Part shown: piece by piece, positions 1-64,000 of the stretch
How positions within the stretch are numbered: position 1 is the first letter of the stretch
Layout: every line of letters begins with the position of its first letter
DNA from: Shigella phage SP21535
Length of the DNA stretch: 64,000 nucleotides
Strand: one strand, 5' to 3'
Sequence record: PQ615101
Translations under genes and position numbers: made by a program
Notes under the pieces: generated by a model
What the model was told of the DNA's origin: nothing
Database searches by the model: none
What the model saw: only the letters and a program-made list of their open reading frames with translations

Positions 1-167
1 TTATTGCGTATCTTTTTAATATAATCACCGGAACCTATATACTTGTCATTTTCTAAATCAAAATATCTAGATTCATGTTTACCAATATAAACACGTACTA
101 ATCCTTTCGGATTAGTAACGGTTGTTTTATATATGTATCTAAATTGAACAGTGTTAGATTTTTTCAT
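1..167 (-). CDS. GIY-YIG (seg-like) homing endonuclease, N-terminal part only; gene continues past window start
   Basis: Minus-strand ATG at 165-167 behind GAGGTG; translation MKKSNTVQFRYIYKTTVTNPKGLVRVYIGKHE..YIGSGDY resembles segB N-terminus. Confidence 0.55.
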   Translation of the reverse strand, partial: MKKSNTVQFRYIYKTTVTNPKGLVRVYIGKHESRYFDLENDKYIGSGDYIKKIRN

Positions 168-185
168 AATTCACCTCTGAATTAT

Positions 186-1916
186 TTATAAACCTACGTC
201 TATACGGCTACCATCAATTGTGTATTGACCAGATGAAATAGAACTCATAGATGCCATTTTTTCTGTCCAATCACCACCAACGTCCCAATCAACTGTCCCA
301 GCAACTTTCCAAGAAAGATTTCCATTTACTGTATTAGTCTGGTTTCCTTCAACTAAAGTGGTAGCATCCCCTTTAACTGTAATGTCAGCATTACCTTCAA
401 CTACAATAGTAACATTACCTTTAACTAGGATAGTTCCATTACCTTCAACTGTCTTAGTTTCATCGCCACGTACAAATATTGTATTGCTTCCATCTATTTG
501 GTGGAGACGATTATCCATGTTGTAATAAATTTCTGACCCACCGACGTTAGTCTTTTTATCGCCAGCTACCAAAAAATTACCATCAGCATTTGTTATATCA
601 TACAAATTATCAACAGTTTTTCTTGTTCTTCTTCCTGACGGTGATACTTCCTCATATGTTCCAGTCGGATGAACTAATCTGTATCGTTCTTGTCCCGGGG
701 TATCGTCAAATTCCTGAATATGACCGCTTTCAGTTTCCATTGTGTGAACATACGGATATTCACCTTTATATGAAGAAACAGGTTCTTTAAATAAAATTCT
801 CGAATCATTCGGAATAGGAGGGTCAGCTGGATCAGAAGACTTTGCTACAGCAGCAGCCATTGCTGACAAAGACCTAGCCGGTGTTTTCACTTCAATACCG
901 TATGATTCCAAATTACCGGTAAGAATAATCATGGTAACACGGGATGCACGGCCTTTTGTTTGTTGATACCACAATGAATCACGACCAGCTTTATATGCTT
1001 TTTCCCAATCTCCGGCTAACATAGCAGTTAACATTGTGTTAAATTTAGCTACACCGCCAACACCCATTTGGAATGCCATATTTTCTAATGCCATTTGACG
1101 AGAACGATTAACTGCCTGCCAAACTGGGCCAACTTTAGAATGTGATTTAATGTCACGTTGCATATCAGCTAAATCACGTTCAAATAAAGTTACCGCTTCT
1201 TCCATTGTAATAGAACCTGGATTTCCGGTAATTTCACGACCAACTTGTTTTGATAAAACTTTATTAATTTGGGCCATATCACGAACTGGCTGCTTCATGA
1301 TAAGATGACCAATACCAATTGTCGGATATCCTTCGGTATCCCAATAAACTTTTAGTCTTAATCCTTCATCGCGGCGAAGCATTTCAGCCATTGACATATT
1401 TGGATTATCATCAGTTGGAATCTCTGATAGTGGTCTATCATCAGGATTTATCGCAGTGTCTAAATTACTATCTTGGATAATATTAGAAGACGAATCATAT
1501 CCTACTTCTCCGCCTTGGTTTAATACGTTAGTATCATTTCCTAGACGTCTAGGATACTGTCCAGTCGGGTCAGAAAATCCTTCAAGTCTATTAGGCTTTT
1601 CGCGAACTATTCCACCATACGTGCCAAGGACAATTCCGTTAGTTTTCCATTTGTCTAAAAAATGACCATAAACTCTAGTTCCTTCTACCGGTCCAGTAAC
1701 AGAACCTCCAATTCCAGACATTGCTGCAGAAGTTATAGGTTGAATAACTGACATCCATGGTAATTTATCAGTTGGAATACCCATTACATCGCCTTGCGCT
1801 CTTTGAGGTGGATGCAGACCAACCACACGAACACGAACACGACCTAATTTTAATGGGTCCATTCTATCTTCAACAACACCAACAAACCAGTTGAGGTTAT
1901 TACTTATCATTTCCAT
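186..1916 (-). CDS. 5: baseplate hub / tail-associated lysozyme gp5
   Basis: 576 aa; internal T4-lysozyme-like domain (MAEMLRRDEGLRLKVYWDTEGYPTIGIGHL) and C-terminal VxGxxxxxV beta-helix repeats. Confidence 0.93.
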   Translation of the reverse strand: MEMISNNLNWFVGVVEDRMDPLKLGRVRVRVVGLHPPQRAQGDVMGIPTDKLPWMSVIQPITSAAMSGIGGSVTGPVEGTRVYGHFLDKWKTNGIVLGTYGGIVREKPNRLEGFSDPTGQYPRRLGNDTNVLNQGGEVGYDSSSNIIQDSNLDTAINPDDRPLSEIPTDDNPNMSMAEMLRRDEGLRLKVYWDTEGYPTIGIGHLIMKQPVRDMAQINKVLSKQVGREITGNPGSITMEEAVTLFERDLADMQRDIKSHSKVGPVWQAVNRSRQMALENMAFQMGVGGVAKFNTMLTAMLAGDWEKAYKAGRDSLWYQQTKGRASRVTMIILTGNLESYGIEVKTPARSLSAMAAAVAKSSDPADPPIPNDSRILFKEPVSSYKGEYPYVHTMETESGHIQEFDDTPGQERYRLVHPTGTYEEVSPSGRRTRKTVDNLYDITNADGNFLVAGDKKTNVGGSEIYYNMDNRLHQIDGSNTIFVRGDETKTVEGNGTILVKGNVTIVVEGNADITVKGDATTLVEGNQTNTVNGNLSWKVAGTVDWDVGGDWTEKMASMSSISSGQYTIDGSRIDVGL

Positions 1917-2490
1917 AAGATTTCTCCATTATACGTATAAGGTCGTTCATAAATGAATTAATGTCTGATTTTGCTATTATTTTTATTTGACGAAGTTTTT
2001 CATTTTCAAGAACAGCAGCTTCATACGTATCAACAGCAGCAAGTGCTCCTTCATATTGAGGATATTTTCTAGCTTTATCGCCTTTATCATACCAAACATA
2101 TGGATTATCATCGTATGATATTAAATTATAAAATTTTTCACCATTCTCATTCACGTGATATACTATTTGGTCTCCACCTACGTTTTTGTATTTTTGTATA
2201 GATGCTTGATAAGCAGCTTCTTGCGAAGTAATCCATCCATAATACGGATCATAATTATCATTACACATCAATAAAACCCAATACAACTGTGGATTTCCAT
2301 ATATAGCATTTGCTAATTCTTCCGGGCGTGGTGAACCTTTAATATAATAAGTACGTAAGCGGTATCCCGCAAGAGCGCGTTTGAAATAGTCTTTATAGTT
2401 TCTAAAAATATCTGTCATAGGAATAGTCGGCGCGTTTTTATTCACCGTTTTGGCCGCATATTCAATCGGATCAAAAAATGTAAAGAGCAT
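1900..2490 (-). CDS. 53: baseplate wedge protein gp53
   Basis: 196 aa (T4 gp53 is 196 aa), directly upstream of gene 5 on the same strand, late promoter in front. Confidence 0.8.
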   Translation of the reverse strand: MLFTFFDPIEYAAKTVNKNAPTIPMTDIFRNYKDYFKRALAGYRLRTYYIKGSPRPEELANAIYGNPQLYWVLLMCNDNYDPYYGWITSQEAAYQASIQKYKNVGGDQIVYHVNENGEKFYNLISYDDNPYVWYDKGDKARKYPQYEGALAAVDTYEAAVLENEKLRQIKIIAKSDINSFMNDLIRIMEKSYGNDK

Positions 2491-2503
2491 GGGCCCTCCT
2501 GTT

Positions 2504-2511
2504 TATAAATA
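2504..2511 (+). promoter_or_regulatory. late promoter TATAAATA for gene 4
   Basis: Exact TATAAATA 26 nt upstream of gene 4 ATG. Confidence 0.6.
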
Positions 2512-2518
2512 TATTATC

Positions 2519-2526
2519 TATTTATA
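2519..2526 (-). promoter_or_regulatory. late promoter TATAAATA (minus strand) for genes 53 and 5
   Basis: Reverse complement reads TATAAATA about 29 nt upstream of gene 53 start. Confidence 0.6.
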
Positions 2527-2537
2527 AGGAGAATCCA

Positions 2538-2990
2538 ATGGCATATTCTGGAAAATGGGTTCCTAAAAATATATCAAAATACAGAGGTGACCCTAAAAAA
2601 ATTACGTATAGATCAAATTGGGAAAAATTCTTTTTTGAATGGTTAGATAAAAATCCAGAAATTATTGCATGGGGTAGTGAAACAGCAGTAATTCCTTATT
2701 TTTGTAATGCAGAAGGGAAAAAACGTAGATACTTCATGGATATTTGGATGAAAGATTCTTCTGGACAAGAATTTTTTATTGAAATAAAACCTAAAAAAGA
2801 AACACAACCACCAGTTAAACCAGCACATCTAACAACTGCAGCGAAGAAAAGATTTATGAATGAAATTTATACATATTCCGTTAATACTGACAAATGGAAA
2901 GCAGCACAATCTTTAGCTGAAAAGCGTGGAATAAAATTTAGAATTTTAACAGAAGATGGATTACGAGCTCTTGGCTTTAAGGGGGCATAA
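2538..2990 (+). CDS. 4: head completion protein gp4
   Basis: 150 aa, matches T4 gp4 length and position between 53 and 2. Confidence 0.8.
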
Positions 2991-3814
2991 TGGCTATTTT
3001 TCAAATAATTAATGAAAGCACTCCCCAAGTTCCAAAGGTTAAGCAATCATTAAACGAAAAGAAATGGATTCAGATAGGTCTTGAATACAAAAAGGCCAAA
3101 GCAAAAGGAATGACAGGAAAGCAATTTGCTGAAGAAAGAGGAATCAAATACTCTACGTTTACTTCGGCAATGTCAAAATATGCTTCAGGAATTAAAACAG
3201 CCGAAAAGATTCAAAAACTTGAATCAAAACCAATGAATAAACTCAATAAGCAAGAAAGACAACTGCTTATGATAAATTCATTCAGACAAACATTGCGTGA
3301 TAAAATTCGTAATGAAGGTGCAGCAATTAATAATAAAACCAGAAAGTGGTTTGCTGAAACTATTAAGCAAGTAAAAGGACATAAAGTTGTTCGCCCGCAG
3401 CCGGGACGAATATATGCTTTTGCTTACGATGCTAAACACAAAGAAACTCTTCCTTACTGGGATAAATTTCCTTTGATAATTTACCTCGGTTTAGGTAAAC
3501 ATAATTTAATGTACGGATTGAACTTGCACTATATTCCACCTAAAGCTCGTCAGCAATTTCTAGAAGAGCTTTTAAAGCAATATTCAAATACACCTACTAT
3601 TACTAATAAAACGAAATTAAAAATTGATTGGAGTCAAGTGAAAGGATTTAGGGGTGCAGACCAAATGATTAAGGCATATATACCTGGTAATATTATGGGT
3701 AGCCTTGTTGAAATCGCCCCGAAAGACTGGGCGAACGTTGTGTTAATGCCACTCCAAAGCTTTTACTCCAAAGGAAAACGTTTCTCTGCAAACAAAGTCT
3801 GGTCAAATATCTAA
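2990..3814 (+). CDS. 2: DNA end protector protein gp2
   Basis: 274 aa, matches T4 gp2 length and synteny. Confidence 0.8.
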
Positions 3815-3920
3815 TTCTATTATCTTCCATTCTTTTCTGTTGTTTGTTCTAATTGGAATTGAATGGAAGGGACTTAGACCCATTATACCACCAACATTTA
3901 TAAAGCATTATGAGGAATAT

Positions 3921-4451
3921 ATGTCACAAGCTCTGCAACAAATTTTTAACCAAGCAAATACAACTAACTTTGTAGTATCAATACCACATAGTAATACTAC
4001 ATCTGCTTTTACTTTAAATGCTCAGTCAGTTCCTATTCCGGGAATTAGGATACCTGTTACTGATACCGTGACTGGGCCGTTTGGACTAGGCCGAGCACAG
4101 CGTCCAGGAGTTACATTTGAGTACGATCCACTCATCGTGAGATTTATAGTTGATGAAGAGCTTAAGTCATGGATAGGAATGTATGAATGGATGCTAGGAA
4201 CTAGTAACTATCTTACAGGCGAAAATACTGCCCAAAAAACAGGTCCTGAATACATTACGCTTTACATTTTAGATAATAGTAAAACTGAAATCGTGATGTC
4301 AATAAATTTTTATAAGCCCTGGGTTTCTGACCTGTCTGAAGTAGAATTTAGCTACACAGAAGATTCAGACCCAGCCTTAGTATGCACAGCAACGATTCCT
4401 TATACGTATTTTCAAGTAGAAAAAGATGGAAAAATTATAGCAGAAGTTTAA
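3921..4451 (+). CDS. 3: tail completion / sheath stabiliser gp3
   Basis: Track ORF 3840..4451; ATG at 3921 behind GAGG gives 176 aa as in T4 gp3. Confidence 0.75.
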   Translation: MSQALQQIFNQANTTNFVVSIPHSNTTSAFTLNAQSVPIPGIRIPVTDTVTGPFGLGRAQRPGVTFEYDPLIVRFIVDEELKSWIGMYEWMLGTSNYLTGENTAQKTGPEYITLYILDNSKTEIVMSINFYKPWVSDLSEVEFSYTEDSDPALVCTATIPYTYFQVEKDGKIIAEV

Positions 4452-4500
4452 TGCTTCAGTTTCATGTGTTATAATCTTAACTAAATTTGAGGAGAAACAT

Positions 4501-5213
4501 ATGAAACTAATCTTTTTAAGTGGTGTAAAGCGTAGTGGAAAAGATACTACTGCAGATTTTATTATGAATAATTATTCTGCAGTTAAATATCAACTTGCTG
4601 GTCCTATTAAGGATGCATTGGCTTATGCATGGGGTGTATTTGCAGCAAACACTGGCTATCCTTGTTTAACTCGTAAAGAGTTTGAAGGAATTGACTATGA
4701 TCGTGAAACTAATTTAAATCTGACTAAATTAGAAGTAATTACGATTATGGAACAAGCATTTTGCTATCTTAATAGTAAAAGCCCAATTAAAGATGTGTTT
4801 GTTTTTGATGACGCAGTTAATTTCGTAGCATTTAACAAGATTGCTGACGTTATAAATAATATTGAAGATCAATGGTCAGTCCGTCGTCTGATGCAAGCCC
4901 TAGGTACGGATTTGATTGTTAATAACTTCGACCGCATGTATTGGGTAAAATTATTTGCTTTAGATTATCTTGATAAATTTAACTCAGGTTATGATTATTA
5001 TATCGTTCCTGATACTCGTCAAGATCATGAAATGGATGCGGCTAGGGCGATGGGTGCTACAGTAATTCATGTAGTTCGTCCTGGTCAAAAATCCAATGAT
5101 ACACATATTACAGAAGCTGGATTGCCAATTCGTGATGGCGATTTAGTAATTACAAACGACGGTTCTCTTGAAGAACTTTTTTCTAAAATTAAAAATACAC
5201 TAAAGGTACTATA

Positions 5214-5214
<1 letters not shown>
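4501..5214 (+). CDS. 1: deoxynucleoside monophosphate kinase gp1
   Basis: 237 aa; position before 57A; T4 gp1 is 241 aa. Confidence 0.85.
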
Positions 5215-5911
<697 letters not shown>

Positions 5912-5923
5912 TTTCACAAAGTT

Positions 5924-5954
5924 GTTTACACGTTGATGAGGTAGTGATACTATT
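5924..5954 (+). promoter_or_regulatory. early promoter (GTTTAC -35, TGaTACTAT extended -10) inside inverted repeat
   Basis: GTTTAC then 15 nt then TGATACTAT; flanked by TTGATGAG / CTCATCAA inverted repeat. Confidence 0.6.
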
Positions 5955-5983
5955 ATCTCATCAAAATTAATTAGGAAAATAAA

Positions 5984-6271
5984 ATGAAAACTTTCAAAGA
6001 ATTTACTTCTACAACTACCCCGGTTTCTACTATTACCGAAGCTACTCTTACTTCTGAGGTTATTAAAGCAAATAAAGGACGAGAAGGTAAACCAATGATT
6101 AGTCTGGCTGATGGTGAAGAAATCAAAGGTACTGTTTACCTAGGTGATGGGTGGTCTGCTAAAAAGGATGGTGCTACAATCGTTATCTCTCCTGCTGAAG
6201 AAACTGCGTTGTTTAAAGCTAAACACATTTCTGCGGCACATCTCAAAATTATTGCTAAAAATCTTTTGTAA
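5984..6271 (+). CDS. ipI: internal protein at the ipI locus
   Basis: 95 aa (T4 IPI is 95 aa); N-terminus MKTFKEF.. resembles capsid targeting sequence; body differs from T4 IPI. Confidence 0.6.
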   Translation: MKTFKEFTSTTTPVSTITEATLTSEVIKANKGREGKPMISLADGEEIKGTVYLGDGWSAKKDGATIVISPAEETALFKAKHISAAHLKIIAKNLL

Positions 6272-6290
6272 TAAATAATTTCACAAAGTT

Positions 6291-6321
6291 GTTTACATAG
6301 GGTTTTAGTTGTGATACTATT
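6291..6321 (+). promoter_or_regulatory. early promoter
   Basis: ATTTCACAAAGTTGTTTACA upstream element shared with 5907-5929 and 37305-37329; TGATACTAT -10. Confidence 0.6.
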
Positions 6322-6348
6322 ACCCTATCAACTACTGAGGAGAATAAA

Positions 6349-6534
6349 ATGAAACGTTGTGAATTAATTCGAAATGTTGCTATTGCAATTTCTGCTTCCG
6401 CTTTTAGTTTTTCAATGTTTGTTGGATTTATATGTGGATTATTAACTACAGCAGAAAATGTGTTTTCACTTGTAGTAGCATTTTTAATTGGTTTAATTGC
6501 TATCGTTATGGATAAAATTTCTAAAGGTGAATAG
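6349..6534 (+). CDS. small hydrophobic membrane protein
   Basis: 61 aa, GGAG SD, two predicted TM segments. Confidence 0.55.
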   Translation: MKRCELIRNVAIAISASAFSFSMFVGFICGLLTTAENVFSLVVAFLIGLIAIVMDKISKGE

Positions 6535-6535
6535 A

Positions 6536-6916
6536 ATGTACAAAGTGTATGCGGATTATCAGGCTAATCCATCTGAAAAGCCAGGTTGTCAAATTGGATG
6601 GGCTCATGATACTTTGCTTGAAGCAGTAGATGCTGCTCAAAAATTGGGATATAAATATGTAGAGATTGTTCAACCGTCAGGAAAAGTTATTACTCTTGAA
6701 GAGTTCAATAACATTAAACCAAACTTTTTACTTTTTGCAGGTGATAATTATTATCCTCGTGGTGGATATGCTGATTTAATCGCGAAAGCCGCCACTGAAG
6801 ATGAACTCCGTGATATTATCAAAGAAAATGAAAATAAACCAGATTATGGTTCCAATCGTTTCGATTGGTGGCAAATTGTAAATGCCAATACTCATACTAT
6901 TGTTGATGAAGGCTGA
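6536..6916 (+). CDS. hypothetical protein
   Basis: Track ORF 6497..6916; first ATG at about 6536 (MYKVYADYQ..). Confidence 0.55.
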   Translation: MYKVYADYQANPSEKPGCQIGWAHDTLLEAVDAAQKLGYKYVEIVQPSGKVITLEEFNNIKPNFLLFAGDNYYPRGGYADLIAKAATEDELRDIIKENENKPDYGSNRFDWWQIVNANTHTIVDEG

Positions 6917-6918
6917 TA

Positions 6919-7206
6919 ATGATTCTTTATGCGAAAGTATCATCCATTGAAAATGGATATAAATATGATCAAGAAGCAGCTAAAGCCTTGATTGATGATT
7001 ATGGCGTTTTAACATGTTTTGAAGTTGAAAAGGTTTATGTTGACCGTTCATCTTCTCAAGTTAAATTAGTGAAGGAAGACCGTAAATTTAATACAGTAAA
7101 TTTTGATTTCTTTATTGAAACAGAAAAAGGTCCTCTTGAATATGATATTTTCAAGAATCCTTTGGGTCTTGAATGCATCGTAAGTATGTATCATCATAAA
7201 TGGTAA
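6919..7206 (+). CDS. hypothetical protein
   Basis: 95 aa ORF, ATG overlaps preceding stop region. Confidence 0.55.
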   Translation: MILYAKVSSIENGYKYDQEAAKALIDDYGVLTCFEVEKVYVDRSSSQVKLVKEDRKFNTVNFDFFIETEKGPLEYDIFKNPLGLECIVSMYHHKW

Positions 7207-7303
7207 ATATGCTTTAAGAATTATTTGTTATTATTAACTCATATCGCACTGATTAATACCCTCTATCATCAAGGGTTCTTGTTAGAGAGCCTTTGTTAAT
7301 AAT

Positions 7304-7376
7304 TGGGAATTAGCCAAGTTGGTAAGGCATAGCACTTTGACTGCTAGATGCAAAGGTTCGAGTCCTTTATTCCCAG
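7304..7376 (+). tRNA. tRNA-Gln (anticodon UUG)
   Basis: Cloverleaf folded by hand: acceptor TGGGAAT/ATTCCCA, anticodon loop cTTTGac, T-arm GGTTCGAGTCC. Confidence 0.8.
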
Positions 7377-7377
7377 C

Positions 7378-7464
7378 GCGAGAATGGTCAAATTGGTAAA
7401 GGCACAGCACTTAAAATGCTGCGGAATGATTTCCTTGTGGGTTCGAGTCCCACTTCTCGTACCA
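7378..7464 (+). tRNA. tRNA-Leu (anticodon UAA), long variable arm, CCA encoded
   Basis: Acceptor GCGAGAA/TTCTCGT, anticodon loop TTAA, T-arm GGTTCGAGTCC, ends ACCA. Confidence 0.75.
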
Positions 7465-7470
7465 AAGTTT

Positions 7471-7542
<72 letters not shown>

Positions 7543-7554
7543 AAATTTAATTTA

Positions 7555-7628
7555 CTCCGTGTAGCTCAGTTTGGTAGAGCGTCTGCTTTGGGAGCAGAAT
7601 GTCGCAGGTTCAAATCCTGCCGCGGAGA
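7555..7628 (+). tRNA. tRNA-Pro (anticodon UGG)
   Basis: Acceptor CTCCGTG/CGCGGAG, anticodon loop tTTGGga, T-arm GCAGGTTCAAATCCTGC. Confidence 0.8.
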
Positions 7629-7630
7629 CT

Positions 7631-7717
7631 GGAGGCGTGGCAGAGTGGTTTAATGCACCGGTCTTGAAAACCGGCAGTCGCTCCGGCGACTCATAGGTTC
7701 GAATCCTATCGCCTCCG
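7631..7717 (+). tRNA. tRNA-Ser (anticodon UGA), long variable arm
   Basis: Acceptor GGAGGCG/CGCCTCC, anticodon stem CCGGT/ACCGG loop CTTGAAA. Confidence 0.8.
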
Positions 7718-7724
7718 TAATTTC

Positions 7725-7797
7725 GCTGATTTAGCTCAGTAGGTAGAGCACCTCACTTGTAATGAGGACGTCGGCGGTTCGATTCCGTCAATCAGCA
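7725..7797 (+). tRNA. tRNA-Thr (anticodon UGU)
   Basis: Acceptor GCTGATT/AATCAGC, anticodon stem CCTCA/TGAGG loop CTTGTAA. Confidence 0.8.
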
Positions 7798-7803
7798 TAT
7801 CAA

Positions 7804-7875
7804 GGCCCTGTAGCTGGAAGGTTCAAGCAAGCGACTCATAATCGCCAGATGGTGGTTCAATTCCACCCAGGGCCA
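7804..7875 (+). tRNA. tRNA-Ile (anticodon CAU, presumably modified to read AUA as in T4)
   Basis: Acceptor GGCCCTG/CAGGGCC, anticodon loop cTCATAa, T-arm GGTTCAATTCC. Confidence 0.75.
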
Positions 7876-7916
7876 TATTTTGGGAACATAAATACTCTTA
7901 GAAATAGGAGATATTT

Positions 7917-8582
7917 ATGTTCCATTACACTTATAAAATAACAAATAAAATTAATAATAAAATTTATATTGGTGTGCATTCTACCGAAAATTTAGATGAT
8001 GGATATATGGGTTCTGGTAAATTATTAAAAAGAGCCCAAGACAAGTATGGTATAGAAAATTTCTCTAAAGAAATATTAGAGTATTTTGATGATAAAGAAT
8101 CTATGCTTGAAGCCGAGAAAAATATTGTCACAGAAGAGTTTTTAAATAGACCAGATGTGTATAATTTAAAACTTGGCGGTGAAGGTGGATGGGACCATAT
8201 AAATATTCCTGGGATGCTAAACCAGAAGAAAGATGCTAGCTTAAAAGGAGCTAAATCGTTTAAATCACGTTTTGAAAATGATATTTTACTTCAAGAAAAA
8301 TATCGTAAAATTGGTTCAAATGTATTTAAACGTTTGTGGTCAACTCCTGAATACAAGGAAAAATTTTTAAATAATAGCAGATTTTTAAATAAGCATCATA
8401 CTCCTGAAACTATTAATAAAATGAAAGAAATTCACGCTAAAAATAATCACCAGAAAGGAGAAAAGAATTCCCAATTTGGTATGATGTGGATTCATTCATT
8501 AGATGAAAAAGTTTCTAAACGTATTAAGAAAACTGACCCAATTCCAGAAGGATGGTTTAAAGGTCGAAAAATGAAATTTTAA
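7917..8582 (+). CDS. segB: GIY-YIG homing endonuclease SegB
   Basis: 221 aa inside the tRNA cluster as in T4; YKITNKINNKIYIGVHSTENLDDGYMGSG GIY-YIG motif. Confidence 0.85.
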   Translation: MFHYTYKITNKINNKIYIGVHSTENLDDGYMGSGKLLKRAQDKYGIENFSKEILEYFDDKESMLEAEKNIVTEEFLNRPDVYNLKLGGEGGWDHINIPGMLNQKKDASLKGAKSFKSRFENDILLQEKYRKIGSNVFKRLWSTPEYKEKFLNNSRFLNKHHTPETINKMKEIHAKNNHQKGEKNSQFGMMWIHSLDEKVSKRIKKTDPIPEGWFKGRKMKF

Positions 8583-8585
8583 TTA

Positions 8586-8662
<77 letters not shown>

Positions 8663-8975
8663 GACAAGAAACCGGGTCGCTACCGGTAAGTCGTCGGACT
8701 GATGTTCCCTGGGTAAGGAATTGCGTTAATAAATCTTTATGATTTGTTGATGCCCTCTTACATCACAGCAGAAACGGCGCACCGAATTATCGATTCGAGG
8801 AAATATCTTTGCCGTAAGCCGAGTAGCGTTTTTGACGGAACGTTCGGATATGGTCGAGATATGGCCTTTTAAAAATATTAAGTAGCGTCAACTGCTTAAT
8901 AACCGGGTTCGAATCCCGGCGTTTCGTACAAACACTTGCCTTAGCAGGTGGAACCCCGACAAGGTTGCCGCAAGG
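8663..8975 (+). ncRNA. structured non-coding region, probably the small stable RNAs that follow the T4 tRNA cluster
   Basis: No ORF; tRNA-like T-arm CCGGGTTCGAATCCCGG; ends at strong terminator; T4 encodes two stable RNAs here. Confidence 0.4.
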
Positions 8976-8980
8976 CTTTA

Positions 8981-9008
8981 GCCCCGACCGAAAGGTTGGG
9001 GCTTTTTG
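8981..9008 (+). terminator. rho-independent terminator (GAAA tetraloop hairpin + T-run)
   Basis: GCCCCGACC-GAAA-GGTTGGGGC followed by TTTTTGG. Confidence 0.8.
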
Positions 9009-9009
9009 G

Positions 9010-9017
9010 TATAAATA
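9010..9017 (+). promoter_or_regulatory. late promoter TATAAATA
   Basis: Exact TATAAATA 40 nt upstream of ATG 9057. Confidence 0.6.
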
Positions 9018-9056
9018 TAGTAGTATATTAAATCACGAATTAAAACAGGAAATAAG

Positions 9057-9515
9057 ATGAAATCATATGCTCAATTTTTAAATGAAGCATCCGCTTCAGA
9101 TGTTCGCGCTGTAGCAACTGCTGCTATTAAAGCTGGTAAATATTCTTATAAAGATGCTTCTGACGAATCTCGGTACAAGTTCTACGACGATATGAGAGCT
9201 GAAGGCTTTGTGGGTAACTATGTTACCACCGCCTGGAAAAGCCTGGTTGCTACTGGTGCGGCTTTCGAAAAACCTTCTGGTAAACCTGCTCCTAAGGCTG
9301 ACCCTAAAGCAGCACAAGAAAAAAATATTGCTAAAGGAATTATTTCTAGGTATGAAGCAATTCTTAAAGAACTTTTGGTAATTAAGACCGAAGGCCAGAA
9401 ACTTGCGCGAGCTCATAGTTTCAAAGATAACCCACATGCTCATGACCTAGAGTATGTTGAAGATCTCCAAAAAATCATCAAAGACCGCATTTGGTCTGCT
9501 AAACAAATTAAATAA
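9057..9515 (+). CDS. internal-protein-like protein with N-terminal capsid targeting sequence
   Basis: 152 aa; N-terminus MKSYAQFLNEA fits the MKTYQEFIAEA targeting motif of T4 internal proteins; late promoter upstream. Confidence 0.6.
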   Translation: MKSYAQFLNEASASDVRAVATAAIKAGKYSYKDASDESRYKFYDDMRAEGFVGNYVTTAWKSLVATGAAFEKPSGKPAPKADPKAAQEKNIAKGIISRYEAILKELLVIKTEGQKLARAHSFKDNPHAHDLEYVEDLQKIIKDRIWSAKQIK

Positions 9516-9523
9516 CATTCTTA

Positions 9524-9549
9524 GCCCCAGCCGAAAGGTTGGGGCTTTT
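9524..9549 (+). terminator. rho-independent terminator, near-duplicate of 8981-9008
   Basis: GCCCCAGCC-GAAA-GGTTGGGGC then TTTTGG. Confidence 0.8.
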
Positions 9550-9656
9550 GGTATCTAGGCCTTTCTGGACCTCTCTAGGCATCATTTAGTTTATACCCTT
9601 TATAATATATTATCCTATCCTTTAATTGCCCATCCCTGCCCTAGAATTCCCTAAAA

Positions 9657-9695
9657 CTTCCCCGTTCTTCCATGGTACTATACAACTATCAACTA
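9657..9695 (+). promoter_or_regulatory. early promoter module, repeated sequence family
   Basis: CTTCCCCGTTCTTCCATGGTACTATACAACTATCAACT; 35 nt of it is identical at 51384-51418; core TGGTACTATACAACTATC also at 20574, 24012, 25934. Confidence 0.55.
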
Positions 9696-9725
9696 CTGAT
9701 ACAGAAAAACAACTTGGAGAATGAA

Positions 9726-9989
9726 ATGGATAATTACGGCGAACTGTTCAACTTCTTTATGAAATGCGTTTCAGAAGATTTCGGTCGTACAGTGAATGAT
9801 ATTAAAGTTATCGGTCCTGATCATCCGATGTTTGAAACTTACGCAGTAATGGGTAATGAAGATGGTCAGTGGTATACTGTAAAGGTTGTGATTAACATGT
9901 TCACTGCTGAAAGTTATGTTAAACTGTCTTCTAAAGTTTACCATGATAACGACGAAATCGCAGAAGAATATTTCAATAATATGAAATAA
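9726..9989 (+). CDS. hypothetical protein
   Basis: Track ORF 9672..9989; likely start ATG 9726 behind GGAGAA, 87 aa. Confidence 0.55.
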   Translation: MDNYGELFNFFMKCVSEDFGRTVNDIKVIGPDHPMFETYAVMGNEDGQWYTVKVVINMFTAESYVKLSSKVYHDNDEIAEEYFNNMK

Positions 9990-10019
9990 GTTTACATAGG
10001 CTCATGATTGAGATATTAT
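9990..10019 (+). promoter_or_regulatory. early promoter with -10 inside a 10-bp inverted repeat
   Basis: GTTTAC .. ATAGGCTCAT gattgaga TATTAT GAGCCTAT. Confidence 0.55.
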
Positions 10020-10044
10020 GAGCCTATAATTTGAGGAAACTGTT

Positions 10045-10575
10045 ATGTCTCTTTATACCGAACTGAATGAAACTTCCGAAAAATCTTTTGATGGTATCTT
10101 ATCAATAATGCAAAAGCAGGTATTAGAACAGCTTAGTGAAGCCGCAAGCAACGGACATAAGGCTTGTCGAATCCCAAGCCCACATCGTCGCCTGTATGAA
10201 CGCCCTCTTATTAATTGGCTAGAAAGCGAAGGTCTTACAGTTAAGATTTGTCCTGCCAAATTTGATGTCCCACGTATTCTTAATATTTACTGGGATAAAC
10301 CGATTGAGAAACCGATTGAGAAAAGTGAACCTTGGGTTGTCAATGTAAAAACATATGATAATGGATGCTCACTTGAGGTGTCTGCTGTAATTAAAGGCAC
10401 TCACGGTGAAAAATCGTGGGGTTGGCCTGGTAAAGATAAAGAAATCGTGTTAAGTGTAAAAGCTACTAGTATTAGTACTCCTATAGCTAAAAGCATTATC
10501 GCCGCCGCTGTTGAAGAAGCTGAACGAATTTGTAAAATTAAAAATAGTTTACATCTCTTAAATAGCATGATATAA
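10045..10575 (+). CDS. hypothetical protein
   Basis: 176 aa; GAGG SD; contains an in-frame 12-bp tandem duplication (KPIEKPIE). Confidence 0.6.
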   Translation: MSLYTELNETSEKSFDGILSIMQKQVLEQLSEAASNGHKACRIPSPHRRLYERPLINWLESEGLTVKICPAKFDVPRILNIYWDKPIEKPIEKSEPWVVNVKTYDNGCSLEVSAVIKGTHGEKSWGWPGKDKEIVLSVKATSISTPIAKSIIAAAVEEAERICKIKNSLHLLNSMI

Positions 10576-10618
10576 TTCTTCCACAGATTTTAATTTTTAA
10601 TCAACCTAAGGAAATACT

Positions 10619-11212
10619 ATGAACACACTGAAGAAAATTGTTGAGTTTATTCGCACTAAACTTGGTTCTGCTATGGCTAAAAATCTATCTGTTGAAGAAC
10701 AGTATACTGCTGCAGCAGCAAAACTGCTTGATAAAATTAAAGATCTAAAAACTGCTTCTGTTAAATCTATTAATGAAGAAAAACGTATTCGTGAACTTGT
10801 TATCGAAAAGAATCGACAAGCCGAATCAAAAGAGCGTGAAATTCGCAAACTTCTTTCCGAAGGTCAAGATGTAACAATGCATGCTAAGCTCGGTTTACTA
10901 TATCGTCGAACAGCTGAGCAGTTGACTACTAAAGCTGATGGTTATGCTGAAATGCGAATTGAAATCGCCAAGAAAGTAGTTGAGTTAGATGATGCTCGTC
11001 AAGAACTTGCAGTTAAATTGGAATATATCCGTGAAACTCGTGCAGCAAATGCCCTTGGAATTAGTACTGCCGATGATGTAGTTGAAATCGCAGCGCTAAC
11101 TAAGGTTGATATTGAAGATACTCTTGCTCGAGTTGAAACCTTTAACGGTAATATTTCCGGGGTTGAAACTACCTCTGCCGATGTTCAGGAATACATTAAT
11201 TCTCTGAAATAA
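10619..11212 (+). CDS. PspA/IM30-like coiled-coil protein
   Basis: 197 aa, AAGGA SD; extended heptad-rich helices, segment [19 protein letters not shown] resembles PspA family. Confidence 0.5.
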
Positions 11213-11217
11213 TGATA

Positions 11218-11233
11218 AGGGGCTTCGGCCCCT
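11218..11233 (+). terminator. UUCG-tetraloop hairpin (terminator or RNA stability element)
   Basis: AGGGGC-TTCG-GCCCCT immediately after stop; weak T-run. Confidence 0.5.
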
Positions 11234-11253
11234 ATTACTTGGAGTAAATAGGA

Positions 11254-11862
11254 ATGAAAATGCAAAGTGATTTCAATTCAATGTTTGAAGAGTTCCAAAG
11301 ACAGGTTGATGTTCCAGACCAATTACTAAATGCTCTTAAACGTATGGCAGAAGGACGTAATTACTATTGGGGGTCTTCATATGAAACTGATGAAAGTCTT
11401 TCTGGAAGATTTTCTAGAGGTAAAAAGTCTTTAATACGTCCTGGAATACTCATTAAAAGTATTGAATCAATTCATTCATTGACGTGTGATTTTGATGTTG
11501 AATTTACTGATTTCATTTCTCCTGAATGGACGGTTTGTTATTTAAATGACGATTATGATTATCTTGGCGTTTATAGTTTAAGTGACGCATGGTTTAAACG
11601 TAATTTACAAAAGTCAAATTTGTTCTATATTGATACTACGGTAAAATTTCAGGGAAAGAAATATTTCTTTACTCTTATAGTTGATTCTGAAACAAAGCAT
11701 GAAAATAAACGTATTCTTAGTAAAAAGAATATCTTAACTATTGTTGATGATCTTTTTGATAAATTCGTGGAAAATCCTAATTTTGAAAGCGATTTATTAT
11801 TAGAAAAATTTGTTAAGGAATGTAGAGAATATGTCAAAGCCATCACTATACCTTCCAAGTAA
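11254..11862 (+). CDS. hypothetical protein; C-terminus FVKECREY motif
   Basis: 202 aa; first of four consecutive ORFs ending with F-x-x-(E/D/S)-(C/R)-(R/C)-(K/E). Confidence 0.6.
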   Translation: MKMQSDFNSMFEEFQRQVDVPDQLLNALKRMAEGRNYYWGSSYETDESLSGRFSRGKKSLIRPGILIKSIESIHSLTCDFDVEFTDFISPEWTVCYLNDDYDYLGVYSLSDAWFKRNLQKSNLFYIDTTVKFQGKKYFFTLIVDSETKHENKRILSKKNILTIVDDLFDKFVENPNFESDLLLEKFVKECREYVKAITIPSK

Positions 11863-12223
11863 ACCTGTGAAGTATGAACCAAAGCGTCAGCTAATTTCTA
11901 CTGATGTATTAATAGGTCCTGTTATACTCATATCATTTGTAATTCTATTGATTATTGGAGGTGTTTTAGATGTTATGACTGATATTGATTCTGGCGAAAT
12001 ACTTGTATTAATGCTAATTCTTCCATTAATAGTTCCATTTTTATTAGTACCTGTAAATTGGGTAGGATACTGGTATCAAGGAAGGCATTATCGTAAACGC
12101 GTACGTGATTGGAAAGCACAGTGTAAAAAGATTAAAAAGGAATATCAGCTTAAACTTGCTGCGTATGAATTTGATGAAATTATGAAATTTGTTAAGGAAT
12201 CACGATGCAAAAGCCAAAACTAA
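11831..12223 (+). CDS. membrane protein, paralogue family
   Basis: Track ORF 11810..12223 (TTG); ATG 11831; two TM helices; C-terminus FVKESRCK. Confidence 0.55.
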   Translation: MSKPSLYLPSKPVKYEPKRQLISTDVLIGPVILISFVILLIIGGVLDVMTDIDSGEILVLMLILPLIVPFLLVPVNWVGYWYQGRHYRKRVRDWKAQCKKIKKEYQLKLAAYEFDEIMKFVKESRCKSQN

Positions 12224-12570
12224 ATAAAGTCAAATATTCGCTTCCTGAGTCATTTTTAATTTTTGCTGTGGCGTTGGCTGCAGCTCTTGCGGGTAGTCTT
12301 TTTGGATTGTTAATTGACGACTGTTTTATTTTAAACATCGATGGCACAGTAAATATAATAGAAGTTTGGAGTGAACTTCGCTATACTAAAATTATTTCAT
12401 TATTTTCATTCTTTTGTATCATTCTATATTTTCATTATGATAATTTTAAAATAAATTGGCAAAGAAAAAAGGATTACAAAATACAATTAAAAGAATATAA
12501 TAGCTACATGTCTTATATTGAAAATGAATCAATGAAAGAGTTTGTGAGTGATTGTAGGAAAATCAGATGA
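12205..12570 (+). CDS. membrane protein, paralogue family
   Basis: 121 aa, TM helices, C-terminus FVSDCRKIR. Confidence 0.55.
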   Translation: MQKPKLNKVKYSLPESFLIFAVALAAALAGSLFGLLIDDCFILNIDGTVNIIEVWSELRYTKIISLFSFFCIILYFHYDNFKINWQRKKDYKIQLKEYNSYMSYIENESMKEFVSDCRKIR

Positions 12571-13055
12571 TTTTAAAAACTCGCTGGTATGATTTAGATG
12601 ATGGGGATGATGGCATTCCAGTTGATAGAGTTGACTGGAATGGCTGTTCCGAAGATATGAAAAATTTGCTGATTAGGGAGTTTAGAATGGGATATCAACC
12701 AGTTAAGCCATCTACTGCAACAGATGATAAATTCGTATGTATTCATAATGGTCGCGCTAAATTAACGAACGCTGATTGGTTCACAGATAAAATTATGATT
12801 CTGTGGTATATTATTAGTCTTCCTGTGACATCATTCGTATTTTACTTTTTTATAAAAAATCCAATGGACAGAATAGGAGATTGGATTCTTTTAACCATAC
12901 TTGTTAATATTTTTACAGCAGCAATATTATCTGGGATATGGTACACGTTCATTGAAATGCCATGGCGGCTACGCAGACAACAAAAGATTTTTGATGAAAA
13001 GAAATATACTCAAAATTTAAATAACTTTATCACTGAATGCAGGAAATTAAAATGA
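12567..13055 (+). CDS. membrane protein, paralogue family
   Basis: 162 aa, TM helices, C-terminus FITECRKLK. Confidence 0.55.
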   Translation: MILKTRWYDLDDGDDGIPVDRVDWNGCSEDMKNLLIREFRMGYQPVKPSTATDDKFVCIHNGRAKLTNADWFTDKIMILWYIISLPVTSFVFYFFIKNPMDRIGDWILLTILVNIFTAAILSGIWYTFIEMPWRLRRQQKIFDEKKYTQNLNNFITECRKLK

Positions 13056-13492
13056 AAACACTATCAGCTGGTATTATCTTTATGACAGAAGATAAAGATT
13101 TATTCATGGGACGGGTTACTGGTTCTCGTAAGCCTGGAATGATGGCACATCGCTGGGATATCCCAAAGGGCCGCGTAGAAAATTCTGATTTAAGCGCACT
13201 AGATGCAGCACGAAGAGAATGTTTAGAAGAGACTGGTTTTAGCAATTATAATCCAGACCTTCTAGAAGACCTAGGTGTATTTAAATATTCTAGTAATAAA
13301 GACTTACAGTTATTTTATTATACGATTCCAGTAGAGCATGAGATGTTTAGAAATTGCCATTGCGAGTCTTATTTTGAAAATAAAGATGGCGTTATGATTC
13401 CAGAGATGGACGCTTTTGCTCTTATTCCTCGTACTCAGTGGCAATATGTGATGGGTCCTTCACTTTACCGAATAATGAACAACCTCTTTTAA
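13052..13492 (+). CDS. nudE: Nudix hydrolase NudE
   Basis: Nudix box GRVENSDLSALDAARRECLEETGF; track ORF 13037..13492, ATG 13052 has the better SD. Confidence 0.85.
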   Translation: MKTLSAGIIFMTEDKDLFMGRVTGSRKPGMMAHRWDIPKGRVENSDLSALDAARRECLEETGFSNYNPDLLEDLGVFKYSSNKDLQLFYYTIPVEHEMFRNCHCESYFENKDGVMIPEMDAFALIPRTQWQYVMGPSLYRIMNNLF

Positions 13493-14023
<531 letters not shown>

Positions 14024-14027
14024 AGTT

Positions 14028-14057
14028 GTTTACTTTCTCCTAGAACTGTGATAGTAT
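14028..14057 (+). promoter_or_regulatory. early promoter with -10 inside inverted repeat
   Basis: GTTTAC..AACTGTGA TAGTATAT TCACAGTT. Confidence 0.55.
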
Positions 14058-14100
14058 ATTCACAGTTACTAATTAAAATATTTACATTTAAAGGAAACAT

Positions 14101-14575
14101 ATGAAAACATATCAAGAATTTATTACTGAAGCAGCTATTAATTCTCAAAATTATTGCTGAATCTTTTACTGATCTTTTGAAATTTAAAAAAGGACAGAAA
14201 ATTACTGCTGTATTAGATGATGGTACAGAAGTTGAGATGGATGTACAGGGATATAATTATGCAGTAGATGGAAAACTGTATAATAAATCTCATGCTAAAT
14301 TTGATTCATTTGATGATTTTGTTAATACAGTTGAAGATGAAAAAACTCGTCGATCCATTGCAACTGGTGATGCTAAGGTTCTTATGGCGCATGGACATGA
14401 ACGTATTCGCGCTAAACAGAATAAAATGGGTGAAGATAATTTCGCATTAGTTGGTTATCAATCTGGTAAACAAACTTATGGTTATCAGCGTACTGCTACC
14501 ATGTATAATAAAAATGGTAAAATCGCTTTCGTGAATAGTAAAGGTTCTATTCAGTACGTTAAATCGTTCAAATAA
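14101..14575 (+). pseudogene. internal-protein-like gene (MKTYQEFITEA targeting motif) interrupted by a frameshift
   Basis: ATG frame stops after 19 codons (..AINSQNYC*); downstream 132-aa frame is open from 14105 but has no ATG; shift maps near A4 run 14147-14150. Confidence 0.5.
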
Positions 14576-14716
14576 TATGGGAACAACCTGGACCTCATGA
14601 TTCTGTGAGGGATTCCCGCCAACCTGTAATAAGGTCGAGCCCAAGTGCGGTAATGGGTAAATACAGAAATGGACAATTCATGCGCCATGGAATGGCCCAA
14701 ATTTAGAGAGAATAAA

Positions 14717-15259
14717 ATGAGAACATTTTTAACTGGTCCTTATCTATCCCTGATGAATGCTTTTACACACCATTCTGATGCTAGAGTAGAAGAAATTTGT
14801 AATAGTGGATTTTATGTACCTGATTCGTCGCATTTATTTAAAGAATATTGTACACTTCGACTAGACGGTGGACGTCAATCCGGTAAATCAACTGCAGTAA
14901 CTAATTTTGCCGCTAATTGGTTGTATGATGGTGGAACAGTTATTGTTCTTTCTAATACTTCAGCTTACGCTAAAATTTCTGCGGGCCGCATTAAAAAAGA
15001 ATTTTCTCGTTATTCTAGCGATGATATTCGATTCCGTTTATTTACTGATTCTGTCCGTAGTTTTGTTGGTAATAGAGGTAGCAAGTTCAGAGGTTTATCG
15101 CTTTCTCGAATTTTGTATATAATCGATGAGCCTGTTAAATCTCCTGATATGGATAAAATTTACGATATTCATATTGAAACTGTGCAACACTGCTGCAATA
15201 GTAAATGCTGCATTGGTGGTATTACTCGTCCACAGTTTTTCATAATCGGAATGCAATGA
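14717..15259 (+). CDS. P-loop NTPase-like protein
   Basis: Walker A GGRQSGKST; track ORF 14669..15259, ATG 14717 has GAGAG SD. Confidence 0.55.
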   Translation: MRTFLTGPYLSLMNAFTHHSDARVEEICNSGFYVPDSSHLFKEYCTLRLDGGRQSGKSTAVTNFAANWLYDGGTVIVLSNTSAYAKISAGRIKKEFSRYSSDDIRFRLFTDSVRSFVGNRGSKFRGLSLSRILYIIDEPVKSPDMDKIYDIHIETVQHCCNSKCCIGGITRPQFFIIGMQ

Positions 15260-15585
15260 TGACAGACACGCAACTTTTCGAATATCTTTATTTTTCGCCA
15301 AAAACTATTAAAAATAAATTGGTGAATCATTTTGAAATTTTGGCAAATAACAACGTCTTGAGCGAATTTTATCCTAAGCAATACAAATTACAAAAAGGTG
15401 TATTTAAAGGATGTAGAGTTTTGTGTACTGCTCCTAATGCAAGGTTAATGAATAAAATTCCATATTTTACTATGGAATTTATTGATGGTCCTTTTAAAGG
15501 ACTAATCACCCAAAGTTTAATGGCATATGATTCTGAGCCATTTTTAATTAAAGAACAATCTTGGATAAATTTATTTTCTAATTGA
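15256..15585 (+). CDS. hypothetical protein
   Basis: Track ORF 15205..15585; ATG 15256 overlaps upstream stop. Confidence 0.5.
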   Translation: MMTDTQLFEYLYFSPKTIKNKLVNHFEILANNNVLSEFYPKQYKLQKGVFKGCRVLCTAPNARLMNKIPYFTMEFIDGPFKGLITQSLMAYDSEPFLIKEQSWINLFSN

Positions 15586-15591
15586 GGTTAT

Positions 15592-15954
15592 ATGAAAGCA
15601 TATCAAATTCTTGAAGGCACACATAAAGGTACTATTTATTTTGAAGACGGTATTCAAGCACGAATTATTGTCTCTAAAACTTTTAAAGAGGACTCTTTTG
15701 TAGACCCAGAAATTTTCTATGGTTTGCATGCCCGTGAAATTGAAATTGAAACACAACCTACAGTTAAAATTGAAGGTGGTCAGCACCTGAACGTTAACGT
15801 TCTGCGTCGTGAAACTCTGGAAGATGCAGTTAAGCATCCGGAAAAATATCCGCAGCTGACCATCCGTGTATCCGGATACGCAGTTCGCTTTAACTCTCTG
15901 ACTCCGGAACAGCAACGCGACGTTATTGCTCGTACCTTTACTGAGAGTTTGTAA
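15592..15954 (+). CDS. autonomous glycyl-radical cofactor (GrcA/YfiD-like)
   Basis: C-terminal 60 aa nearly identical to the E. coli YfiD glycyl radical domain: [55 protein letters not shown]. Confidence 0.85.
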
Positions 15955-16175
15955 TGGCAAAGATAATTATTGAAGGTTCTGAAGATGTGCTAAATGCTTT
16001 CGCCGAGTGGTTTAGTAATTCAGGCGAACAGCAATTTAATGAAGCGTGGAACATGGGTGATATTAGTGGAATTTATCCTACGACAGAAATTTCTGTTCAA
16101 GGATATGGAATTCATGAACCTATTCGTTTAGTTGAATATGATTTGGGAACAGGTGAGGAAGTAAAATATGATTGA
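15954..16175 (+). CDS. hypothetical protein
   Basis: 73 aa acidic ORF, translationally coupled to neighbours. Confidence 0.5.
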   Translation: MAKIIIEGSEDVLNAFAEWFSNSGEQQFNEAWNMGDISGIYPTTEISVQGYGIHEPIRLVEYDLGTGEEVKYD

Positions 16176-16434
16176 AGACATTAAAGGTTATAAGCCACAT
16201 ACTGACGATAAAATCAGTAAAGTGAATGCTATCAAAGACGCTGAAGTTCGTTTAGGACTTATCTTTGATGCTTTATACGATGAATTCTGGGAAGCATTAG
16301 ATAATTGTGAAGACTGCGAATTCGCAAAGAATTATGCTGAAAGCCTCGATCAGTTAACTATTGCTAAAACGAAACTCAAAGAAGCCAGTATGTGGGCTTG
16401 TCGTGCTGTGTTCCAACCAGAGGAAAAATACTAA
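16168..16434 (+). CDS. hypothetical protein
   Basis: 88 aa ORF. Confidence 0.5.
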   Translation: MIEDIKGYKPHTDDKISKVNAIKDAEVRLGLIFDALYDEFWEALDNCEDCEFAKNYAESLDQLTIAKTKLKEASMWACRAVFQPEEKY

Positions 16435-16711
16435 TGGCTCAATTAAGCGCAGGGTTTGGTTATGAGTATTATACTGCCCTCGTCGTGTATCTGTTGCTCC
16501 TAAGAAAATTCAAAGTCTTGATGACTTCCAGGAAGTAGTTCGTAACGCTTTCCAGGACTATGCACGTTATCTTAAAGAAGATTCACAGGACTGTCTCGAA
16601 GAAGATGAAATTGCTTACTATGAGCAGCGTCTTGAACAGCTCAAAAATCTACATGAGGTTCGTGCAGAAGTTTCAAAGTCTATGAATAAATTGATTAGAT
16701 TTAAAGAATAA
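16434..16711 (+). pseudogene. small gene upstream of regB with a frameshift (possible pseudogene, recoding site or sequence error)
   Basis: ATG 16434 frame stops after 34 codons; the -1 frame codes a clean 81-codon segment (..[31 protein letters not shown]..) with no start; junction near CCC run 16476-16478. Confidence 0.45.
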
Positions 16712-16713
16712 CT

Positions 16714-16743
16714 GTTTACTTTTCCTCTTGACTGTGGTATAAT
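16714..16743 (+). promoter_or_regulatory. early promoter
   Basis: GTTTAC / TTGACT then TGGTATAAT. Confidence 0.6.
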
Positions 16744-16770
16744 TTTTCTATCAGTTAAGAGGAGAATAAC

Positions 16771-17232
16771 ATGACTATCAATACAGAAGTTTTTATCCGT
16801 CGAAATAAGCTCCGTCGTCACTTTGAGTCGGAGTTTCGTCAAATTAACAATGAGATTCGTGAGGCATCAAAAGCAGCAGGGGTCTCATCGTTTCATCTAA
16901 AATATTCTCAACATCTTCTTGATCGTGCAATTCAACGGGAGATTGATGAGACATACGTTTTTGAATTATTCCATAAAATAAAAGACCATGTTTTAGAAGT
17001 TAATGAATTCCTGAGTATGCCTCCGCGTCCTGACATTGACGAGGATTTTATTGATGGGGTTGAATATCGTCCTGGACGTTTAGAAATCACAGATGGAAAT
17101 CTTTGGCTTGGATTTACAGTTTGTAAACCTAACGCGAAGTTCAAAGACCCGTCACTTCAATGTAGGATGGCAATTATCAACAGTCGTCGTTTACCAGGAA
17201 AGGCTTCTAAAGCAGTAATTAAAACTCAATGA
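16771..17232 (+). CDS. regB: RegB site-specific endoribonuclease
   Basis: 153 aa, matches T4 RegB as I recall it (MTINTEVFIRRNKLRRHFESEFRQ..). Confidence 0.9.
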   Translation: MTINTEVFIRRNKLRRHFESEFRQINNEIREASKAAGVSSFHLKYSQHLLDRAIQREIDETYVFELFHKIKDHVLEVNEFLSMPPRPDIDEDFIDGVEYRPGRLEITDGNLWLGFTVCKPNAKFKDPSLQCRMAIINSRRLPGKASKAVIKTQ

Positions 17233-17239
17233 GGTAAGC

Positions 17240-17785
17240 ATGAGAAAAGCACTACTCGCTGGTCTATTGGCCATTTCAATGATGGCACATAGCTCCGAGC
17301 ATACTTTCAGTAATGTCCAACTCGATAACATGCGTTACGCGTATCAATTCGGGGAACAGTTTTCTAAGGATGGAAAATATAAAACACATAAAAATATCCA
17401 CAAGAGCGGATTAGGTTATATAATGGCTGCTATTTTATGGCAAGAAAGCTCTGGCGGAGTTAATTTAAAATCTAAACCAAAGCATCACGCTTACGGAATG
17501 TTCCAAAATTATTTGCCTACTATGCGAGCGAGAGTTAAGGAACTTGGTTATAATATGACCGATGCTGAAATAAAAAGAATGTTGAATAAACGATCCAATT
17601 CAGCTTCCTGGGCGTACATTGAACTTTCTTATTGGTTAAATATACATAAGGGCGATATAAGAAAAGCAATATCCTCTTATAATTCGGGATGGAATGTTAA
17701 AGCTGGTTCTAAATATGCTTCTGAAGTCCTAGAAAAGGCTAATTACCTTAAAAATAATAAACTTTTGGAAATAGTAAATGACTAA
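17240..17785 (+). CDS. secreted lytic transglycosylase-like protein
   Basis: Signal peptide MRKALLAGLLAISMMAHS; WQESSGG motif typical of SLT domains. Confidence 0.6.
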   Translation: MRKALLAGLLAISMMAHSSEHTFSNVQLDNMRYAYQFGEQFSKDGKYKTHKNIHKSGLGYIMAAILWQESSGGVNLKSKPKHHAYGMFQNYLPTMRARVKELGYNMTDAEIKRMLNKRSNSASWAYIELSYWLNIHKGDIRKAISSYNSGWNVKAGSKYASEVLEKANYLKNNKLLEIVND

Positions 17786-18125
17786 AATTTTGGTTTTATG
17801 TATAGGATTAATTTCATTTTCTGCTTCTGCGTCAGCAGATACATCATATACTGAAATTAGAGAATATGTAAATCGCACTGCGGCAGATTATTGTGGGAAA
17901 AATAAAGCATGCCAAGCTGAATTTGCGCAGAAATTAATATATGCATATAAAGACGGAGAAAGAGATAAATCAAGCAGATACAAAAACGATACATTATTAA
18001 AACGATATGCTAAAAAGTGGAATACCTTAGAATGTTCAGTTGCGGAGGAGAAAGATAAAGCCGCTTGTCATTCAATGGTTGACCGTTTGGTAGATTCTTA
18101 TAATCGAGGATTGAGTACTAGATGA
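17778..18125 (+). CDS. vs: Vs (valyl-tRNA synthetase modifier) homologue
   Basis: 115 aa, same length as T4 Vs, positioned between regB and tk. Confidence 0.6.
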   Translation: MTKILVLCIGLISFSASASADTSYTEIREYVNRTAADYCGKNKACQAEFAQKLIYAYKDGERDKSSRYKNDTLLKRYAKKWNTLECSVAEEKDKAACHSMVDRLVDSYNRGLSTR

Positions 18126-18589
18126 TTGTAAAATATATCAAGGGCGATATTGTCGCCCTTTTCGCTGAAGGTAAAAATATTGCGCATGGATGCAATTGTT
18201 TTCATACTATGGGTTCAGGCGTAGCGGGTCAATTAACCAAAGCTTTCCCTAAAATTTTGGAAGCTGATAAATTACAGACTGAATGGGGTGATGTAACTAA
18301 ACTTGGTTCTTACTCAGTCTATGAAAAATACTTTAGGACTCATAAAGCGTATTGCTTCAACCTTTATACTCAATTTCAACCAGGGCCAAATTTTGAGTAT
18401 TCCGCTTTAATGAATTGTATGTTAGAATTAAATGAGTTTGGTGAAAATAAACTGATTAAACCTACAATCTATATGCCTAGGATTGGTGCAGGCATAGGTA
18501 AAGGGAACTGGGATATTATTGAGGGGATTTTAGATACATATTCCTCTAAATTAGAAATTGTGATTGTTGATTGGGAACCATTATTATGA
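18122..18589 (+). CDS. macro-domain-like protein
   Basis: NIAHGCNCFHTMGSGVAGQL resembles the macro domain glycine-rich motif; later YMPRIGAGIGKGNW resembles the second motif. Confidence 0.5.
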   Translation: MIVKYIKGDIVALFAEGKNIAHGCNCFHTMGSGVAGQLTKAFPKILEADKLQTEWGDVTKLGSYSVYEKYFRTHKAYCFNLYTQFQPGPNFEYSALMNCMLELNEFGENKLIKPTIYMPRIGAGIGKGNWDIIEGILDTYSSKLEIVIVDWEPLL

Positions 18590-18798
18590 ATATACATTAT
18601 CCACATCCATATGACCCAAAGAATAAGGCAGTAATTATTCGTCAATGGGAACGCATTTGCCGTACTAAATGTCCAATTAATAGTCCACACGATGTAGATA
18701 AAGACTACATTGGAACATTCGTTGAATATACCTTTATTGATAGGAAAGGTCGTAAACAACATGTAGAAGAATATTGCTTAAAGGTTACATGGTTATGA
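18586..18798 (+). CDS. hypothetical protein
   Basis: Track ORF 18571..18798 (TTG); ATG 18586 overlaps upstream stop. Confidence 0.5.
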   Translation: MNIHYPHPYDPKNKAVIIRQWERICRTKCPINSPHDVDKDYIGTFVEYTFIDRKGRKQHVEEYCLKVTWL

Positions 18799-18980
18799 GT
18801 CTGAGTAAAGAACAAAAAGATAAATTGTTTGAGCTTATCCATGAACTTCTAGATGAGCATACAGAAGCAAACACCTTTTATGATGAATACGGCCCGCTAT
18901 CTCCCGAACAGCAAGAAGAATTTGCTGACCGGTTTGATAAGAAAGAAAACGAATTAATAGCTTATGTGAATACGCTTTAA
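18789..18980 (+). CDS. hypothetical protein
   Basis: Track ORF 18774..18980 (TTG); ATG 18789 behind AAAGG. Confidence 0.5.
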   Translation: MVMSLSKEQKDKLFELIHELLDEHTEANTFYDEYGPLSPEQQEEFADRFDKKENELIAYVNTL

Positions 18981-18989
18981 GAAGGTGAT

Positions 18990-19571
18990 ATGGCGAGTTT
19001 AATTTTTACTTATGCAGCAATGAATGCTGGAAAATCTGCTTCTCTTTTGACTGCTGCGCATAATTATAAAGAACGCGGAATGGGTGTATTAGTTCTTAAA
19101 CCTGCTATTGATACTCGCGATTCTGTCTGTGAAGTCGTTTCTCGCATTGGAATTAAGCAGGAAGCAAATATTATTACAGATGATATGGATATTTTCGAGT
19201 TCTATAAATGGGCTGAAGCACAAAAAGATATTCATTGCGTATTTGTAGATGAAGCCCAGTTTTTAAAAACTGAACAGGTGCATCAATTGAGCCGAATTGT
19301 TGATACATATAATGTTCCTGTTATGGCCTATGGTCTAAGGACTGATTTCGCCGGAAAATTATTTGAAGGTTCTAAAGAACTTTTGGCGATTGCAGATAAA
19401 CTTATTGAACTAAAGGCAGTTTGTCATTGTGGTAAAAAAGCTATTATGACAGCTCGATTAATGGAAGATGGAACACCCGTTAAAGAAGGTAATCAAATCT
19501 GTATTGGTGATGAAATTTATGTTTCTTTGTGTAGAAAACATTGGAATGAATTAACTAAAAAGCTCGGTTAG
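18990..19571 (+). CDS. tk: thymidine kinase
   Basis: 193 aa (T4 Tk is 193 aa); P-loop NAGKSAS; zinc-ribbon cysteines near C-terminus. Confidence 0.9.
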   Translation: MASLIFTYAAMNAGKSASLLTAAHNYKERGMGVLVLKPAIDTRDSVCEVVSRIGIKQEANIITDDMDIFEFYKWAEAQKDIHCVFVDEAQFLKTEQVHQLSRIVDTYNVPVMAYGLRTDFAGKLFEGSKELLAIADKLIELKAVCHCGKKAIMTARLMEDGTPVKEGNQICIGDEIYVSLCRKHWNELTKKLG

Positions 19572-19613
19572 TGCAAAAGTTATAAATAGGTTTATCTAAC
19601 TAAAGGGGTATAT

Positions 19614-19826
19614 ATGCTACAATTAACTGAAAAGCAACTTCGCAATCTTACTGTTCTTCAATTAGATGAAATTCGTAGGGAAGTTGGAAATATCATTTCA
19701 GCTTTGCGTCGAGAAGTATCACTCAACCAATCTCCGGCAGACTATACTAGATTGCGAAATTTTGAAAAATACCTTGATAAAGTTAAGGCCGTGCATCGGC
19801 ATAAAGTAAATACAGGACAAAAATGA
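19614..19826 (+). CDS. hypothetical protein
   Basis: 70 aa ORF behind GGGG SD. Confidence 0.5.
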
Positions 19827-19838
19827 TAGGAGGCCTTT

Positions 19839-20132
19839 ATGGCCTTAAAAGCAACGGCACTATTTGCCATGCTAGGATTAGCGTTTGCTTTATCTCCACC
19901 GATTGAAGCGAATGTCGATCCTCATTTTGATAAATTTATGGAATCTGGTATTAGACACGTTTATATGCTTTTTGAAAACAAAAGCGTAGAATCATCTGAA
20001 CAGTTCTATAGTTTTATGCGAACGACTTATAAAAATGACCCGTGCTCTTCCGATTTTGAATGTATAGAGCGAGGCGCGGAGATGGCACAATCATACGCTA
20101 GAATTATGAACATTAAATTGGAGACTGAATGA
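19839..20132 (+). CDS. rI: lysis inhibition regulator RI
   Basis: 97 aa with signal-anchor MALKATALFAMLGLAFALS; near-identical to T4 RI as I recall it. Confidence 0.85.
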   Translation: MALKATALFAMLGLAFALSPPIEANVDPHFDKFMESGIRHVYMLFENKSVESSEQFYSFMRTTYKNDPCSSDFECIERGAEMAQSYARIMNIKLETE

Positions 20133-20515
20133 AATTCAGCGACTTTTCACAAAGTGGAAAACCTTCAAAGGCAGATGAATACTTAGGTTTATTAATGGCT
20201 GCACAAGCTTATTTTCATTCTGCACATTTTGAAACTAAAAATTATGCTAGACACAAAGCATACGATTTTATTTTCTCCGAGTTGCCAGATTTGATTGATA
20301 AATTTGGTGAGCAATATTTGGGGTATTCTGGTAGAAAATACACGCCGTCAATTCCGGATGCCAGTAAACTTCCTACCGACACAATTAAAATGATTGATCG
20401 TATACTAGACCAATCTAACAGCATTTATAAAGAAATGCCTCCAGCCATTCAAAGCACGATAGATGATATTACTGGAATGTTTTACCAGAGCAAGTATCTT
20501 CTTTCCCTCGAATAA
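20129..20515 (+). CDS. hypothetical protein
   Basis: 128 aa ORF coupled to rI. Confidence 0.55.
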
Positions 20516-20519
20516 CATT

Positions 20520-20542
20520 AGTCTCCTTCGGGAGACTTTTTT
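20520..20542 (+). terminator. rho-independent terminator
   Basis: AGTCTCC-TTCG-GGAGACT followed by TTTTTT. Confidence 0.8.
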
Positions 20543-20552
20543 CATTTTACCG

Positions 20553-20591
20553 GTTTACTTTCCGTTTGAGCTGTGGTACTATACAACTATC
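20553..20591 (+). promoter_or_regulatory. early promoter module (TGGTACTATACAACTATC family)
   Basis: GTTTAC, 15 nt, TGGTACTAT; downstream identical to other family members. Confidence 0.6.
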
Positions 20592-20610
20592 GGATAAAGA
20601 GGAGAACATC

Positions 20611-20799
20611 ATGAAAATTGAAGCACTTAATCAAGAAGGAAATATCTACGTCATCATTAATGGTGATTTTTTCGTCGACATGGATGAAGTTACCAGTGAA
20701 GAACTTGTAGAACTTCTTAAGAAACGTTATAATATGTGTGATGAAGTTGCAACTCACATGGCGTGTGCAATATTCTCTCTTTCATATGTGGTGGAATAA
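20611..20799 (+). CDS. small hypothetical protein
   Basis: Track ORF 20566..20799; ATG 20611 behind GAGGAG; 62 aa. Confidence 0.5.
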
Positions 20800-20981
20800 T
20801 GATTAGTATCGAACAAGCAGATAAAATCAAGGAATTAGTGGCTTTAATTCGTAAAGCAGATGAGGAACGCATTAACTTTGCCTTATCAGGTATTGAAGAA
20901 TTTGAAGATAAAGTTAACAATGCTGTAGAAGCGTTAGATATGTTTCTTGATGAAATTATCGATCATAATACGAGAGTTTAA
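20799..20981 (+). CDS. small helical protein, paralogue family
   Basis: 60 aa [20 protein letters not shown]..; ATG behind GGTGGA. Confidence 0.5.
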   Translation: MISIEQADKIKELVALIRKADEERINFALSGIEEFEDKVNNAVEALDMFLDEIIDHNTRV

Positions 20982-20983
20982 GT

Positions 20984-21178
20984 ATGCTAACACGCGAACA
21001 GTTTGAAAAAATCATTAAATTAGCACGTGATATTGAAATAGATTCATATCAATTAGCAGTTGAGCATTGTGAAGGATATTCATACGACGGTATAGAAGCA
21101 GCTAAAAGGGATTTGGATAAATCCAAAGCTAAGTTAGTTCAATATCTTGAAATGATTAGGTGGAATAATGAAAACTGA
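20984..21178 (+). CDS. small helical protein, paralogue family
   Basis: 64 aa MLTREQFEKIIKLARDIE.. Confidence 0.5.
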   Translation: MLTREQFEKIIKLARDIEIDSYQLAVEHCEGYSYDGIEAAKRDLDKSKAKLVQYLEMIRWNNEN

Positions 21179-21341
21179 AAAGCAGATGTTTTTAATGAAG
21201 CTAATTGAAGAATATGCTAATGCAGTTTCTGACTATGAGTGTTCTTCTCGGGAAAGAGGTATAGCTTTCGCAAAGGAAGAAATGAAAATCATGGTTGATG
21301 CTCACACAAAGCTTCAGAATTTTATTGAAAACGTCATTTAA
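21168..21341 (+). CDS. small helical protein, paralogue family
   Basis: 57 aa by manual translation MKTEKQMFLMKLIEEYANAV..; below ORF-track size cutoff. Confidence 0.45.
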   Translation: MKTEKQMFLMKLIEEYANAVSDYECSSRERGIAFAKEEMKIMVDAHTKLQNFIENVI

Positions 21342-21343
21342 TG

Positions 21344-21374
21344 GTTTACAAGTTGGCAAGGTTATGGTATAGTA
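21344..21374 (+). promoter_or_regulatory. early promoter
   Basis: GTTTAC, 15 nt, TGGTATAGT; imperfect inverted repeat CAAGGTTA / TAATCTTG around -10. Confidence 0.55.
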
Positions 21375-21505
21375 ATCTTGTCAACTGCCAAGGAGAAGAG
21401 AATGAAAATTTTGTTTGTTGTGTATGTGATGATTCAATATAATTACCCAATGTTTACTTATAATCTAGTGAACAACATTATTGATATTATTCAGAGGAGT
21501 ATGTA

Positions 21506-21691
21506 ATGACAAGTGAGCAGGCTTTTAAATTAAGAGAATTAATTGAGATGTATAGTAAAGCTGTTCATACATCAACAATTATTGATGAATCAGCTTTCTC
21601 CGGACATGCTAACAAGATTAAATACAAAACTCTTATGGAAGAAGCTAAAGTAAATCTTGATTCTTATATTGAAACTTTAATTGGTGAATAA
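21506..21691 (+). CDS. small helical protein, paralogue family
   Basis: 61 aa MTSEQAFKLRELIEMYSKAV.. Confidence 0.5.
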   Translation: MTSEQAFKLRELIEMYSKAVHTSTIIDESAFSGHANKIKYKTLMEEAKVNLDSYIETLIGE

Positions 21692-21692
21692 C

Positions 21693-21959
21693 ATGGGCTT
21701 TCCTAAATTAGAAGTAGGTGATTTAGTTTTAACAAAATTATGGAATGGTGTTCAATCAGTAGAAATCTGCCAATATCGTGGAGCAACAGGTAATTTGATG
21801 TACACGATTTATAATCCAGAAATTTTGTTAGAGTGTCATTTGGAACGCTTTATAAAAGACACCGATAGTATGCCTTATAGTGTATCAATTGTACGTAAAT
21901 CTGATACAAAGGAATATTCTAAAATTTTAGAACAAATTCGTGCCAATAAAAAGGATTAA
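21693..21959 (+). CDS. hypothetical protein
   Basis: Track ORF 21681..21959; ATG 21693; 88 aa. Confidence 0.5.
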   Translation: MGFPKLEVGDLVLTKLWNGVQSVEICQYRGATGNLMYTIYNPEILLECHLERFIKDTDSMPYSVSIVRKSDTKEYSKILEQIRANKKD

Positions 21960-21960
21960 T

Positions 21961-22500
21961 ATGAAACGATTAGTATTAGAAGTTAGTTCACTTTTTGGTG
22001 AATTGGCTATAGAAAAAGTAAATAATATGTATCGTTTGACGCAAGAAGATGATATGCTATATTTTACGCCTAGTGAAATCATTCATTTAACCCAAATTGA
22101 AAATCCTTATACTGATAAAATTGTAAGCATTAATGATGAGCATAAAATTCATTTTTATTCTTCATGCCCAGGATTTAATATTGAAAGCGAGTCAATATGC
22201 TTATCAGTTATCCATTGGGATAGTTTTATAGATAAGATTAAATATTTTTATTATTCTAATGAAAGAAAACATAGTTTAAAATGGCTTAAAAATTGCAATG
22301 CTATTATTACTAACGCTTGTGATCAGTGCGATCAGAATGATGAAACTGATACTTATATGTGTGTTTTAAAAGCTGGTGGTGACCGTCATCCGGATTTTAT
22401 TTCTATTCGTCAAAACAATGGAGAAATTTCATTATCAAAATCAGAAGCTGAAGCTATGATTAAGTATTTAACAACTGTTACACCTTCAATGAAAGGATGA
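21961..22500 (+). CDS. hypothetical protein
   Basis: Track ORF 21940..22500; ATG 21961 behind AAGGA; 179 aa. Confidence 0.5.
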   Translation: MKRLVLEVSSLFGELAIEKVNNMYRLTQEDDMLYFTPSEIIHLTQIENPYTDKIVSINDEHKIHFYSSCPGFNIESESICLSVIHWDSFIDKIKYFYYSNERKHSLKWLKNCNAIITNACDQCDQNDETDTYMCVLKAGGDRHPDFISIRQNNGEISLSKSEAEAMIKYLTTVTPSMKG

Positions 22501-22982
22501 TTATAATTATGATTATTAATGAAAACTCTTGGCACTATAAAATTTACTCGGCATTTAATAGCACATGGAATCGTCCAAAAACGTTATGTGCTTATTTTTG
22601 GAAAACGTTTCTCCCGGTATTAGCTGTTTCAATTGTTGGATTTGCAACTTTAGCAGGTGCCGCAATAATTGGCCAAGAAATTTTAATTAAATTCTTTGTC
22701 TTTAGTAGTCTATGGACATTAGTTCCGGCTTCAATTGGTATAGGCATTTTAGCATTATCGGTTATGGTTCTTATTGCTGTCGGGGCGGTAATTGGTCCTT
22801 CCTGGTTGTTAGACAAATATAACGACCGAAAGCTCAATAAAGAAATTGAGTTCATTGTACAAAACGAAGAACGAATCAAAAATGGACTTGAGCCTATTCA
22901 ACCCAAGAAATCGATTATCGTTGAATTTTTAAAAGCTCGTAAAGCTAAAGTATGTCCTGTTATTGAATATAAGGCTGAATGA
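22497..22982 (+). CDS. membrane protein
   Basis: 161 aa with multiple hydrophobic helices. Confidence 0.55.
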   Translation: MIIIMIINENSWHYKIYSAFNSTWNRPKTLCAYFWKTFLPVLAVSIVGFATLAGAAIIGQEILIKFFVFSSLWTLVPASIGIGILALSVMVLIAVGAVIGPSWLLDKYNDRKLNKEIEFIVQNEERIKNGLEPIQPKKSIIVEFLKARKAKVCPVIEYKAE

Positions 22983-23992
22983 TGAAAACAGTAATGAAAA
23001 GTTATTTTGGTAGTCATCTTTATGGAACTTCTACCCCAGAATCTGATGTAGATTTTAAAGAAATCTTTGTTCCTCCTGCTCGCGATATTCTTATTGGAAA
23101 TGTTAAAGAGCACATGAGTAAAAACACTAACAACACATCATCTAAAAACACTAAAGATGATATTGACCACGAATTGTATAGTCTTAAGTATTTCTTTAAA
23201 TTAGCAGCAGATGGTGAAACTGTAGCATTAGATATGCTTCACACTCCACCTGAGCTAGTGGTTAAATCTGATTTGCCTGATGTGTGGAAGTTTATTCAAG
23301 ACAACCGTTCTCGTTTTTATACGACTAACATGAAATCCTATTTAGGATATGTCCGTAAGCAAGCTTCTAAATACGGTGTCAAGGGTTCTCGTTTGGCCGC
23401 ATTACGTGATGTATTGAAAGTAGTTAATCAAATCCCTGACCAGTGGGTCGACTATCAAGAAGGAATCCCTGATAGACTTCGTCGCACTAAAGTTGAAGAT
23501 ATTAAGCATCGTCTTCCAGAAAACGAGTTCTGTGAATGGGTGTTCCATAATTATGAGAAAACAGGCCCGCAAATGTTCTACACTGTGTTGGGTCGTAAAT
23601 ATCAGACAACGCTTTCTCTTATTGAGCTTAAGCAGTCACTGAACAAATTAGATGCTGAATATGGTGAACGTGCCCGTAAGGCCGAAGCCAACGAAGGTAT
23701 TGACTGGAAAGCTCTGAGCCATGCTTGTCGTGGTGGACTTCAACTATTGGAAATTTACAAAACTGGTGACTTGGTTTATCCACTTCAAGACGCTCCATTT
23801 ATTCTTGACGTGAAGTTGGGTAAACATCCATTTAAAACGGTTCAAGAGTTTTTGGAAGATGTGGTCGATCAAGTAGAAGCAGCATCTACTGAAGCTTCTA
23901 AGAACGGTATGCCTAAAACAGTAGACATGAGTTTCTGGGATGACTTCCTTGAGAAGGTCTATCTTGAAAACCACCGAAGTTATTATAAATGA
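22979..23992 (+). CDS. predicted nucleotidyltransferase (Pol-beta superfamily-like)
   Basis: 337 aa; N-terminal FGSHLYGTSTPESDVDF fits the NTase signature hG[GS]x9-13[DE]h[DE]h. Confidence 0.5.
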   Translation: MMKTVMKSYFGSHLYGTSTPESDVDFKEIFVPPARDILIGNVKEHMSKNTNNTSSKNTKDDIDHELYSLKYFFKLAADGETVALDMLHTPPELVVKSDLPDVWKFIQDNRSRFYTTNMKSYLGYVRKQASKYGVKGSRLAALRDVLKVVNQIPDQWVDYQEGIPDRLRRTKVEDIKHRLPENEFCEWVFHNYEKTGPQMFYTVLGRKYQTTLSLIELKQSLNKLDAEYGERARKAEANEGIDWKALSHACRGGLQLLEIYKTGDLVYPLQDAPFILDVKLGKHPFKTVQEFLEDVVDQVEAASTEASKNGMPKTVDMSFWDDFLEKVYLENHRSYYK

Positions 23993-24057
23993 TAGGGAGC
24001 CTTCGGGCTTATGGTACTATACAACTATCAAAACAAACACTTAAACGGAAAAACAAA

Positions 24058-24207
24058 ATGAAAATTACACCAATTGAAGTAAAAAAGTTGATTGATACAG
24101 AAGAAATTTCAGAGTGTTTTGAAAGTTTCTTAGAAGATGCAACTGAAGATAATGCAGTTTATCTCGCTCAGAAAATTATCGAAACTTATTTGGAGAAGAA
24201 TCAATGA
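24058..24207 (+). CDS. small hypothetical protein
   Basis: Track ORF 23989..24207; first ATG after the promoter at 24058; 49 aa. Confidence 0.4.
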   Translation: MKITPIEVKKLIDTEEISECFESFLEDATEDNAVYLAQKIIETYLEKNQ

Positions 24208-24467
24208 CAGTTTACGTAGATGTTTTAATGAATCATGGATGGAAACTTCGCGGTCATCCAACTAAAAATTGTCATATGTTCACTGATGGAGATATTGAAG
24301 AGCTTCACGAAATGGCAGAAGCAATAGGAATGAAACGTTCTTGGTTTCAAGATAAACGCATTAAACATTATGACTTACACGCTCGGCGACGCCAAAAAGC
24401 TGTAGAACTTGGAGCTGTAGAAGTATCTCGTCGCGAAGCAGTAAAAATTTGGCAAACATTAAAATAA
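24204..24467 (+). CDS. hypothetical protein
   Basis: 87 aa ORF. Confidence 0.5.
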   Translation: MTVYVDVLMNHGWKLRGHPTKNCHMFTDGDIEELHEMAEAIGMKRSWFQDKRIKHYDLHARRRQKAVELGAVEVSRREAVKIWQTLK

Positions 24468-24470
24468 ATT

Positions 24471-24501
24471 GTTTACAGCAGGGTAGTAGTGTGATACTAT
24501 T
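24471..24501 (+). promoter_or_regulatory. early promoter with -10 in inverted repeat
   Basis: GTTTAC..AGGGTAGTAG TGTGATAC TATTACCCT. Confidence 0.55.
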
Positions 24502-24536
24502 ACCCTATCAAAACAAATGTAAAATTGGAGAATAAA

Positions 24537-25505
24537 ATGAAAACTGTAACTATCAATAAGGGTATCTACTTCGGTAAAGAAATCTCTGGAACTTTTGAGC
24601 TCTTAGGCGAATGGTTCCCAGATAATGCTCCGGTAGATGTACAAGGAGATGGTAAAGTTTTTGTTGAAATTGACGGTAAACGTCGCGGTGTTTGGGTTTA
24701 CAAATCAGACATTTCATATGATGGTGTAAAAGTTGAAGAAGTTAAAGAATCGTATGAAGATATGAAAACCCGCATTAATAAAAGATTTAATGTTATGGGA
24801 ATGATGACGAATGGTATTATTAATGGAAACATTCGTTCATTAATTATCTCTGGTGCGGCGGGTATTGGTAAAACGTATTCTTTAGATAAAGCTTTGAATA
24901 AAGCAAATGATAATGGATACATTGAATATAAAAGCATTAACGGTAAAATCTCTGGTATTGGTCTTTATGAGCAGCTTTGGAATAATCGTGAAGAGAATTC
25001 TGTCCTTTTGATTGATGATGTGGATGTTTTCTCTGATATGGACATTCTTAATCTTCTAAAAGCCGCTCTGGACACTGGAGAGACCCGTAAAGTCTGCTGG
25101 AGCACTGCATCTTCTTACTTAGAAGAAAAAGGCATTGAGCGTGAGTTTGAATTTAAAGGAACGATTGTTTTTATCACAAACGTTGACATTGACCGCGAAT
25201 TAGACCGTGGTACTAAACTTGCTCCACATTTACAAGCATTAGTATCCCGCTCAGTTTATTTGGATTTGGGTGTTCACACTAATGAAGAAATTATGGTCAG
25301 GGTTGAAGATGTTATTCTTTCAACCGACATGATGCAAAAGCGCGGTCTTTCTGATGAAGAAACTTATAAAGCATTATCATGGATGAAAGTCAATGTTAAT
25401 CGTTTACGCAATGTTTCACTGCGTACTGCACTTTATCTTGCTGACTTTATTATGACCGACAAAAACGGTTGGCAAGAAATTGCTGAGGTTACTCTTCTGA
25501 AATAA
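24537..25505 (+). CDS. AAA-type P-loop ATPase
   Basis: Walker A GAAGIGKT and Walker B LLIDDVD; track ORF 24525..25505 (TTG), ATG 24537 behind GGAG. Confidence 0.6.
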   Translation: MKTVTINKGIYFGKEISGTFELLGEWFPDNAPVDVQGDGKVFVEIDGKRRGVWVYKSDISYDGVKVEEVKESYEDMKTRINKRFNVMGMMTNGIINGNIRSLIISGAAGIGKTYSLDKALNKANDNGYIEYKSINGKISGIGLYEQLWNNREENSVLLIDDVDVFSDMDILNLLKAALDTGETRKVCWSTASSYLEEKGIEREFEFKGTIVFITNVDIDRELDRGTKLAPHLQALVSRSVYLDLGVHTNEEIMVRVEDVILSTDMMQKRGLSDEETYKALSWMKVNVNRLRNVSLRTALYLADFIMTDKNGWQEIAEVTLLK

Positions 25506-25607
25506 TTCATAAGAGGACTTCTATGACAAAAAAGGCAGTTCAGAAATAGATTATATGGACTGCCATTAAAAAGATGACTAGAATTAAACTGGTAAATGGA
25601 GGTAGTG

Positions 25608-25910
25608 ATGTTATACTCAAAGGCTCGTGAAATTTACGAAACTAAGATTAAAGAAGCTGTATTTCAATTCGCAACGACAATGCGATGGACAAATGACTGG
25701 GAGTATTCAAAAAATCATAAGAAGCCCATGGTGACAAGAAAGGCTCATATGTTAGTGTTAATAGACCGTGAGCAGATTAAAGCCCGAGAAGCCCTCCAGA
25801 ATCATAAAAAGGCTGCCTTTGAATGGTTTATGGATAACACTGCTCCTGAGACTAAGAAAGCAGTGAGCGCATGGTTCAGTGGAAAAAAATGTGAAAGAAG
25901 TTTCTTTTAG
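25608..25910 (+). CDS. hypothetical protein
   Basis: Track ORF 25596..25910; ATG 25608 has GGAGG SD; 100 aa. Confidence 0.5.
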   Translation: MLYSKAREIYETKIKEAVFQFATTMRWTNDWEYSKNHKKPMVTRKAHMLVLIDREQIKAREALQNHKKAAFEWFMDNTAPETKKAVSAWFSGKKCERSFF

Positions 25911-25912
25911 TG

Positions 25913-25951
25913 GTTTACAAGACTGTTCCTCTGTGGTACTATACAACTATC
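25913..25951 (+). promoter_or_regulatory. early promoter module (TGGTACTATACAACTATC family)
   Basis: GTTTAC, 15 nt, TGGTACTATACAACTATC. Confidence 0.6.
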
Positions 25952-25970
25952 AACTACGGAGGAACAGAAA

Positions 25971-26498
25971 ATGAACGCTAAAGATATTTTCAACCTGGTA
26001 AATTACAACGATGGTAAATTTAAATCAGAAGCACAAAGCAAGTTCTTTAATGACATCTCAATCGAAGGTGAAATCACGGTTGACGGAGGACAAATTTATA
26101 AATCCCGTTGGAATTGGATCGTTATTATCGATGAGATTGGTATTGTAGAAATTTACAAGAATACGAATAAAAATCGTACATTACACTGGTCTCGTGATAC
26201 TAACGAACAGTACAAAAAGGATAAAGCATCTAAATTATCTCGTGTAACTCAAGAAGATATTGAGTTCATCAAGAAAGATATTTTGATGTATGATAACTTA
26301 ATTGCTGAAGAGCAAGCTGTTATTGATAAATTTGACGAGATTAAAGCTTCTCATGAAATTCCTGATTTTATGAAAGAATCAGTAAATGAACGATACACTC
26401 TCATTTCAGAGCGTATTGAAACTTACAAAAAGCAAAGAGCTGAACGCCAGAACACTCTTCGGAAATTTGAAGAACGGTTAAAGACGGTACTCGCATAA
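25971..26498 (+). CDS. hypothetical protein
   Basis: 175 aa ORF behind GGAGG SD. Confidence 0.55.
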   Translation: MNAKDIFNLVNYNDGKFKSEAQSKFFNDISIEGEITVDGGQIYKSRWNWIVIIDEIGIVEIYKNTNKNRTLHWSRDTNEQYKKDKASKLSRVTQEDIEFIKKDILMYDNLIAEEQAVIDKFDEIKASHEIPDFMKESVNERYTLISERIETYKKQRAERQNTLRKFEERLKTVLA

Positions 26499-26553
26499 CC
26501 GCTTTATACCAAGGATGGTATAATGGTTCTAAGCCCTTTTAATTGAGATTATT

Positions 26554-26961
26554 ATGAAACAGTTGATAATTAAAAGATTGAATTTATTGATATGTTGTTT
26601 ATGTATAGCAATTGCATACGGTTATTACGCAATTAATGATTATATGCATTATAAAGATTATGATGTTACTGTAGTTAATACCATTACAGGAACACAAGGA
26701 AAAGGGTCTAGTTTATCGTTTATTGCTGTATATGAACTCAAAGACGGTTATAGATTTAGTGAATATATTTCCCCAGAGATGTATTCTTCAATAGAAAAAG
26801 GTGATAATATTACTGTAAGTTTACGTCCTTTCGACGTAAAACAGACACTGTTTGATAATATTGTTTGGTTCTTTGGGATGGTATTAGTTCAATCTGTGTG
26901 CGGTGCTTATGTAGTCTGTTCAATCATATTCTGTGTATTTAGTAAAATTGAAATTGAGTGA
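26554..26961 (+). CDS. membrane protein
   Basis: 135 aa with N- and C-terminal hydrophobic helices. Confidence 0.55.
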   Translation: MKQLIIKRLNLLICCLCIAIAYGYYAINDYMHYKDYDVTVVNTITGTQGKGSSLSFIAVYELKDGYRFSEYISPEMYSSIEKGDNITVSLRPFDVKQTLFDNIVWFFGMVLVQSVCGAYVVCSIIFCVFSKIEIE

Positions 26962-26968
26962 GGAAAAT

Positions 26969-27856
26969 ATGTCAGTAGCAATTAATAATGTCAATGCAGT
27001 AATTAAATCTTTAGTTAATAAAAAATCAAATGAATGGACTGTACTTCGCCGTGGAGAGCCAGATAAATTTTTTCATAGATTTAACCCAACTTTGGATTTG
27101 AATGTTATCGACAAAGATGTTCATGCTGAAATTTTAGATAAATTTAAAGTTGATATTGGATTTGGATTAGAAAAACATTTACAGCGACCAAACGGGTCTG
27201 GAATGCTTTTATCTAAACGCATTATGAAAGCCCTTAATAAAATTGGAGCGTTGTCTCGTATTAATGCGAGCGAAATCCTTCGTAATTATAATAAAGGATA
27301 TGACCTTTACGGTCGACTAATGCCAAAATTATCATTCGATCAAATGATTGCGGATTTGTGGGAAAATCAACGACGATTATTAGCATTAGGCGCTCGATTA
27401 GCTAAAGGTCTAGATAAACAAATGATTTTTAAGACCAATAATACAGAAGACCTTAAATGCTTTAAATTTAGTATTCGCGGAGATGATTATTACATCAGAG
27501 CTCGCTCTACAGATTATGTTAATATGGGGCATCATCTCTGTTTAGCTTTTGAAGTTTTAAAAGAAGCTGGAACATTAGAATATTCATCTGGTGCAAAATG
27601 CCCTATTGGTTCAAGTTGTATTTTAATTTATCGCCCGAATGAATCCAGTTCAACTACATTGCCTACAAAACCTGTACCGGTTCGTAGTAATGAAAAACAT
27701 TCTGAACAAATTGATTATTTTAATAAGCAAATTGAAGAACTGAATATTTCTATTCAACAATATGATGATGAAATTTTCAGACTATCTGGATTGAGTAGTA
27801 AAGCTAAATCTGAGCGTGAAAAGTTAATTAAAATTGTTGATTTACTTAAATCTTAA
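26969..27856 (+). CDS. hypothetical protein with C-terminal coiled coil
   Basis: Track ORF 26933..27856; ATG 26969 behind GAGG; Pro/Lys linker then coiled coil. Confidence 0.55.
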   Translation: MSVAINNVNAVIKSLVNKKSNEWTVLRRGEPDKFFHRFNPTLDLNVIDKDVHAEILDKFKVDIGFGLEKHLQRPNGSGMLLSKRIMKALNKIGALSRINASEILRNYNKGYDLYGRLMPKLSFDQMIADLWENQRRLLALGARLAKGLDKQMIFKTNNTEDLKCFKFSIRGDDYYIRARSTDYVNMGHHLCLAFEVLKEAGTLEYSSGAKCPIGSSCILIYRPNESSSTTLPTKPVPVRSNEKHSEQIDYFNKQIEELNISIQQYDDEIFRLSGLSSKAKSEREKLIKIVDLLKS

Positions 27857-27864
27857 GGAACACC

Positions 27865-28872
27865 ATGAAAACTCGTTCTCAAATTGAAGATATGGTTCGT
27901 AATGCCAGTTATACTCGTGATGTTATGACATTTTTGTGTGAAAATAATTTAGACCCTGATAAAGTTAATCGTGTTATTCATCACTTTAAGTATACGAATA
28001 GCAGTGAATGGGTGCGTAATTTTAGTAAAGCGGGATATATTACACAAATGACTGCTCGTGAGCAGCTCACCGATTTCTGTAAAACTATTGATTATAAAAA
28101 TCCTCTATTTGTTCAAGGCGTTGGTCAAAGTAAGGTCGATTTATCATCTGGATTTTTCAATCCAAATCATTATCGTATTGAATGGAGATTTATTGCTCTG
28201 TTCCGTAGACAATTAAAGCAAATTTTATCAACTGCGAGTCGATTAAAAGGTTCTGATATTAACTTAAAGAATCTGAAATTTGATGGTTATACTCTTCAGA
28301 TGGAAGTAAGACCATTAAAAGAAAATAATAGAACTGCACGAATTAGCTTTAAACCTAATACAAAAAATTCTCTTTCAATTTGCGAATGCCTTAAATCACA
28401 GTTGACAGAAGCATTTAAGTATATGGATGTTGTTGCTGCTGTTCAATCTAAGATTTTACCTCGTTTTGAGCGAAATTGGGAACATACAACAACATATGAA
28501 CTTGATATGATCGTTTCATTTAAATACGATTTTTTGAGAAAGGACGAAGTCCCGCAAGAGAAAAAACCTGAACCCCAAACTAATTACTCATCAAACGATC
28601 CTAAATTTTGGATGTATAGTTCAGGTAATAAAGATGCATGGAAATTCAATAAAGTGAATTTTCTTTCTGTTGAAAATCCGAGTCTTAAACCTGTTGAAAA
28701 ATGGTACGCGGATGCGATTGAGAAGTCCCTTAAGGCAGTAGATGATGAACTCGTTAAAGCGACCAATGAAGTGCTAGAAGCTGAAAAGGCGTTAGAACAA
28801 GCTCAGTCAAGGGTTCAAAATCTGACAAAGCAACGTTCTAAACTGAACAATGCACTAAATGCACTGAACTAG
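27865..28872 (+). CDS. hypothetical protein with C-terminal coiled coil
   Basis: 335 aa; same architecture as 26969 and 28930 ORFs. Confidence 0.55.
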   Translation: MKTRSQIEDMVRNASYTRDVMTFLCENNLDPDKVNRVIHHFKYTNSSEWVRNFSKAGYITQMTAREQLTDFCKTIDYKNPLFVQGVGQSKVDLSSGFFNPNHYRIEWRFIALFRRQLKQILSTASRLKGSDINLKNLKFDGYTLQMEVRPLKENNRTARISFKPNTKNSLSICECLKSQLTEAFKYMDVVAAVQSKILPRFERNWEHTTTYELDMIVSFKYDFLRKDEVPQEKKPEPQTNYSSNDPKFWMYSSGNKDAWKFNKVNFLSVENPSLKPVEKWYADAIEKSLKAVDDELVKATNEVLEAEKALEQAQSRVQNLTKQRSKLNNALNALN

Positions 28873-28929
28873 TTTACTTTGCCACAAGGATGTGGTATAA
28901 TGTTCTTACTTTCTACTGAGGAGATTAAT

Positions 28930-29856
28930 ATGACTCGTAAACACTATATTGATTATTTTGACAGTCTTATTACTAAACATCGTAATTATCAGATCGGGCA
29001 CAGAGCAGTAATCAATAATATTCTTCGTGATTTCCTTCAATATGTTGACCAGGAAAATCATATCTGTAAAGATACTCAAAACGCTTATTCTCATTCGTTA
29101 GGCAATTTGCTTGAATGGTTTAAACGTTCTCGTATGTTATCTTCTACTGTAGCTCGCGATAACATTAAAAACTTTATGAAGCCGAGCTTCATTAAATCTG
29201 AGACATCTATAACCGATTTGGTTGAATTTACTATTGTTAACGATGTTAAAAAGACCCATTTGGCTGATTGGTTATCTACCATTCCTGAAACTAAATTTGC
29301 TGATAAATTTGCTTGTCAATTCAATGACCAAGTGAATATGCTTTTTAAGCATGCTCGTAAACTATTTACCGCGGGCGATGACCGTACAAATACAGTTCAT
29401 GTTAAGGATTGGGTTATTGCTGATGAAGTAACACACAAGCCAGGTGGTTCATCAGTGTTAATTAATATCCAGGTTCCTTATTATTACTCACGTAATCTCG
29501 GCACCATGAACTCTAGAGAAATTAATAAGCACAACAAAACTATTCGTTCATTGTCTTATAAACTCCGCATGATGTTAAAAATCATGGACGTAGTAGAAAT
29601 GTATGATGAAACCGAAGATAATGGTTCAATGTTATACAGTTCACGCATTCTAATTAAACTGAAGAACCCTAATACGTATAAGCCAGTTGTAAAAGAACCT
29701 AAAGTAGAAAAGATTGATAACCTGAGTGAAGAACGCGAATATCTTAATACACGCTTAATTGAAGTTGAAGCCCAAATTGCAGAACACACCAAATTGTTAA
29801 AAGCTCTTAATGCAAAAGCAAATGGTTTACGTAATGCTATTGAGGTATTGAAATGA
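28930..29856 (+). CDS. hypothetical protein with C-terminal coiled coil
   Basis: Track ORF 28879..29856; ATG 28930 behind GAGGAG. Confidence 0.55.
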   Translation: MTRKHYIDYFDSLITKHRNYQIGHRAVINNILRDFLQYVDQENHICKDTQNAYSHSLGNLLEWFKRSRMLSSTVARDNIKNFMKPSFIKSETSITDLVEFTIVNDVKKTHLADWLSTIPETKFADKFACQFNDQVNMLFKHARKLFTAGDDRTNTVHVKDWVIADEVTHKPGGSSVLINIQVPYYYSRNLGTMNSREINKHNKTIRSLSYKLRMMLKIMDVVEMYDETEDNGSMLYSSRILIKLKNPNTYKPVVKEPKVEKIDNLSEEREYLNTRLIEVEAQIAEHTKLLKALNAKANGLRNAIEVLK

Positions 29857-30170
29857 AAAAGCGCTTATTAGAAGATATTGCAGCTTCAAGTAATTCCAGT
29901 CTAATTAAAATTATTATGGCTGGTGAAGAAGACGATTTAGAAATGCGTGGAAAGATTCATGGCTGTGACGATCTAGACTTTAAACCTCCTGCTTGGGATG
30001 CCATTACGGTTATGGTTGAACGCCGCGAAAGGGCTTCTAAGAATGTTCCGAACTGCCCAAAATGTGGTACTGAACAGGTCCAATTGATTAACTGGCGTAA
30101 ACCAGAGCTTGAATATAAATGTCGTCATTGTAAACATCGATTTGACCGAGAAGAAAATGACAAAGCGTAA
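29853..30170 (+). CDS. zinc-ribbon protein
   Basis: 105 aa with CPKCG..CRHCKH cysteine pairs. Confidence 0.55.
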
Positions 30171-30330
30171 AGAATATATGGAGACTGCTGAAAAGGCAGT
30201 CCGTGAATTAGCAATAGCTTATTATAATGAACATGGTAAATTTCCTGATAGATACAGCGTGCTTAAATCAGCTTTAACTCGTTCATATAAAAATATGCTA
30301 TCAGAAGTAAGTGATATTATACAAACATAA
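30157..30330 (+). CDS. small hypothetical protein
   Basis: Track ORF 30109..30330; internal ATG 30157 ([10 protein letters not shown]..). Confidence 0.4.
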
Positions 30331-30398
30331 AGAACAAACGGGCCAAAGTCTTGATTACGACGAGACTTTTAAACAAGTATTAGGAATTAAGGAATAAT

Positions 30399-30662
30399 AT
30401 GTTTAAAGTATATGGTTATGATAGCAACATTCATAAATGCGTGTATTGTGATAATGCAAAACGTCTCTTGACTGTGAAGAAACAGCCGTTTGAATTTATC
30501 AACATTATGCCGGAAAAAGGTGTTTTTGATGATGAGAAAATTGCTGAGCTTCTGACTAAACTAGGTCGTGATACTCAAATCGGATTGACGATGCCTCAGG
30601 TATTTGCTCCTGATGGAAGTCATATTGGTGGATTTGACCAATTGCGGGAATACTTTAAATGA
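30399..30662 (+). CDS. nrdC: thioredoxin/glutaredoxin NrdC
   Basis: 87 aa (T4 NrdC is 87 aa); CVYC redox motif. Confidence 0.85.
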   Translation: MFKVYGYDSNIHKCVYCDNAKRLLTVKKQPFEFINIMPEKGVFDDEKIAELLTKLGRDTQIGLTMPQVFAPDGSHIGGFDQLREYFK

Positions 30663-30874
30663 TGCTTGAAGGAACTGATTATATCCATGACTACCGCGGA
30701 AGCGCGGTATATGTAGGTGATGAGGTTGCAGTTTATTATGGGTATGGAACTTTGATGACAGCAAAGGTTATTCAAATTAAAAATAATCGTGCTAAACTTG
30801 AAGTTTATTATTCTAACGGTGAAAAGTCTATTTCTAAATGGAAATACGGCGATTGTATGGTCAAACTGGGGTAA
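30659..30874 (+). CDS. hypothetical protein
   Basis: 71 aa ORF coupled to nrdC. Confidence 0.5.
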   Translation: MMLEGTDYIHDYRGSAVYVGDEVAVYYGYGTLMTAKVIQIKNNRAKLEVYYSNGEKSISKWKYGDCMVKLG

Positions 30875-30876
30875 AT

Positions 30877-31047
30877 ATGATTTACGATATTAGTGTATCA
30901 AGAACTCCGTCAATGGTTACTATTCCAGCTGAAGAATTAGATCGTCTTCAGAAAATTGAAGAACTTCTTTGGGAAATTGAATATGATTTGCCATCAGGAC
31001 TAGAATCCTGGATTGATTATGAAGAACTTAATAAGCTTCGGGGTTAA
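30877..31047 (+). CDS. small hypothetical protein
   Basis: Track ORF 30838..31047; ATG 30877. Confidence 0.45.
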   Translation: MIYDISVSRTPSMVTIPAEELDRLQKIEELLWEIEYDLPSGLESWIDYEELNKLRG

Positions 31048-31169
31048 ACCTTGGTGGGCGGCTAGATGGGAAACTGTAGAGCCAGAGCCGGAAGAACCGG
31101 TTTACACTGATGAAGAAACAGTATATAATGAACCTACGATAAATGACTTAATTGATACGGAGATGGGAC

Positions 31170-31616
31170 ATGATTACAGTAGATAAGTGGTTTAGAATTA
31201 ATCGTGCTGATACCGGGCTGTGTAATTATTGGCCGGAACTTAGTGCAGGTACTGTCTTTAAAGTTCGTGAACTCGCAAAAGAATGCGAAGATGATATAGA
31301 ACCTGATACTGGAATTATTGAAATTGAACTTTCTGATGGAAAGATTATTAACATCTACGATAAGCCAATTACGTATTGGTGCTTATGGAATACTGAATCA
31401 GTAGAAAATGGCGAAATTGAAGAAGTTGTAGAACGAGCTGATCAAGCTCTTCATAAACCTAAAGCCGCTTTTCAAGGTGAACGCATTTCATACGCATTAG
31501 CTAAATTAGCTGCACAAGAAAATAACGATGGTTATGAAGGAAATTTGATGCAAGCTGCGGCAGAATATATTGAATGGCTTGAAACTCAAATTTCTTTTTC
31601 TGACCGAGCGTTTTAA
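31170..31616 (+). CDS. hypothetical protein (possibly Pin-like)
   Basis: Track ORF 31152..31616 (TTG); ATG 31170; sits where T4 carries pin, next to gene 49. Confidence 0.45.
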   Translation: MITVDKWFRINRADTGLCNYWPELSAGTVFKVRELAKECEDDIEPDTGIIEIELSDGKIINIYDKPITYWCLWNTESVENGEIEEVVERADQALHKPKAAFQGERISYALAKLAAQENNDGYEGNLMQAAAEYIEWLETQISFSDRAF

Positions 31617-31665
31617 TACTTGAAAATAATAAATACCCTTATCTATTTAAGGTAAGGGTTTTATT

Positions 31666-32139
31666 ATGTTATTGACTGGCAAATTATACAAAGAAGAAAA
31701 ACAGAAATTTTATGATGCACAAAACGGTAAATGCTTAATTTGCCAACGAGAACTAAATCCTGATGTTCAAGCTAATCACCTTGACCATGACCATGAATTA
31801 AATGGACCAAAAGCAGGAAAGGTACGTGGATTGCTCTGTAATCTCTGTAATGCAGCAGAAGGTCAAATGAAGCATAAATTCAATCGTTCTGGCTTAAAGG
31901 GACAAGGTGTTGATTATCTTGAATGGTTAGAAAATTTACTTACTTATTTAAAATCCGATTACACCCAAAATAATATTCACCCTAACTTTGTTGGAGATAA
32001 ATCAAAGGAATTTTCTCGTTTAGGAAAAGAGGAAATGATGGCTGAGATGCTTCAAAGAGGATTTGAATATAATGAATCTGACACTAAAACACAATTAATA
32101 GCTTCATTTAAGAAGCAGCTTAGAAAGAGTTTAAAATGA
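31666..32139 (+). CDS. 49: endonuclease VII (Holliday junction resolvase)
   Basis: 157 aa; matches T4 EndoVII as I recall it, including zinc-binding CLICQ..CNLC. Confidence 0.9.
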   Translation: MLLTGKLYKEEKQKFYDAQNGKCLICQRELNPDVQANHLDHDHELNGPKAGKVRGLLCNLCNAAEGQMKHKFNRSGLKGQGVDYLEWLENLLTYLKSDYTQNNIHPNFVGDKSKEFSRLGKEEMMAEMLQRGFEYNESDTKTQLIASFKKQLRKSLK

Positions 32140-32673
32140 CGATTGAAAAAGAAATTGAAGGATTAATTCATAAAACTAATAAAGACCTTTTAAACGAGAA
32201 TGCTAATAAAGATTCTCGTGTTTTTCCAACTCAACGGGACCTTATGGCTGGTATTGTGTCTAAACATATTGCCAAAAATATGGTCCCGTCTTTTATTATG
32301 AAAGCGCATGAAAGCGGAATTATTCACGTGCACGATATTGATTATTCCCCTGCTCTTCCATTTACTAATTGCTGTTTAGTAGATTTAAAAGGAATGCTTG
32401 AGAATGGATTTAAGCTCGGTAATGCACAGATTGAAACTCCTAAATCAATCGGTGTTGCTACTGCAATTATGGCACAAATTACTGCGCAGGTTGCTTCTCA
32501 TCAATATGGCGGAACGACTTTTGCGAATGTAGATAAAGTACTTTCTCCTTATGTTAAACGCACCTACGCAAAACATATTGAGGATGCGGAAAAATGGCAA
32601 ATCGCTGATGCATTGAATTATGCTCAATCTAAAACAGAAAAAGACGTATACGATGCATTCCAGGCGTATGAGT
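32136..32673 (+). CDS. nrdD: anaerobic ribonucleotide reductase NrdD, exon 1
   Basis: ORF 32136..32681; 5-prime splice site placed after U32673 by a 6-bp P1 pairing of exon AUGAGU with GCUCAU in the intron. Confidence 0.75.
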
Positions 32674-33706
32674 TAATTTAATTCAGGCTCATGTAAAACC
32701 GGTCTAAACGGGGAACCTCTCTAGTAGACAATCCCGTGCTAAATGTTCTTTTGAACTAAATGCCTAACGACTAACCGTGATGAATGTAGCGGTGTAGAAT
32801 AGAAGCTAATGCTATTCGAAACGGCCGGCATCGAAAGATGAAGATATAGTCTAATCTGCATGGCGACATGCAGCAGTCATCTTGTATAAATAAGATTATC
32901 TTATGAATACGAGGTGAAACAATGAAATGGATAAAAAGACGTTGTACTAAAATAAAAGATAAAGACGCATTTACATACTTAGTTAAGTTTTCTAATGGCG
33001 ACATTTATATCGGTTATAAAAAATTTAGAACAATTAAAAACAAGCCCACAAACTGGAAAACTTACACAACGTCATCTAAGTATATAAATGAACGCTTAAA
33101 AACTGATACACCTACTAAATGGATAATTTTAAAAACATTTGATAGTTATAAAGATGCATTAAAACATGAAGAAGAGGTCATACGTAAATATTTTTATAGC
33201 AAAAAATGTTTAAATAAATCCATAGGCGGTAAAAAGTTTTATAAGCATCCGGATACTGAAGAACATATTCAAAAATTAAGAGATGCTCATAAGGGTAAAG
33301 TGTTATCCGAATCTCATAAAAACAATATAAAATCTTCTGTAGCTGAATATTATGCTAAAAACGGAAGATCTAAGGAACATGTGCAAAATAATATCAATAG
33401 TCGAAAAAGTAAAAAACAAGTATCGATAAAGCTTAAAAATAAAACTTTTAGAAGTTTTAAAAAAGCAGCGGAATATTTAAATTGCACTGAAAGTGAAGTC
33501 GAAACTCATCCTCTTGTTTTGAGTATTAAGACTACTATTCATAAAGTTCCTGAATATGTGGTTGTTGACGGTATTAAGTATACGTCTTATATAGAAGCAG
33601 CTAAAGCGCTAAATTTTCATCCTAGCACTATAAAAGAACGTTGCATATCTATGGACTATCCAAATTTTGTTGTTTCATATAAACGGGCATGAATTTGCGA
33701 CTCATG
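32674..33706 (+). mobile_element. group I intron in nrdD (T4 nrdD/sunY-type) carrying I-TevII
   Basis: Starts UAAUU like the T4 td intron; core CUAAACGGGGAACCUCUCUAGUAGACAAUCCCGUGCUAAAU; inferred length 1033 nt equals the T4 nrdD intron. Confidence 0.75.
32922..33692 (+). CDS. I-TevII: intron-encoded GIY-YIG homing endonuclease I-TevII
   Basis: 256 aa ORF inside the intron; FTYLVKFSNGDIYIGYKK motif. Confidence 0.8.
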   Translation: MKWIKRRCTKIKDKDAFTYLVKFSNGDIYIGYKKFRTIKNKPTNWKTYTTSSKYINERLKTDTPTKWIILKTFDSYKDALKHEEEVIRKYFYSKKCLNKSIGGKKFYKHPDTEEHIQKLRDAHKGKVLSESHKNNIKSSVAEYYAKNGRSKEHVQNNINSRKSKKQVSIKLKNKTFRSFKKAAEYLNCTESEVETHPLVLSIKTTIHKVPEYVVVDGIKYTSYIEAAKALNFHPSTIKERCISMDYPNFVVSYKRA

Positions 33707-34998
33707 CTGAATATAATGATGAAGTAAATACACTTTTCAGCTCTAATGGACAAACGCCTTTTGTAACAATTACATTTGGTACGGGAACTGACTGGACTGA
33801 ACGAATGATTCAGAAAGCAATTCTGAAAAATCGTATTAAAGGTCTTGGTCGTGATGGGATAACTCCTATTTTCCCTAAGCTTGTTATGTTCGTTGAAGAA
33901 GGTGTTAATCTTTATAAAGACGATCCGAACTATGATATTAAGCAGCTTGCTCTAGAGTGCGCAAGCAAAAGAATGTATCCTGATATTATTTCAGCTAAGA
34001 ACAATAAAGCTATCACTGGTTCATCTGTTCCTGTTTCTCCGATGGGATGCCGTAGTTTCTTGAGCGTATGGAAAGATTCGACTGGCAATGAAATTCTTGA
34101 TGGACGTAATAATCTTGGTGTTGTAACATTGAATCTTCCTCGCATCGCGTTAGATTCTTATATTGGAACACAGTTCAATGAACAGAAATTTGTTGAATTG
34201 TTCAATGAGCGAATGGATTTATGTTTTGAAGCTTTGATGTGTAGAATTAGTTCCTTAAAAGGAGTTAAAGCGACTGTTGCTCCTATTCTTTACCAAGAAG
34301 GTGCATTCGGGGTTCGTCTTAAACCTGATGACGATATAATTGAGTTATTTAAAAACGGCAGAAGTTCAGTGTCTTTGGGATACATTGGTATTCACGAATT
34401 AAATATTCTTGTCGGTCGTGATATTGGACAAGAAATTTTAACTAAAATGAATGCTCATCTTAAACAGTGGACTGAAAGAACCGGATTTGCTTTTAGTTTA
34501 TATTCGACTCCTGCTGAAAACCTTTGTTACCGCTTCTGTAAACTTGATACAGAAAAATATGGAAGTGTAAAAGATGTTACCGATAAAGGCTGGTACACTA
34601 ATAGTTTCCATGTTTCAGTAGAAGAAAATATTACTCCGTTTGAAAAGATTTCTCGTGAAGCGCCATATCATTTCATTGCGACAGGTGGTCACATTTCTTA
34701 TGTTGAACTTCCTGATATGAAAAATAACTTAAAAGGCCTTGAGGCCGTGTGGGATTATGCTGCACAACATTTAGATTATTTTGGTGTTAATATGCCAGTA
34801 GATAAATGTTTTACATGCGGAAGCACCCATGAAATGACTCCTACTGAAAACGGATTTGTTTGTTCTATTTGTGGAGAAACTGATCCTAAAAAGATGAATA
34901 CAATAAGAAGAACATGCGGATATCTTGGAACTCCTAGCGTTGTTCCATGGAATTTAGGTAAAATGAAAGAAATGGTAAAACGAGTAAAACATGCATAG
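33707..34998 (+). CDS. nrdD: anaerobic ribonucleotide reductase NrdD, exon 2
   Basis: 3-prime splice after G33706, exon 2 begins CUGAA (P10 pairing); C-terminal glycyl radical motif RRTCGYLG; combined product about 609 aa. Confidence 0.75.
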
Positions 34999-35821
34999 GT
35001 ATTATATAATTTATAAAATAACAAATATAATTAATTCAAAGGAATATATCGGTGCGCATAGCACCGATAACATAAATGACGGTTATATGGGGTCAGGAAC
35101 ATTGATTCGTGCCGCTTTATTAAAATATGGTAGAAAAAATTTTAATAAAGAAATTTTACATGTTTTTGATAATGAAAAACAAATGTATGATAAAGAAGCT
35201 GAACTTGTAACCGAAGAGTATTGTCTAAAAGAAAATACATATAATATTAAACCTGGTGGAAAAGGTGGAACTGCCTATGAACAGACACTTGAACATCGCC
35301 GCAAAAATAGTTTAGCAAATAAAGGTAAAAAGAGAACAGAAGAAACTAAAATAGCTATTTCACGTGCTTTAAAGAAATATAAACGTACGCCAGAGCATCA
35401 AGCAAATTTAAATAAAGCCGTAAGCATAGCTATGAAGCGAAAAGATGTTAGAAGTAAATTAGCTGGAGAGCGGTCTGAGAAAGATAAATTATCTATATCA
35501 AACGGTGTTAAAAAATATTACAATTCTTTGAGTGAAGAAGAACGCGAACTTCATCGCAAGCGAATTATTGAAGGTAAAAAGAATTCTCCCATGTCATTGG
35601 AATCTAGACAAAAGCTTTCAAAAGCTTTAAAAGGACTTCAAGTTGGTTCAAAAAATCCAATGTATGGAAAAATTTCTCCAACTAGCAAAACCGTTTCAGT
35701 TGACGGTATTAAATATGATTCAATTAAAAAGTGCTCAAATGCCATAAAAGTTTCTAGACATCTTATACTAAAACGCTGTAATTCTACTGATGAAGCTTGG
35801 AAAAATTGGATATTATTATGA
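34991..35821 (+). CDS. free-standing GIY-YIG homing endonuclease, SegB paralogue
   Basis: 276 aa; N-terminus YKITNIINSKEYIGAHSTDNINDGYMGSG closely parallels segB; NUMOD-like repeats; sits between nrdD and nrdG. Confidence 0.75.
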   Translation: MHRYYIIYKITNIINSKEYIGAHSTDNINDGYMGSGTLIRAALLKYGRKNFNKEILHVFDNEKQMYDKEAELVTEEYCLKENTYNIKPGGKGGTAYEQTLEHRRKNSLANKGKKRTEETKIAISRALKKYKRTPEHQANLNKAVSIAMKRKDVRSKLAGERSEKDKLSISNGVKKYYNSLSEEERELHRKRIIEGKKNSPMSLESRQKLSKALKGLQVGSKNPMYGKISPTSKTVSVDGIKYDSIKKCSNAIKVSRHLILKRCNSTDEAWKNWILL

Positions 35822-36288
35822 ATTATGACAGAATATATCCGTGCTGCTTTGTTAATGGTCCTGGATGCAGGACAGTTCTTTTCGTTACAGGTTGTTTGCA
35901 TAAATGCGAAGGGTGTTATAATAAATCAACATGGAATGCTAGAAATGGCGTTCCATTTACTGGTGAAACACTAGAACAATTAATTGAATGTTTGAATAAT
36001 GATTATATAGAAGGATTAACTATAACTGGAGGTGACCCTCTTTATCCTGATAACCGAGATGATGTTCATTGCATTGTTCAAACTGTAAAAAATCTTTATC
36101 CAAATAAAAGCATTTGGTTGTGGACAGGGTACAAGTTTGAAGATATTAAACAACTAGAAATGCTTAAATATGTTGATGTTATTATTGATGGGAAGTATGA
36201 GAAAAATCTTCCAACCAAAAAGCTGTGGCGAGGTTCAGATAATCAGCGACTTTGGTCAAATACCGATGGGGTGTGGAAACATGATTAA
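35818..36288 (+). CDS. nrdG: anaerobic RNR activating enzyme NrdG
   Basis: Radical-SAM cysteine cluster CRTVLFVTGCLHKCEGC; ATG 35818 overlaps upstream stop (ATGA); 156 aa. Confidence 0.85.
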   Translation: MNYDRIYPCCFVNGPGCRTVLFVTGCLHKCEGCYNKSTWNARNGVPFTGETLEQLIECLNNDYIEGLTITGGDPLYPDNRDDVHCIVQTVKNLYPNKSIWLWTGYKFEDIKQLEMLKYVDVIIDGKYEKNLPTKKLWRGSDNQRLWSNTDGVWKHD

Positions 36289-36402
36289 ACTGAATTATAT
36301 TATTGATACTATAAATGATATGATTTTTCATTTTGGTCCAGAATTTTATTCGCAGTATAGTTTAGTACTTATCAATGCTTGGTTAATCAATTAAGGGTAA
36401 AT

Positions 36403-36618
36403 ATGTATAAATTTCGTAAAGGTTTAGCTGATTTTCTTACAACTGTAACGTTCTTTTTGTTTATGGCAGTTGGTGCTATTTTTCTTATTCCTTTTATTGC
36501 TATATTTTTCGTAATTAGCTTAATTTCTCCAGAAAAAGGCTTATCTTCTAGCGAGTTCAATGAGCGTCTGGATAAAATTACTAACAAGCTTAATGCAGTT
36601 CTTGATAAAAAGGCTTAA
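36403..36618 (+). CDS. small membrane protein
   Basis: Track ORF 36379..36618; ATG 36403; hydrophobic core. Confidence 0.5.
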   Translation: MYKFRKGLADFLTTVTFFLFMAVGAIFLIPFIAIFFVISLISPEKGLSSSEFNERLDKITNKLNAVLDKKA

Positions 36619-36620
36619 TT

Positions 36621-36932
36621 ATGATTAGTTTTGAGCAGTATGTGGTAGAGAGTTGGAAGGGGTTTGATATGTTTGGTAATGACTATTATTTCTATGAATG
36701 TAGTCTAAATCCTAGTTTTTGGGCTGGACGTGAACGAGATCTCGAAGAAATTAATGCTCGTGCTGAATTGTTAGGTGAACTGCCTACGGTTTATTTTACC
36801 TTTGATGCATCTGGATTTGTTATCCAGGTTTATTTTCCTGAAGAAAATTCTGGCGATGATTCTGTTAACCCGCCATACTGGGCTTATCAAGGAATTATTT
36901 CTCGTGGAACAAAACTCGAACTTAAAGAATAA
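36621..36932 (+). CDS. hypothetical protein
   Basis: 103 aa ORF. Confidence 0.5.
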   Translation: MISFEQYVVESWKGFDMFGNDYYFYECSLNPSFWAGRERDLEEINARAELLGELPTVYFTFDASGFVIQVYFPEENSGDDSVNPPYWAYQGIISRGTKLELKE

Positions 36933-37227
36933 GATTGAAGTCTATGGAATTCCAGATGAAGTAGGTCGTTGTCCTGGATGTCAATCAGTTACAAAACTTC
37001 TAAAGGAGCTCAATGCTCCTTTTACTTTCTATAAAGTTCTTACAAATAATGGTAAGATTGAGTATGATCGTCCACTGATTGTATCTCTTGCTAAACGAGC
37101 TGGATTCACATCTCTTAACATTCGTTATCCAGTCATTTTCATTAATGATTCTAGACAAAAGAACATTAAACACTTCAAAGAAACTCTCATTTCACTTGGA
37201 TATGATAGAGATATCATAGAAGACTAA
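36856..37227 (+). CDS. glutaredoxin-like protein (NrdH-like); start uncertain
   Basis: Redox motif GRCPGC; first ATG 36856 lies inside upstream ORF, GTG 36904 is an alternative start. Confidence 0.55.
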   Translation: MILLTRHTGLIKELFLVEQNSNLKNKIEVYGIPDEVGRCPGCQSVTKLLKELNAPFTFYKVLTNNGKIEYDRPLIVSLAKRAGFTSLNIRYPVIFINDSRQKNIKHFKETLISLGYDRDIIED

Positions 37228-37230
37228 GAC

Positions 37231-37250
37231 GGGCCCTCTGGGCCTTTCTT
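37231..37250 (+). terminator. hairpin terminator
   Basis: GGCCC-TCT-GGGCC followed by TTTCTTTCTC. Confidence 0.5.
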
Positions 37251-37323
37251 TCTCACATTCTGTATATTACCATTCTAACTATCATTCACTTCTTATCATT
37301 CCCTAAAATAATTTCACAAAGTT

Positions 37324-37353
37324 GTTTACAACAAGTTCAAACTGTGGTATTAT
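37324..37353 (+). promoter_or_regulatory. early promoter
   Basis: ATTTCACAAAGTTGTTTACA element then TGGTATTAT. Confidence 0.6.
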
Positions 37354-37383
37354 TAACATATGAATTGCCTTTGAGGATTTGAT

Positions 37384-37566
37384 ATGGTTGTGGTTGATAA
37401 AGAAATTAAAAAGGGACAATATTATTTTATTAATGGTAATGTTGTTCGTGTTACTTACGTAAACGGTTTTGAAGTTTATTATCTTATACTCAAGTTACAT
37501 AAACAGATGATTTGTGATCGTGCTGTATTTAGTTCAGTTGCTAAGGAAATTAAACTCCATGGGTAA
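37384..37566 (+). CDS. small hypothetical protein
   Basis: 60 aa ORF behind GAGGA SD. Confidence 0.5.
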   Translation: MVVVDKEIKKGQYYFINGNVVRVTYVNGFEVYYLILKLHKQMICDRAVFSSVAKEIKLHG

Positions 37567-37852
37567 AACATATCGTCGTAAAGATTTAAAAGTACGTGAT
37601 TATGACTATTTTGGAAAGCGCAAAGCTCCTGATGGTGTAAGTCATAAAGATATGGTTGAAAACATTTTTCGCTCAGATAAATGGCGTAGAATGAAAGGCA
37701 TTGATTCAGAAGTTAAAGATGAGCTAAATCGTCAATTACGTAGTGAAGTAAGAAAGTTGAAAAAATCAGTTTACATTGACGATGATTTTGATTATAATAC
37801 TTCTCAACGAGTTGCTAAACGTAAATCAAACGAGTGTTATCGTTACAGCTGA
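37559..37852 (+). CDS. basic hypothetical protein
   Basis: Track ORF 37514..37852; ATG 37559 (MGKTYRRKDLK..). Confidence 0.5.
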   Translation: MGKTYRRKDLKVRDYDYFGKRKAPDGVSHKDMVENIFRSDKWRRMKGIDSEVKDELNRQLRSEVRKLKKSVYIDDDFDYNTSQRVAKRKSNECYRYS

Positions 37853-37994
37853 GGAAAATATGAATATCAAACGAATGCTTTTTAAACAAGGATTATACAC
37901 TTTAAATGTTACTCCAAAAGGTGATACAACTAAGTGGTCAGTAAATGACTGGATTAAATTCATTGATGAAAACGGTAACTGGTGGAAAATTTAA

Positions 37995-38195
37995 ATGAAT
38001 CCTGAATCTAAATTATCACAACGAATTGCTGAAGAACGTGCCAAATTTTTCCAGAACATGAAACACAATGGTATTGAAGATGAAGTTTTTCTAAATTGGT
38101 TCTGGAATAATAAGTATGCAGCATGTGAAGGAGCTCTGTCATTGTCAGTTGCAATGATGTACGAAGGCTGGAAGGGTGCCAAAAAGTTTAGCTAA
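37995..38195 (+). CDS. hypothetical protein
   Basis: 66 aa ORF. Confidence 0.5.
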   Translation: MNPESKLSQRIAEERAKFFQNMKHNGIEDEVFLNWFWNNKYAACEGALSLSVAMMYEGWKGAKKFS

Positions 38196-38213
38196 GGGCT
38201 TCGGCCCTTTTTG
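38194..38213 (+). terminator. rho-independent terminator
   Basis: AAGGGC-TTCG-GCCCTT followed by TTTGG. Confidence 0.75.
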
Positions 38214-38247
38214 GATAATAAAATTTTAACGTAATTGAGGATAATGT

Positions 38248-38574
38248 ATGACTATTCAAATTAAAAACGTCATTAATTCTTACGCATATGATAAAGTAGT
38301 TTCTTTGCTAGAAAAAGGCGATATTGTAACTCCTCAAATTTTGGATAAATGGGAAAAAGAGCTTCATCAAATGATGAAACAGAATGATCAGAAGATTGGA
38401 CGCAATACTGTCCGTGAATTGTTGGTTCAATATATCTTGTCAGAATTTGATGTTAAAGCTTTTGGTGTAGAATCTAAAGCTTATCAAAAGCATGAAATTT
38501 CCGATAAAACTATTCGTCGCATGAAAAATCAACGCAAGAAAAAATTTGCAGACCGGAAAATTGCTAAGGTATAA
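38248..38574 (+). CDS. hypothetical protein
   Basis: 108 aa ORF behind GAGGA SD. Confidence 0.55.
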   Translation: MTIQIKNVINSYAYDKVVSLLEKGDIVTPQILDKWEKELHQMMKQNDQKIGRNTVRELLVQYILSEFDVKAFGVESKAYQKHEISDKTIRRMKNQRKKKFADRKIAKV

Positions 38575-38576
38575 TT

Positions 38577-38792
38577 ATGAACGAAGCTCTTATTAACGAT
38601 TTGCGTCTTGCTGGATATGAAGTAAATACAAACGGTATTGGTTTAACTCAAATTGAAGGAAATGGATTCATCCTTGAGTATGAATTTAGCCAATGGTGGT
38701 TATACGCTAATTACGGCGAATTGATTGAATACGTTGACCAATTTGATTCACTAGATGCAGCTCTTGAAGCGGCTAAGTTGATGAATGCATGA
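38577..38792 (+). CDS. hypothetical protein
   Basis: 71 aa ORF. Confidence 0.5.
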   Translation: MNEALINDLRLAGYEVNTNGIGLTQIEGNGFILEYEFSQWWLYANYGELIEYVDQFDSLDAALEAAKLMNA

Positions 38793-39058
38793 AATTAATT
38801 AATATTTCTATTGCTATTGAAAATTTTGGTATTTTCTATGTTGACCAATATATGAAAATTTCATTTTTCCCAAATAAGACTGGTGTTGGATATTGGGAAA
38901 GCCATGTTTCTGAATTAAATGAAAGTAAATATTCTAACACCCATAAAAAGTTTTTAGACTTTTTATATCGTGCTGATATTAATGATCATTATATAGATAT
39001 TCATGAATTTAAAAAGATGATGGAGAAAGTATTCCAAGCATACTGTTTACTTAGATAA
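38789..39058 (+). CDS. hypothetical protein
   Basis: 89 aa ORF. Confidence 0.5.
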   Translation: MKLINISIAIENFGIFYVDQYMKISFFPNKTGVGYWESHVSELNESKYSNTHKKFLDFLYRADINDHYIDIHEFKKMMEKVFQAYCLLR

Positions 39059-39136
39059 CTGATATCCTCTATGCTTTAAGATAGATCTTCAAATATTATG
39101 ATATAATAGATCTATGAATTGAGCTAAGAGGTGAAA

Positions 39137-39694
39137 ATGTCAGAAACTAAGCCTAAATATAATTACGTAAACAATAAAGAGCTTTTACAAGCTATTATTG
39201 ATTGGAAAACAGAATTAGCAAATAATAAAGACCCAAATAAAGTAGTTCGTCAGAATGATACTATCGGATTAGCCATTATGCTTATTGCAGAAGGCTTATC
39301 TAAACGTTTCAACTTTTCAGGATACACCCAGTCTTGGAAACAAGAAATGATTGCAGATGGTATAGAAGCTTCTATTAAGGGGCTTCATAATTTTGATGAA
39401 ACGAAATATAAAAACCCACATGCGTATATAACTCAAGCTTGTTTTAATGCATTCGTCCAGCGTATTAAAAAAGAACGTAAGGAAGTTGCAAAGAAATATA
39501 GTTACTTCGTTCACAATGTCTATGACAGCCGTGACGACGATATGGTTGCGTTAGTAGATGAAACTTTTATTCAAGACATCTACGATAAAATGACGCATTA
39601 CGAAGAATCAACCTATAGAACACCGGGGGCTGAAAAGAAAAGTGTTGTAGACGATTCTCCTAGTTTGGATTTTTTATATGAGGCTAACGATTAA
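39137..39694 (+). CDS. 55: late-transcription sigma factor gp55
   Basis: Track ORF 39131..39694 (GTG); ATG 39137 gives 185 aa as in T4 gp55. Confidence 0.85.
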
Positions 39695-39896
39695 CCTCTC
39701 CGGATTCTTGGAAGAAATACCTGAAGTTGAAGCTATTCCCTATTTACTTAAAATGTATCTCAGGGAAGTTTTAGCTCTTGACATTGATATTGATCCAGAA
39801 AATCCGTATGATACCGCTTTTAAATCTAATGGTGTAGAATTAAACTATCGGTATCATTTAACAGATGATGATTTTTATTTTATATTAGAGAAATAA
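39678..39896 (+). CDS. hypothetical protein
   Basis: 72 aa ORF overlapping the end of gene 55. Confidence 0.45.
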
Positions 39897-39897
39897 T

Positions 39898-40215
39898 ATG
39901 ACTGATAAACCCGAAATTAATGATGAAGTGGAAAAGCTTATTTCTTCTATTGAAGAAAAGAACCGTCTTGAAGCAGAAAGAAAAGCAAATAAGTTATTGT
40001 CTAAAAACAAACGCGAACTGAATCGTCTTTATAAGCATGCTCAGATTGCGGCTGAAAATAATAATTTTGCTCAATACGAATATGCTATCAAGAAAAGTCG
40101 GGATATTCTAAAACAGCCATATAACGATGAACTCATCAGTATTCTTTGGAAGACTACTAGATCGCAAATTGAGGATATGATTGATGCTTACACACGTAAA
40201 ATTCAAGCGTCTTAA
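39898..40215 (+). CDS. hypothetical protein
   Basis: 105 aa ORF. Confidence 0.5.
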   Translation: MTDKPEINDEVEKLISSIEEKNRLEAERKANKLLSKNKRELNRLYKHAQIAAENNNFAQYEYAIKKSRDILKQPYNDELISILWKTTRSQIEDMIDAYTRKIQAS

Positions 40216-40387
40216 AATTAATGCAGGATTTACTGAATCTTTGAATGGTCATCTTTGTGTGAAAATTTCTGAAAAAGAATACCATGATAGTTCAATTAAA
40301 GAAGTTAATCCTCCTATTGTAAGAGCAGACCCTAATATGAAAGTGTGGGTTGATTCTTATCAAGTCAAAAAATGGTGGCAACTGTGA
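40184..40387 (+). CDS. hypothetical protein
   Basis: Track ORF 40181..40387 (TTG); ATG 40184. Confidence 0.45.
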   Translation: MLTHVKFKRLKINAGFTESLNGHLCVKISEKEYHDSSIKEVNPPIVRADPNMKVWVDSYQVKKWWQL

Positions 40388-40390
40388 AAG

Positions 40391-40561
40391 ATGAACACCC
40401 AGACTTCTGAAAATTTCGATAAAATCCGTAAAGGCAAAGCAGAAAGAATGAGACGTTTTAAAGAGTCTTATGATAAAGCTAAAGCCGAAGGAACTATTAC
40501 GTACAAGCCCATTCGATTTAAAAGTTCAAATGAGCCTCTGTATGACGTATTATGTGGATAG
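40391..40561 (+). CDS. small basic protein
   Basis: 56 aa by manual translation (MNTQTSENFDKIRKGKAERMRRF..), ends at hairpin GGAGC-TTCG-GCTCC. Confidence 0.4.
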   Translation: MNTQTSENFDKIRKGKAERMRRFKESYDKAKAEGTITYKPIRFKSSNEPLYDVLCG

Positions 40562-40627
40562 GAGCTTCGGCTCCTATATTGCTTTATAAATTTTTGGTAA
40601 AATAAACCAAAACAAAGAGGATATTAA

Positions 40628-41830
40628 ATGAAAGTATGTATTTTTATGGCTCGAGGTCTTGAAGGTTGTGGTGTAACAAAATTCTCACTCGAGCAACGTG
40701 ATTGGTTTATTAAAAATGGTCATGAAGTGACTTTGGTTTATGCTAAAGATAAATCATTTACTCGTAATTGCGCGCATGATTATAAATCATTTTCAATTCC
40801 AGTTTTATTGGCAAAAGAATACGATAAAACACTTAAGCTGGTAAATGATTGTGATATTCTAATTATCAATTCAGTTCCTGCTACTTCGGTTGAAGAAGAC
40901 ACTATTAATAACTATAAAAAAATTATTGATAACATTAAACCTTCTGTTCGTGTTGTAGTTTATCAACATGACCATTCTTCTCTTTCTTTACGCCGAAATT
41001 TGGGATTAGAAGAAACTGTTCGTCGAGCTGATGTTATTTTTAGTCATTCTGACAATGGTGATTTTAATAAAGTTTTAATGAAAGAATGGTATCCAGAAAC
41101 AGTTTCTCTGTTTGATGATATTGAAGAAGCACCGACAGTATATAACTTTCAGCCTCCTATGGATATTGCGAAGGTTCGATCAACCTACTGGAAAGATGTT
41201 TCTGAAATTAACATGAATATCAACCGTTGGATTGGTCGTACGACTACATGGAAAGGCTTTTATCAGATGTTTGATTTTCATGAAAAACATCTTAAACCTG
41301 CAGGACTAAGTACTATTATGGAAGGTCTGGAACGTTCTCCAGCGTTCATTCCTATTAAAGAAAAAGGAATTCCATACGAGTATTATCGTCTTCATCAAGT
41401 AGACCAAATTAAAATTGCTCCTAATTTGCCAACGCAAATTCTCGACCGTTATGTAAATAGCGAAATGCTTGAACGCATGAGTAAATCCGGATTTGGTTAT
41501 CAGCTGAGTAAATTAGATAAAAAATATCTACAACGTTCTTTAGAATATACTCATCTCGAGCTTGGTGCATGCGGAACAATTCCAGTATTTTGGAAATCTA
41601 CGGGCGAAAATTTGAAATTCCGTGTTGATAACACTCCGTTAATTTCTCATGATAGCGGTATCGTTTGGTTTGATGAAAATGACATGGAATCAACATTTGA
41701 ACGTATTAAAGAACTGTCATCTGACCGAGCTCTTTATGACCGTGAACGCGAAAAAGCTTATGAATTTTTGTATCAGCATCAAGATTCAAGCTTCTGCTTT
41801 AAAGAACAGTTTGACATTATTACAAAATAA
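40628..41830 (+). CDS. agt: DNA alpha-glucosyltransferase
   Basis: 400 aa, same length and position as T4 alpha-gt. Confidence 0.85.
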   Translation: MKVCIFMARGLEGCGVTKFSLEQRDWFIKNGHEVTLVYAKDKSFTRNCAHDYKSFSIPVLLAKEYDKTLKLVNDCDILIINSVPATSVEEDTINNYKKIIDNIKPSVRVVVYQHDHSSLSLRRNLGLEETVRRADVIFSHSDNGDFNKVLMKEWYPETVSLFDDIEEAPTVYNFQPPMDIAKVRSTYWKDVSEINMNINRWIGRTTTWKGFYQMFDFHEKHLKPAGLSTIMEGLERSPAFIPIKEKGIPYEYYRLHQVDQIKIAPNLPTQILDRYVNSEMLERMSKSGFGYQLSKLDKKYLQRSLEYTHLELGACGTIPVFWKSTGENLKFRVDNTPLISHDSGIVWFDENDMESTFERIKELSSDRALYDREREKAYEFLYQHQDSSFCFKEQFDIITK

Positions 41831-41846
41831 AGGGCTTCGGCCCTTT
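41830..41846 (+). terminator. UUCG hairpin terminator
   Basis: AAGGGC-TTCG-GCCCTT directly after the a-gt stop. Confidence 0.7.
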
Positions 41847-41869
41847 AGCTTTATACGGAGTTTGATATA

Positions 41870-42010
41870 ATGATATTTCTTGGATATGTGATACTTTTTC
41901 TTGCATTTTATCTATTCACTAGAGCATGCTGGATTGGGTTCTTTAGCACTTCAGATGGATTTATTTCAATAATTTTATTTTGCATTTCAATGACGGTTCT
42001 TGATATATGA
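41870..42010 (+). CDS. small hydrophobic peptide
   Basis: 46 aa by manual translation (MIFLGYVILFLAFYLF..), stop overlaps gene 47 ATG. Confidence 0.4.
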   Translation: MIFLGYVILFLAFYLFTRACWIGFFSTSDGFISIILFCISMTVLDI

Positions 42011-43026
42011 AAATTTTAAATTTAGGTGATTGGCATTTAGGCGTTAAAGCTGATGATGAATGGATTCGCGGTATTCAAATTGATGGAATTAAACAAGCAA
42101 TAGAATATTCTAAGAAAAATGGAATTACTACCTGGATTCAATACGGTGATATTTTTGATGTACGAAAAGCGATCACGCATAAAACTATGGAGTTTGCTCG
42201 TGAAATAGTTCAAATGCTTGATGACGTTGGAATCACATTACATACTATTGTAGGAAATCACGATCTCCACTATAAAAATGTAATGCATCCAAATGCCTCT
42301 ACTGAGCTTTTGGCTAAATATCCTAATGTTAAAGTATATGATAAGCCTACTACAGTAGATTTTGACGGATGTTTGATTGATTTAATTCCTTGGATGTGCG
42401 AAGAAAATACTGGTGAAATTCTTGAACACATCAAAACTTCATCTGCTTCTTTTTGTGTTGGTCACTGGGAGTTGAATGGATTTTATTTTTATAAAGGAAT
42501 GAAATCTCACGGTCTTGAACCTGATTTCCTTAAGACTTATAAAGAGGTGTGGTCTGGTCACTTCCATACTATCTCTGAGGCTGCTAACGTCAGATATATT
42601 GGGACACCATGGACACTAACTGCAGGTGACGAGAATGACCCTCGCGGGTTCTGGATGTTTGATACAGAAACAGAACGAATGGAATTTATTCCAAACAACA
42701 CTACCTGGCATCGTCGAATTCAATATCCATTTAAGGGAAAAATTGACTATAAAGATTTTACAAATCTGTCAGTACGTGTTATAGTAACTGAGGTAGACAA
42801 AAATCTGACGAAGTTCGAATCTGAACTAGAAAAAGTTGTGCATTCATTACGAGTTGTGTCAAAGATTGATAACTCTGTCGAGTCAGATGATAGTGAAGAA
42901 GTTGAAGTTCAATCTCTTCAGACGTTGATGGAAGAATACATTAATGCAATTCCAGACATCACTGATTCTGATCGCGAAGCACTTATTCAATATGCAAATC
43001 AGTTATATGTAGAGGCAACACAATGA
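42007..43026 (+). CDS. 47: recombination nuclease subunit gp47 (SbcD/Mre11-like)
   Basis: 339 aa as T4 gp47; phosphoesterase motifs GDWH, GNHD. Confidence 0.9.
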   Translation: MKILNLGDWHLGVKADDEWIRGIQIDGIKQAIEYSKKNGITTWIQYGDIFDVRKAITHKTMEFAREIVQMLDDVGITLHTIVGNHDLHYKNVMHPNASTELLAKYPNVKVYDKPTTVDFDGCLIDLIPWMCEENTGEILEHIKTSSASFCVGHWELNGFYFYKGMKSHGLEPDFLKTYKEVWSGHFHTISEAANVRYIGTPWTLTAGDENDPRGFWMFDTETERMEFIPNNTTWHRRIQYPFKGKIDYKDFTNLSVRVIVTEVDKNLTKFESELEKVVHSLRVVSKIDNSVESDDSEEVEVQSLQTLMEEYINAIPDITDSDREALIQYANQLYVEATQ

Positions 43027-43286
43027 CTTTTGATGAATTTAAAAATGTTATGATGAGTCAGCATTTTGAATGTGAAGTAAAAGATGATATTGGGCATAAA
43101 GAAATTATTGAATATTGGTTTGAACCCCTAGAGGTTGAAGATAATTGTATTAAAAAGGTTACGGTATGCACTGACTGGGCTGTATCTTTTAACTTCAACA
43201 TTTTAGATAATGACACGCCTAAATCATTGCGAGATATGGCTGTATCTTGTATTAAGGATGCATACTGTGAAGTTTTCGACATTTGA
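43023..43286 (+). CDS. hypothetical protein
   Basis: 87 aa ORF between 47 and 46. Confidence 0.5.
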   Translation: MTFDEFKNVMMSQHFECEVKDDIGHKEIIEYWFEPLEVEDNCIKKVTVCTDWAVSFNFNILDNDTPKSLRDMAVSCIKDAYCEVFDI

Positions 43287-43473
43287 CATTAACGATGAAT
43301 TCATAGCAAATATTGATTACACCGAAGAAGATTCTAGATATGTTGGAATAATTTATATCACATCAAAAGCAGCGCAAGGTGTTGTTTGCATGGCTGAATT
43401 TGATGAATACTTTTTAGATTATGATGATATGATAGAATGGTCTAAAAGATACATTAAAAGGAATCTTTTGTGA
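43261..43473 (+). CDS. hypothetical protein
   Basis: Track ORF 43210..43473; internal ATG 43261. Confidence 0.45.
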   Translation, partial: HTVKFSTFDINDEFIANIDYTEEDSRYVGIIYITSKAAQGVVCMAEFDEYFLDYDDMIEWSKRYIKRNLL

Positions 43474-45152
43474 AGAATTTTAAACTTAATAGAGTAAAAT
43501 ATAAAAATATAATGTCAGTTGGTCAAAATGGGATTGACATTCAATTAGATAAGGTTCAAAAAACTCTTATTACTGGACGAAATGGCGGTGGTAAGTCTAC
43601 TATGTTAGAAGCCATCACATTCGGGCTTTTTGGCAAGCCATTCCGTGATGTAAAGAAAGGTCAATTAATAAACAGCACAAATAAGAAAGAACTTTTAGTT
43701 GAACTGTGGATGGAATATGATGAGAAAAAGTACTATATCAAAAGAGGACAAAAACCAAACGTTTTCGAAATCACCGTTAACGGTACACGTCTTAATGAAT
43801 CTGCCAGCAGTAAAGATTTCCAAGCAGAATTTGAACAGCTTATCGGAATGTCATATGCCAGTTTCAAGCAGATTGTTGTCCTTGGTACAGCAGGGTATAC
43901 CCCTTTCATGGGCCTGTCGACCCCTGCGCGAAGAAAGCTTGTGGAAGACCTGCTCGAAGTAGGAACATTAGCTGAAATGGATAAGCTTAATAAAGCACTA
44001 ATACGTGAATTAAATTCGCAGAACCAAGTGCTTGATGTTAAAAAAGATAGTATTATCCAACAAATTAAAATATATAATGATAACGTTGAACGCCAGAAAA
44101 AATTAACTGGTGACAACCTTACTCGTCTACAAAATATGTATGATGATTTGGCAAAAGAAGCTAGAACGCTAAAATCGGAAATAGAAGAAGCTAATGAAAG
44201 ATTAGTTAATATTGTTTTAGACGAAGACCCGACTGATGCATTTAATAAAATCGGTCAAGAAGCAGTTTTAATTAAATCAAAAATTGACTCGTATAATAAA
44301 GTCATTAATATGTATCACGAAGGTGGATTATGTCCAACCTGCTTGTCACAATTAAGTTCCGGTGATAAAGTTGTTTCTAAAATTAAAGATAAAGTTTCTG
44401 AATGTACGCATTCGTTTGAACAGCTTTCAACACATCGTGATAATTTAAAAGTTCTTGTTGATGAATACCGAGATAATATTAAAACCCAACAGTCGTTGGC
44501 AAATGATATTCGCAATAAAAAGCAATCTCTAATCACGACGGTAGATAAAGCCAAAAAAGTTAAAGCAGCTATAGAAAAAGCATCTTCTGAGTTTATTGAC
44601 CATGCTGATGAAATAGCACTGCTTCAAGAAGAACTTGATAAAATTGTTAAGACAAAAACTAATTTAGTAATGGAAAAATACCACCGAGGAATTTTGACTG
44701 ATATGCTCAAAGATTCTGGTATTAAAGGTGCTATTATTAAAAAGTACATTCCATTATTTAATAAGCAGATTAACCATTATCTTAAAATAATGGAAGCGGA
44801 TTATGTGTTTACATTAGATGAAGAATTTAATGAGACAATTAAATCCCGTGGTCGTGAAGATTTTAGTTATGCTTCATTTAGTGAAGGTGAAAAAGCACGA
44901 ATTGATATTGCTCTTTTATTTACTTGGCGTGATATTGCTTCTATCGTATCTGGTGTTAGTATTAGTACATTAATTCTTGATGAAGTGTTTGATGGGTCAT
45001 TTGATGCCGAAGGTATTAAAGGCGTAGCTAATATTATAAATTCAATGAAAAATACTAATGTTTTTATAATTTCGCATAAAGACCATGACCCGCAAGAATA
45101 TGGTCAGCATCTTCAAATGAAGAAAGTTGGTCGGTTTACTGTAATGGTTTAA
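43470..45152 (+). CDS. 46: recombination ATPase subunit gp46 (SbcC/Rad50-like)
   Basis: 560 aa as T4 gp46; GTG start overlapping upstream stop; Walker A GRNGGGKST; CxxC zinc hook. Confidence 0.9.
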   Translation: MKNFKLNRVKYKNIMSVGQNGIDIQLDKVQKTLITGRNGGGKSTMLEAITFGLFGKPFRDVKKGQLINSTNKKELLVELWMEYDEKKYYIKRGQKPNVFEITVNGTRLNESASSKDFQAEFEQLIGMSYASFKQIVVLGTAGYTPFMGLSTPARRKLVEDLLEVGTLAEMDKLNKALIRELNSQNQVLDVKKDSIIQQIKIYNDNVERQKKLTGDNLTRLQNMYDDLAKEARTLKSEIEEANERLVNIVLDEDPTDAFNKIGQEAVLIKSKIDSYNKVINMYHEGGLCPTCLSQLSSGDKVVSKIKDKVSECTHSFEQLSTHRDNLKVLVDEYRDNIKTQQSLANDIRNKKQSLITTVDKAKKVKAAIEKASSEFIDHADEIALLQEELDKIVKTKTNLVMEKYHRGILTDMLKDSGIKGAIIKKYIPLFNKQINHYLKIMEADYVFTLDEEFNETIKSRGREDFSYASFSEGEKARIDIALLFTWRDIASIVSGVSISTLILDEVFDGSFDAEGIKGVANIINSMKNTNVFIISHKDHDPQEYGQHLQMKKVGRFTVMV

Positions 45153-45207
45153 TTTATAAGAGATTATGCTTTAATTTATTAGAGTATAATCTCTATGGAG
45201 GAAAAAC

Positions 45208-45396
45208 ATGGAATATTCAACTGGACAGCATCTATTAACTATTCCTGAAATAAAACGATATATTCTGAGAAATAATTTTTCTAATGAAGAGCATATAGTT
45301 ACTGAATCTATGCTTAAGAATGCATTTAAATCAGAATATACGAAAATAATGTCCAACAGAAATGAAGCTTGGACTGTTACTGATTATTATGACTAA
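45208..45396 (+). CDS. hypothetical protein
   Basis: 62 aa ORF behind GGAGG SD. Confidence 0.5.
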   Translation: MEYSTGQHLLTIPEIKRYILRNNFSNEEHIVTESMLKNAFKSEYTKIMSNRNEAWTVTDYYD

Positions 45397-45405
45397 AGGT
45401 GTATT

Positions 45406-45795
45406 ATGACTAAAATTACTGTGAATTATACTGTTGATGTAAAAGATATTCAGCCAAAACACGTGCGTTCTGATTCAAATCCACAAAACCAAAATAAAAT
45501 TCGTCGAGCATGGGTTTTGTCTCTTTCTGATAACGCAATGGAAGTTATTCAGAACAAAATTAAATCTGCACCTGCTCGTCATGTGTATTATGAAGCTATC
45601 GATCGTGAAGTAAGTAATAAATGGATTGAACTAATGCGCAAACATACTACAGAATCCCTAAACGCCGGTGCTAAATTTATTATGACTTCATGTGGTGAAC
45701 GCCTTGAAGATGAATATTGCGGTAATGCAGATGAACGTCTAATTGTTGCTGCTCAACTTGTTGCGGAAACAATTGCGGCTGATTTTAATCGTTAA
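45406..45795 (+). CDS. rpbA: RNA polymerase binding protein RpbA
   Basis: 129 aa, same length and position as T4 RpbA. Confidence 0.75.
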
Positions 45796-45850
45796 TTGCT
45801 TTATTAAATTAGTTATAAAATTAAATCTCATTTGAATTGAAGGAAATTAC

Positions 45851-46537
45851 ATGAAACTGTCTAAAGATACGCTGAATATTTTGAAAAATTTCGCTACTAT
45901 TAACTCCGGTATTATGCTTAAATCTGGTCAATTTATTATGACTCGCGCGGTTAATGGTACCACTTATGCGGAAGCAAATATTTCTGACGTTATTGATTTT
46001 GATGTAGCGATTTACGATTTGAACGGTTTTCTCGGTATTCTGTCTCTAGTTAATGATGATGCAGAAATTTCCCAGTCAGAAGATGGTAATATTAAAATTG
46101 CTGATGCTCGCTCAACAATTTTTTGGCCAGCAGCCGATCCGAGTACAGTAGTTGCTCCTAATAAACCAATTCCATTCCCGGTAGCATCTGTTGTTACTGA
46201 AATTAAAGCTGAAGACCTTCAACAGCTGTTGCGTGTATCTCGTGGTCTGCAGATTGATACAATTGCTATCACAGTAAAAGAAGGTAAAATCGTAATTAAT
46301 GGTTTTAATAAAGTGGAAGATTCTGCTTTGACTCGTGTTAAATATTCTTTGACTCTTGGTGATTATGATGGTGAAAATACATTTAATTTCATTATCAATA
46401 TGGCAAATATGAAAATGCAACCAGGAAATTATAAACTTCTGCTCTGGGCAAAAGGTAAACAAGGTGCTGCTAAATTTGAAGGTGAACACGCGAATTATGT
46501 AGTAGCTCTTGAAGCTGATTCTACCCACGATTTTTAA
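45851..46537 (+). CDS. 45: sliding clamp gp45
   Basis: 228 aa as T4 gp45. Confidence 0.9.
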   Translation: MKLSKDTLNILKNFATINSGIMLKSGQFIMTRAVNGTTYAEANISDVIDFDVAIYDLNGFLGILSLVNDDAEISQSEDGNIKIADARSTIFWPAADPSTVVAPNKPIPFPVASVVTEIKAEDLQQLLRVSRGLQIDTIAITVKEGKIVINGFNKVEDSALTRVKYSLTLGDYDGENTFNFIINMANMKMQPGNYKLLLWAKGKQGAAKFEGEHANYVVALEADSTHDF

Positions 46538-46540
46538 TAG

Positions 46541-46556
46541 AGGGCTTCGGCCCTTT
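46541..46556 (+). terminator. UUCG hairpin
   Basis: AGGGC-TTCG-GCCCT after gene 45 stop. Confidence 0.6.
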
Positions 46557-46588
46557 ATAATTTACACTAAAACTTGAATGAGGAAATT

Positions 46589-47548
46589 ATGATTACTGTA
46601 AATGAAAAAGAACACATTCTTGAACAGAAATATCGTCCATCTACTATCGATGAATGTATTCTTCCCGCCTTTGATAAAGAAACCTTTAAATCTATTACAA
46701 GTAAAGGTAAAATTCCACATATTATTCTTCATTCTCCTTCTCCAGGAACAGGTAAAACAACCGTAGCAAAAGCATTATGTCATGATGTAAATGCTGATAT
46801 GATGTTTGTGAATGGGTCAGATTGTAAAATTGATTTCGTTCGCGGTCCTTTGACTAATTTTGCTAGTGCAGCTTCATTTGATGGTCGTCAAAAAGTAATT
46901 GTTATTGATGAATTTGACCGTTCAGGGTTAGCAGAGTCTCAGCGACATCTTCGTTCCTTTATGGAAGCTTATAGTTCAAACTGTAGTATTATTATTACTG
47001 CTAACAATATTGATGGTATTATTAAACCGCTTCAGTCACGCTGCCGAGTTATTACGTTCGGTCAACCGACCGATGAAGATAAAATTGAAATGATGAAGCA
47101 GATGATTCGTCGATTGACTGAAATCTGTAAGCATGAAGGAATTGCTATAGCTGATATGAAAGTTGTAGCAGCTTTGGTTAAAAAGAATTTTCCTGATTTT
47201 CGTAAAACTATTGGCGAGCTCGATAGTTATTCATCTAAAGGTGTTTTGGATGCTGGTATTTTATCACTGGTTACTAACGATCGTGGTGCTATTGATGATG
47301 TTCTTGAGTCTCTCAAAAATAAAGATGTTAAACAACTCAGAGCTTTAGCACCAAAATATGCGGCTGATTATTCGTGGTTCGTTGGTAAACTTGCCGAAGA
47401 AATTTATACACGCGTAACTCCACAAAGTATTATTCGTATGTATGAAATTGTTGGTGAAAATAACCAGTATCATGGAATTGCGGCTAATACGGAATTACAT
47501 TTAGCATATCTTTTCATTCAATTGGCATGTGAAATGCAGTGGAAGTGA
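46589..47548 (+). CDS. 44: clamp loader large subunit gp44
   Basis: Track ORF 46574..47548; ATG 46589 gives 319 aa as T4 gp44; Walker [11 protein letters not shown]. Confidence 0.9.
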
Positions 47549-47549
47549 T

Positions 47550-48113
47550 ATGAGCTTATTTGAAGATGATATTCAATTAAACGAGCATCAAGTTGCTTGG
47601 TATTCTAAAGATTGGACAGCTGTCCAATCCGCTGCTGATTCTTTTAAAGAAAAAGCTGAAAATGAGTTTTTTGAAATAATTGGAGCTATTAATAATAAAA
47701 CTAAATGCTCTATTGCTCAAAAAGATTATTCAAAATACATGGTTGAGAATGCATTATCACAATTTCCTGAATGCATGCCAGCTGTATATGCTATGAATTT
47801 AATTGGATCAGGTTTAAGCGATGAAGCCCATTTTAATTATCTGATGGCTGCTGTTCCTCGGGGTAAAAGATATGGTAAATGGGCAAAACTGGTCGAAGAT
47901 TCTACCGAAGTATTGATTATTAAGTTACTTGCTAAGCGGTATCAAGTTAATACAAATGATGCAATTAACTATAAATCAATTCTTACTAAAAATGGAAAAC
48001 TTCCTTTAGTATTAAAAGAACTAAAAGGTTTAGTCACGGATGATTTTTTGAAAGAAGTGACTAAGAACGTAAAAGAACAGAAACAACTTAAAAAACTAGC
48101 ATTGGAATGGTAA
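47550..48113 (+). CDS. 62: clamp loader small subunit gp62
   Basis: Track ORF 47529..48113; ATG 47550 gives 187 aa as T4 gp62. Confidence 0.85.
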
Positions 48114-48114
48114 A

Positions 48115-48483
48115 ATGATTGAAATTACTCTTAAAAAACCTGAAGATTTTCTGAAAGTAAAAGAAACTTTGACTCGTATGGGAATTGCTAATAATAAAGA
48201 TAAAGTTCTGTATCAGTCCTGCCACATTCTTCAGAAAAAAGGACTATACTATATCGTTCATTTTAAAGAAATGCTTCGTATGGATGGTCGTCAAGTTGAA
48301 ATGACAGAAGAAGATGAAGTTCGTCGTGATTCGATTGCATGGCTGTTAGAAGATTGGGGACTGATTGAAATCGTTCCTGGTCAAAGAACTTTTATGAAAG
48401 ATTTAACTAATAACTTCCGAGTTATTTCTTTTAAACAAAAACACGAATGGAAACTCGTTCCTAAATATACGATTGGTAATTAA
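48115..48483 (+). CDS. regA: translational repressor RegA
   Basis: 122 aa as T4 RegA, between 62 and 43. Confidence 0.85.
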   Translation: MIEITLKKPEDFLKVKETLTRMGIANNKDKVLYQSCHILQKKGLYYIVHFKEMLRMDGRQVEMTEEDEVRRDSIAWLLEDWGLIEIVPGQRTFMKDLTNNFRVISFKQKHEWKLVPKYTIGN

Positions 48484-48485
48484 GC

Positions 48486-48503
48486 AAGGGGCTTCGGCCC
48501 CTT
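48486..48503 (+). terminator. UUCG hairpin
   Basis: AAGGGGC-TTCG-GCCCCTT after regA. Confidence 0.6.
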
Positions 48504-48561
48504 ATTTGGAGTATAATATATCAAGAGCCTAATAACTCGGGCTATAAACTAAGGAATATCT

Positions 48562-51258
48562 ATGAAAGAATTTTATATCTCTATCGAAACAGTCGGAAAT
48601 AATATTGTTGAGCGTTATATTGATGAAAACGGAAAGGAACGTACTCGTGAAGTAGAATATCTTCCGACTATGTTTAGGCACTGTAAGGAAGAGTCAAAGT
48701 ACAAAGACATTTATGGTAAAAATTGCGCTCCTCAAAAATTTCCATCAATGAAAGATGCACGAGACTGGATGAAGCGAATGGAAGACATCGGTCTCGAAGC
48801 TCTTGGTATGAACGATTTTAAACTCGCTTATATCAGTGATACATATGGTTCAGAAATTGTTTATGACCGAAAATTTGTTCGTATAGCTAACTGTGACATT
48901 GAGGTTACTGGTGATAAATTTCCTGACCCAATGAAAGCAGAATATGAAATTGATGCTATCACTCATTACGATTCAATTGACGATCGTTTTTATGTTTTCG
49001 ACCTTTTGAATTCAATGTACGGTTCAGTATCAAAATGGGATGCAAAGTTAGCTGCTAAGCTTGACTGTGAAGGTGGTGATGAAGTTCCTCAAGAAATTCT
49101 TGACCGAGTAATTTATATGCCATTCGATAATGAGCGTGATATGCTCATGGAATATATTAATCTCTGGGAACAGAAACGACCGGCTATTTTTACCGGTTGG
49201 AACATTGAGGGATTTGACGTTCCGTATATCATGAATCGTGTTAAAATGGTTCTCGGCGAACGTAGTATGAAACGTTTCTCTCCAATCGGTCGGGTAAAAT
49301 CTAAACTAATTCAAAATGTGTACGGTAGCAAAGAAATTTATTCTATTGATGGCGTATCTATTCTTGATTATTTAGATTTGTACAAGAAATTCGCATTTAC
49401 TAATTTGCCGTCATTCTCTTTGGAATCAGTTGCTCAACATGAAACCAAAAAAGGTAAATTACCATACGACGGTCCTATTAATAAACTTCGTGAGACTAAT
49501 CATCAACGATACATTAGTTATAACATCATTGACGTAGAATCAGTTCAAGCAATTGATAAAATTCGCGGGTTTATCGATCTAGTTTTAAGTATGTCTTATT
49601 ACGCTAAAATGCCTTTTTCTGGTGTAATGAGTCCTATTAAAACTTGGGATGCTATTATTTTTAACTCATTGAAAGGTGAACATAAGGTTATTCCTCAACA
49701 GGGTTCGCACGTTAAACAGAGTTTTCCGGGTGCATTTGTGTTTGAACCTAAACCAATTGCTCGTCGATATATTATGAGTTTTGACTTGACGTCTCTGTAT
49801 CCTAGCATTATTCGTCAGGTTAACATTAGTCCTGAGACTATTCGTGGGCAGTTTAAAGTTCATCCAATTCATGAATATATTGCAGGAACAGCTCCTAAGC
49901 CAAGTGATGAATATTCTTGCTCTCCGAATGGATGGATGTATGATAAGCATCAAGAAGGTATCATTCCAAAGGAAATCGCTAAAGTATTTTTCCAGCGTAA
50001 AGATTGGAAAAAGAAAATGTTCGCTGAAGAAATGAATGCCGAAGCTATTAAAAAGATTATTATGAAAGGCGCAGGGTCTTGTTCAACTAAACCAGAAGTT
50101 GAACGATATGTTAAGTTCAGTGATGATTTCTTAAATGAACTATCAAATTACACCGAATCTGTTCTTAATAGTCTGATCGAAGAATGTGAAAAAGCAGCTA
50201 CACTTGCTAACACAAATCAGCTGAACCGTAAAATTCTTATCAACAGTCTTTATGGTGCTCTTGGTAATATTCATTTCCGTTACTATGATTTGCGAAATGC
50301 TACTGCTATCACAATTTTCGGTCAAGTTGGTATTCAGTGGATTGCTCGTAAAATTAATGAATACCTGAATAAGGTGTGTGGAACTGATGGTGAAGATTTC
50401 ATCGCGGCGGGTGATACTGATTCGGTATATGTTTGTGTAGATAAAGTAATTGAAAAAGTAGGTCTTGACCGCTTTAAAGAACAAAATGATTTAGTTGAAT
50501 TCATGAATCAGTTCGGTAAGAAAAAGATGGAACCTATGATTGATGTTGCATATCGTGAGTTATGTGATTATATGAATAACCGCGAGCATCTGATGCATAT
50601 GGACCGTGAAGCTATTTCTTGCCCTCCGCTTGGTTCAAAGGGTGTTGGTGGATTTTGGAAAGCGAAAAAACGTTATGCTCTGAACGTTTATGATATGGAA
50701 GATAAGCGATTTGCTGAACCACATCTAAAAATCATGGGTATGGAAACTCAGCAGAGTTCAACACCAAAAGCAGTACAAGAAGCTCTCGAAGAAAGTATTC
50801 GTCGTATTCTTCAGGAAGGCGAAGAGTCTGTCCAAGAATACTATAAGAACTTTGAGAAAGAATATCGTCAACTTGATTATAAAGTTATTGCTGAAGTAAA
50901 AACCGCGAACGATATAGCGAAATATGATGATAAAGGTTGGCCAGGGTTTAAATGCCCGTTCCATATTCGTGGGGTGCTAACTTATCGTCGAGCTGTTAGT
51001 GGTTTAGGTGTAGCTCCAATTTTGGATGGAAATAAGGTAATGGTTCTTCCATTACGTGAGGGAAATCCATTTGGTGACAAGTGCATTGCTTGGCCATCGG
51101 GTACGGAACTTCCAAAAGAAATTCGTTCTGATGTACTGTCTTGGATTGACTACTCAACTTTGTTCCAAAAATCGTTTGTTAAACCACTTGCGGGCATGTG
51201 TGAATCGGCAGGTATGGACTATGAGGAAAAAGCTTCGTTAGACTTCCTGTTTGGCTGA
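48562..51258 (+). CDS. 43: DNA polymerase gp43
   Basis: 898 aa as T4 gp43; family B motifs DxxSLYPS and YGDTDS. Confidence 0.95.
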   Translation: MKEFYISIETVGNNIVERYIDENGKERTREVEYLPTMFRHCKEESKYKDIYGKNCAPQKFPSMKDARDWMKRMEDIGLEALGMNDFKLAYISDTYGSEIVYDRKFVRIANCDIEVTGDKFPDPMKAEYEIDAITHYDSIDDRFYVFDLLNSMYGSVSKWDAKLAAKLDCEGGDEVPQEILDRVIYMPFDNERDMLMEYINLWEQKRPAIFTGWNIEGFDVPYIMNRVKMVLGERSMKRFSPIGRVKSKLIQNVYGSKEIYSIDGVSILDYLDLYKKFAFTNLPSFSLESVAQHETKKGKLPYDGPINKLRETNHQRYISYNIIDVESVQAIDKIRGFIDLVLSMSYYAKMPFSGVMSPIKTWDAIIFNSLKGEHKVIPQQGSHVKQSFPGAFVFEPKPIARRYIMSFDLTSLYPSIIRQVNISPETIRGQFKVHPIHEYIAGTAPKPSDEYSCSPNGWMYDKHQEGIIPKEIAKVFFQRKDWKKKMFAEEMNAEAIKKIIMKGAGSCSTKPEVERYVKFSDDFLNELSNYTESVLNSLIEECEKAATLANTNQLNRKILINSLYGALGNIHFRYYDLRNATAITIFGQVGIQWIARKINEYLNKVCGTDGEDFIAAGDTDSVYVCVDKVIEKVGLDRFKEQNDLVEFMNQFGKKKMEPMIDVAYRELCDYMNNREHLMHMDREAISCPPLGSKGVGGFWKAKKRYALNVYDMEDKRFAEPHLKIMGMETQQSSTPKAVQEALEESIRRILQEGEESVQEYYKNFEKEYRQLDYKVIAEVKTANDIAKYDDKGWPGFKCPFHIRGVLTYRRAVSGLGVAPILDGNKVMVLPLREGNPFGDKCIAWPSGTELPKEIRSDVLSWIDYSTLFQKSFVKPLAGMCESAGMDYEEKASLDFLFG

Positions 51259-51270
51259 TAGAATAAATCT

Positions 51271-51292
51271 AGGGACCTCCGGGTCCCTTTTT
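51271..51292 (+). terminator. rho-independent terminator
   Basis: AGGGACC-TCCG-GGTCCCT followed by TTTTTC. Confidence 0.8.
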
Positions 51293-51383
51293 CATACAAG
51301 TAATATAAATCTATACTTAGGAAAAATAGATGATTCTGGACCTCTGGAATTCATTAAAAATTTTTTCACAAAACTGTTTACAT

Positions 51384-51418
51384 CCCCGTTCTTCCATGGT
51401 ACTATACAACTATCAACT
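51384..51418 (+). promoter_or_regulatory. early promoter module, 35-nt exact repeat of 9661-9695
   Basis: CCCCGTTCTTCCATGGTACTATACAACTATCAACT identical to the 9661-9695 copy; GTTTAC 15 nt upstream of TGG. Confidence 0.6.
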
Positions 51419-51439
51419 GATACGGATTTGGAGAATAAA

Positions 51440-51820
51440 ATGAAAATCGCTATTTTGGTTATTGCATTGGGTCTTACTGGTTGTGTAGCTCAAGGACCGG
51501 TAGTAAATCAATCTGATGTAGGAAAAATTGTAAACTGTTCAAGCAAATTTTATAATCCTAATGTTAAGTGTTATAAAGAAGCTCCAAAACAGACAGTAGA
51601 ACAAATGCAGGCGAATTTTGACGAAGCTATTCGTCCAGATGAATCTGCCCAAGCATATCGTAATTCAGATGTAATTACACGCGAAGAAAAAATTGAAAGC
51701 TACTGCGCTGAACTTTGGGCAAATTGGGCTAATAATTACCAATGGCGTACTGGTAAAAATGCTCCGATGGAGTATGTAGTGAATTCTTATAATTCATGTG
51801 TAAAAAATTTGACTAAGTGA
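51440..51820 (+). CDS. lipoprotein
   Basis: Track ORF 51251..51820; ATG 51440 behind GGAGAA; signal peptide with lipobox LTGC. Confidence 0.6.
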   Translation: MKIAILVIALGLTGCVAQGPVVNQSDVGKIVNCSSKFYNPNVKCYKEAPKQTVEQMQANFDEAIRPDESAQAYRNSDVITREEKIESYCAELWANWANNYQWRTGKNAPMEYVVNSYNSCVKNLTK

Positions 51821-51827
51821 GGAAAAC

Positions 51828-52079
51828 ATGGAAACTTTAGTAGCAGGTTCAATTTTTATGGTTTTAGTTTCAGGCGTGTTGGCTATTATTATATACATGC
51901 TTCCATGGTTCATCGCCTTGATGCGTGGGTCAAAATCGACAGTAGGAATCTTTTTCACATCTTTACTGTTTAACTGGTCAATCATTGGTTGGTTTATTAC
52001 TTTTATTTGGTCAATTGCTGGTGAAACTAAAAAGTCAACACAGCCAAATCAGGTAATTATCATCAGAGAGAAGGAATGA
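51828..52079 (+). CDS. imm: superinfection immunity protein Imm
   Basis: 83 aa two-TM membrane protein, same size and position as T4 Imm. Confidence 0.8.
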   Translation: METLVAGSIFMVLVSGVLAIIIYMLPWFIALMRGSKSTVGIFFTSLLFNWSIIGWFITFIWSIAGETKKSTQPNQVIIIREKE

Positions 52080-52232
52080 AAAGCAAAATTTTAGCAGTAT
52101 TGCTTTTAATCTTGATGATTATAATAAGTATATACTATAGTGTAACAGTTCCTTGTATGATTCCAACACTTATTATAGGGTGGAGTTTATTACTGTTACA
52201 AGTTAAATATGAATGCATCAATTGAGGTTTAA

Positions 52233-52973
52233 ATGATTAATAACTCTATGACAGTTGAAGAAATCCGTCTTTATTTGGGAATTGCATTAAAGGAAAAAGA
52301 TTTCGTAATTGATAAAACCGGTGTTAAAACTATTGAAATTATTGGTGCATCATTTGTAGCAGATGAACCTTTTATTTTTGGCGCTCTTAATGATGAATAC
52401 ATTCAGCGTGAACTTGAATGGTATAAGTCTCAAAGTTTGTTTGTTAAAGATATTCCAGGTGAAACGCCAAAGATTTGGCAACAGGTAGCATCTTCTAAAG
52501 GCGAAATTAACTCGAATTATGGTTGGGCCATCTGGTCAGAAGATAACTATGCTCAGTATGACATGTGTTTAGCTGAACTTGGTCAAAATCCTGATTCTCG
52601 ACGTGGTATCATGATTTATACTCGTCCATCTATGCAGTTTGACTACAATAAAGATGGTATGTCAGATTTCATGTGTACGAATACAGTACAGTACCTGATT
52701 CGTGATAAGAAAGTCAATGCAGTGGTTAACATGAGAAGTAATGATTGCTGGGCAGGCTATCGTAATGATTATGCATGGCAAAAATATGTACTAGATAAAT
52801 TAGTATCTGATTTGAATGCAGGTGATTCAACTCGTCAGTATAAAGCAGGTTCCATTATATGGAATGTCGGGAGCCTTCATGTGTATTCCCGTCATTTTTA
52901 TTTGGTTGACCATTGGTGGAAAACTGGCGAAACTCATATTGCGAAAAAAGATTATAACGGTGAGTGGAAATGA
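52233..52973 (+). CDS. 42: dCMP hydroxymethylase gp42
   Basis: 246 aa as T4 gp42; thymidylate-synthase-like fold. Confidence 0.85.
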   Translation: MINNSMTVEEIRLYLGIALKEKDFVIDKTGVKTIEIIGASFVADEPFIFGALNDEYIQRELEWYKSQSLFVKDIPGETPKIWQQVASSKGEINSNYGWAIWSEDNYAQYDMCLAELGQNPDSRRGIMIYTRPSMQFDYNKDGMSDFMCTNTVQYLIRDKKVNAVVNMRSNDCWAGYRNDYAWQKYVLDKLVSDLNAGDSTRQYKAGSIIWNVGSLHVYSRHFYLVDHWWKTGETHIAKKDYNGEWK

Positions 52974-53812
52974 TTCAATTCGTAATTCCAAGCTATCAAC
53001 GCGTAGGGGCAGTTTCTGCCCTTGATATGTTTCCGACTGATTATGAACCTCATATTGTAGTACGTGAACATGAAGAAAAAGCTTATTATGACGCTTACGG
53101 GTCTAGAGCTAAAATTATAACTATTCCTGATGATGTTAATGGAATTGCTGGTACTCGTAAAGCAATTACTGATATGTATGCAGGTCAACGAATTTGGATG
53201 ATTGATGATGATACTACTATTCGTATGAGTTCAATACGAAAGAGAGACGATAAACGGCGTGTAGATAAAGTCAATCAATTGACTCGTGAGCAATTCTATG
53301 AATTAATTCAATACGTTGAGGATGCAATGGATTGCGGGTATTATCATGGTCATGCTCGTTTACCAATTTTTAAAATTACTTCATCTTGGGGTAATTATCG
53401 TGAAAATTCATATGGATTCACGAATACATGGTATGATTTAGGAAAACTTACAACAGAACAAATTGGGTATGGAAAAATTGATTTATGTGAAGATATGTAT
53501 GCATTTCTCAATTTAATTAATCAAGGTTATCCGCATTTGGCCTTGTTCAAATATCTAGTTGTATCTGGAAAAGCACAAGCTCCTGGCGGATGTAGTTCAA
53601 TTCGTAGTAATTCAAAACATAATAGAGCTCTTGAGCAAATCAATAGAGAGTTTCCAGAGCAAGCTCGTTGGAAAACATCGAATATTGAAAAACGAAAATC
53701 GTTGGGTGAAGAAGATGAACCGCTAAAGGTTCTTCGCATGTGTGTTTCGCGTAAAGAAAAATCAGAAGCATTTCATAAGTTTAATGCTATTCATCCAATA
53801 GCAGTTGATTAA
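52970..53812 (+). CDS. glycosyltransferase (DxD type), not T4 beta-gt
   Basis: Track ORF 52964..53812; ATG 52970 overlaps gene 42 stop; IWMIDDD motif; unlike the 351-aa T4 beta-gt that occupies this locus. Confidence 0.6.
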   Translation: MIQFVIPSYQRVGAVSALDMFPTDYEPHIVVREHEEKAYYDAYGSRAKIITIPDDVNGIAGTRKAITDMYAGQRIWMIDDDTTIRMSSIRKRDDKRRVDKVNQLTREQFYELIQYVEDAMDCGYYHGHARLPIFKITSSWGNYRENSYGFTNTWYDLGKLTTEQIGYGKIDLCEDMYAFLNLINQGYPHLALFKYLVVSGKAQAPGGCSSIRSNSKHNRALEQINREFPEQARWKTSNIEKRKSLGEEDEPLKVLRMCVSRKEKSEAFHKFNAIHPIAVD

Positions 53813-53889
53813 TGCCTAAATTTATTGTGTTATAATTACCCTATCTTTAACCAGTGAGGAAAATATAATGATGCTTATGGAAAAAATGA

Positions 53890-54819
53890 ATGTCTATTGC
53901 AGATTTAAAATCCCGTTTGATTAAAGCTTCCACTTCTAAAATGACTGCTGAACTGACTACATCTAAATTCTTTAATGAAAAGGATGTAATCCGTACAAAA
54001 ATCCCAATGCTTAATATCGCTATTTCTGGCGCGATTGATGGCGGCATGCAGTCTGGTTTAACTATTTTCGCAGGGCCTTCTAAACACTTTAAATCAAATA
54101 TGTCTTTGACTATGGTTGCGGCATATTTAAACAAATATCATGACGCAGTTTGTCTATTCTATGATAGCGAATTTGGTATTACTCCAGCTTATTTGCGATC
54201 CATGGGAGTTGACCCGGAACGAGTAATTCATACGCCAATTCAGTCAGTTGAACAGCTGAAAATTGATATGGTGAACCAGCTTGAAGCTATTGAGCGTGGT
54301 GAAAAGGTTATTGTATTCATCGACTCAATCGGTAATATGGCTTCTAAGAAAGAAACGGAAGATGCCTTGAATGAAAAATCTGTGGCAGATATGACTCGTG
54401 CTAAATCACTGAAGTCATTATTCCGTATTGTTACTCCTTATTTTAGCATTAAAAATATTCCATGTGTTGCGGTTAACCATACAATTGAAACAATTGAACT
54501 GTTTAGTAAAACCGTGATGACAGGTGGTTGTGTTATTGCTGGTACTAAAATCCAGATGTCCGATGGTTCTACTAAAGCAGTTGAAGATATTCGTCCAGGT
54601 GAGCGTGTTAAAACCATGGTCGGTGATAATGAAGTAACTTATGTTTGGGACCCCGAAACTCTGGCTGAAGGTACTCCTGAATGTTTCGAAATTGAATTCG
54701 AAGACGGTTATAAAGTAACTACTTCAGATACTCACAAGTTCCTGGTAATGGTTAAAGACATTCCAACTTGGGTTGAAGCTAAAGATTTAGTAGCTGGAAT
54801 GGATTGTGTTGTAAGGTAA
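53890..54819 (+). CDS. uvsX: UvsX recombinase N-terminal fragment (residues 1-213) fused in frame to a putative intein N-half
   Basis: First 213 aa match T4 UvsX up to ..FSKTVMTGG (Walker A GPSKHFKS); then 96 aa starting with Cys; ends TAA TAA. Confidence 0.85.
   Translation: MSIADLKSRLIKASTSKMTAELTTSKFFNEKDVIRTKIPMLNIAISGAIDGGMQSGLTIFAGPSKHFKSNMSLTMVAAYLNKYHDAVCLFYDSEFGITPAYLRSMGVDPERVIHTPIQSVEQLKIDMVNQLEAIERGEKVIVFIDSIGNMASKKETEDALNEKSVADMTRAKSLKSLFRIVTPYFSIKNIPCVAVNHTIETIELFSKTVMTGGCVIAGTKIQMSDGSTKAVEDIRPGERVKTMVGDNEVTYVWDPETLAEGTPECFEIEFEDGYKVTTSDTHKFLVMVKDIPTWVEAKDLVAGMDCVVR
54529..54816 (+). other. putative split-intein N-terminal half (Int-N, 96 aa)
   Basis: Begins CVIAGTKIQMSDGS (block A Cys1), contains TTSDTHKF (block B TxxH); absent from T4 uvsX. 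Confidence 0.65.
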
Positions 54820-54822
54820 TAA

Positions 54823-54864
54823 ATATGGGTACCGGACTAATGTATATTTTTGAGGTACCCATAT
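54823..54864 (+). promoter_or_regulatory. hairpin sequestering the endonuclease RBS and start codon
   Basis: Perfect 11-bp inverted repeat ATATGGGTACC (54823-54833) / GGTACCCATAT (54854-54864), 20-nt loop; 3-prime arm covers GAGG SD and A,T of ATG 54863. Confidence 0.6.
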
Positions 54865-55585
54865 GAATTTTGTCTATAAAATTGTGTTCAACGATAGAAT
54901 TAAAAACGGCACTCCGCCATATTACTACATAGGGAGCAAGACAAATGCTTCTTATGTAGATGGTAAGATTATTGACGCCCACGGTCGTGAGTACTATGGC
55001 TCATCGAGATATCCCGGATATCATGATTTTATCAATAATGTTACTGTTGAAATATTGGAGCAATATGATGATATTAAACACACTAAACTGCTAGAGCGCG
55101 AAAATTTCTATCAGAAACAAGTAAATGTTAAAACAAATCCAGATTATTTTAATTTAGATTATGCTTGTGGGCATAATTCATATGCTAATGCTGATTTTGC
55201 ATCATACAAGCATTATATAACAGGTAAATGTATTCGTCTTGAAAGAAACCATCCGCTTGTTAAATCTGGTGTGTATGTTGGCGTCACAAAAGGCGTGAAA
55301 TCTTCTGATGAACACCGCAAGCACATATCAGAAGGTATTACCGGAGAAAACAATGGGTTCTATGGTAAGAAACACACTAAAGAAACAATTAATAAAATAT
55401 CAGAAAAAGCAAAGAAAAGATTAAAGCATTCCCATCCTAGACAAAAAGGTGTTATCATAAACGGTATTGAATACCGGGGCGTCAGACCTGCTGCAAGAGC
55501 GTTGGGAATTAATCCTAACACAATTATCAACAAAATTAAAGCTAATATAAAAGGATGGGCTTATGCAGTAGATGCACGCGGTTAA
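54863..55585 (+). CDS. free-standing GIY-YIG homing endonuclease between the two uvsX fragments
   Basis: 240 aa; VYKIVF..YYIGSK GIY-YIG-type N-terminus, NUMOD-like linker repeats, C-terminal helix-turn-helix-like region. Confidence 0.75.
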   Translation: MNFVYKIVFNDRIKNGTPPYYYIGSKTNASYVDGKIIDAHGREYYGSSRYPGYHDFINNVTVEILEQYDDIKHTKLLERENFYQKQVNVKTNPDYFNLDYACGHNSYANADFASYKHYITGKCIRLERNHPLVKSGVYVGVTKGVKSSDEHRKHISEGITGENNGFYGKKHTKETINKISEKAKKRLKHSHPRQKGVIINGIEYRGVRPAARALGINPNTIINKIKANIKGWAYAVDARG

Positions 55586-55693
55586 GGCATTCGAAGATAT
55601 GGTAAAAGAATTTGGAATGAACATGACAATCAAGATTATGCTTTCATGAAATATGTATATTGAAACTAGCTACTACGAAACACAAGGTAAAGT

Positions 55694-55798
55694 ATGAAAA
55701 TTAAATCTGTTAAATCTGTTGGTAAAAAAGAAGTCTATGATTTGTCTGTTGCTGACGTCGAGCATTATGTTTTAGAAAATGGTATCGTTACACACAAC
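55694..55798 (+). other. putative split-intein C-terminal half (Int-C, 35 aa)
   Basis: Ends His-Asn followed by Thr +1 extein residue; block F/G-like VYDLSVADVEHYVLENGIVTHN. Confidence 0.65.
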
Positions 55799-56341
55799 AC
55801 AGGCGTAATGTATTCGGCTGATACTGTATTCATTATCGGTAAGCGCCAGATTAAAGATGGTTCTGATCTTCAGGGGTATCAATTTGTTCTAAATGTAGAA
55901 AAATCTCGTACCGTTAAAGAAAAAAGTAAATTCTTTATTGATGTTAAATTTGACGGTGGCATCGATCCTTATTCTGGATTGTTAGATATGGCTCTTGAAT
56001 TAGGATTTGTGGTAAAACCTAAAAATGGCTGGTATGCTCGTGAATTTCTTGACGAAGAAACAGGCGAGATGATTCGCGAAGAAAAATCTTGGCGTGCAAA
56101 AGATACCAACTGCACTACATTCTGGGGTCCTTTATTTAAGCATCAGCCATTCCGAGATGCTATTAAACGTGCTTATCAGTTAGGTGCTATTGATAGTAAT
56201 GAAATTGTTGAAGCTGAAGTTGATGAATTAATTAACTCAAAGGTTGAAAAATTTAAATCTCCAGAAAGTAAAAGTAAATCAGCAGCTGATTTAGAAACTG
56301 ACCTAGATCAGTTAAGTGATATGGAAGAATTTAATGAATAA
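55694..56341 (+). CDS. uvsX: putative intein C-half (35 aa) fused in frame to UvsX C-terminal fragment (180 aa)
   Basis: Own AAGG SD and ATG; ..VYDLSVADVEHYVLENGIVTHN then TGVMYSADTVFIIGKRQ.. matching T4 UvsX C-terminal region. Confidence 0.85.
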   Translation: MKIKSVKSVGKKEVYDLSVADVEHYVLENGIVTHNTGVMYSADTVFIIGKRQIKDGSDLQGYQFVLNVEKSRTVKEKSKFFIDVKFDGGIDPYSGLLDMALELGFVVKPKNGWYAREFLDEETGEMIREEKSWRAKDTNCTTFWGPLFKHQPFRDAIKRAYQLGAIDSNEIVEAEVDELINSKVEKFKSPESKSKSAADLETDLDQLSDMEEFNE

Positions 56342-56678
56342 AGATGATTTAGATTTAGATCTAGAAATTATCGATGAATCCCCCTCTTCGGAGGGGGAAG
56401 AAGAAAGAAAAGAGCGTCTTTTTAATGAATCTCTTAAGATAATTAAATCTGCTATGGAAAATGTTATCCAGGAGATTGTCATTAAACTAGAAGATGGTTC
56501 TACACATATAGTGTATGTAACTAAACTGGATTGGGTTGATGGAAAGGTTGTAATGGACTTTGCTGTTCTTGACCAAGAAAGAAAAGCTGAGTTAGCTCCT
56601 CATGTAGAAAAATGTATTACAATGCAACTACAAGATGCATTTAATAAAAGGTCAAAGAAAAAATTTAAATTCTTTTAA
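56334..56678 (+). CDS. 40: gp40-like protein (position of T4 gene 40)
   Basis: Track ORF 56316..56678; ATG 56334 overlaps uvsX stop; 114 aa, between uvsX and 41. Confidence 0.65.
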   Translation: MNKDDLDLDLEIIDESPSSEGEEERKERLFNESLKIIKSAMENVIQEIVIKLEDGSTHIVYVTKLDWVDGKVVMDFAVLDQERKAELAPHVEKCITMQLQDAFNKRSKKKFKFF

Positions 56679-56687
56679 GGAGTAAGT

Positions 56688-58115
56688 GTGGTAGAAATTA
56701 TTCTTTCTCATCTCATATTTGATCAAGCTTATTTTTCAAAAGTTTGGCCATATATGGATTCAGAATATTTTGAAAGTGGTCCAGCTAAAAATACATTCAA
56801 ATTAATTAAATCTCATGTCAATGAGTATCATAGCGTTCCATCTATTAATGCGTTAAATGTTGCATTAGAAAATAGTTCATTTACTGAAACAGAATATTCT
56901 GGTGTAAAAACACTTATTTCAAAACTGGCTGATTCTCCGGAAGACCACAGCTGGTTAGTAAAAGAAACAGAAAAATATGTTCAGCAAAGGGCGATGTTTA
57001 ATGCTACGTCTAAAATAATCGAAATTCAAACTAATGCTGAGCTTTCTCCGGAAAAACGAAATAAGAAAATGCCGGATGTTGGTGCTATTCCTGACATCAT
57101 GCGCCAAGCATTATCAATTTCATTTGATAGCTACGTTGGTCATGATTGGATGGATGACTACGAAGCACGTTGGCTATCTTATATGAATAAAGCTCGTAAG
57201 GTTCCATTTAAACTCAAAATTCTAAATAAAATTACTAAAGGCGGAGCTGAGACTGGAACACTGAACGTTTTAATGGCTGGTGTTAACGTTGGTAAGTCAT
57301 TAGGTCTATGTTCATTGGCAGCAGATTATTTGCAGCTCGGACATAATGTTCTTTACATTTCCATGGAAATGGCTGAAGAAGTTTGTGCTAAACGTATTGA
57401 CGCTAATATGCTTGATGTTTCTCTTGATGACATTGATGATGGGCATATTTCTTACGCTGAATATAAAGGAAAAATGGAAAAATGGCGTGAGAAATCTACT
57501 CTTGGTCGTTTAATCGTTAAACAGTATCCTACTGGTGGAGCAGATGCTAACACATTCAGGTCTCTCTTGAATGAATTGAAGCTCAAGAAGAATTTTGTTC
57601 CAACAATCATTATTGTCGACTATCTAGGTATTTGTAAATCTTGCCGCATTAGAATTTATTCAGAAAATAGTTACACAACTGTTAAAGCTATTGCAGAAGA
57701 ATTGCGTGCTCTGGCTGTTGAAACCGAAACTGTTCTTTGGACTGCAGCACAGGTTGGTAAACAAGCTTGGGATTCTTCTGATGTTAACATGAGTGATATT
57801 GCAGAATCCGCCGGTCTTCCAGCAACAGCCGATTTTATGCTTGCGGTCATTGAAACTGAGGAGTTAGCAGCTGCTGAACAACAACTCATTAAGCAAATCA
57901 AATCACGATATGGTGATAAGAATAAATGGAATAAGTTTTTGATGGGTGTTCAAAAAGGAAATCAAAAATGGGTAGAAATTGAGCAAGATTCTACTCCAAC
58001 TGAAGTGAACGAAGTAACAGGTTCACAACAGATACAAGCTGAGCAGAATCGCTATCAAAGAAATGAATCTACTCGAGCCCAGTTAGATGCTTTAGCAAAT
58101 GAATTAAAATTTTAG
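56688..58115 (+). CDS. 41: replicative DNA helicase gp41
   Basis: 475 aa as T4 gp41; GTG start behind AGGAG; Walker A GVNVGKS. Confidence 0.9.
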   Translation: MVEIILSHLIFDQAYFSKVWPYMDSEYFESGPAKNTFKLIKSHVNEYHSVPSINALNVALENSSFTETEYSGVKTLISKLADSPEDHSWLVKETEKYVQQRAMFNATSKIIEIQTNAELSPEKRNKKMPDVGAIPDIMRQALSISFDSYVGHDWMDDYEARWLSYMNKARKVPFKLKILNKITKGGAETGTLNVLMAGVNVGKSLGLCSLAADYLQLGHNVLYISMEMAEEVCAKRIDANMLDVSLDDIDDGHISYAEYKGKMEKWREKSTLGRLIVKQYPTGGADANTFRSLLNELKLKKNFVPTIIIVDYLGICKSCRIRIYSENSYTTVKAIAEELRALAVETETVLWTAAQVGKQAWDSSDVNMSDIAESAGLPATADFMLAVIETEELAAAEQQLIKQIKSRYGDKNKWNKFLMGVQKGNQKWVEIEQDSTPTEVNEVTGSQQIQAEQNRYQRNESTRAQLDALANELKF

Positions 58116-58144
58116 TTTACAAGCTGACAAGACTATGGTATAGT
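58115..58144 (+). promoter_or_regulatory. early promoter with -10 inside hairpin
   Basis: GTTTAC..CAAGACTA TGGTATAG TAGTCTTG, 8-bp perfect inverted repeat. Confidence 0.55.
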
Positions 58145-58172
58145 AGTCTTGTTGGTTAAATGAGGAGATGTT

Positions 58173-58355
58173 ATGGAATTGGTAAAGGTAGTTTTTATGG
58201 GGTGGTTTAAGAATAAAAGCATGTTTACTAAAGAAATCACAATGATGAAAGATGACGTTCAATGGGCTACTACTCAATATGCTGAAGTTAATAAAGCATT
58301 AGTTAAAGCTTTCATTGATGGCAAGAAAGTATGTGAAGTTGATTGTCGAGGGTAA
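58173..58355 (+). CDS. dmd: Dmd (antitoxin against RnlA/LsoA)
   Basis: 60 aa; near-identical to T4 Dmd as I recall it (MELVKVVFMGWFKNKSMFTKEITMMKDD..). Confidence 0.8.
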   Translation: MELVKVVFMGWFKNKSMFTKEITMMKDDVQWATTQYAEVNKALVKAFIDGKKVCEVDCRG

Positions 58356-58356
58356 T

Positions 58357-58614
58357 ATGCATATTGTTTTATTTAAACCTACTCCGTATAATGTCAGGAA
58401 AAATACTCAATTCAAAGCACTTGTTGCAGATACGTGGGAATTGGTGTTAGATATTCCACCAGAAGAAAGTCCTCCATTTGGTCGAGTGGAATTTATTAAG
58501 TTTGCTGTTCGCCCTACGAAGCGGCAGATTCGTCAGTGTAAAAGGTATTTTCGTAAGATCGTTAAGCTAGAGAAACAGTTTGTAACATGTGATTACGCAA
58601 AAGTTTTAAAATAA
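58357..58614 (+). CDS. hypothetical protein
   Basis: Track ORF 58315..58614 overlaps dmd; ATG 58357 behind GAGGG right after dmd stop. Confidence 0.5.
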   Translation: MHIVLFKPTPYNVRKNTQFKALVADTWELVLDIPPEESPPFGRVEFIKFAVRPTKRQIRQCKRYFRKIVKLEKQFVTCDYAKVLK

Positions 58615-58636
58615 CTGTTTACTTTTATTGGAAATT
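58607..58636 (+). promoter_or_regulatory. early promoter
   Basis: GTTTAC, 15 nt, AGATACTAT. Confidence 0.5.
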
Positions 58637-58675
58637 GAGATACTATATAAACATAAACTACTGAGGAGATTAATC

Positions 58676-58969
58676 ATGAAAAAATTTATCTTTGCTACAA
58701 TTTTTGCTTTAGCTTCTTGTGCTGCTCAGCCTGCTATGGCAGGTTATGATAAAGATTTGTGCGAATGGTCTATGACTGCGGATCAGACTGAGGTTGAAAC
58801 TCAAATTGAAGCGGATATTATGAATATCGTTGAACGTGATCGTCCTGAAATGAAAGCTGAAGTGCAAAAACAGCTTAAGTCTGGTGGTGTAATGCAGTAT
58901 AATTATGTTCTATATTGCGATAAAAACTTTAATAATAAAAATATCATCGCTGAAGTGGTAGGTGAGTAA
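58676..58969 (+). CDS. sp: Spackle-like periplasmic protein
   Basis: Track ORF 58628..58969; ATG 58676 behind GAGGAG; 97 aa with signal peptide, same size as T4 Sp. Confidence 0.65.
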   Translation: MKKFIFATIFALASCAAQPAMAGYDKDLCEWSMTADQTEVETQIEADIMNIVERDRPEMKAEVQKQLKSGGVMQYNYVLYCDKNFNNKNIIAEVVGE

Positions 58970-58981
58970 TTAGAGGTTAAT

Positions 58982-59338
58982 ATGTATAGTTCTGAATTTT
59001 CATATTTAAAAATGGAAAAAATTTCATACGATTTTATAGATGAAAAGGTTTATTACAGTTTCCATGAACCGCGTTTTAATAGTGAGGTTGGGTTTATTGT
59101 AGTAAAAGACAATTTCATTTTAAAAATATATTCAGCATTAAAGGATTTTCATTACGAAAATATTAACCTAAAATTTAATAAAGAAAACGTTCGTAATTGC
59201 GCAGTAACAATTACAGGAAATAAAGGTACATGTGTTATGCTATCTGATGAAATTAATGATTTGCTAAATGATGCAGAAAATATTACTGCACCATCTATTG
59301 ATGACCAAATTTTTAATGCTTTTATGAATAGAGGTTAA
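58982..59338 (+). CDS. hypothetical protein
   Basis: 118 aa ORF. Confidence 0.5.
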   Translation: MYSSEFSYLKMEKISYDFIDEKVYYSFHEPRFNSEVGFIVVKDNFILKIYSALKDFHYENINLKFNKENVRNCAVTITGNKGTCVMLSDEINDLLNDAENITAPSIDDQIFNAFMNRG

Positions 59339-59339
59339 T

Positions 59340-59504
59340 ATGAAAACATATAAAGAATTTATTAAAGAAGATATGGTAGCTGGAGATTCAGGTGGTAATC
59401 CTGAAAATATCTCTACTGGAACAACGTCAGGCGCTGTAGTAAATAAAGGTCCTGAACAGATTCCTAAAAAGAAAAAAGAGGAATCTAAAGAAAAAGAAGA
59501 GTAA
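59340..59504 (+). CDS. small acidic protein with capsid-targeting-like N-terminus
   Basis: 54 aa by manual translation; MKTYKEFIKED.. resembles the MKTYQEFIAEA targeting motif. Confidence 0.4.
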   Translation: MKTYKEFIKEDMVAGDSGGNPENISTGTTSGAVVNKGPEQIPKKKKEESKEKEE

Positions 59505-59507
59505 AAA

Positions 59508-60536
59508 ATGTCATCAATACCTTGGATTGATAATGAGTTTGCATATCGTGCGCTAGCTCATTTACCTAAATTCACACAAGTAAATAATAGTTCAACTTTT
59601 AAATTACGGTTTAGATGCCCTGTTTGTGGAGATTCAAAAACCGATCAAAATAAAGCCCGTGGATGGTATTATGGTGATAACAATGAAGGAAATATTCATT
59701 GTTATAACTGTAACTATCATGCACCAATCGGAATATATCTAAAGGAGTTTGAACCTGATTTATATCGTGAGTATATCTTTGAAATAAGAAAAGAAAAAGG
59801 TAAAAGTCGTCCAGTAGAAAAACCTAAAGAACTTCCTAAACAACCTGAGAAGAAAATAATTAAATCTCTTCCGTCATGTGTTAGATTAGATAAACTGGCG
59901 GAAGACCATCCAATTATAAAATATGTAAAAGCTCGTTGTATTCCAAAGGATAAATGGAAATATCTTTGGTTTACAACCGAATGGCCTAAATTGGTTAATA
60001 GCATAGTACCGGGAACATATAAAAAGGAAATTTCTGAGCCTCGTCTTGTTATTCCAATTTATAATGCTAATGGAAAGGCTGAGTCTTTTCAAGGACGCGC
60101 ATTAAAGAAAGATGCTCCACAAAAGTATATCACCATCAAAGCTTATCCTGAGGCAACAAAAATCTATGGAGTCGAACGAGTTAAAGATGGTGATGTATAT
60201 GTTCTAGAAGGACCTATAGATTCACTTTTTATTGAAAATGGTATAGCCATTACGGGTGGTCAATTAGACCTAGAAGTTGTTCCATTTAAAGATAGACGAG
60301 TGTGGGTCTTAGATAATGAACCTCGTCACCCTGACACTATTAAACGAATGACTAAATTAGTTGATGCAGGAGAAAGGGTTATGTTTTGGGATAAATCTCC
60401 CTGGAAATCAAAAGATGTTAATGATATGATTAGAAAGGAAGGTGCAACCCCTGAACAAATTATGGAATATATGAAAAATAATATTGCCCAGGGGTTAATG
60501 GCTAAAATGCGGTTATCTAAATATGCTAAGATTTAA
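59508..60536 (+). CDS. 61: DNA primase gp61
   Basis: 342 aa as T4 gp61; zinc ribbon CPVCGDS..CYNC; Toprim-like core. Confidence 0.9.
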   Translation: MSSIPWIDNEFAYRALAHLPKFTQVNNSSTFKLRFRCPVCGDSKTDQNKARGWYYGDNNEGNIHCYNCNYHAPIGIYLKEFEPDLYREYIFEIRKEKGKSRPVEKPKELPKQPEKKIIKSLPSCVRLDKLAEDHPIIKYVKARCIPKDKWKYLWFTTEWPKLVNSIVPGTYKKEISEPRLVIPIYNANGKAESFQGRALKKDAPQKYITIKAYPEATKIYGVERVKDGDVYVLEGPIDSLFIENGIAITGGQLDLEVVPFKDRRVWVLDNEPRHPDTIKRMTKLVDAGERVMFWDKSPWKSKDVNDMIRKEGATPEQIMEYMKNNIAQGLMAKMRLSKYAKI

Positions 60537-60733
60537 ATTAACCCAACTAAAGCAAATGCTAAATCTACGAATGTATCAAGAGTAACTACTGGAATACTAA
60601 CGCCATGAGCAATAGCAACTGGCGATAAAACAAAATTCCAAAGTAAAATTCCTATCATAGCAGAAATAGTAAAAGCTATACGTTTCTTATTACCTTTGAT
60701 GGCATTAACAAGTGCCATTAATTTTTGTACCAT
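60533..60733 (-). CDS. small membrane protein on the opposite strand
   Basis: 66 aa, two hydrophobic helices; strong SD AAGGAGG 4 nt before ATG; only intergenic minus-strand ORF in the early region. Confidence 0.5.
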   Translation of the reverse strand: MVQKLMALVNAIKGNKKRIAFTISAMIGILLWNFVLSPVAIAHGVSIPVVTLDTFVDLAFALVGLI

Positions 60734-60768
60734 ATGTCCTCCTTTAAATTAATATTTATCATAAATTT

Positions 60769-60798
60769 GTTTACTTTCTCAGCTTGTTATGGTATTAT
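60769..60798 (+). promoter_or_regulatory. early promoter with flanking inverted repeat
   Basis: GTTTAC..CTCAGC..TGGTATTAT..GCTGAG upstream of ATG 60824. Confidence 0.55.
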
Positions 60799-60823
60799 AA
60801 AATAAATTGCTGAGGATGATATA

Positions 60824-62163
<1,340 letters not shown>

Positions 62164-62223
62164 TTGCTTACATACTCAAATGATATAATTATTTAACTTA
62201 TTAATGAATTGAAAGGAAAACTA

Positions 62224-62742
62224 ATGGCTCACTTTAATGAATGCGCTCATTTGATCGAAGGTGTTGATAAAGCAAATCGTGCATATGCTGAGTATATTAT
62301 GCACAGTATTGACCCATTGCAGGTTATGCTTGACATGCAGCGGCATTTACAGATTCGTTTGGCTAATGATAAACCAGAAACAAATCGTCATCCCGATTCA
62401 CTTGAAACTGCAGGAGAAGTTCTTGCTTGGCTGCGAAACCAAGACGATTATATCGCAGACGAAACTCGCGAGTTATATACTTCTCTTGGTGGTATGAGTA
62501 ATGGTGAAAAAGAAGCTTCTGCTGTATGGAAACCTTGGAAGAAACGTTATTCTGAAATGCAATCCAAGAAAATTCAAGATTTATCTCCTGAAGATCAACT
62601 TGAAATTAAATTTGAACTGATTGATCAATTTCACTTTTTCATGAATAAATTCATTGCTCTTGGAATGTCAGCTGAAGAAATCTTTAAACTTTATTATCTG
62701 AAAAATGCTGAAAATTTCGCTCGTCAAGACCGAGGTTATTAA
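62224..62742 (+). CDS. 56: dCTPase/dUTPase gp56
   Basis: Track ORF 62209..62742; ATG 62224 behind AAAGGAAA gives 172 aa (T4 gp56 171 aa). Confidence 0.75.
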   Translation: MAHFNECAHLIEGVDKANRAYAEYIMHSIDPLQVMLDMQRHLQIRLANDKPETNRHPDSLETAGEVLAWLRNQDDYIADETRELYTSLGGMSNGEKEASAVWKPWKKRYSEMQSKKIQDLSPEDQLEIKFELIDQFHFFMNKFIALGMSAEEIFKLYYLKNAENFARQDRGY

Positions 62743-62942
62743 TGGCTCGTTTAAATAAACGTCAACTTAAGAAAGCCCACAAGAAACGTATTGACCAGCT
62801 ATTTAAAGATTATGACAAGGAGCTCACATATGAGCTCTTATCTAATCAGCTTCGTATGGTTGATTGGGTTGCAGAAGAAAGCCCTGACGAAATTTTTGTA
62901 AGTGAAGAAGCCTTAAAATTAATTATAGAGCATTCAAAATGA
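62742..62942 (+). CDS. hypothetical protein
   Basis: 66 aa ORF coupled to gene 56. Confidence 0.5.
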   Translation: MARLNKRQLKKAHKKRIDQLFKDYDKELTYELLSNQLRMVDWVAEESPDEIFVSEEALKLIIEHSK

Positions 62943-63112
62943 AAATATCCAAAGAAGAATTTATTAGACGTCAAAAAGCTTTAATTAATTTACATGAGTG
63001 GTATGCTTATCAACTTAAAGTAGATAGCTCTAACATAAATGCTGTAATGGCTTTATATAAACAAATTCAAGATGAGCATGAATTCCTGGCACAAGTTTTC
63101 ATTGAAGATTGA
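62939..63112 (+). CDS. small hypothetical protein
   Basis: 57 aa by manual translation (MKISKEEFIRRQKALINLHEW..). Confidence 0.4.
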   Translation: MKISKEEFIRRQKALINLHEWYAYQLKVDSSNINAVMALYKQIQDEHEFLAQVFIED

Positions 63113-63120
63113 TATAAATA
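63113..63120 (+). promoter_or_regulatory. late promoter TATAAATA for soc
   Basis: Exact TATAAATA 32 nt upstream of soc ATG. Confidence 0.6.
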
Positions 63121-63151
63121 CATCTGTAATTAAACAATAAAGGAGTTTATT

Positions 63152-63388
63152 ATGGGTGGTTTCGTTAACATCAAGACCTTTACTCATCCAGCGGGTGAAG
63201 GCAAAGAAGTTAAAGGTATGGAAGTTTCTGTTCCGTTTGAAATTTATTCTAACGAGCATCGTATTGCAGATTCTCATTATCAGACCTTTCCTTCTGAAAA
63301 GGCGGCATATTCTACTGTAGTTTCTGATGCAGCTGACTGGAAAACTAAGAATGCTGCAATGTTTACGCCTACAACAATAGGTGGTTAA
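63152..63388 (+). CDS. soc: small outer capsid protein Soc
   Basis: 78 aa; shares ..HYQTFPSEKAAYSTV.. with T4 Soc; late promoter upstream. Confidence 0.8.
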   Translation: MGGFVNIKTFTHPAGEGKEVKGMEVSVPFEIYSNEHRIADSHYQTFPSEKAAYSTVVSDAADWKTKNAAMFTPTTIGG

Positions 63389-63395
63389 TAATTCA

Positions 63396-63421
63396 AGGAC
63401 TCCTTCGGGAGTCCTTTTTTC
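63396..63421 (+). terminator. rho-independent terminator
   Basis: AGGACTCC-TTCG-GGAGTCCT followed by TTTTTTC. Confidence 0.8.
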
Positions 63422-63429
63422 ATTTTATG

Positions 63430-63459
63430 GTTTACTTTCCAAAATGAGTATGGTATAAT
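63430..63459 (+). promoter_or_regulatory. early promoter
   Basis: GTTTAC, spacer, TGGTATAAT. Confidence 0.6.
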
Positions 63460-63485
63460 AGAATTATCTTATAGAGGAGAGCACT

Positions 63486-63698
63486 ATGTTAAATCGTTGG
63501 ATTAAACCAAATGAAGACCTTCAGAAGGTTCTTGATAAAGCTATCTCTGATAAATGGGGTATGAAAAGCTGGGATTGTGATGTCGTCACGCATTCATTCA
63601 TGATGCATGCAGATGGTTCAGTCGAGTTCAATGCTGAAATGCGATATACTGACTGGGGTGGATTTCAAAGAGTCGAATTTCAAAGAGGCTTTTTGTAA
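63486..63698 (+). CDS. hypothetical protein
   Basis: 70 aa ORF behind GGAGAG SD. Confidence 0.5.
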   Translation: MLNRWIKPNEDLQKVLDKAISDKWGMKSWDCDVVTHSFMMHADGSVEFNAEMRYTDWGGFQRVEFQRGFL

Positions 63699-64000
63699 TG
63701 TTTATCTTTAATTGGTTTAAAAGTTTCTTTACGGATTTTTTCTCTACGACTCCTGGAGAAGGTGTAGTTCCTATTTCAAATGACTACCTTCCTTTAACTG
63801 TAGTTGAGTATGTTTATATGGGAGATGGAACAGTAGAAGCAGTTACTATGACTTATGAAGAAGCCCAAGAATATTATAAAAATCCTTGGCGCTGGTCAAC
63901 ACCTACTACATCATCTAACACACAGTCTAGTTCTGATTCATATGATACAAATGTCCCTGTTCATGTATGGGCAGGTGATTCATGCGGAAGTTCTTGTGAT
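63698..64000 (+). CDS. hypothetical protein, 5-prime part only; runs off window end
   Basis: ATG 63698 overlaps upstream stop (TAATG); open for 101 codons to the window edge. Confidence 0.45.
   Translation, partial: MFIFNWFKSFFTDFFSTTPGEGVVPISNDYLPLTVVEYVYMGDGTVEAVTMTYEEAQEYYKNPWRWSTPTTSSNTQSSSDSYDTNVPVHVWAGDSCGSSCD

What the first reader, a model, noticed from the sequence alone, without database searches (positions are those of the whole stretch)
14101..14575. Internal-protein-like gene next to e is broken by a frameshift at an A-run
ATG 14101 opens with an almost exact capsid targeting sequence (MKTYQEFITEA) but the frame stops after 19 codons. The +1 frame then codes 132 aa with no ATG. 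Removing one A from AAAA 14147-14150 would fuse them into a ~150-aa protein. This is either a pseudogenised internal protein gene, a sequencing error at a homopolymer, or a slippage site.
Basis: seen in the sequence. Interest (0 to 1): 0.5.

Follow-up and report, generated by a model that had tools for sequence, protein, structure and literature searches.

The report
Frameshifted ip4 internal head-protein gene
In this T4-like phage, the known and dispensable gene for the injected internal head protein Ip4 is knocked out by one extra A near its start, which is either an ordinary recent loss-of-function mutation or a one-base sequencing error.

Summary
ATG 14101 opens a capsid-targeting sequence (MKTYQEFITEA), and the frame stops after 19 codons (TGA 14158-14160). 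The +1 frame then runs to 14575. The gene is ip4/ipIV (Pfam DUF7412), the internal head protein that sits next to e in T2 and about 300 other Tequatrovirus records, where it is an intact 157-aa ORF. The only lesion is CAAAT to CAAAAT (14147-14150). Codons 17-157 are 100% identical to T2 IpIV.

The 4-A allele is absent from every collection searched. I found no support for programmed frameshifting or a contingency switch at this site. The run is only 3 to 4 A, it is not conserved, no RNA structure is predicted, and a stop follows three codons later.

Whether the lesion is a real mutation or a base-calling error cannot be settled without reads; I put it at roughly 60:35.
- **For a real mutation:** none of the window's 80 runs of 6 or more bases has a private length change, and ip4 is naturally disrupted in about 2.6% of public contigs by at least 8 different lesion types.
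- **For an artefact:** a second unique 1-nt homopolymer frameshift breaks vs.3 2.3 kb away, and neither gene shows any decay.

The finding is ordinary and of low interest.

The parts
14028..14067 (+). Early-promoter-like element and stem-loop between e and ip4. It comprises GTTTAC at 14028-14033, a -10-like TAGTAT at 14052-14057, and the inverted repeat AACTGTGA (14044-14051) / TCACAGTT (14060-14067).
   Evidence: Read directly from the sequence. The homologous stretch in phage SA20RB is annotated by its depositors as a T4 early promoter overlapping a rho-independent terminator. The generic sigma-70 and terminator scan did not flag it.
14090..14100 (+). Ribosome-binding region (AAAGGAAACAT) upstream of the ip4 start. 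It is identical to IME537 and F2; T2 and SA20RB differ at one base.
14101..14160 (+). 5' fragment of ip4: 19 codons plus TGA. It encodes the capsid-targeting sequence MKTYQEFITE, then AAINSQ, then three out-of-frame residues (NYC).
   Evidence: The CTS is compared with T4 ipII and ipIII.
14147..14150 (+). The lesion: AAAA where every relative has AAA, a +1 insertion at codons 16/17.
   Evidence: No 100% match among 307 phage records covering the stretch. Zero exact matches in viral, genome or metagenome contigs.
14150..14575 (+). Stranded body of ip4: codons 17-157 plus TAA, in the +1 frame. It is 100% identical in protein sequence to T2 IpIV and has no start codon with a usable ribosome-binding site.
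14186..14191 (+). A6 tract inside ip4 (gene positions 85-90), intact in the window. In other public assemblies it is the recurrent site of A6-to-A7 and A6-to-A5 frameshifts.

Best explanation
This is ip4 (ipIV), a known accessory gene of T2-type Tequatroviruses. Its product carries the 10-residue capsid-targeting sequence that loads a protein into the prohead core. It is then trimmed by the prohead protease at I/L-x-E motifs (Glu10 and Glu20 are invariant in the family) and injected with the DNA.

In this phage a single A inserted in an AAA run at codons 16/17 shifts the frame inside the propeptide. Translation from the intact promoter, ribosome-binding site and ATG therefore yields only a 19-residue CTS peptide. 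All, or nearly all, of the mature protein is left untranslated: residues 11 or 21 to 157, depending on which site is cleaved.

I judge it most likely a genuine and very recent loss-of-function mutation from replication slippage, fixed by drift or a plaque-purification bottleneck, or because Ip4 is not needed on the current host. In other words, it is a fresh pseudogene.

Shown here: the lesion, its uniqueness, and the identity of the gene. Inferred: that the lesion is real rather than a base-calling error; that Ip4 is packaged and injected; and that its role is anti-defence, by analogy with Ip1, Ip2, Ip3 and Bas37_0260, which all inhibit type IV restriction systems.
For: **Identity and lesion**
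- establish the gene and the lesion.
- The repaired protein matches Pfam DUF7412 with E = 5.7e-96 and phrog_3155, 'internal virion protein'.
- Depositors annotate the gene as ipIV or Ip4 in T2 and SA20RB.
- Glu10 and Glu20 are invariant across 13 family members.

**Dispensability of internal proteins**
- Ip genes are described as non-essential, and Ip1, Ip2 and Ip3 each block one GmrSD variant (PMC12373910).
- ipIII was lost in three of five experimentally evolved T4 populations, at a host-range cost (10.1101/2022.04.14.488369).
- Another CTS-bearing protein, Bas37_0260, inhibits McrBC (10.1101/2025.11.20.689424).

**Evidence that real ip4 knock-outs occur in nature**
- 17 other contigs carry disrupted ip4, against about 640 with the intact gene.
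- The lesions include substitutions that cannot be homopolymer errors: Q5* in phage REP1, and ATG to ACG in 4 samples.
- Others are a 2-nt deletion, +T, -T, and A6+1 or A6-1 in at least 7 contigs.

**Evidence against a homopolymer-error-prone assembly**
- None of the window's 80 runs of 6 or more bases has a window-private length change. Of these, 57 match all relatives and 19 could not be compared. The 4 that differ are changes specific to a relative, or an allele shared with other phages.
- The two non-coding 'private' indel sites I tested are both present at 100% identity in other phages.
- Of 618 relative-ORF comparisons against three relatives, only ip4 and vs.3 are frame-broken.
Against: - No reads are available, and the source genome is in none of the collections searched.
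- The window has a second unique 1-nt homopolymer change, CCCC to CCC, which breaks vs.3 only 2.3 kb away and is absent from 496 records. Two private frameshifts so close together could share a technical cause.
- Neither gene shows any decay downstream of its lesion. The ip4 body is 100% identical to consensus, and the vs.3 region differs from its best hits only by the gap. This fits an artefact as well as it fits a very recent mutation.
- In cultured-phage records ip4 is almost always intact and is extremely conserved: 290 of 470 records are at least 99% identical in protein sequence. Loss is therefore rare.
Confidence: 0.6

Rival explanations
1. The lesion is a sequencing or assembly artefact. 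The phage really has AAA and an intact 157-aa ip4, and the extra A is a consensus base-calling error. The missing C in vs.3 would be the same kind of error.
For: - Both frame-breaking differences are +/-1 changes in mononucleotide runs. They lie 2.3 kb apart and each is unique among 300-500 related records.
- Everything else in both genes is identical to relatives.
- The 4-A allele is found in no collection.
- T-even DNA carries modified cytosines, which can disturb some base-callers. This last point is from general knowledge and was not tested here.
Against: - Platform homopolymer errors concentrate in long runs. Yet all 80 runs of 6 or more bases in the window are free of private changes, including two A6 tracts inside ip4 itself, while the lesions sit in runs of 3 to 4.
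- No essential gene in the 64 kb is broken.
- The other candidate private indels I tested are natural alleles shared with other phages.
Confidence: 0.34
2. The site is a programmed recoding or phase-variable site. Ribosomal +1 frameshifting, transcriptional slippage, or reversible DNA slippage at the A run (a contingency locus) would produce full-length Ip4 in a fraction of events.
For: - Reversible frameshifting at homopolymers of 6 or more bases has been reported as a bet-hedging device in T2 and T4 (PMC12633550).
- The A6 tract of ip4, 36 nt downstream, shows recurrent +1 and -1 alleles in other assemblies.
Against: - The run here is A3 in relatives and A4 in the window, well below the 6-base threshold used in that study.
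- No relative shares the allele, so nothing is conserved.
- The 0 frame hits TGA three codons after the run, with no slippery heptamer and no upstream SD-like stimulator.
- The local RNA fold is unremarkable, z = -1.17.
- In that same study, T2 ipIV was the authors' example of an SSR with zero mutant reads in five populations.
Confidence: 0.03
3. The downstream frame is expressed on its own from TTG 14177 or ATG 14237. It would be a CTS-less cytoplasmic protein with a function that does not need packaging.
For: - Gene callers do call the 132-aa and 112-aa products on other disrupted alleles.
- IPIII lacking its CTS still works when supplied from a plasmid in the host.
Against: - There is no Shine-Dalgarno-like sequence at a usable distance before either start.
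- The 157-aa form, with invariant CTS and cleavage glutamates, is the conserved state in all 13 family clusters.
- A protein made only after infection cannot do the 'first-response' job of an injected protein (inference).
Confidence: 0.03

Closest known systems
IpIV / Ip4 internal head protein of phage T2 and relatives (Pfam DUF7412, phrog_3155)
   Same: It occupies the same locus immediately downstream of e, and has the same promoter and ribosome-binding context. The CTS is identical, and residues 17-157 are 100% identical.
   Different: The window copy has one extra A at codons 16/17, so the ORF is split. All 307 phage records covering the site have AAA.
T4 internal proteins IpI, IpII and IpIII
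   Same: They share the N-terminal capsid-targeting sequence MKTYQEFI(A/T)EA, and ipIII and ipII sit next to e. They are non-essential, and they are injected anti-restriction factors that each inhibit one GmrSD variant.
   Different: There is no sequence similarity beyond the CTS, and the Pfam families differ (IpIII is PF26861, seen). No target or function has been reported for Ip4: my literature searches found none.
Natural ip4 null alleles in other assemblies, for example phage REP1 (OQ174500.1), annotated as a 132-aa 'internal virion protein'
   Same: The lesions fall in the 5' part of the gene, within its first ~90 nt, and leave the same stranded downstream ORF with an unchanged protein sequence.
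   Different: The lesions themselves differ: Q5* nonsense, ATG to ACG, a 2-nt deletion, +T, -T, and A6+1 or A6-1. The window's +A at positions 47-50 is seen nowhere else.
Phage contingency loci (Gomez, Barrick and Waters 2025 preprint, PMC12633550)
   Same: A +/-1 change in a mononucleotide run inactivates an accessory gene of a T-even phage.
   Different: Those loci are defined by repeats of 6 or more bases with a measurably raised, reversible mutation rate. Here the run is only 3 to 4 bases, and T2 ipIV's own long repeat gave zero mutant reads in that study.

Membership tests
T-even internal proteins (CTS-bearing, injected) | N-terminal capsid-targeting sequence MKTYQEFIxE | tested here: met
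   MKTYQEFITE at 14101-14130. It matches T4 IpII and IpIII at 10 of 11 residues. The DNA pattern is found twice in the window against 0 expected.
T-even internal proteins (CTS-bearing, injected) | Prohead-protease cleavage motif (I/L-x-E followed by a small residue) at the end of the CTS | tested here: met
   ITE/A at residues 8-11, which are still encoded in the window's 19-codon fragment. Glu10 and Glu20 are invariant in 13 family members. This is sequence evidence only; cleavage itself was not tested.
T-even internal proteins (CTS-bearing, injected) | CTS fused in frame to a cargo protein (intact ORF) | tested here: not met
   The frame breaks at codon 17 and stops at codon 20. The window copy is a disrupted member of the family.
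T-even internal proteins (CTS-bearing, injected) | Protein present in the capsid and injected with the DNA | not testable with these tools
   This needs virion proteomics or an injection assay.
Ip4 / DUF7412 (PF24183) | Full-length match to the family profile above the curated cut-off | tested here: met
The downstream frame is 99% identical to cluster representative P0003.
Programmed ribosomal frameshift site | Frameshift configuration conserved among relatives, with a slippery motif and a stimulator | tested here: not met
   All relatives are in frame with AAA. The sequence has no slippery heptamer and no SD-like stimulator. The RNA fold gives z = -1.17.
Phage contingency locus | Mononucleotide repeat of 6 or more bases at the site, with recurrent +/-1 variation | tested here: not met
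   The site is A3 in relatives and A4 in the window. None of 307 records varies there. The separate A6 tract at 14186-14191 does vary recurrently in other assemblies, but it is intact in the window.

The most novel reading that the evidence does not exclude
ip4 may be a gene under antagonistic selection that phage populations repeatedly switch off. It is almost invariant in protein sequence across about 300 phages, yet at least 8 different knock-out or knock-down lesions occur in independent assemblies. Its A6 tract has mutated in both directions (A7 and A5) on several genetic backgrounds.

That pattern would fit an injected anti-defence protein that is also sensed by some other host defence, with the A6 tract acting as a contingency switch. 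On this reading the window's +A is one more escape allele.

The evidence does not exclude this, but there is no baseline for other accessory genes. The lesions were also found by a look-up that can only see disruptions in the 5' part of the gene.
Probability: 0.1. Interest if true: 0.5.

Novelty: already known. Interest (0 to 1): 0.15.

Why it matters
On its own the finding matters little. It is a private null allele, or a one-base error, in a known and dispensable accessory gene.

**Practical value**
- The ORFs at 14101-14160 and 14177-14575 should be annotated as one disrupted ip4 gene, not as two hypothetical proteins.
- The base count at 14147-14150, and at 16477-16479 in vs.3, should be verified before the genome is used.

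**Biological value, if the lesion is real**
- The phage is a natural Ip4-minus strain. No function has been reported for Ip4, whereas every CTS-bearing internal protein studied so far inhibits a specific type IV restriction system.
- Comparing this phage with an AAA-repaired derivative on a panel of wild E. coli would therefore be a cheap way to find Ip4's target.

Tried and rejected
- **Finding the window's source genome or reads.** The frameshift-specific products (the 34-aa vs.3 fragment and the 309-aa UvsX fragment) are not on record. None of the contigs examined that carry the 132-aa or 112-aa ip4 products has the +A allele. Exact-pattern scans of viral, genome and metagenome contigs found nothing.
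- **Structure-based function for Ip4.** Only 14 homolog clusters exist, all at least 64% identical. The AlphaFold2 model is poor, with mean pLDDT 53.6 and pTM 0.45, so I ran no fold search. The best PDB sequence hit was a weak partial match to a designed protein (7on6, E = 5.8e-4), which I judged not meaningful.
- **Rfam.** Nothing significant lies near ip4 or in the GC-rich spacer at 14576-14717.
- **Programmed frameshift or contingency switch at the A run.** Rejected, as set out under the rival explanations.
- **General excess of private homopolymer indels as a mark of a poor assembly.** Not found.
- **IMG/VR as a source of more ip4 loci.** Only 3 loci were returned, too few for a frequency estimate.
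- **A control for how often other accessory genes are disrupted.** I could not design one with the exact-product look-up, so the 2.6% figure for ip4 has no baseline.

Full report
**What the window is.** The region carries T4 lysozyme gene e at 13529-14023, preceded by nudE and followed by vs.7, vs.6 and regB homologs. The closest public genome over 24 kb is Escherichia phage PD112 at 97.4% identity. The window is therefore an unsampled Tequatrovirus.

**Checking the observation.**
- ATG 14101 sits behind AAAGGAAACAT and encodes MKTYQEFITEAAINSQNYC, then TGA at 14158-14160.
- The +1 frame is open from 14105 to 14575. It has no ATG before 14237, and its first possible start is TTG 14177.
- A megablast of 14024-14720 found 745 phage records. 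The best hits span 696 bases against the 697-base query.
- In those records the locus holds a single 474-nt CDS. It is annotated 'internal virion protein', 'ipIV: IpIV internal head protein' in T2 (LC348380.1), or 'Ip4 internal head protein' in SA20RB.
- The DNA alignment shows one frame-relevant difference: CAAAT in all four relatives against CAAAAT in the window.
- From codon 17 onward the window's +1 frame is 100% identical to the 157-aa protein, which is itself identical in IME537, F2, T2 and SA20RB.
- The CTS claim also holds. T4 ipIII and ipII begin MKTYQEFIAEA, and a degenerate CTS pattern occurs twice in the window against none expected.

**What the gene is.**
- The repaired protein matches Pfam DUF7412 end to end with E = 5.7e-96, and PHROG 3155, 'internal virion protein'.
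- The family is narrow. It has 14 clusters at 90% identity, all at least 64% identical to the query and all from T4-like phages of enterobacteria.
- A tblastn found it in 470 phage records. Of these, 290 are at least 99% identical in protein sequence, and about 160 Klebsiella, Salmonella and Raoultella phages are about 70% identical.
- Met1, Lys2, Phe7, Glu10 and Glu20 are invariant.
- Glu10 ends the CTS (I-T-E/A), and Glu20 ends a second I/M-x-E motif. The mature protein therefore probably starts at residue 11 or 21. The frameshift at codons 16/17 lies in the propeptide, upstream of all or nearly all of the mature protein.
- T4 has ipIII, ipII and denV at this position. The window has the T2-type arrangement, e followed by ip4.
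- The e-ip4 spacer carries a GTTTAC...TAGTAT early-promoter-like element overlapping a stem-loop. SA20RB's depositors annotate the homologous stretch as promoter plus terminator.

**How unusual the allele is.**
- None of the 307 phage records covering a 121-nt stretch around the site matches at 100%. The best is 120 of 121 bases, the gap being the only difference.
- The exact 4-A pattern is absent from IMG/VR, from one genome per GTDB species, and from JGI metagenomes. The 3-A pattern is present in IMG/VR.

**Is it programmed?**
- The run is A3 in relatives and A4 here.
- The 0 frame reaches TGA three codons after the run, so compensation downstream is impossible.
- The sequence has no slippery heptamer and no SD-like stimulator.
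- The 156-nt RNA around the site folds no better than shuffled sequence, z = -1.17.
- Nothing is conserved, because no relative shares the configuration.
- A 2025 preprint reports reversible homopolymer frameshifts ('contingency loci') in T2 and T4. It defines them by repeats of 6 or more bases, and uses T2 ipIV as its example of a repeat with zero mutant reads in five populations (PMC12633550).
- I therefore reject recoding or switching at this site.

**Real mutation or artefact?** I compared the whole window with PD112, CE1 and F1.
- Of the 618 relative ORFs (three relatives) with a hit of at least 85% identity in the window, only two genes are frame-broken against all three relatives, ip4 and vs.3.
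- vs.3 starts at ATG 16434. It has CCC at 16477-16479 where all 496 matching records have CCCC, and the best hits differ from the window only by that gap.
- Two unique 1-nt homopolymer frameshifts 2.3 kb apart, each in an otherwise perfectly conserved gene, is what a base-calling problem would look like.

Three observations point the other way.
- The window has 80 runs of 6 or more bases. Of the 61 whose flanks could be matched in relatives, 57 have the same length as all of them. The 4 that differ are changes specific to a relative, or an allele shared with other phages. None is private to the window. Platform homopolymer errors should hit these long runs first, including the two A6 tracts inside ip4.
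- The two non-coding sites that looked private against the three relatives (59508, and 37279/37315) are present at 100% identity in other phages.
- Real ip4 knock-outs clearly exist, as the next section shows.

**Natural ip4 knock-outs.** I looked up the exact 132-aa (TTG-start) and 112-aa (ATG-start) products that a gene caller would emit from a disrupted ip4. This found 17 contigs. Their lesions are:
- Q5* (CAA to TAA) in phage REP1, OQ174500.1.
- ATG to ACG in four samples.
- A 2-nt deletion at gene positions 9-10.
- +T at position 38.
- -T at position 69.
- A6 to A7 at positions 85-90 on at least four contigs, including a 167-kb gut-metagenome contig.
- A6 to A5 on three contigs.

The intact protein and its near-identical variants are on about 640 contigs, so roughly 2.6% of copies are disrupted. 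The caveats are that this look-up can only see lesions in the 5' part of the gene, that only part of the cluster was listed, and that I have no baseline for other genes.

Weighing these points, I put a genuine recent mutation at about 0.6 and an artefact at about 0.34. Only reads can decide.

**Consequence if the lesion is real.**
- Translation from the intact start makes a 19-residue CTS peptide.
- No start with a usable ribosome-binding site precedes the stranded body. Any product from TTG 14177 or ATG 14237 would also lack the CTS and could not be packaged.
- Internal proteins are described as non-essential. Ip1, Ip2 and Ip3 each inhibit one GmrSD variant (PMC12373910).
- ipIII is lost readily in experimental evolution, at the price of not infecting ECOR17 (10.1101/2022.04.14.488369).
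- A further CTS-bearing protein, Bas37_0260, inhibits McrBC (10.1101/2025.11.20.689424).
- No function for Ip4 turned up in the library.
- By analogy, and this is inference only, the phage would plate normally on laboratory hosts and lose the ability to overcome whichever defence Ip4 blocks.

**Function from structure.** This led nowhere. The best PDB sequence hit was a weak partial match to a designed protein, which I judged not meaningful. The AlphaFold2 model from the shallow alignment is unreliable, with mean pLDDT 53.6, so I did not search folds.

**Verdict.** The thing is ordinary: a one-base frameshift, or a one-base error, in a known and dispensable gene. The only mildly interesting by-product is the catalogue of independent ip4 knock-outs, with an A6 tract that has slipped in both directions in several assemblies. 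That would deserve a proper baseline analysis.

Noticed in passing
window 16434-16711 (+): A second private frameshift. vs.3 (92 aa in relatives, phrog_2037, function unknown) has CCC at 16477-16479 where all 496 matching phage records have CCCC. The frame breaks after codon 15 and stops at 16536-16538, and the remaining 77 codons are intact in another frame up to TAA 16709-16711. It lies next to vs.4 (Acb2/Tad1-type, as marked by Pfam on the related loci).
   Followed up: yes
L022-L037 (public contigs carrying disrupted ip4); the equivalent window position is the A6 tract at 14186-14191: ip4 is independently disrupted in 17 other public contigs by at least 7 lesion types: Q5*, ATG to ACG, a 2-nt deletion, +T, -T, A6 to A7 and A6 to A5. 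The A6 tract has changed in both directions on several genetic backgrounds. Elsewhere the protein is at least 99% identical across 290 phage records. There is no baseline for other genes.
   Followed up: partly
window 53890-56341 (+): uvsX is a 'fractured' gene in three ORFs.
- ORF 53890-54819 is the UvsX N-half fused to an intein N-part (weak, below-threshold Hint and Intein_splicing matches; ...TGG/CVIAG...).
- ORF 54863-55585 is a free-standing NUMOD3-motif protein, presumably a homing endonuclease.
- ORF 55694-56341 is an intein C-part (...VTHN/T) fused to the UvsX C-half.
PD112, CE1 and F1 have an uninterrupted uvsX. The insertion is in only about 8 of 411 related phage records (for example SYGD1, BYEP01 and HY03), where it is annotated as separate recombinase and endonuclease genes.
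   Followed up: partly
window 59340-59504 (+): A 54-aa ORF just upstream of primase gene 61, annotated as 61.1 in relatives. It starts MKTYKEFIKE/D, a near-perfect capsid-targeting sequence followed by a Gly/Ser/Lys/Glu-rich tail. It may be another small packaged protein.
   Followed up: no
window 14576-14717: A 142-nt GC-rich spacer between ip4 and the next gene, whose likely start is ATG 14718. Some relatives annotate an upstream ATG at the equivalent of 14669. The spacer is conserved in the closest relatives and has no Rfam match. Several relatives carry an insertion of about 326 nt somewhere in this ip4-to-next-gene interval.
   Followed up: partly
window 32136-34995 (+): nrdD is interrupted by a group I intron (Rfam RF00028, 32638-32873, 70.6 bits). 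The intron carries a homing-endonuclease ORF at about 32922-33470. PD112 lacks this interruption, while CE1 and F1 have one.
   Followed up: partly
L018 12085-12460 (phage F1, NC_054912.1 58584-58959): A public relative annotates a 'starvation-inducible transcriptional regulator' gene as two overlapping CDS, where PD112 has a single CDS. Frame-broken accessory genes are therefore not rare in deposited T4-like genomes.
   Followed up: no

Follow-up and report, generated by a model that had tools for sequence, protein, structure and literature searches.

Layout of the locus

The window, a stretch of 64,000 nucleotides, comes from a T4-like phage (Tequatrovirus); of the phages in the collection, PD112 comes nearest to it (about 97% identity). 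At 16434-16711 it contains an interrupted small gene, situated on the + strand between vs.4 (16168-16434, +) and regB (16771-17232, +). The vs.4 gene, an intact frame of 88 aa, closes with TAA at 16432-16434; the ATG of the interrupted gene, at 16434-16436, shares one base with this stop (TAATG, 16432-16436). Frame 0 from this ATG runs for 34 codons and then meets a TAG at 16536-16538. In the -1 frame, a TGA at 16463-16465 is followed by 81 open codons (16466-16708) and a TAA at 16709-16711; this frame offers no ATG, GTG or TTG before the ATG for Met84, its first canonical start, close to the end, and no ORF of at least 20 aa is listed in it. The arrangement is thus as the original prediction had read it: an ATG overlapping the upstream stop, a frame of 34 codons, and a segment of 81 codons ending at 16711 without a start codon.

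The two frames hold the two parts of one gene. The 5' fragment (16434-16538, +, frame 0), defined by translation and tblastn, has authentic codons for residues 1-15 (16434-16478, 100% identity), followed by 19 out-of-frame codons and the TAG. The remainder (16478-16711, +, -1 frame) encodes residues 16-92, which align by tblastn at 16478-16708 with 100% identity, and the TAA; residues R17, R18 and K24 and both helices of the protein are encoded here, without a start codon of their own. Between the two lies the site of a one-base deletion, a CCC run at codon 16 (Pro16), which alignments and indel lists place at 16477-16479 (+). The switch between frames had been assigned to the right run and site, but with coordinates (16476-16478) one base too far to the left.

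Downstream, the intact regB gene encodes an endoribonuclease of 153 aa, as given by the ORF list and the annotations of relatives. In the gap between vs.3 and regB, a consensus scan finds a promoter-like site (16715-16743, +; TTTACT, 17 nt, TG-TATAAT) with 10/12 consensus matches and an extended -10; the annotation of phage DalCa has a promoter at the equivalent place. Because of this site, expression of regB is probably independent of read-through from the interrupted gene.

Identity of the interrupted gene

By its sequence and position, the interrupted gene is an ortholog of T4 vs.3 (TadIV-1), not of vs.4 (Acb2). In the T4 annotation, vs.4 (267 nt) and vs.3 (279 nt) overlap by one base and are followed by regB; the order in the window is the same, so the neighbourhood of T4 vs.3 to vs.8, to which the gene had been assigned by synteny, is the correct one. 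Vs.3 of PD112 aligns to the window by tblastn in two pieces, residues 1-15 in frame 3 and 16-92 in frame 2, each at 100% identity. Addition of one C, which had been proposed to restore a protein of about 92 aa, yields a product of exactly 92 aa; phages ESh18, P8, Isf-Pm2 and 215Ecol030PP have an intact Vs.3 with 100% identity to it. This repaired product matches PDB 9WIW_A, the TadIV-1 of UPEC07, across residues 1-92 (E-value 5.6e-38), as well as PHROG 2037 (2e-40), and a profile of the Vs.3 family, compared to the PDB sequences, matches 9WIW with an E-value of 2e-60. The N-terminal motif MAQxxxGFG is invariant throughout the family.

Relatives of the repaired product, on whose existence the original prediction depended, are plentiful: homologues are encoded in 720 phage records, of which 628 cover at least 80%. 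The tblastn matches of Vs.3 homologues are single, unbroken pieces in 60/60 sampled cases. The position between vs.4 and regB is also kept in 10/10 contigs with the same Acb2 protein as the window; contigs carrying this exact protein are just 92-94% identical to the window. In the window itself, the long-form ORF (more than 80 aa), including the loop with R17, R18 and K24, is interrupted, and the codons for these residues occur only in the -1 frame that has no start.

The original prediction had mentioned vs.4 as the Acb2 gene of this neighbourhood; in the window, vs.4 is the upstream gene (16168-16434), which matches Pfam PF24729 (Acb2_Tad1_hairpin) with an E-value of 1.2e-19 and PDB 7UQ2, 'Vs.4', with 9e-56. 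The comparison to proteins of the T4 vs.3 and vs.4 types, proposed at the outset, places the repaired product in the Vs.3 family. A reading of vs.3 as a diverged paralogue of Acb2 was rejected, as BLASTP gives no alignment to the Vs.4 of the window, and so was membership of the Acb2/Tad1 hairpin family, the repaired product having no match to PF24729 at an E-value of up to 0.1. The sole Pfam match of the vs.3 product, to Tex_N, scores 18.6 bits where the cutoff is 32, and was set aside; no NCBIfam family matched.

An AF2 model of a family member with 98% identity is disordered over residues 1-21 and has helices at 29-52 and 57-91; with a pLDDT of 68 and a pTM of 0.30 it is of moderate confidence, and its layout agrees with the crystal structure as described in PMC13243611. 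Foldseek searches returned no matches from the PDB and nothing usable from BFVD.

In a number of phages (HY01, PEC04, IME537, G2540 and others), Vs.3/TadIV-1 carries a wrong label, such as 'endoribonuclease RegB domain-containing protein' or 'putative pyrimidine dimer DNA glycosylase', and PDB entry 9WIW is itself called 'Endoribonuclease'. Such labels have apparently spread from the neighbouring genes, regB and denV, and they hide the function of Vs.3 from name-based searches. A literature search under the name 'vs.3' gave only unrelated abstracts; the function was reached through the match of the sequence profile to PDB entry 9WIW.

Function of TadIV-1

Chen et al. (Nat Commun 2026, PMC13243611) recently renamed the T4 Vs.3 protein TadIV-1 and found it to be the only inhibitor of type IV Thoeris in T4; a T4 delta-vs.3 mutant is viable, yet sensitive to this defence. 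In type IV Thoeris, the TIR protein makes the signal N7-cADPR, which turns on a caspase-like effector; TadIV-1 sequesters N7-cADPR with a KD of about 216 nM, without degrading it (PMC13243611). The protein forms homodimers; each protomer consists of two antiparallel helices and a flexible N-terminal loop, which makes up the binding pocket. R17, R18 and K24 of T4 Vs.3 are needed, and in the UPEC07 homologue deletion of residues 2-18 is tolerated, while deletion of 2-32 is not (PMC13243611). Natural proteins of about 70 aa without the loop, the 'short group', are inactive, and to account for this group the authors raise the idea that TadIV-1 may be a liability on some hosts; T6 is treated as being without the gene (PMC13243611).

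A missing C at codon 16

Where the window has CCC, its relatives have CCCC, and all other bases of the aligned 121-nt stretch are identical. Apart from the missing C, the window's vs.3 matches that of phage DalCa with 0 mismatches, and the repaired protein shows no secondary decay. The span across the site measures 142 bases in 60/60 records of relatives, sampled down the ranking, versus 141 in the window. The allele was searched with a 33-nt probe, in which every 28-mer seed spans the C run, against a phage collection of 50,697 records (August 2025), and by exact DNA scans in three further collections, the window's own record being absent from all of them. The three-C allele occurs in 0/50,697 phage records and in no contig of IMG/VR, the JGI metagenomes or GTDB; the four-C allele, which served as positive control, is found in 305 phage records and 5 IMG/VR contigs.

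Taken as it stands, the sequence makes the gene null, since the break at codon 16 precedes R17, R18, K24 and both helices, and the downstream part has no start; the 34-aa product keeps only residues 1-15, a part found dispensable in PMC13243611, and lacks these three residues as well as the helices. The interruption is thus either a very recent knock-out or a slip of sequencing, and not a special decoding signal.

Possible recoding and residual products

The least probable of the explanations considered is that the two frames are joined by programmed -1 ribosomal frameshifting, or by another form of recoding, to give full-length TadIV-1. The shift needed would indeed be -1, and the frames overlap over 16466-16535, as they do at the programmed -1 sites of dnaX, of IS-element transposases and of phage tail-assembly chaperones, where the -1 frame likewise carries conserved C-terminal coding sequence. 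In contrast to these, however, the window has neither a slippery heptamer nor a stimulatory structure, and its arrangement is found in no relative. The overlap contains no heptamer of the form X XXY YYZ, and at the CCC, as read from the sequence, slippage would leave the P-site tRNA paired to UGC, a codon that is non-cognate. A run of four As at 16505-16508 is the sole slip-compatible site and would let a single tRNA-Lys slip; but the same run is present in the intact genes, where it encodes Lys-Lys, and slippage at this point would exchange R17 and R18 for unrelated sequence. The RNA downstream folds with -16.2 kcal/mol, versus a mean of -17.8 for its shuffles (z = +0.52), 138/200 of which fold at least as well. 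Nor is the interruption conserved, every relative examined having an uninterrupted ORF. Lacking heptamer, stimulatory structure and conservation, programmed frameshifting was rejected.

Only slightly more credit can be given to the idea that the split gene still works, either by initiation within the -1 frame, which would yield a product resembling Pro16-Glu92, or by a new function of the 34-aa peptide. The UPEC07 homologue, which retains its anti-defence activity without residues 2-18, indicates that a product starting near residue 16 could work, and the peptide ends in a hydrophobic tail (LVVYLLLL). Against initiation, the -1 frame has no ATG, GTG or TTG ahead of Met84, inspection by eye finds no Shine-Dalgarno-like motif before any near-cognate codon there, and the only in-frame ATT (Ile26) comes after R17, R18 and K24. 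Exact look-ups of the 34-aa product and of the 48-aa product returned no records, and hence no sign of a maintained peptide; we consider a working split gene very improbable.

A second frameshift in the window

Comparison of the PD112 genes to all 64 kb of the window finds only two single-base frameshifts, neither of them in a large or essential gene: the one in vs.3, and one in the gene of an internal head protein with a DUF7412 domain (14101-14575, +), detected by tblastn and domain match, in which AAA has become AAAA at 14147-14150. Its product stops after 19 aa (TGA, 14158-14160), just past the capsid-targeting leader MKTYQEFITE, while the other 142 codons are preserved intact in a different frame. 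The AAAA allele is absent from the 50,697-record phage collection, and the gene has 0 mismatches to that of IME537 besides the extra A. Both frameshifts fall within the block from e to regB, which is wholly missing from T6.

Eight other contigs have the exact 132-aa remainder of the DUF7412 protein on record, and the five that were aligned, which come from independent sources, are all damaged near the 5' end, no further in than about codon 16: ATG has become ACG in two of them and CAA has become TAA in a third, while one has lost 2 nt and one has gained a T. Natural knock-out of this gene is thus recurrent, as substitutions and lesions outside homopolymers cannot be homopolymer read errors, and the frameshift in the window is, on this comparison, probably genuine. 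It looks as though an injected protein has been inactivated repeatedly, perhaps under selection.

Two further genes of the window are in two parts. The uvsX gene (53890-56341) is split over two ORFs, the first of which (53890-54819) carries the RecA domain, followed by a Hint-like tail beginning CVIAGT, while the second (55694-56341) opens with an intein C-terminal block ending in VTHN|T and continues into the UvsX C-domain; between them, at 54863-55585, lies a free-standing ORF with NUMOD3 and NUMOD1 homing-endonuclease motifs. This order of parts is in keeping with a split intein plus a homing endonuclease, but the Pfam intein matches are below cutoff. The arrangement is common to about 8-13 phages, with SYGD1 and BYEP01 at 99.9% identity. 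The nrdD gene (32136-34995) aligns as two parts about 1 kb apart, 32136-32672 and 33712-34995, between which CE1, IME537 and SYGD1 annotate a homing endonuclease; this is consistent with the known nrdD intron arrangement.

Sequencing slip or genuine mutation

Two explanations of the missing C are left. According to one, the phage DNA has four Cs and encodes an intact, functional TadIV-1 of 92 aa, the C run having been under-called and perhaps the A run at 14147 over-called. A change of one base in the length of a homopolymer is the classic signature of such an error, and both unique indels of the window are of this kind, single bases in short homopolymers. Neither the three-C allele nor the AAAA allele at 14147 occurs among the 50,697 phage records, and the former is unique among roughly 500 close relatives. 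Both genes otherwise show 0 mismatches to an intact allele elsewhere, vs.3 to that of DalCa and the DUF7412 gene to that of IME537; known intact proteins match the repaired one at 100% identity, and the lesion has no measurable evolutionary age. Within stretches that have 0 mismatches to some relative, the two indels are the sole differences, a pattern that read errors fit better than neutral divergence does.

Other observations speak against an error. The rest of the coding sequence, including large essential genes, is free of frameshifts, and none is found at the 437 homopolymer runs of 5-7 bases in the window. At first, an indel counted as private if it differed from five relatives, which were compared over the initial 41 kb; beyond this point the comparison was to PD112 alone. 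Seven one-base indels in the first 41 kb differ from all five relatives; four of these are non-coding, in a window whose non-coding share is estimated at 7-8%, and one lies in a compensated divergent stretch. The three non-coding ones that were tested are common to 1, 2 and 21 other phage genomes and are therefore natural polymorphisms; by this measure the assembly is not littered with random indels. Moreover, the companion frameshift is in a gene with documented, independent natural knock-outs, so that the main argument for an error-prone assembly, the presence of two frameshifts, falls. We therefore regard a sequencing slip as a serious possibility, if one short of even odds.

One of the non-coding indels has a history of its own: the extra T at 8977-8979 (TT to TTT), in a non-coding stable-RNA region downstream of the tRNA-Arg, is common only to SYGD1 among the 50,697 phage records. 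SYGD1 also shares the split-uvsX segment at 99.9% identity, which points to a fine-grained mosaic ancestry of the window.

The explanation we prefer, with a probability of roughly 0.58, takes the deletion for a true mutation of very recent date, by which the function of TadIV-1 is lost, and we infer that the lesion is present in the DNA itself, not just in the assembly. What tips the balance is that the window's sole other frameshift hits a gene in which different knock-outs occur elsewhere, although, with just two events, the arguments from distribution (homopolymer runs, private indels, and the ratio of substitutions to indels in near-identical tiles) are suggestive and statistically weak. 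That vs.3 is dispensable is apparent from the viability of T4 delta-vs.3, from the inactive short group found in nature and from an independent frameshift outside a homopolymer in another assembly, that of the protein designated P0042.

By analogy to its homologues, the intact 92-aa TadIV-1 would be a homodimeric two-helix sponge, whose N-terminal loop binds N7-cADPR and so lets the phage escape type IV Thoeris. With the loss of one C from the four-C run at codon 16, the coupled ATG would yield only the 34-aa peptide, and the downstream 77 codons would be left without a start. The phage would then be TadIV-1-null and Acb2-positive, and would be expected to be sensitive to type IV Thoeris, like T4 delta-vs.3.

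Comparison to other alleles and sponges

In its position between vs.4 and regB, and in the complete identity of its two halves to Vs.3 of PD112, the gene of the window resembles the known TadIV-1 genes (T4 Vs.3; UPEC07, 9WIW); its repaired 92-aa product falls in the 'long' group, the active one, and includes R17, R18 and K24. It differs from them in that its frame is broken at codon 16, by an allele seen in no other sequence searched.

The window, as written, shares with the short group, with T6 and with P0042 the condition of a phage of the same family that has no working long-form TadIV-1, and these cases show that TadIV-1 is dispensable and is lost repeatedly. The form of the loss is different in each. 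Members of the short group are diverged orthologues (about 40% identity over residues 25-92) with starts of their own, and not the result of recent frameshifts. In T6 (MH550421, 60494-61511), a deletion extends from e to regB: regB adjoins the lysozyme gene e, and the internal-protein genes, denV and vs.8 through vs.3 are missing, including both Acb2 and TadIV-1, which explains why the TadIV-1 paper counts T6 as being without the gene. P0042 has lost a single A at another site, which is not a homopolymer (GAAGTAGT to GAAGT-GT), and does so in two contigs, one of them of 170 kb.

Two other altered forms of the gene were encountered. The Vs.3 protein P0021 has an in-frame deletion of 8 aa in helix 1; this damaged allele and that of P0042 were noted together with the locus at 592-843 of a Logan contig (SRR18174317). 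The protein P0043, from an ENA contig of 642 nt, is 57 aa long; it begins as Vs.3 (residues 1-30) and, at an 'SLD' motif common to both proteins, passes into the C-terminus of Vs.4. On so short a contig, faulty assembly or recombination is its probable origin.

Acb2 (T4 Vs.4; 7UQ2), the anti-CBASS cyclic-nucleotide sponge, is similar to TadIV-1 in being a small, helical, oligomeric sponge for a defence signal, and its gene lies directly upstream of vs.3, to which it is translationally coupled. Acb2 belongs, however, to a different family, PF24729 being found on vs.4 and not on vs.3, and it is intact in the window.

Implications

The TadIV-1 family, its function and its natural loss, through the short group and the T6 deletion, are already described; the window contributes no more than a further null allele or a further sequence error, and no new element or mechanism. 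Should the missing C be an artefact, the use of the finding would lie in a cleaner annotation: the C should be put back and the gene named TadIV-1, in place of the 'hypothetical protein', 'endoribonuclease' or 'pyrimidine dimer glycosylase' of many records. A bolder proposal, which we consider unlikely, is that both private frameshifts are real and were selected, TadIV-1 and the DUF7412 protein being liabilities on some hosts; a defence system might sense these proteins, or be triggered by the sequestration of a signal, and the phage, like the independent genomes in which the DUF7412 gene has other knock-outs, would have escaped by inactivating them. The block from e to regB would in that case be a place where counter-defence genes are gained and lost time and again, seen here at the resolution of single mutations. 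If the deletion is real, the phage would represent a natural TadIV-1-null, Acb2-positive genotype, of modest value.

What the first reader, a model, noticed from the sequence alone, without database searches (positions are those of the whole stretch)
18122..18589. Macro-domain-like protein in the vs-tk interval
The 155-aa ORF has the glycine-rich motif arrangement of macro domains (NIAHGCNCFHTMGSGVAGQL, later YMPRIGAGIGKGNW), which bind or hydrolyse ADP-ribose derivatives. T-even phages ADP-ribosylate host proteins, and ADP-ribose-derived signals feature in several bacterial defence systems, so a phage macro domain could be regulatory or counter-defensive.
Basis: partly seen in the sequence, partly recalled or inferred. 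Interest (0 to 1): 0.5.

Follow-up and report, generated by a model that had tools for sequence, protein, structure and literature searches.

The report
T4 tk.4 (adfM) anti-DarT2 macrodomain
This ORF is the well-conserved T4 gene tk.4, a real macrodomain that a 2025 preprint already showed protects T4 from the DNA-ADP-ribosylating DarTG2 defence, so the finding is correct but already known.

Summary

What I add concerns the catalytic site. Tk.4 has no DarG/TARG1 catalytic lysine. An invariant Gln84 (motif NxYTQ; 115 of 118 homologs keep Y[T/S]Q and none has Lys) sits at that position. This matches Streptomyces SCO6735, whose Gln85 is essential for cleaving thymidine-linked ADP-ribose from DNA. 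The phiKZ protein also called AdfM is a Lys-type, DarG-like protein. Phages therefore appear to have recruited two different macrodomain lineages against DarT2. The enzymology of Tk.4 itself has not been shown.

The parts
18122..18589 (+). tk.4 / adfM: single-domain macrodomain protein, 155 aa
18185..18220 (+). Loop 1, H22-G23-C24-N25-C26...G31-x-G33 (HGCNCFHTMGSG). H22 and N25 correspond to SCO6735 His24 and Asn27.
   Evidence: G23, N25, C26 and G33 are invariant; H22, C24, M30 and G31 are >=90% conserved in 59 homologs. Residue mapping comes from the SCO6735 alignment and mutagenesis in PMC9411070.
18359..18373 (+). N80-L-Y82-T83-Q84 motif at the end of strand beta 75-84. Q84 occupies the position of the catalytic Lys of TARG1 (K84) and DarG (K80), and of Gln85 in SCO6735.
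   Evidence: Invariant in alignment A1. 115 of 118 homologs keep Y[T/S]Q and none has Lys. Aligned to TARG1 K84, DarG FPTK and SCO6735 NMIGQ. Q85A is inactive in SCO6735.
18476..18511 (+). Phosphate-binding loop P119-R-I121-G122-A-G124-I-G-K-G128-N-W130
   Evidence: P119, I121, G122 and G124 are invariant. The loop aligns to SCO6735 PRIGCGLAGGTW, where G126/G128 correspond to Tk.4 G122/G124. The TARG1 D125 column is Gly/Ala here.
17778..18125 (+). vs (valyl-tRNA synthetase modifier), upstream gene. Its stop overlaps the tk.4 start (ATGA at 18122-18125).
   Evidence: Annotation in relatives and in T4; junction sequence
18586..18798 (+). tk.3 homolog (70 aa, DUF7202). Its ATG overlaps the tk.4 stop (ATGA at 18586-18589).
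   Evidence: Pfam DUF7202 8.6e-38; junction and translation; T4 alignment
16771..17232 (+). regB, first gene of the co-oriented regB-vs.1-vs-tk.4-tk.3-tk.2-tk cluster
   Evidence: Pfam REGB_T4 1.4e-68; a sigma70-like site at 16715-16743 lies just upstream, but the promoter scan overall is no better than shuffles

Best explanation
The ORF is the ortholog of T4 tk.4 (adfM), identical in protein. It is an early-expressed, stand-alone macrodomain that protects the phage from the DarTG2 toxin-antitoxin defence. DarT2 ADP-ribosylates thymidine (N3) in single-stranded phage DNA and so blocks replication. Tk.4 most likely removes that ADP-ribose as a DNA ADP-ribosyl glycohydrolase.

Shown: the macrodomain fold; the conserved ADP-ribose-site residues; and, in the literature, the genetic requirement of tk.4 for T4 growth on a DarTG2 host.

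Inferred: that the protection is enzymatic, and that catalysis follows the SCO6735 (Gln-type) mechanism. In that mechanism Gln84, held by Asn25, positions the distal ribose, and a backbone-held water initiates cleavage. This differs from the lysine-based chemistry of DarG, TARG1 and phiKZ AdfM.
Against: No enzymology, catalytic mutant or complementation exists for Tk.4 itself, and the preprint says only that enzymatic removal 'seems likely'. Two SCO6735 residues important for DNA substrates have no counterpart: Lys34 corresponds to Ser/Ala32, and Lys89 lies in a longer mobile loop that T-even Tk.4 lacks. I could not inspect side-chain geometry in the model. The genetic evidence is a preprint and was obtained under special conditions (M9 glucose, 30 C).
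Confidence: 0.78

Rival explanations
1. Tk.4 neutralises DarTG2 without catalysis, by binding and inhibiting DarT2 or by shielding ADP-ribosylated DNA.
For: Catalytically dead SCO6735 Q85A, DarG K80A and TARG1 K84A all inhibit DarT in vitro by interaction, SCO6735 most strongly. No Tk.4 enzymology exists.
Against: The residues that are strictly invariant across phage and bacterial homologs are the ADP-ribose-site and catalytic-position residues N25, Q84, G122 and G124. Most bacterial homologs are orphans with no DarT-sized neighbour to bind. Tk.4 lacks DarG's DarT-binding C-terminal domain.
Confidence: 0.1
2. Its main activity is on small ADP-ribose derivatives, as the legacy annotation 'phosphatase / A1pp motif / Poa1p-like' or 'O-acetyl-ADP-ribose deacetylase' implies. 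DarTG2 protection would then be secondary or indirect.
Against: Those names are homology transfers, not assays. Poa1p has Ser where Tk.4 has the invariant Gln, carries a large insertion, and has Phe152 where Tk.4 has Gly/Ala. T4 has no known pathway that generates ADP-ribose 1''-phosphate (general knowledge). The only phenotype on record is DarTG2-specific.
Confidence: 0.07
3. It reverses or tunes T4's own ADP-ribosylation or RNAylation of host proteins by Alt, ModA and ModB.
For: T4 encodes three ADP-ribosyltransferases, and the gene is co-expressed with early genes (general knowledge; gene order).
Against: The T4 transferases modify arginine, a linkage that ALC1/TARG1-class macrodomains are not known to cleave (general knowledge). 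The family is common in phages and bacteria that lack Alt/Mod homologs. The preprint found the gene conditionally needed only with DarTG2.
Confidence: 0.03
4. It degrades ADP-ribose-derived immune signals such as Thoeris gcADPR or His-ADPR.
Against: There is no specific similarity to known signal-degrading or sponge proteins, and the nearest characterised relatives all act on base- or protein-linked ADP-ribose. This was not tested directly here.
Confidence: 0.02

Closest known systems
T4 Tk.4 / AdfM (NP_049723.1; HIDEN-SEQ preprint 10.1101/2025.11.20.689424)
   Same: Identical 155-aa protein and the same position downstream of vs. The published anti-DarTG2 phenotype therefore transfers directly.
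   Different: There are only six silent nucleotide differences. The host phage is LH2-like, not T4, and it lacks tk.1 and has a divergent tk.2 downstream.
Streptomyces coelicolor SCO6735 and Bacteroides Bt_1257 (PDB 5E3B, 2FG1): Gln-type ALC1-like macrodomains
   Different: Only 19-27% identical to Tk.4 in the multiple alignment A3. T-even Tk.4 lacks the roughly 5-6-residue longer 'mobile loop' with Lys89, and lacks Lys34. Loop 1 reads HGCNC, as in Poa1p, rather than HVCND.
DarG antitoxin macrodomain (T. aquaticus 5M31/5M3E, M. tuberculosis 5M3I)
   Different: The catalytic Lys80 (FPTK) is replaced by Gln (LYTQ). There is no DarT-binding C-terminal domain and no adjacent darT. NCBIfam DarG scores 30 bits against a cut-off of 250.
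phiKZ gp104 'AdfM' (Cell Rep 2026, PMC13309987)
   Same: A phage-encoded, single-domain macrodomain that counters DarTG2. The name was coined independently.
   Different: phiKZ AdfM is DarG-type: 9e-25 to Mtb DarG, Lys kept, and no hit to SCO6735, BT1257 or TARG1. BLASTP aligns only 23 residues with Tk.4. It is imported into the phage nucleus, and its enzymology is demonstrated, unlike that of Tk.4.
Human TARG1/OARD1 and yeast Poa1p
   Same: Same ALC1/TARG1-like fold class and size, with the N-terminal I-x-Y-[IV]-K-G-[DN] start and PRIG-x-G loop.
   Different: The TARG1 Lys84/Asp125 dyad corresponds to Gln84/Gly126. Poa1p has Ser at the Gln position and a long insertion.

Membership tests
Macro domain (Pfam PF01661) | Profile match above the curated gathering score | tested here: met
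   27.7 bits against a cut-off of 22, covering residues 22-132
Macro domain (Pfam PF01661) | Three-layer alpha/beta/alpha macro fold | tested here: met
Macro domain (Pfam PF01661) | Binds ADP-ribose | not testable with these tools
   Only inferred, from the conserved loop-1 Asn and the Gly-rich phosphate loop
ALC1/TARG1-like macrodomain class | Closest structural and sequence neighbours are TARG1, DarG, SCO6735/Bt_1257 and Poa1p rather than MacroD, viral or PARG classes | tested here: met
SCO6735/Bt_1257 Gln-type subclass | Gln at the position of TARG1 K84 / DarG K80, with a stabilising Asn (SCO6735 Q85/N27) | tested here: met
   Q84 and N25 are invariant; register established, with the numbering checked against PMC9411070
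SCO6735/Bt_1257 Gln-type subclass | Longer 'mobile loop' carrying Lys89, plus Lys34, for DNA binding | tested here: not met
   Bt_1257 has 6 extra residues after the Gln relative to the Tk.4 profile. Tk.4 reads QFQPGPN with no Lys, and the Lys34 position is Ser32. Some bacterial members of the family do have a longer, Lys-bearing loop.
SCO6735/Bt_1257 Gln-type subclass | Hydrolyses thymidine-linked ADP-ribose on ssDNA | not testable with these tools
   Inferred from the DarTG2 phenotype of T4 delta-tk.4
DarG antitoxin (NCBIfam NF048014 equivalog) | Score above the equivalog cut-off; two-domain protein with a DarT-binding C-terminal domain | tested here: not met
   30.3 bits against a cut-off of 250. 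The match covers only profile positions 2-146 of 338, and the protein ends at residue 155.
DarG antitoxin (NCBIfam NF048014 equivalog) | Catalytic lysine (K80, motif FPTK) | tested here: not met
   LYTQ in Tk.4 against FPTK in Mtb DarG, Taq DarG and phiKZ gp104; no Lys in any of 118 homologs
DarG antitoxin (NCBIfam NF048014 equivalog) | Encoded next to darT | tested here: not met
   The neighbours are vs and tk.3. There is no recurrent DarT-sized neighbour in 80 bacterial loci, judged by clustering only; no DarT profile was run.
Phage anti-DarT factor AdfM (functional class) | Phage gene whose loss sensitises the phage to DarTG2 | not testable with these tools
   Reported for the identical T4 protein
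TARG1 | Lys84/Asp125 catalytic dyad | tested here: not met
   Gln84 and Gly126 at the aligned columns
Poa1p-like ADP-ribose 1''-phosphate phosphatase (source of the 'phosphatase' annotation) | Residues probed in the Poa1p structures (H23, S30, F152), and phosphatase activity | tested here: inconclusive
   H23 corresponds to H22 (kept), S30 to T29, and F152 to G126 (lost). I found no Poa1p mechanism paper in the library, and the activity cannot be tested here.

The most novel reading that the evidence does not exclude
T-even AdfM (Tk.4) is not a captured DarG. It belongs to a separate, very widespread lineage of Gln-type macrodomains (NxYTQ), found in about 5% of phage records and in many bacterial phyla as orphan genes. 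That lineage would erase N3-pyrimidine ADP-ribose (thymine in DNA, possibly uracil in RNA) by a lysine-independent, water-mediated mechanism. Phages would then have recruited two mechanistically different macrodomains against DarT2 (Gln-type in T4, Lys-type in phiKZ), and the bacterial orphans would be general genome and transcript 'ADPr erasers'.
Probability: 0.55. Interest if true: 0.4.

Novelty: already known. Interest (0 to 1): 0.22.

Why it matters
The gene explains why T-even phages resist DarTG2, and it belongs to the layered anti-DarT arsenal of these phages (AdfA, AdfN, AdfM). That part is published. What remains open is mechanistic. The T4 protein lacks the lysine used by DarG, TARG1 and phiKZ AdfM and carries the SCO6735-type glutamine instead. 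A simple Q84A or Q84K experiment would show whether a second, lysine-independent chemistry for removing ADP-ribose from DNA is in wide use among phages. It would also bear on whether one name, AdfM, covers two independent acquisitions.

Tried and rejected
- **MAFFT register.** The multiple alignment of the characterised enzymes shifted SCO6735 and Bt_1257 by two residues around the Gln. I relied instead on the HMMER pairwise and profile alignments. These reproduce the paper's residue numbering, with one small exception: I count a loop lysine as K93 where the paper says Lys94.
- **First motif count.** My first regular-expression count picked up an unrelated 'N.LG' site. I recounted with a stricter pattern.
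- **Promoter and terminator scan.** It found no more promoter-like sites than shuffles (19 against 19.2), so I draw no regulatory conclusion beyond the ATGA overlaps.
- **Hairpin at 18140-18160.** It folds no better than shuffled sequence (z -1.1).
- **Neighbour clustering in 80 bacterial loci.** It found only lineage-specific synteny and no DarT-like partner. I did not run a DarT profile, so a rare association is not excluded.
- **Poa1p catalysis.** A search for a paper on it found none in the library.

Full report
**Observation.** It lies in a co-oriented run of genes:
- regB, 16771-17232 (Pfam REGB_T4, 1e-68)
- vs.1, 17240-17785 (SLT domain)
- vs, 17778-18125
- the ORF itself
- a 70-aa DUF7202 gene, 18586-18798
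- a 61-aa DUF7438 gene, 18795-18980
- tk, 18990-19571

The start and stop codons overlap as ATGA on both sides of the ORF. The "vs-tk interval" description is therefore accurate.

**Identity.** The protein is 100% identical to T4 "ORF 60.5" (X04567) and to Tk.4 of the T4 reference genome. The reference annotates it "phosphatase; contains A1pp phosphatase motif". The six nucleotide differences from T4 are all silent third-position changes. The window itself is not T4. It matches Escherichia phage LH2 at 100% across the tk.4-tk junction, and that record labels the gene "macro domain-containing protein". Compared with T4 it lacks tk.1 and has a divergent tk.2. Other close relatives carry the names "macro domain protein", "Poa1p-like", "ADP-ribose binding module" or "phosphatase". 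The macro-domain reading is thus already in the public annotation.

**Is it a macrodomain?** Yes.
- Pfam Macro scores 27.7 bits against a gathering cut-off of 22.
- An AlphaFold2 model built on 59 homologs has mean pLDDT 95.1 and pTM 0.90, with the expected alternating strands and helices.
- Foldseek against the PDB returns TARG1, Bt_1257, Poa1p and the DarG macrodomains (E 1e-9 to 1e-6, TM 0.7-0.8).

The protein therefore belongs to the ALC1/TARG1-like class.

**What it does, from the literature.**
- A November 2025 preprint (HIDEN-SEQ, 10.1101/2025.11.20.689424) screened a T4 transposon library on a DarTG2-expressing host. It found tk.4 as the single significant hit, showed that a clean knockout sensitises T4 to DarTG2, and named the gene adfM, for anti-DarT factor Macrodomain.
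- An earlier paper from another group had shown that T4 lacking adfA and adfN is still fully DarTG2-resistant, and predicted a further factor (PMC11825919).
- The preprint's mechanistic statement is only that enzymatic removal of ADP-ribose from DNA "seems likely". It reports no assay, no catalytic mutant and no complementation.
- Only tk.4, and not the downstream tk.3, was a hit, so a polar effect is unlikely. This is my inference.

Because the window protein is identical to T4 Tk.4, the phenotype transfers directly.

**What I add: the catalytic position.**
- In an alignment of 59 homologs reaching down to 34% identity, the invariant residues are G23, N25, C26, G33, A35, D49, N80, Y82, T83, Q84, G88, P119, I121, G122 and G124.
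- Profile alignment to solved structures puts Q84 opposite TARG1 Lys84. I counted the chain numbering to confirm this. TARG1 Asp125 falls on a Gly/Ala column.
- DarG (FPTK) and phiKZ gp104 (FPTK) align their lysine with the same Gln.
- Among 118 full-length homologs, 115 keep Y-[T/S]-Q and none has Lys. Of 80 bacterial relatives, 78 keep NxY[T/S]Q, a motif that was not part of the scan pattern.
- This is the arrangement described for Streptomyces coelicolor SCO6735 (PMC9411070). SCO6735 lacks the TARG1 and DarG catalytic residues and has Gln85 at the equivalent position. It cleaves thymidine-linked ADP-ribose from DNA faster than DarG or TARG1 and rescues DarT toxicity. It is inactivated by Q85A, Q85E and N27S.
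- A direct HMMER alignment of a family member (Calothrix, NAYTQ) with SCO6735 (NMIGQ) reproduces the paper's numbering for H24, V25, N27, L29, K34, Q85, G87 and K89. This places the family's Gln on Gln85 and Tk.4 H22/N25 on His24/Asn27. The P-loop glycines G126/G128 correspond to Tk.4 G122/G124.
- The bacterial member is much closer to Bt_1257 and SCO6735 (3e-12, 7e-9) than to DarG (3e-3 to 1e-2).

**Differences from SCO6735.**
- T-even Tk.4 lacks the longer, lysine-bearing "mobile loop" that the SCO6735 authors regard as characteristic of that subclass. It also lacks Lys34.
- Its loop 1 reads HGCNC, as in yeast Poa1p.
- Some bacterial members of the NxYTQ family do have a longer loop with a Lys.
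- I therefore file Tk.4 as working like SCO6735, but not as a proven member of that subclass.

**Two different "AdfM" proteins.** A 2026 Cell Reports paper (PMC13309987) independently named phiKZ gp104 AdfM. It showed biochemically that gp104 removes DarT2-placed ADP-ribose from DNA, and it does not mention T4. That protein is DarG-type: 9e-25 to the M. tuberculosis DarG macrodomain, catalytic Lys retained, and no detectable match to SCO6735, Bt_1257 or TARG1. BLASTP aligns only 23 residues of it with Tk.4. The two phage anti-DarT2 macrodomains therefore come from different sub-lineages and probably use different chemistry.

**Origin and distribution.**
- tblastn finds relatives in 2750 of 50,697 phage records. 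These span T4-like, Felix O1-like, rV5-like and Pseudomonas, Vibrio, Acinetobacter and actinobacterial phages.
- More than 520 stretches in bacterial genomes encode relatives.
- In the 80 loci fetched they are stand-alone genes of about 150 aa.
- Clustering their neighbours revealed only lineage-specific housekeeping synteny and no recurrent DarT-sized partner.
- This fits an orphan "eraser" like SCO6735 rather than a captured antitoxin.
- DarG profile matches are weak and cover only the macro part: NCBIfam 30 bits against a cut-off of 250, PADLOC 36 bits.

**Rivals.**
- *Non-catalytic inhibition of DarT2.* This is possible, because dead SCO6735, DarG and TARG1 all inhibit DarT in vitro. The pattern of invariant residues argues for catalysis.
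- *The legacy "phosphatase" reading.* It rests on homology to Poa1p, which differs at the Gln and Phe152 positions and carries a large insertion. It is not excluded as a side activity.
- *Reversal of T4's own arginine ADP-ribosylation, or degradation of ADP-ribose-derived immune signals.* Neither has specific support.

**Verdict.** However, the gene is a long-annotated macrodomain whose anti-defence role has been reported, so it is already known. The residual interest lies in the Lys-to-Gln catalytic difference, the apparently independent recruitment of two macrodomain lineages by phages, and the missing enzymology for Tk.4.

Noticed in passing
window 18560-19100 (and the whole window): The window is not T4 itself. 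It matches Escherichia phage LH2 (OQ378934.1) at 100% in one piece. Relative to T4 it lacks tk.1 and has a divergent tk.2, and most close relatives carry about 373 bp of extra sequence here.
   Followed up: partly
window 18571-18798 and 18774-18980: The mechanical ORF starts (TTG at 18571 and 18774) are over-extended. The likely real starts are ATG 18586 (70 aa, DUF7202, T4 tk.3) and ATG 18795 (61 aa, DUF7438, tk.2-like), each overlapping the upstream stop as ATGA. This suggests translational coupling along vs-tk.4-tk.3-tk.2.
   Followed up: partly
window 18140-18160: A perfect 8-bp inverted repeat, AAGGGCGA-TATTG-TCGCCCTT, lies inside tk.4 codons 7-13, and the scan flagged it as terminator-like on the minus strand. 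It is identical in T4, but the region folds no better than shuffles (z -1.1).
   Followed up: partly
window 58928-59335 (+): A divergent homolog (31% identity over 142 aa) of T4 gp61.2, the AdfA anti-DarT factor family. The window therefore carries a second, much more variable anti-DarT-related gene.
   Followed up: no
loci L033, L041, L046, L065, L081 (neighbours of the macrodomain gene): In five bacterial loci from different lineages, the Tk.4-family gene lies near a Nudix/NrtR-like protein of about 236 aa. This hints at a link to NAD/ADP-ribose metabolism for the cellular orphans. The identification is by eye from the sequence, with no profile run.
   Followed up: no
window 17778-18125 (vs): The gene immediately upstream, vs (valyl-tRNA synthetase modifier), is reported in the same preprint as the most strongly depleted T4 gene in minimal medium. 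Two adjacent, translationally overlapping genes thus have unrelated conditional phenotypes.
   Followed up: no
window 17240-17785 (vs.1): The vs.1 homolog has a signal-peptide-like N-terminus and a lytic transglycosylase SLT domain (Pfam 24.7 bits against a cut-off of 21.3), although T4 annotates it only as hypothetical.
   Followed up: no
literature, not sequence: The name AdfM was given independently to two non-orthologous phage macrodomains: T4 Tk.4 (Gln-type) and phiKZ gp104 (DarG/Lys-type). The 2026 paper states that no macrodomain Adf had been reported.
   Followed up: yes

What the first reader, a model, noticed from the sequence alone, without database searches (positions are those of the whole stretch)
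22979..23992. Nucleotidyltransferase-like protein with GS..D.D signature
The 337-aa ORF starts with FGSHLYGTSTPESDVDF, which fits the Pol-beta superfamily signature hG[GS]x9-13[DE]h[DE]h, followed by a large helical domain. Such enzymes in phages may make or modify nucleotide signals, tRNA ends or antibiotic-like substrates; the function is open.
Basis: partly seen in the sequence, partly recalled or inferred. Interest (0 to 1): 0.55.

Follow-up and report, generated by a model that had tools for sequence, protein, structure and literature searches.

The report
T4 nrdC.11-type RlaP nucleotidyltransferase
This gene is the well-conserved phage T4 gene nrdC.11, already catalogued as a nucleotide-adding enzyme of the RNA-repair-linked RlaP family, so the finding is real but ordinary, although the phage enzyme itself has never been tested in the lab.

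The parts
22979..23992 (+). CDS of the nrdC.11 ortholog, 337 aa including the first of two adjacent ATGs; the end coordinate includes the stop codon
   Evidence: ORF list and translation. 95.5% aa identity to T4T nrdC.11 and 100% to Escherichia phage vB_EcoM_IME537. T4 nrdC.11 (NP_049709.1) is annotated 'nucleotidyltransferase' in the syntenic position tk ... mobD.1 - nrdC.11 - nrdC.10.
22982..23524 (+). Region homologous to canonical RlaP (residues 2-182): the NTase alpha/beta core plus the first helices
   Evidence: Pfam RlaP matches residues 7-136 to profile positions 23-143 of 249. hhalign of the long-form alignment A1 against the canonical short-RlaP alignment A4 gives probability 93.6%, E 2e-7, over residues 2-182.
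23006..23056 (+). hG[GS]...[DE]h[DE]h signature: G11-S12 at the strand-to-helix turn, D23 and D25 at the start of strand 2
   Evidence: Sequence. Column counts are G11 139/139, S12 139/139, D23 138/139, D25 138/139. Secondary structure is E3-10, H12-15, E24-31.
23159..23167 (+). D61-I62-D63: the third catalytic carboxylate (D63) at the start of strand E62-68
   Evidence: Position 63 is D in 136 and E in 3 of 139; D61 is D in 132 of 139. D63 aligns with the invariant D72 of canonical RlaP in hhalign.
23441..23605 (+). Beta-rich insert (residues ~155-209) within the non-catalytic part; not purely helical, and the aligned stretch to canonical RlaP ends at residue 182
   Evidence: AF2 secondary structure E155-160, E163-169, H172-178, E185-192, E196-203, E206-209. 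The hhalign match to canonical RlaP stops at residue 182.
23702..23731 (+). Family-specific C-terminal motif D242-W-K244-A-L-S-H248-A-C-R251 on helix 243-262; probably lines the substrate cleft (inference)
   Evidence: H248 and R251 are 139/139, K244 is 138/139, D242 is 135/139. The motif was specific enough to serve as the search pattern that recovered 370 viral and 156 genomic relatives.

Best explanation
The gene encodes the T4 NrdC.11-type 'long form' of the RlaP family of Pol-beta-superfamily nucleotidyltransferases. Shown here: it has the NTase fold and a complete, invariant metal-binding and catalytic set (G11-S12, D23, D25, D63). Its N-terminal ~180 residues are homologous to canonical RlaP. 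[quoted passage not shown] The main target would be the 5' half of tRNAs whose anticodon loop was cut, and trimmed by a nucleotide, by host anticodon nucleases of the RloC type. After this step the phage's own Pnkp and RNA ligases (encoded elsewhere in T4-type genomes) could reseal a full-length, functional tRNA. The family-specific C-terminal module (beta insert plus the DWKAxSHAxR helices) presumably forms the RNA-binding side of the cleft and sets substrate choice. That last step is pure inference.
Confidence: 0.62

Rival explanations
1. HalB-like oligonucleotide synthase. The enzyme polymerises (d)NTPs into a short nucleic-acid signal or decoy. One possible purpose is to keep a host Hailong-type guard channel closed, or otherwise to manipulate nucleotide-based immunity.
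Against: No PADLOC model matches the NTase or its neighbours. There is no sequence link to HalB or HalA in the PDB. The membrane gene is absent from T4, where mobD occupies that position, and from the divergent viral loci L041-L083 apart from four Acinetobacter-phage-type loci and two close relatives. No conserved C-terminal tyrosine exists at a fixed position: Y335 and Y336 fall in mostly gapped columns. HalB priming on a C-terminal Tyr is my recollection of Tan et al. 2025, which I could not retrieve. Gene neighbourhoods point to RNA repair instead. The PfRlaP crystal structure is evidently not in the PDB copy searched, so HalB may rank first only by default.
Confidence: 0.08
2. tRNA 3'-end (CCA-type) maturation or repair. 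The enzyme adds nucleotides to the acceptor ends of phage or host tRNAs that lack, or have lost, part of CCA.
For: It is an RNA 3'-end NTase by family. The window's tRNA cluster (7304-8662) has five of eight tRNAs without an encoded CCA. CCA-type PolyA_pol genes and Thg1 occur near divergent homologs, so tRNA-end biology is the shared theme.
Against: There is no match to the CCA-adding family PF01743, and NTP_transf_2 reaches only E 0.09. Characterised RlaP shows little NTP specificity and prefers the nicked anticodon-loop end over the acceptor end. From my own knowledge of T4 genetics (not checked here), maturation of T4 tRNAs lacking CCA depends on the host CCA-adding enzyme, which argues the phage has no equivalent. 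Some divergent phages carry both a CCA enzyme and this NTase nearby, which suggests the two roles are not redundant.
Confidence: 0.1
3. Nucleotidylylation of a small molecule or a protein (aminoglycoside/lincosamide-type resistance enzyme, or an AMPylating MNT-type regulator).
For: Kanamycin NTase, ANT(4'), LinB, AadA and MNT appear among the weak structural matches.
Confidence: 0.04

Closest known systems
Phage T4 NrdC.11 (NP_049709.1)
   Same: Orthologous: about 95.5% amino-acid identity (measured against T4T nrdC.11), same length to within one residue, same position between the mobD.1 homolog and nrdC.10 downstream of tk.
   Different: In this phage a 161-aa membrane-protein gene occupies the place of T4's mobD homing endonuclease. 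Two extra small ORFs, one of them DUF4031, lie between nrdC.11 and nrdC.10.
Canonical RlaP, PF10127 (Pseudomonas PfRlaP/PaRlaP; ~250 aa)
   Same: Homologous NTase core and first helices, with G-S, D-x-D and the third Asp in register. Both occur in RNA-ligase/Pnkp/RtcB neighbourhoods (PMC12776372).
   Different: This protein is about 85 residues longer. Its C-terminal half has no detectable sequence homology to canonical RlaP and includes a beta-rich insert. It falls in a different SSN cluster (5 rather than 1a). In at least 22 of 80 cellular loci the long form and a canonical short RlaP are adjacent genes, so they are paralogs rather than interchangeable. Activity is unmeasured.
Hailong HalB (PDB 9dbh/9dbj)
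   Different: No sequence-level relationship, no PADLOC hit, no conserved terminal Tyr, and no recognisable HalA partner. HalB is a host defence protein that makes oligodeoxyadenylate.
3c18 nucleotidyltransferase-like protein (Exiguobacterium) and kanamycin NTase/ANT(4')
   Different: Only the core aligns (TM 0.24-0.36). There is no family-level sequence match, and the biological context differs.

Membership tests
Pol-beta-superfamily nucleotidyltransferases | hG[GS] at the turn after strand 1 | tested here: met
   F10-G11-S12; G and S are 139/139 in alignment A1; strand E3-10 followed by helix H12-15.
Pol-beta-superfamily nucleotidyltransferases | [DE]h[DE]h pair on strand 2 plus a third carboxylate on a later strand | tested here: met
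   D23 and D25 are 138/139, at the start of E24-31. Position 63 is D in 136 and E in 3 of 139, at the start of E62-68.
Pol-beta-superfamily nucleotidyltransferases | Alpha/beta NTase fold | tested here: met
RlaP (PF10127) | Match to the family profile above its curated threshold | tested here: met
   43.8 bits against a cutoff of 23, E 3.2e-11, but only profile positions 23-143 of 249. hhalign to canonical members gives 93.6%, E 2e-7.
RlaP (PF10127) | Canonical C-terminal helical domain of the characterised enzymes | tested here: not met
   Residues 135-337 and 205-337 give hhalign probability below 1% against canonical RlaP. The Pfam match stops at residue 136. A direct structural comparison with PfRlaP was not possible, because its structure was not in the PDB copy.
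RlaP (PF10127) | Gene neighbourhood with RNA ligase or other RNA-repair genes (the origin of the family name) | tested here: inconclusive
   Not met in this window: no Rnl1, Rnl2 or Pnkp relative in 64 kb. Met for long-form relatives elsewhere: L002, L078, L090, L130, L165, and Pnkp, RtcB, RtcA and Ro60 in cellular loci.
RlaP (PF10127) | Addition of 1-2 NMP to RNA 3'-OH, Mn2+-preferring, inactive on DNA | not testable with these tools
   Biochemical property reported for PfRlaP and PaRlaP only.
Hailong HalB | Recognised by defence-system models and paired with a HalA membrane effector | tested here: not met
   No PADLOC hit for the NTase or its neighbours. The adjacent membrane protein has no Pfam or PDB sequence match, is absent at this position in T4, and is undetected in the divergent viral loci L041-L083 apart from four Acinetobacter-phage-type loci and two close relatives.
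Hailong HalB | Conserved C-terminal tyrosine used for priming (recalled from Tan et al. 2025; paper not retrievable) | tested here: not met
   Y335 and Y336 lie in mostly gapped, unconserved columns. The only semi-conserved Tyr (Y328, 82/139) lies in the final helix.
CCA-adding enzymes / poly(A) polymerases (PF01743) | Match to the PolyA_pol head-domain profile | tested here: not met
   No PF01743 hit at E up to 0.1; NTP_transf_2 reaches only E 0.09.

The most novel reading that the evidence does not exclude
The NrdC.11-type long form may be a functionally distinct branch of RlaP rather than just another member. Its unique, structurally unmatched C-terminal module (beta insert plus DWKAxSHAxR helices) could give it a different acceptor or nucleotide specificity from the promiscuous short enzymes. 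In cells it could work as an obligate partner of the adjacent short RlaP, for example two enzymes each restoring one defined nucleotide. T4-type phages would then have kept only the long form, perhaps coupled to the NrdC.10 ATPase, as a dedicated counter to nucleotide-excising anticodon nucleases. A still more unusual option, also not excluded, is HalB-like signal or decoy synthesis.
Probability: 0.15. Interest if true: 0.55.

Novelty: already known. Interest (0 to 1): 0.22.

Why it matters
The T4 tRNA repair pathway (Pnkp plus Rnl1 against PrrC) is a founding example of phage counter-defence. Hosts answered with RloC, which removes the wobble nucleotide so that simple religation gives a dead tRNA. 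A phage enzyme that restores missing nucleotides would be the next move in that arms race. If NrdC.11 does this, a gene conserved in over 1,500 sequenced phages gets a function, and the RloC/T4 conflict becomes directly testable. That idea is already in the literature for the RlaP family. What this analysis adds is modest. It gives independent support that the long NrdC.11 form is linked to RNA repair. It shows that the C-terminal half differs from the characterised enzymes. It also shows that long and short forms occur as adjacent genes in many bacteria.

Tried and rejected
1. The motif as evidence: the regex occurs once in the window against 0.64 expected by chance, so it was rejected as stand-alone support.
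2. Sequence searches of the PDB with the protein, its N-terminal half, the long-form profile and the canonical-RlaP profile found nothing meaningful. The PfRlaP crystal structure is evidently not in that copy.
3. Foldseek against the PDB gave only weak hits (E at least 6.6e-3, TM at most 0.37). They are usable for fold class only.
6. hhalign of the C-terminal half against canonical RlaP found no homology.
7. NCBIfam and PADLOC gave no hits for the NTase.
8. The Hailong-like reading was tested through PADLOC, the membrane neighbour and the terminal Tyr, and is not supported. The Hailong paper and the Burroughs & Aravind 2016 paper could not be retrieved.
9. The promoter/terminator scan around the gene was uninformative: many weak sigma-70-like matches.
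10. Single-sequence phmmer for RNA-repair genes near viral homologs had low sensitivity, so it was supplemented by Pfam censuses. One census exceeded the residue limit and was redone on a subset.

Full report
**Observation.** The window is a T4-type (Tequatrovirus) phage genome. A 4-kb stretch around the finding is 95-98% identical to many Escherichia and Shigella T4-like phages. The ORF at 22979-23992 (+) is intact and encodes 337 aa. Its protein is 100% identical to that of phage vB_EcoM_IME537 and 95.5% identical to T4T nrdC.11. Synteny with T4 is preserved: tk, rI, the mobD.x genes, nrdC.11, nrdC.10. The start is ambiguous by one codon, because ATG 22979 overlaps the upstream stop as ATGA and a second ATG lies at 22982.

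The signature FGSHLYGTSTPESDVDF is present at residues 10-26. The pattern is too loose to mean much alone: it occurs once in the window, against 0.64 +/- 0.85 expected in shuffled proteins.

**What it is.** The NTase call rests on stronger evidence than the motif.
- Pfam RlaP (PF10127) matches residues 7-136 at E 3.2e-11, above the curated cutoff.
- PHROG 388 'nucleotidyltransferase' matches end to end at E 5e-137.
- An exhaustive search finds 3,506 clusters (50% identity level) at E up to 1e-3, and 831 at E up to 1e-30.
- In an alignment of 139 full-length members at 34-55% identity, G11 and S12 are invariant, D23 and D25 are 138/139, and position 63 is always acidic.
- AlphaFold2 gives a confident model (pLDDT 94.6, pTM 0.85). 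G-S lies at the strand-1/helix turn, D23 and D25 open strand 2, and D63 opens a later strand. This is the classical Pol-beta NTase arrangement.
- The best Foldseek hits (ranks 1-17) are all NTases, although weak.

**What is already known.** nrdC.11 orthologs were linked to the COG3541 nucleotidyltransferase domain in 2006 (PMC1524935). RefSeq names the T4 protein 'nucleotidyltransferase'. [quoted passage not shown] A December 2025 preprint (PMC12776372) characterised two Pseudomonas RlaPs. They add one or two NMPs from any NTP, and also from dATP, to RNA 3'-OH. They prefer Mn2+, do not act on DNA or protein, and prefer the 5' half of a nicked tRNA. They can partly restore aminoacylation of a tRNA that has lost an anticodon-loop nucleotide. 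That preprint places T4 NrdC.11 in SSN cluster 5 of the family but calls it an RlaP 'of unknown function'. T4 tolerates loss of nrdC.11-mobD.3 (PMC9825161).

**Independent tests of the RNA-repair link for this long form.** In the window itself there is no RNA ligase or Pnkp relative. T4 encodes these enzymes far away, at 109-137 kb. Relatives of the long form, however, are directly adjacent to such genes:
- L002: Rnl2-type ligase -> NTase.
- L078: NTase -> RNA ligase -> Pnkp, end to end.
- L090: NTase -> Pnkp -> Rnl1-like.
- L130 and L165: a Pnkp phosphatase or kinase ORF abuts the NTase.

A census of ORFs of at least 200 aa within 6 kb of 27 divergent viral homologs found Thg1 (4), RNA_ligase (3), RtcB (2) and CCA-type NTases (2). 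The long form is also widespread in bacteria and some archaea at 32-54% identity, mostly 33-41%. In 24 such loci the commonest neighbours are bacterial Pnkp (PNKP_ligase 4, Metallophos 4, AAA_33 3), RtcB (2), RtcA (2) and Ro60 (2). These genes are rare in bacterial genomes, so this enrichment is hard to attribute to chance. Per-genus counts of phage records with NrdC.11, Pnkp and Rnl1 are almost identical in T4-type hosts, though shared ancestry confounds that comparison.

**Where it departs from the characterised enzymes.** Profile-profile comparison with canonical ~250-aa RlaPs is significant only for residues 2-182 (93.6%, E 2e-7, catalytic residues in register). The C-terminal half shows no homology. 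It contains a beta-rich insert (~155-209) and helices carrying the invariant K244, H248 and R251. An isolated model of this half has no structural neighbour.

Unexpectedly, a canonical short RlaP lies immediately next to the long form in at least 22 of 80 cellular loci, almost always just downstream. None of the 81 viral loci has one. So the two forms are co-occurring paralogs, and phages keep only the long one. In 36 of the 81 loci, mainly the closer T4-type relatives, the long form is followed by the NrdC.10 P-loop ATPase.

**Mechanism and rivals.** The best-supported reading (about 0.6) is RlaP-type addition of one or two nucleotides to broken RNA 3' ends ahead of Pnkp/Rnl repair. This would plausibly counter nucleotide-excising anticodon nucleases such as RloC. 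The fold and active site are shown; the acceptor, the nucleotide choice and the biological target are inferred.
- A CCA-type role is conceivable, because five of the eight phage tRNAs here lack an encoded CCA. However, there is no CCA-family match, and classical T4 genetics (from my own knowledge) assigns that step to the host enzyme.
- Small-molecule or protein nucleotidylylation rests only on core-fold resemblance.

**Verdict.** The gene is T4 nrdC.11, already annotated as an NTase and already filed under RlaP. Novelty: already known. Interest is low. The residual value lies in the untested phage enzyme, its unmatched C-terminal module, and the long/short pairing seen in cellular genomes.

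Noticed in passing
L091:5245-6976, L104:6001-7727, L111:5851-7705, L121:5986-7743 and about 18 further cellular loci (L093-L162): In bacterial genomes and MAGs, the long NrdC.11-type NTase lies immediately next to, almost always just upstream of, a canonical short RlaP (PF10127 full length, E down to 1e-81). This holds in at least 22 of 80 loci, and in none of 81 viral loci. It suggests a two-enzyme unit that phages have reduced to the long form.
   Followed up: partly
window 24525-25505 (+): The nrdC.10 ortholog is a 326-aa P-loop ATPase (GAAGIGKT) with weak nSTAND3, AAA_16 and AAA_14 matches. It follows nrdC.11 in 36 of 81 viral loci and has no assigned function. It could be a functional partner of the NTase in T4-type phages.
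   Followed up: partly
window 22497-22982 (+): A 161-aa predicted membrane protein (PHROG 944, no Pfam match) overlaps the nrdC.11 start (ATGA). It occupies the position where T4 has the mobD HNH homing endonuclease. Homologs lie upstream of nrdC.11 within 10 kb in 41 of 81 viral loci.
   Followed up: partly
window 23989-24207 and 24204-24467 (+): Two small ORFs, a 72-aa protein (PHROG 6888) and an 87-aa DUF4031 protein, sit between nrdC.11 and nrdC.10. T4 has only a 114-bp gap there. In other T4-like phages the DUF4031 gene is sometimes located a few kb further downstream.
   Followed up: no
public phage records matched: Many GenBank and UniRef entries label NrdC.11 orthologs 'thioredoxin', apparently propagated from the gene name nrdC.11. 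One entry labels it 'HNH homing endonuclease'. These are annotation errors: the protein has no thioredoxin or HNH features.
   Followed up: partly
window 7304-8662 (+): Cluster of eight phage tRNA genes (Gln, Leu, Gly, Pro, Ser, Thr, Met/Ile-CAU, Arg). Only Leu, Met/Ile and Arg end in an encoded CCA. The other five would need post-transcriptional CCA addition.
   Followed up: partly
window 32638-32873 (+): Group I catalytic intron (Rfam RF00028, 70.6 bits). By position it may correspond to the T4 nrdD intron region. This was not examined further.
   Followed up: no
viral loci L041-L083, within 6 kb of the NTase gene: NAD-salvage genes (NAPRTase 7, NAMPT_N 6), NUDIX (5), SPFH/Band_7 (5) and Thg1 (4) recur near divergent NrdC.11-like genes in large phages. 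This may just reflect early-region gene clustering, or a wider tRNA-end and nucleotide-metabolism module.
   Followed up: no
window 21940-22500 (+): The mobD.1 ortholog matches the recently defined Pfam domains T4_y05I_N and T4_y05I_C ('putative transcription factor'), at E 5e-38 and 1e-22.
   Followed up: no
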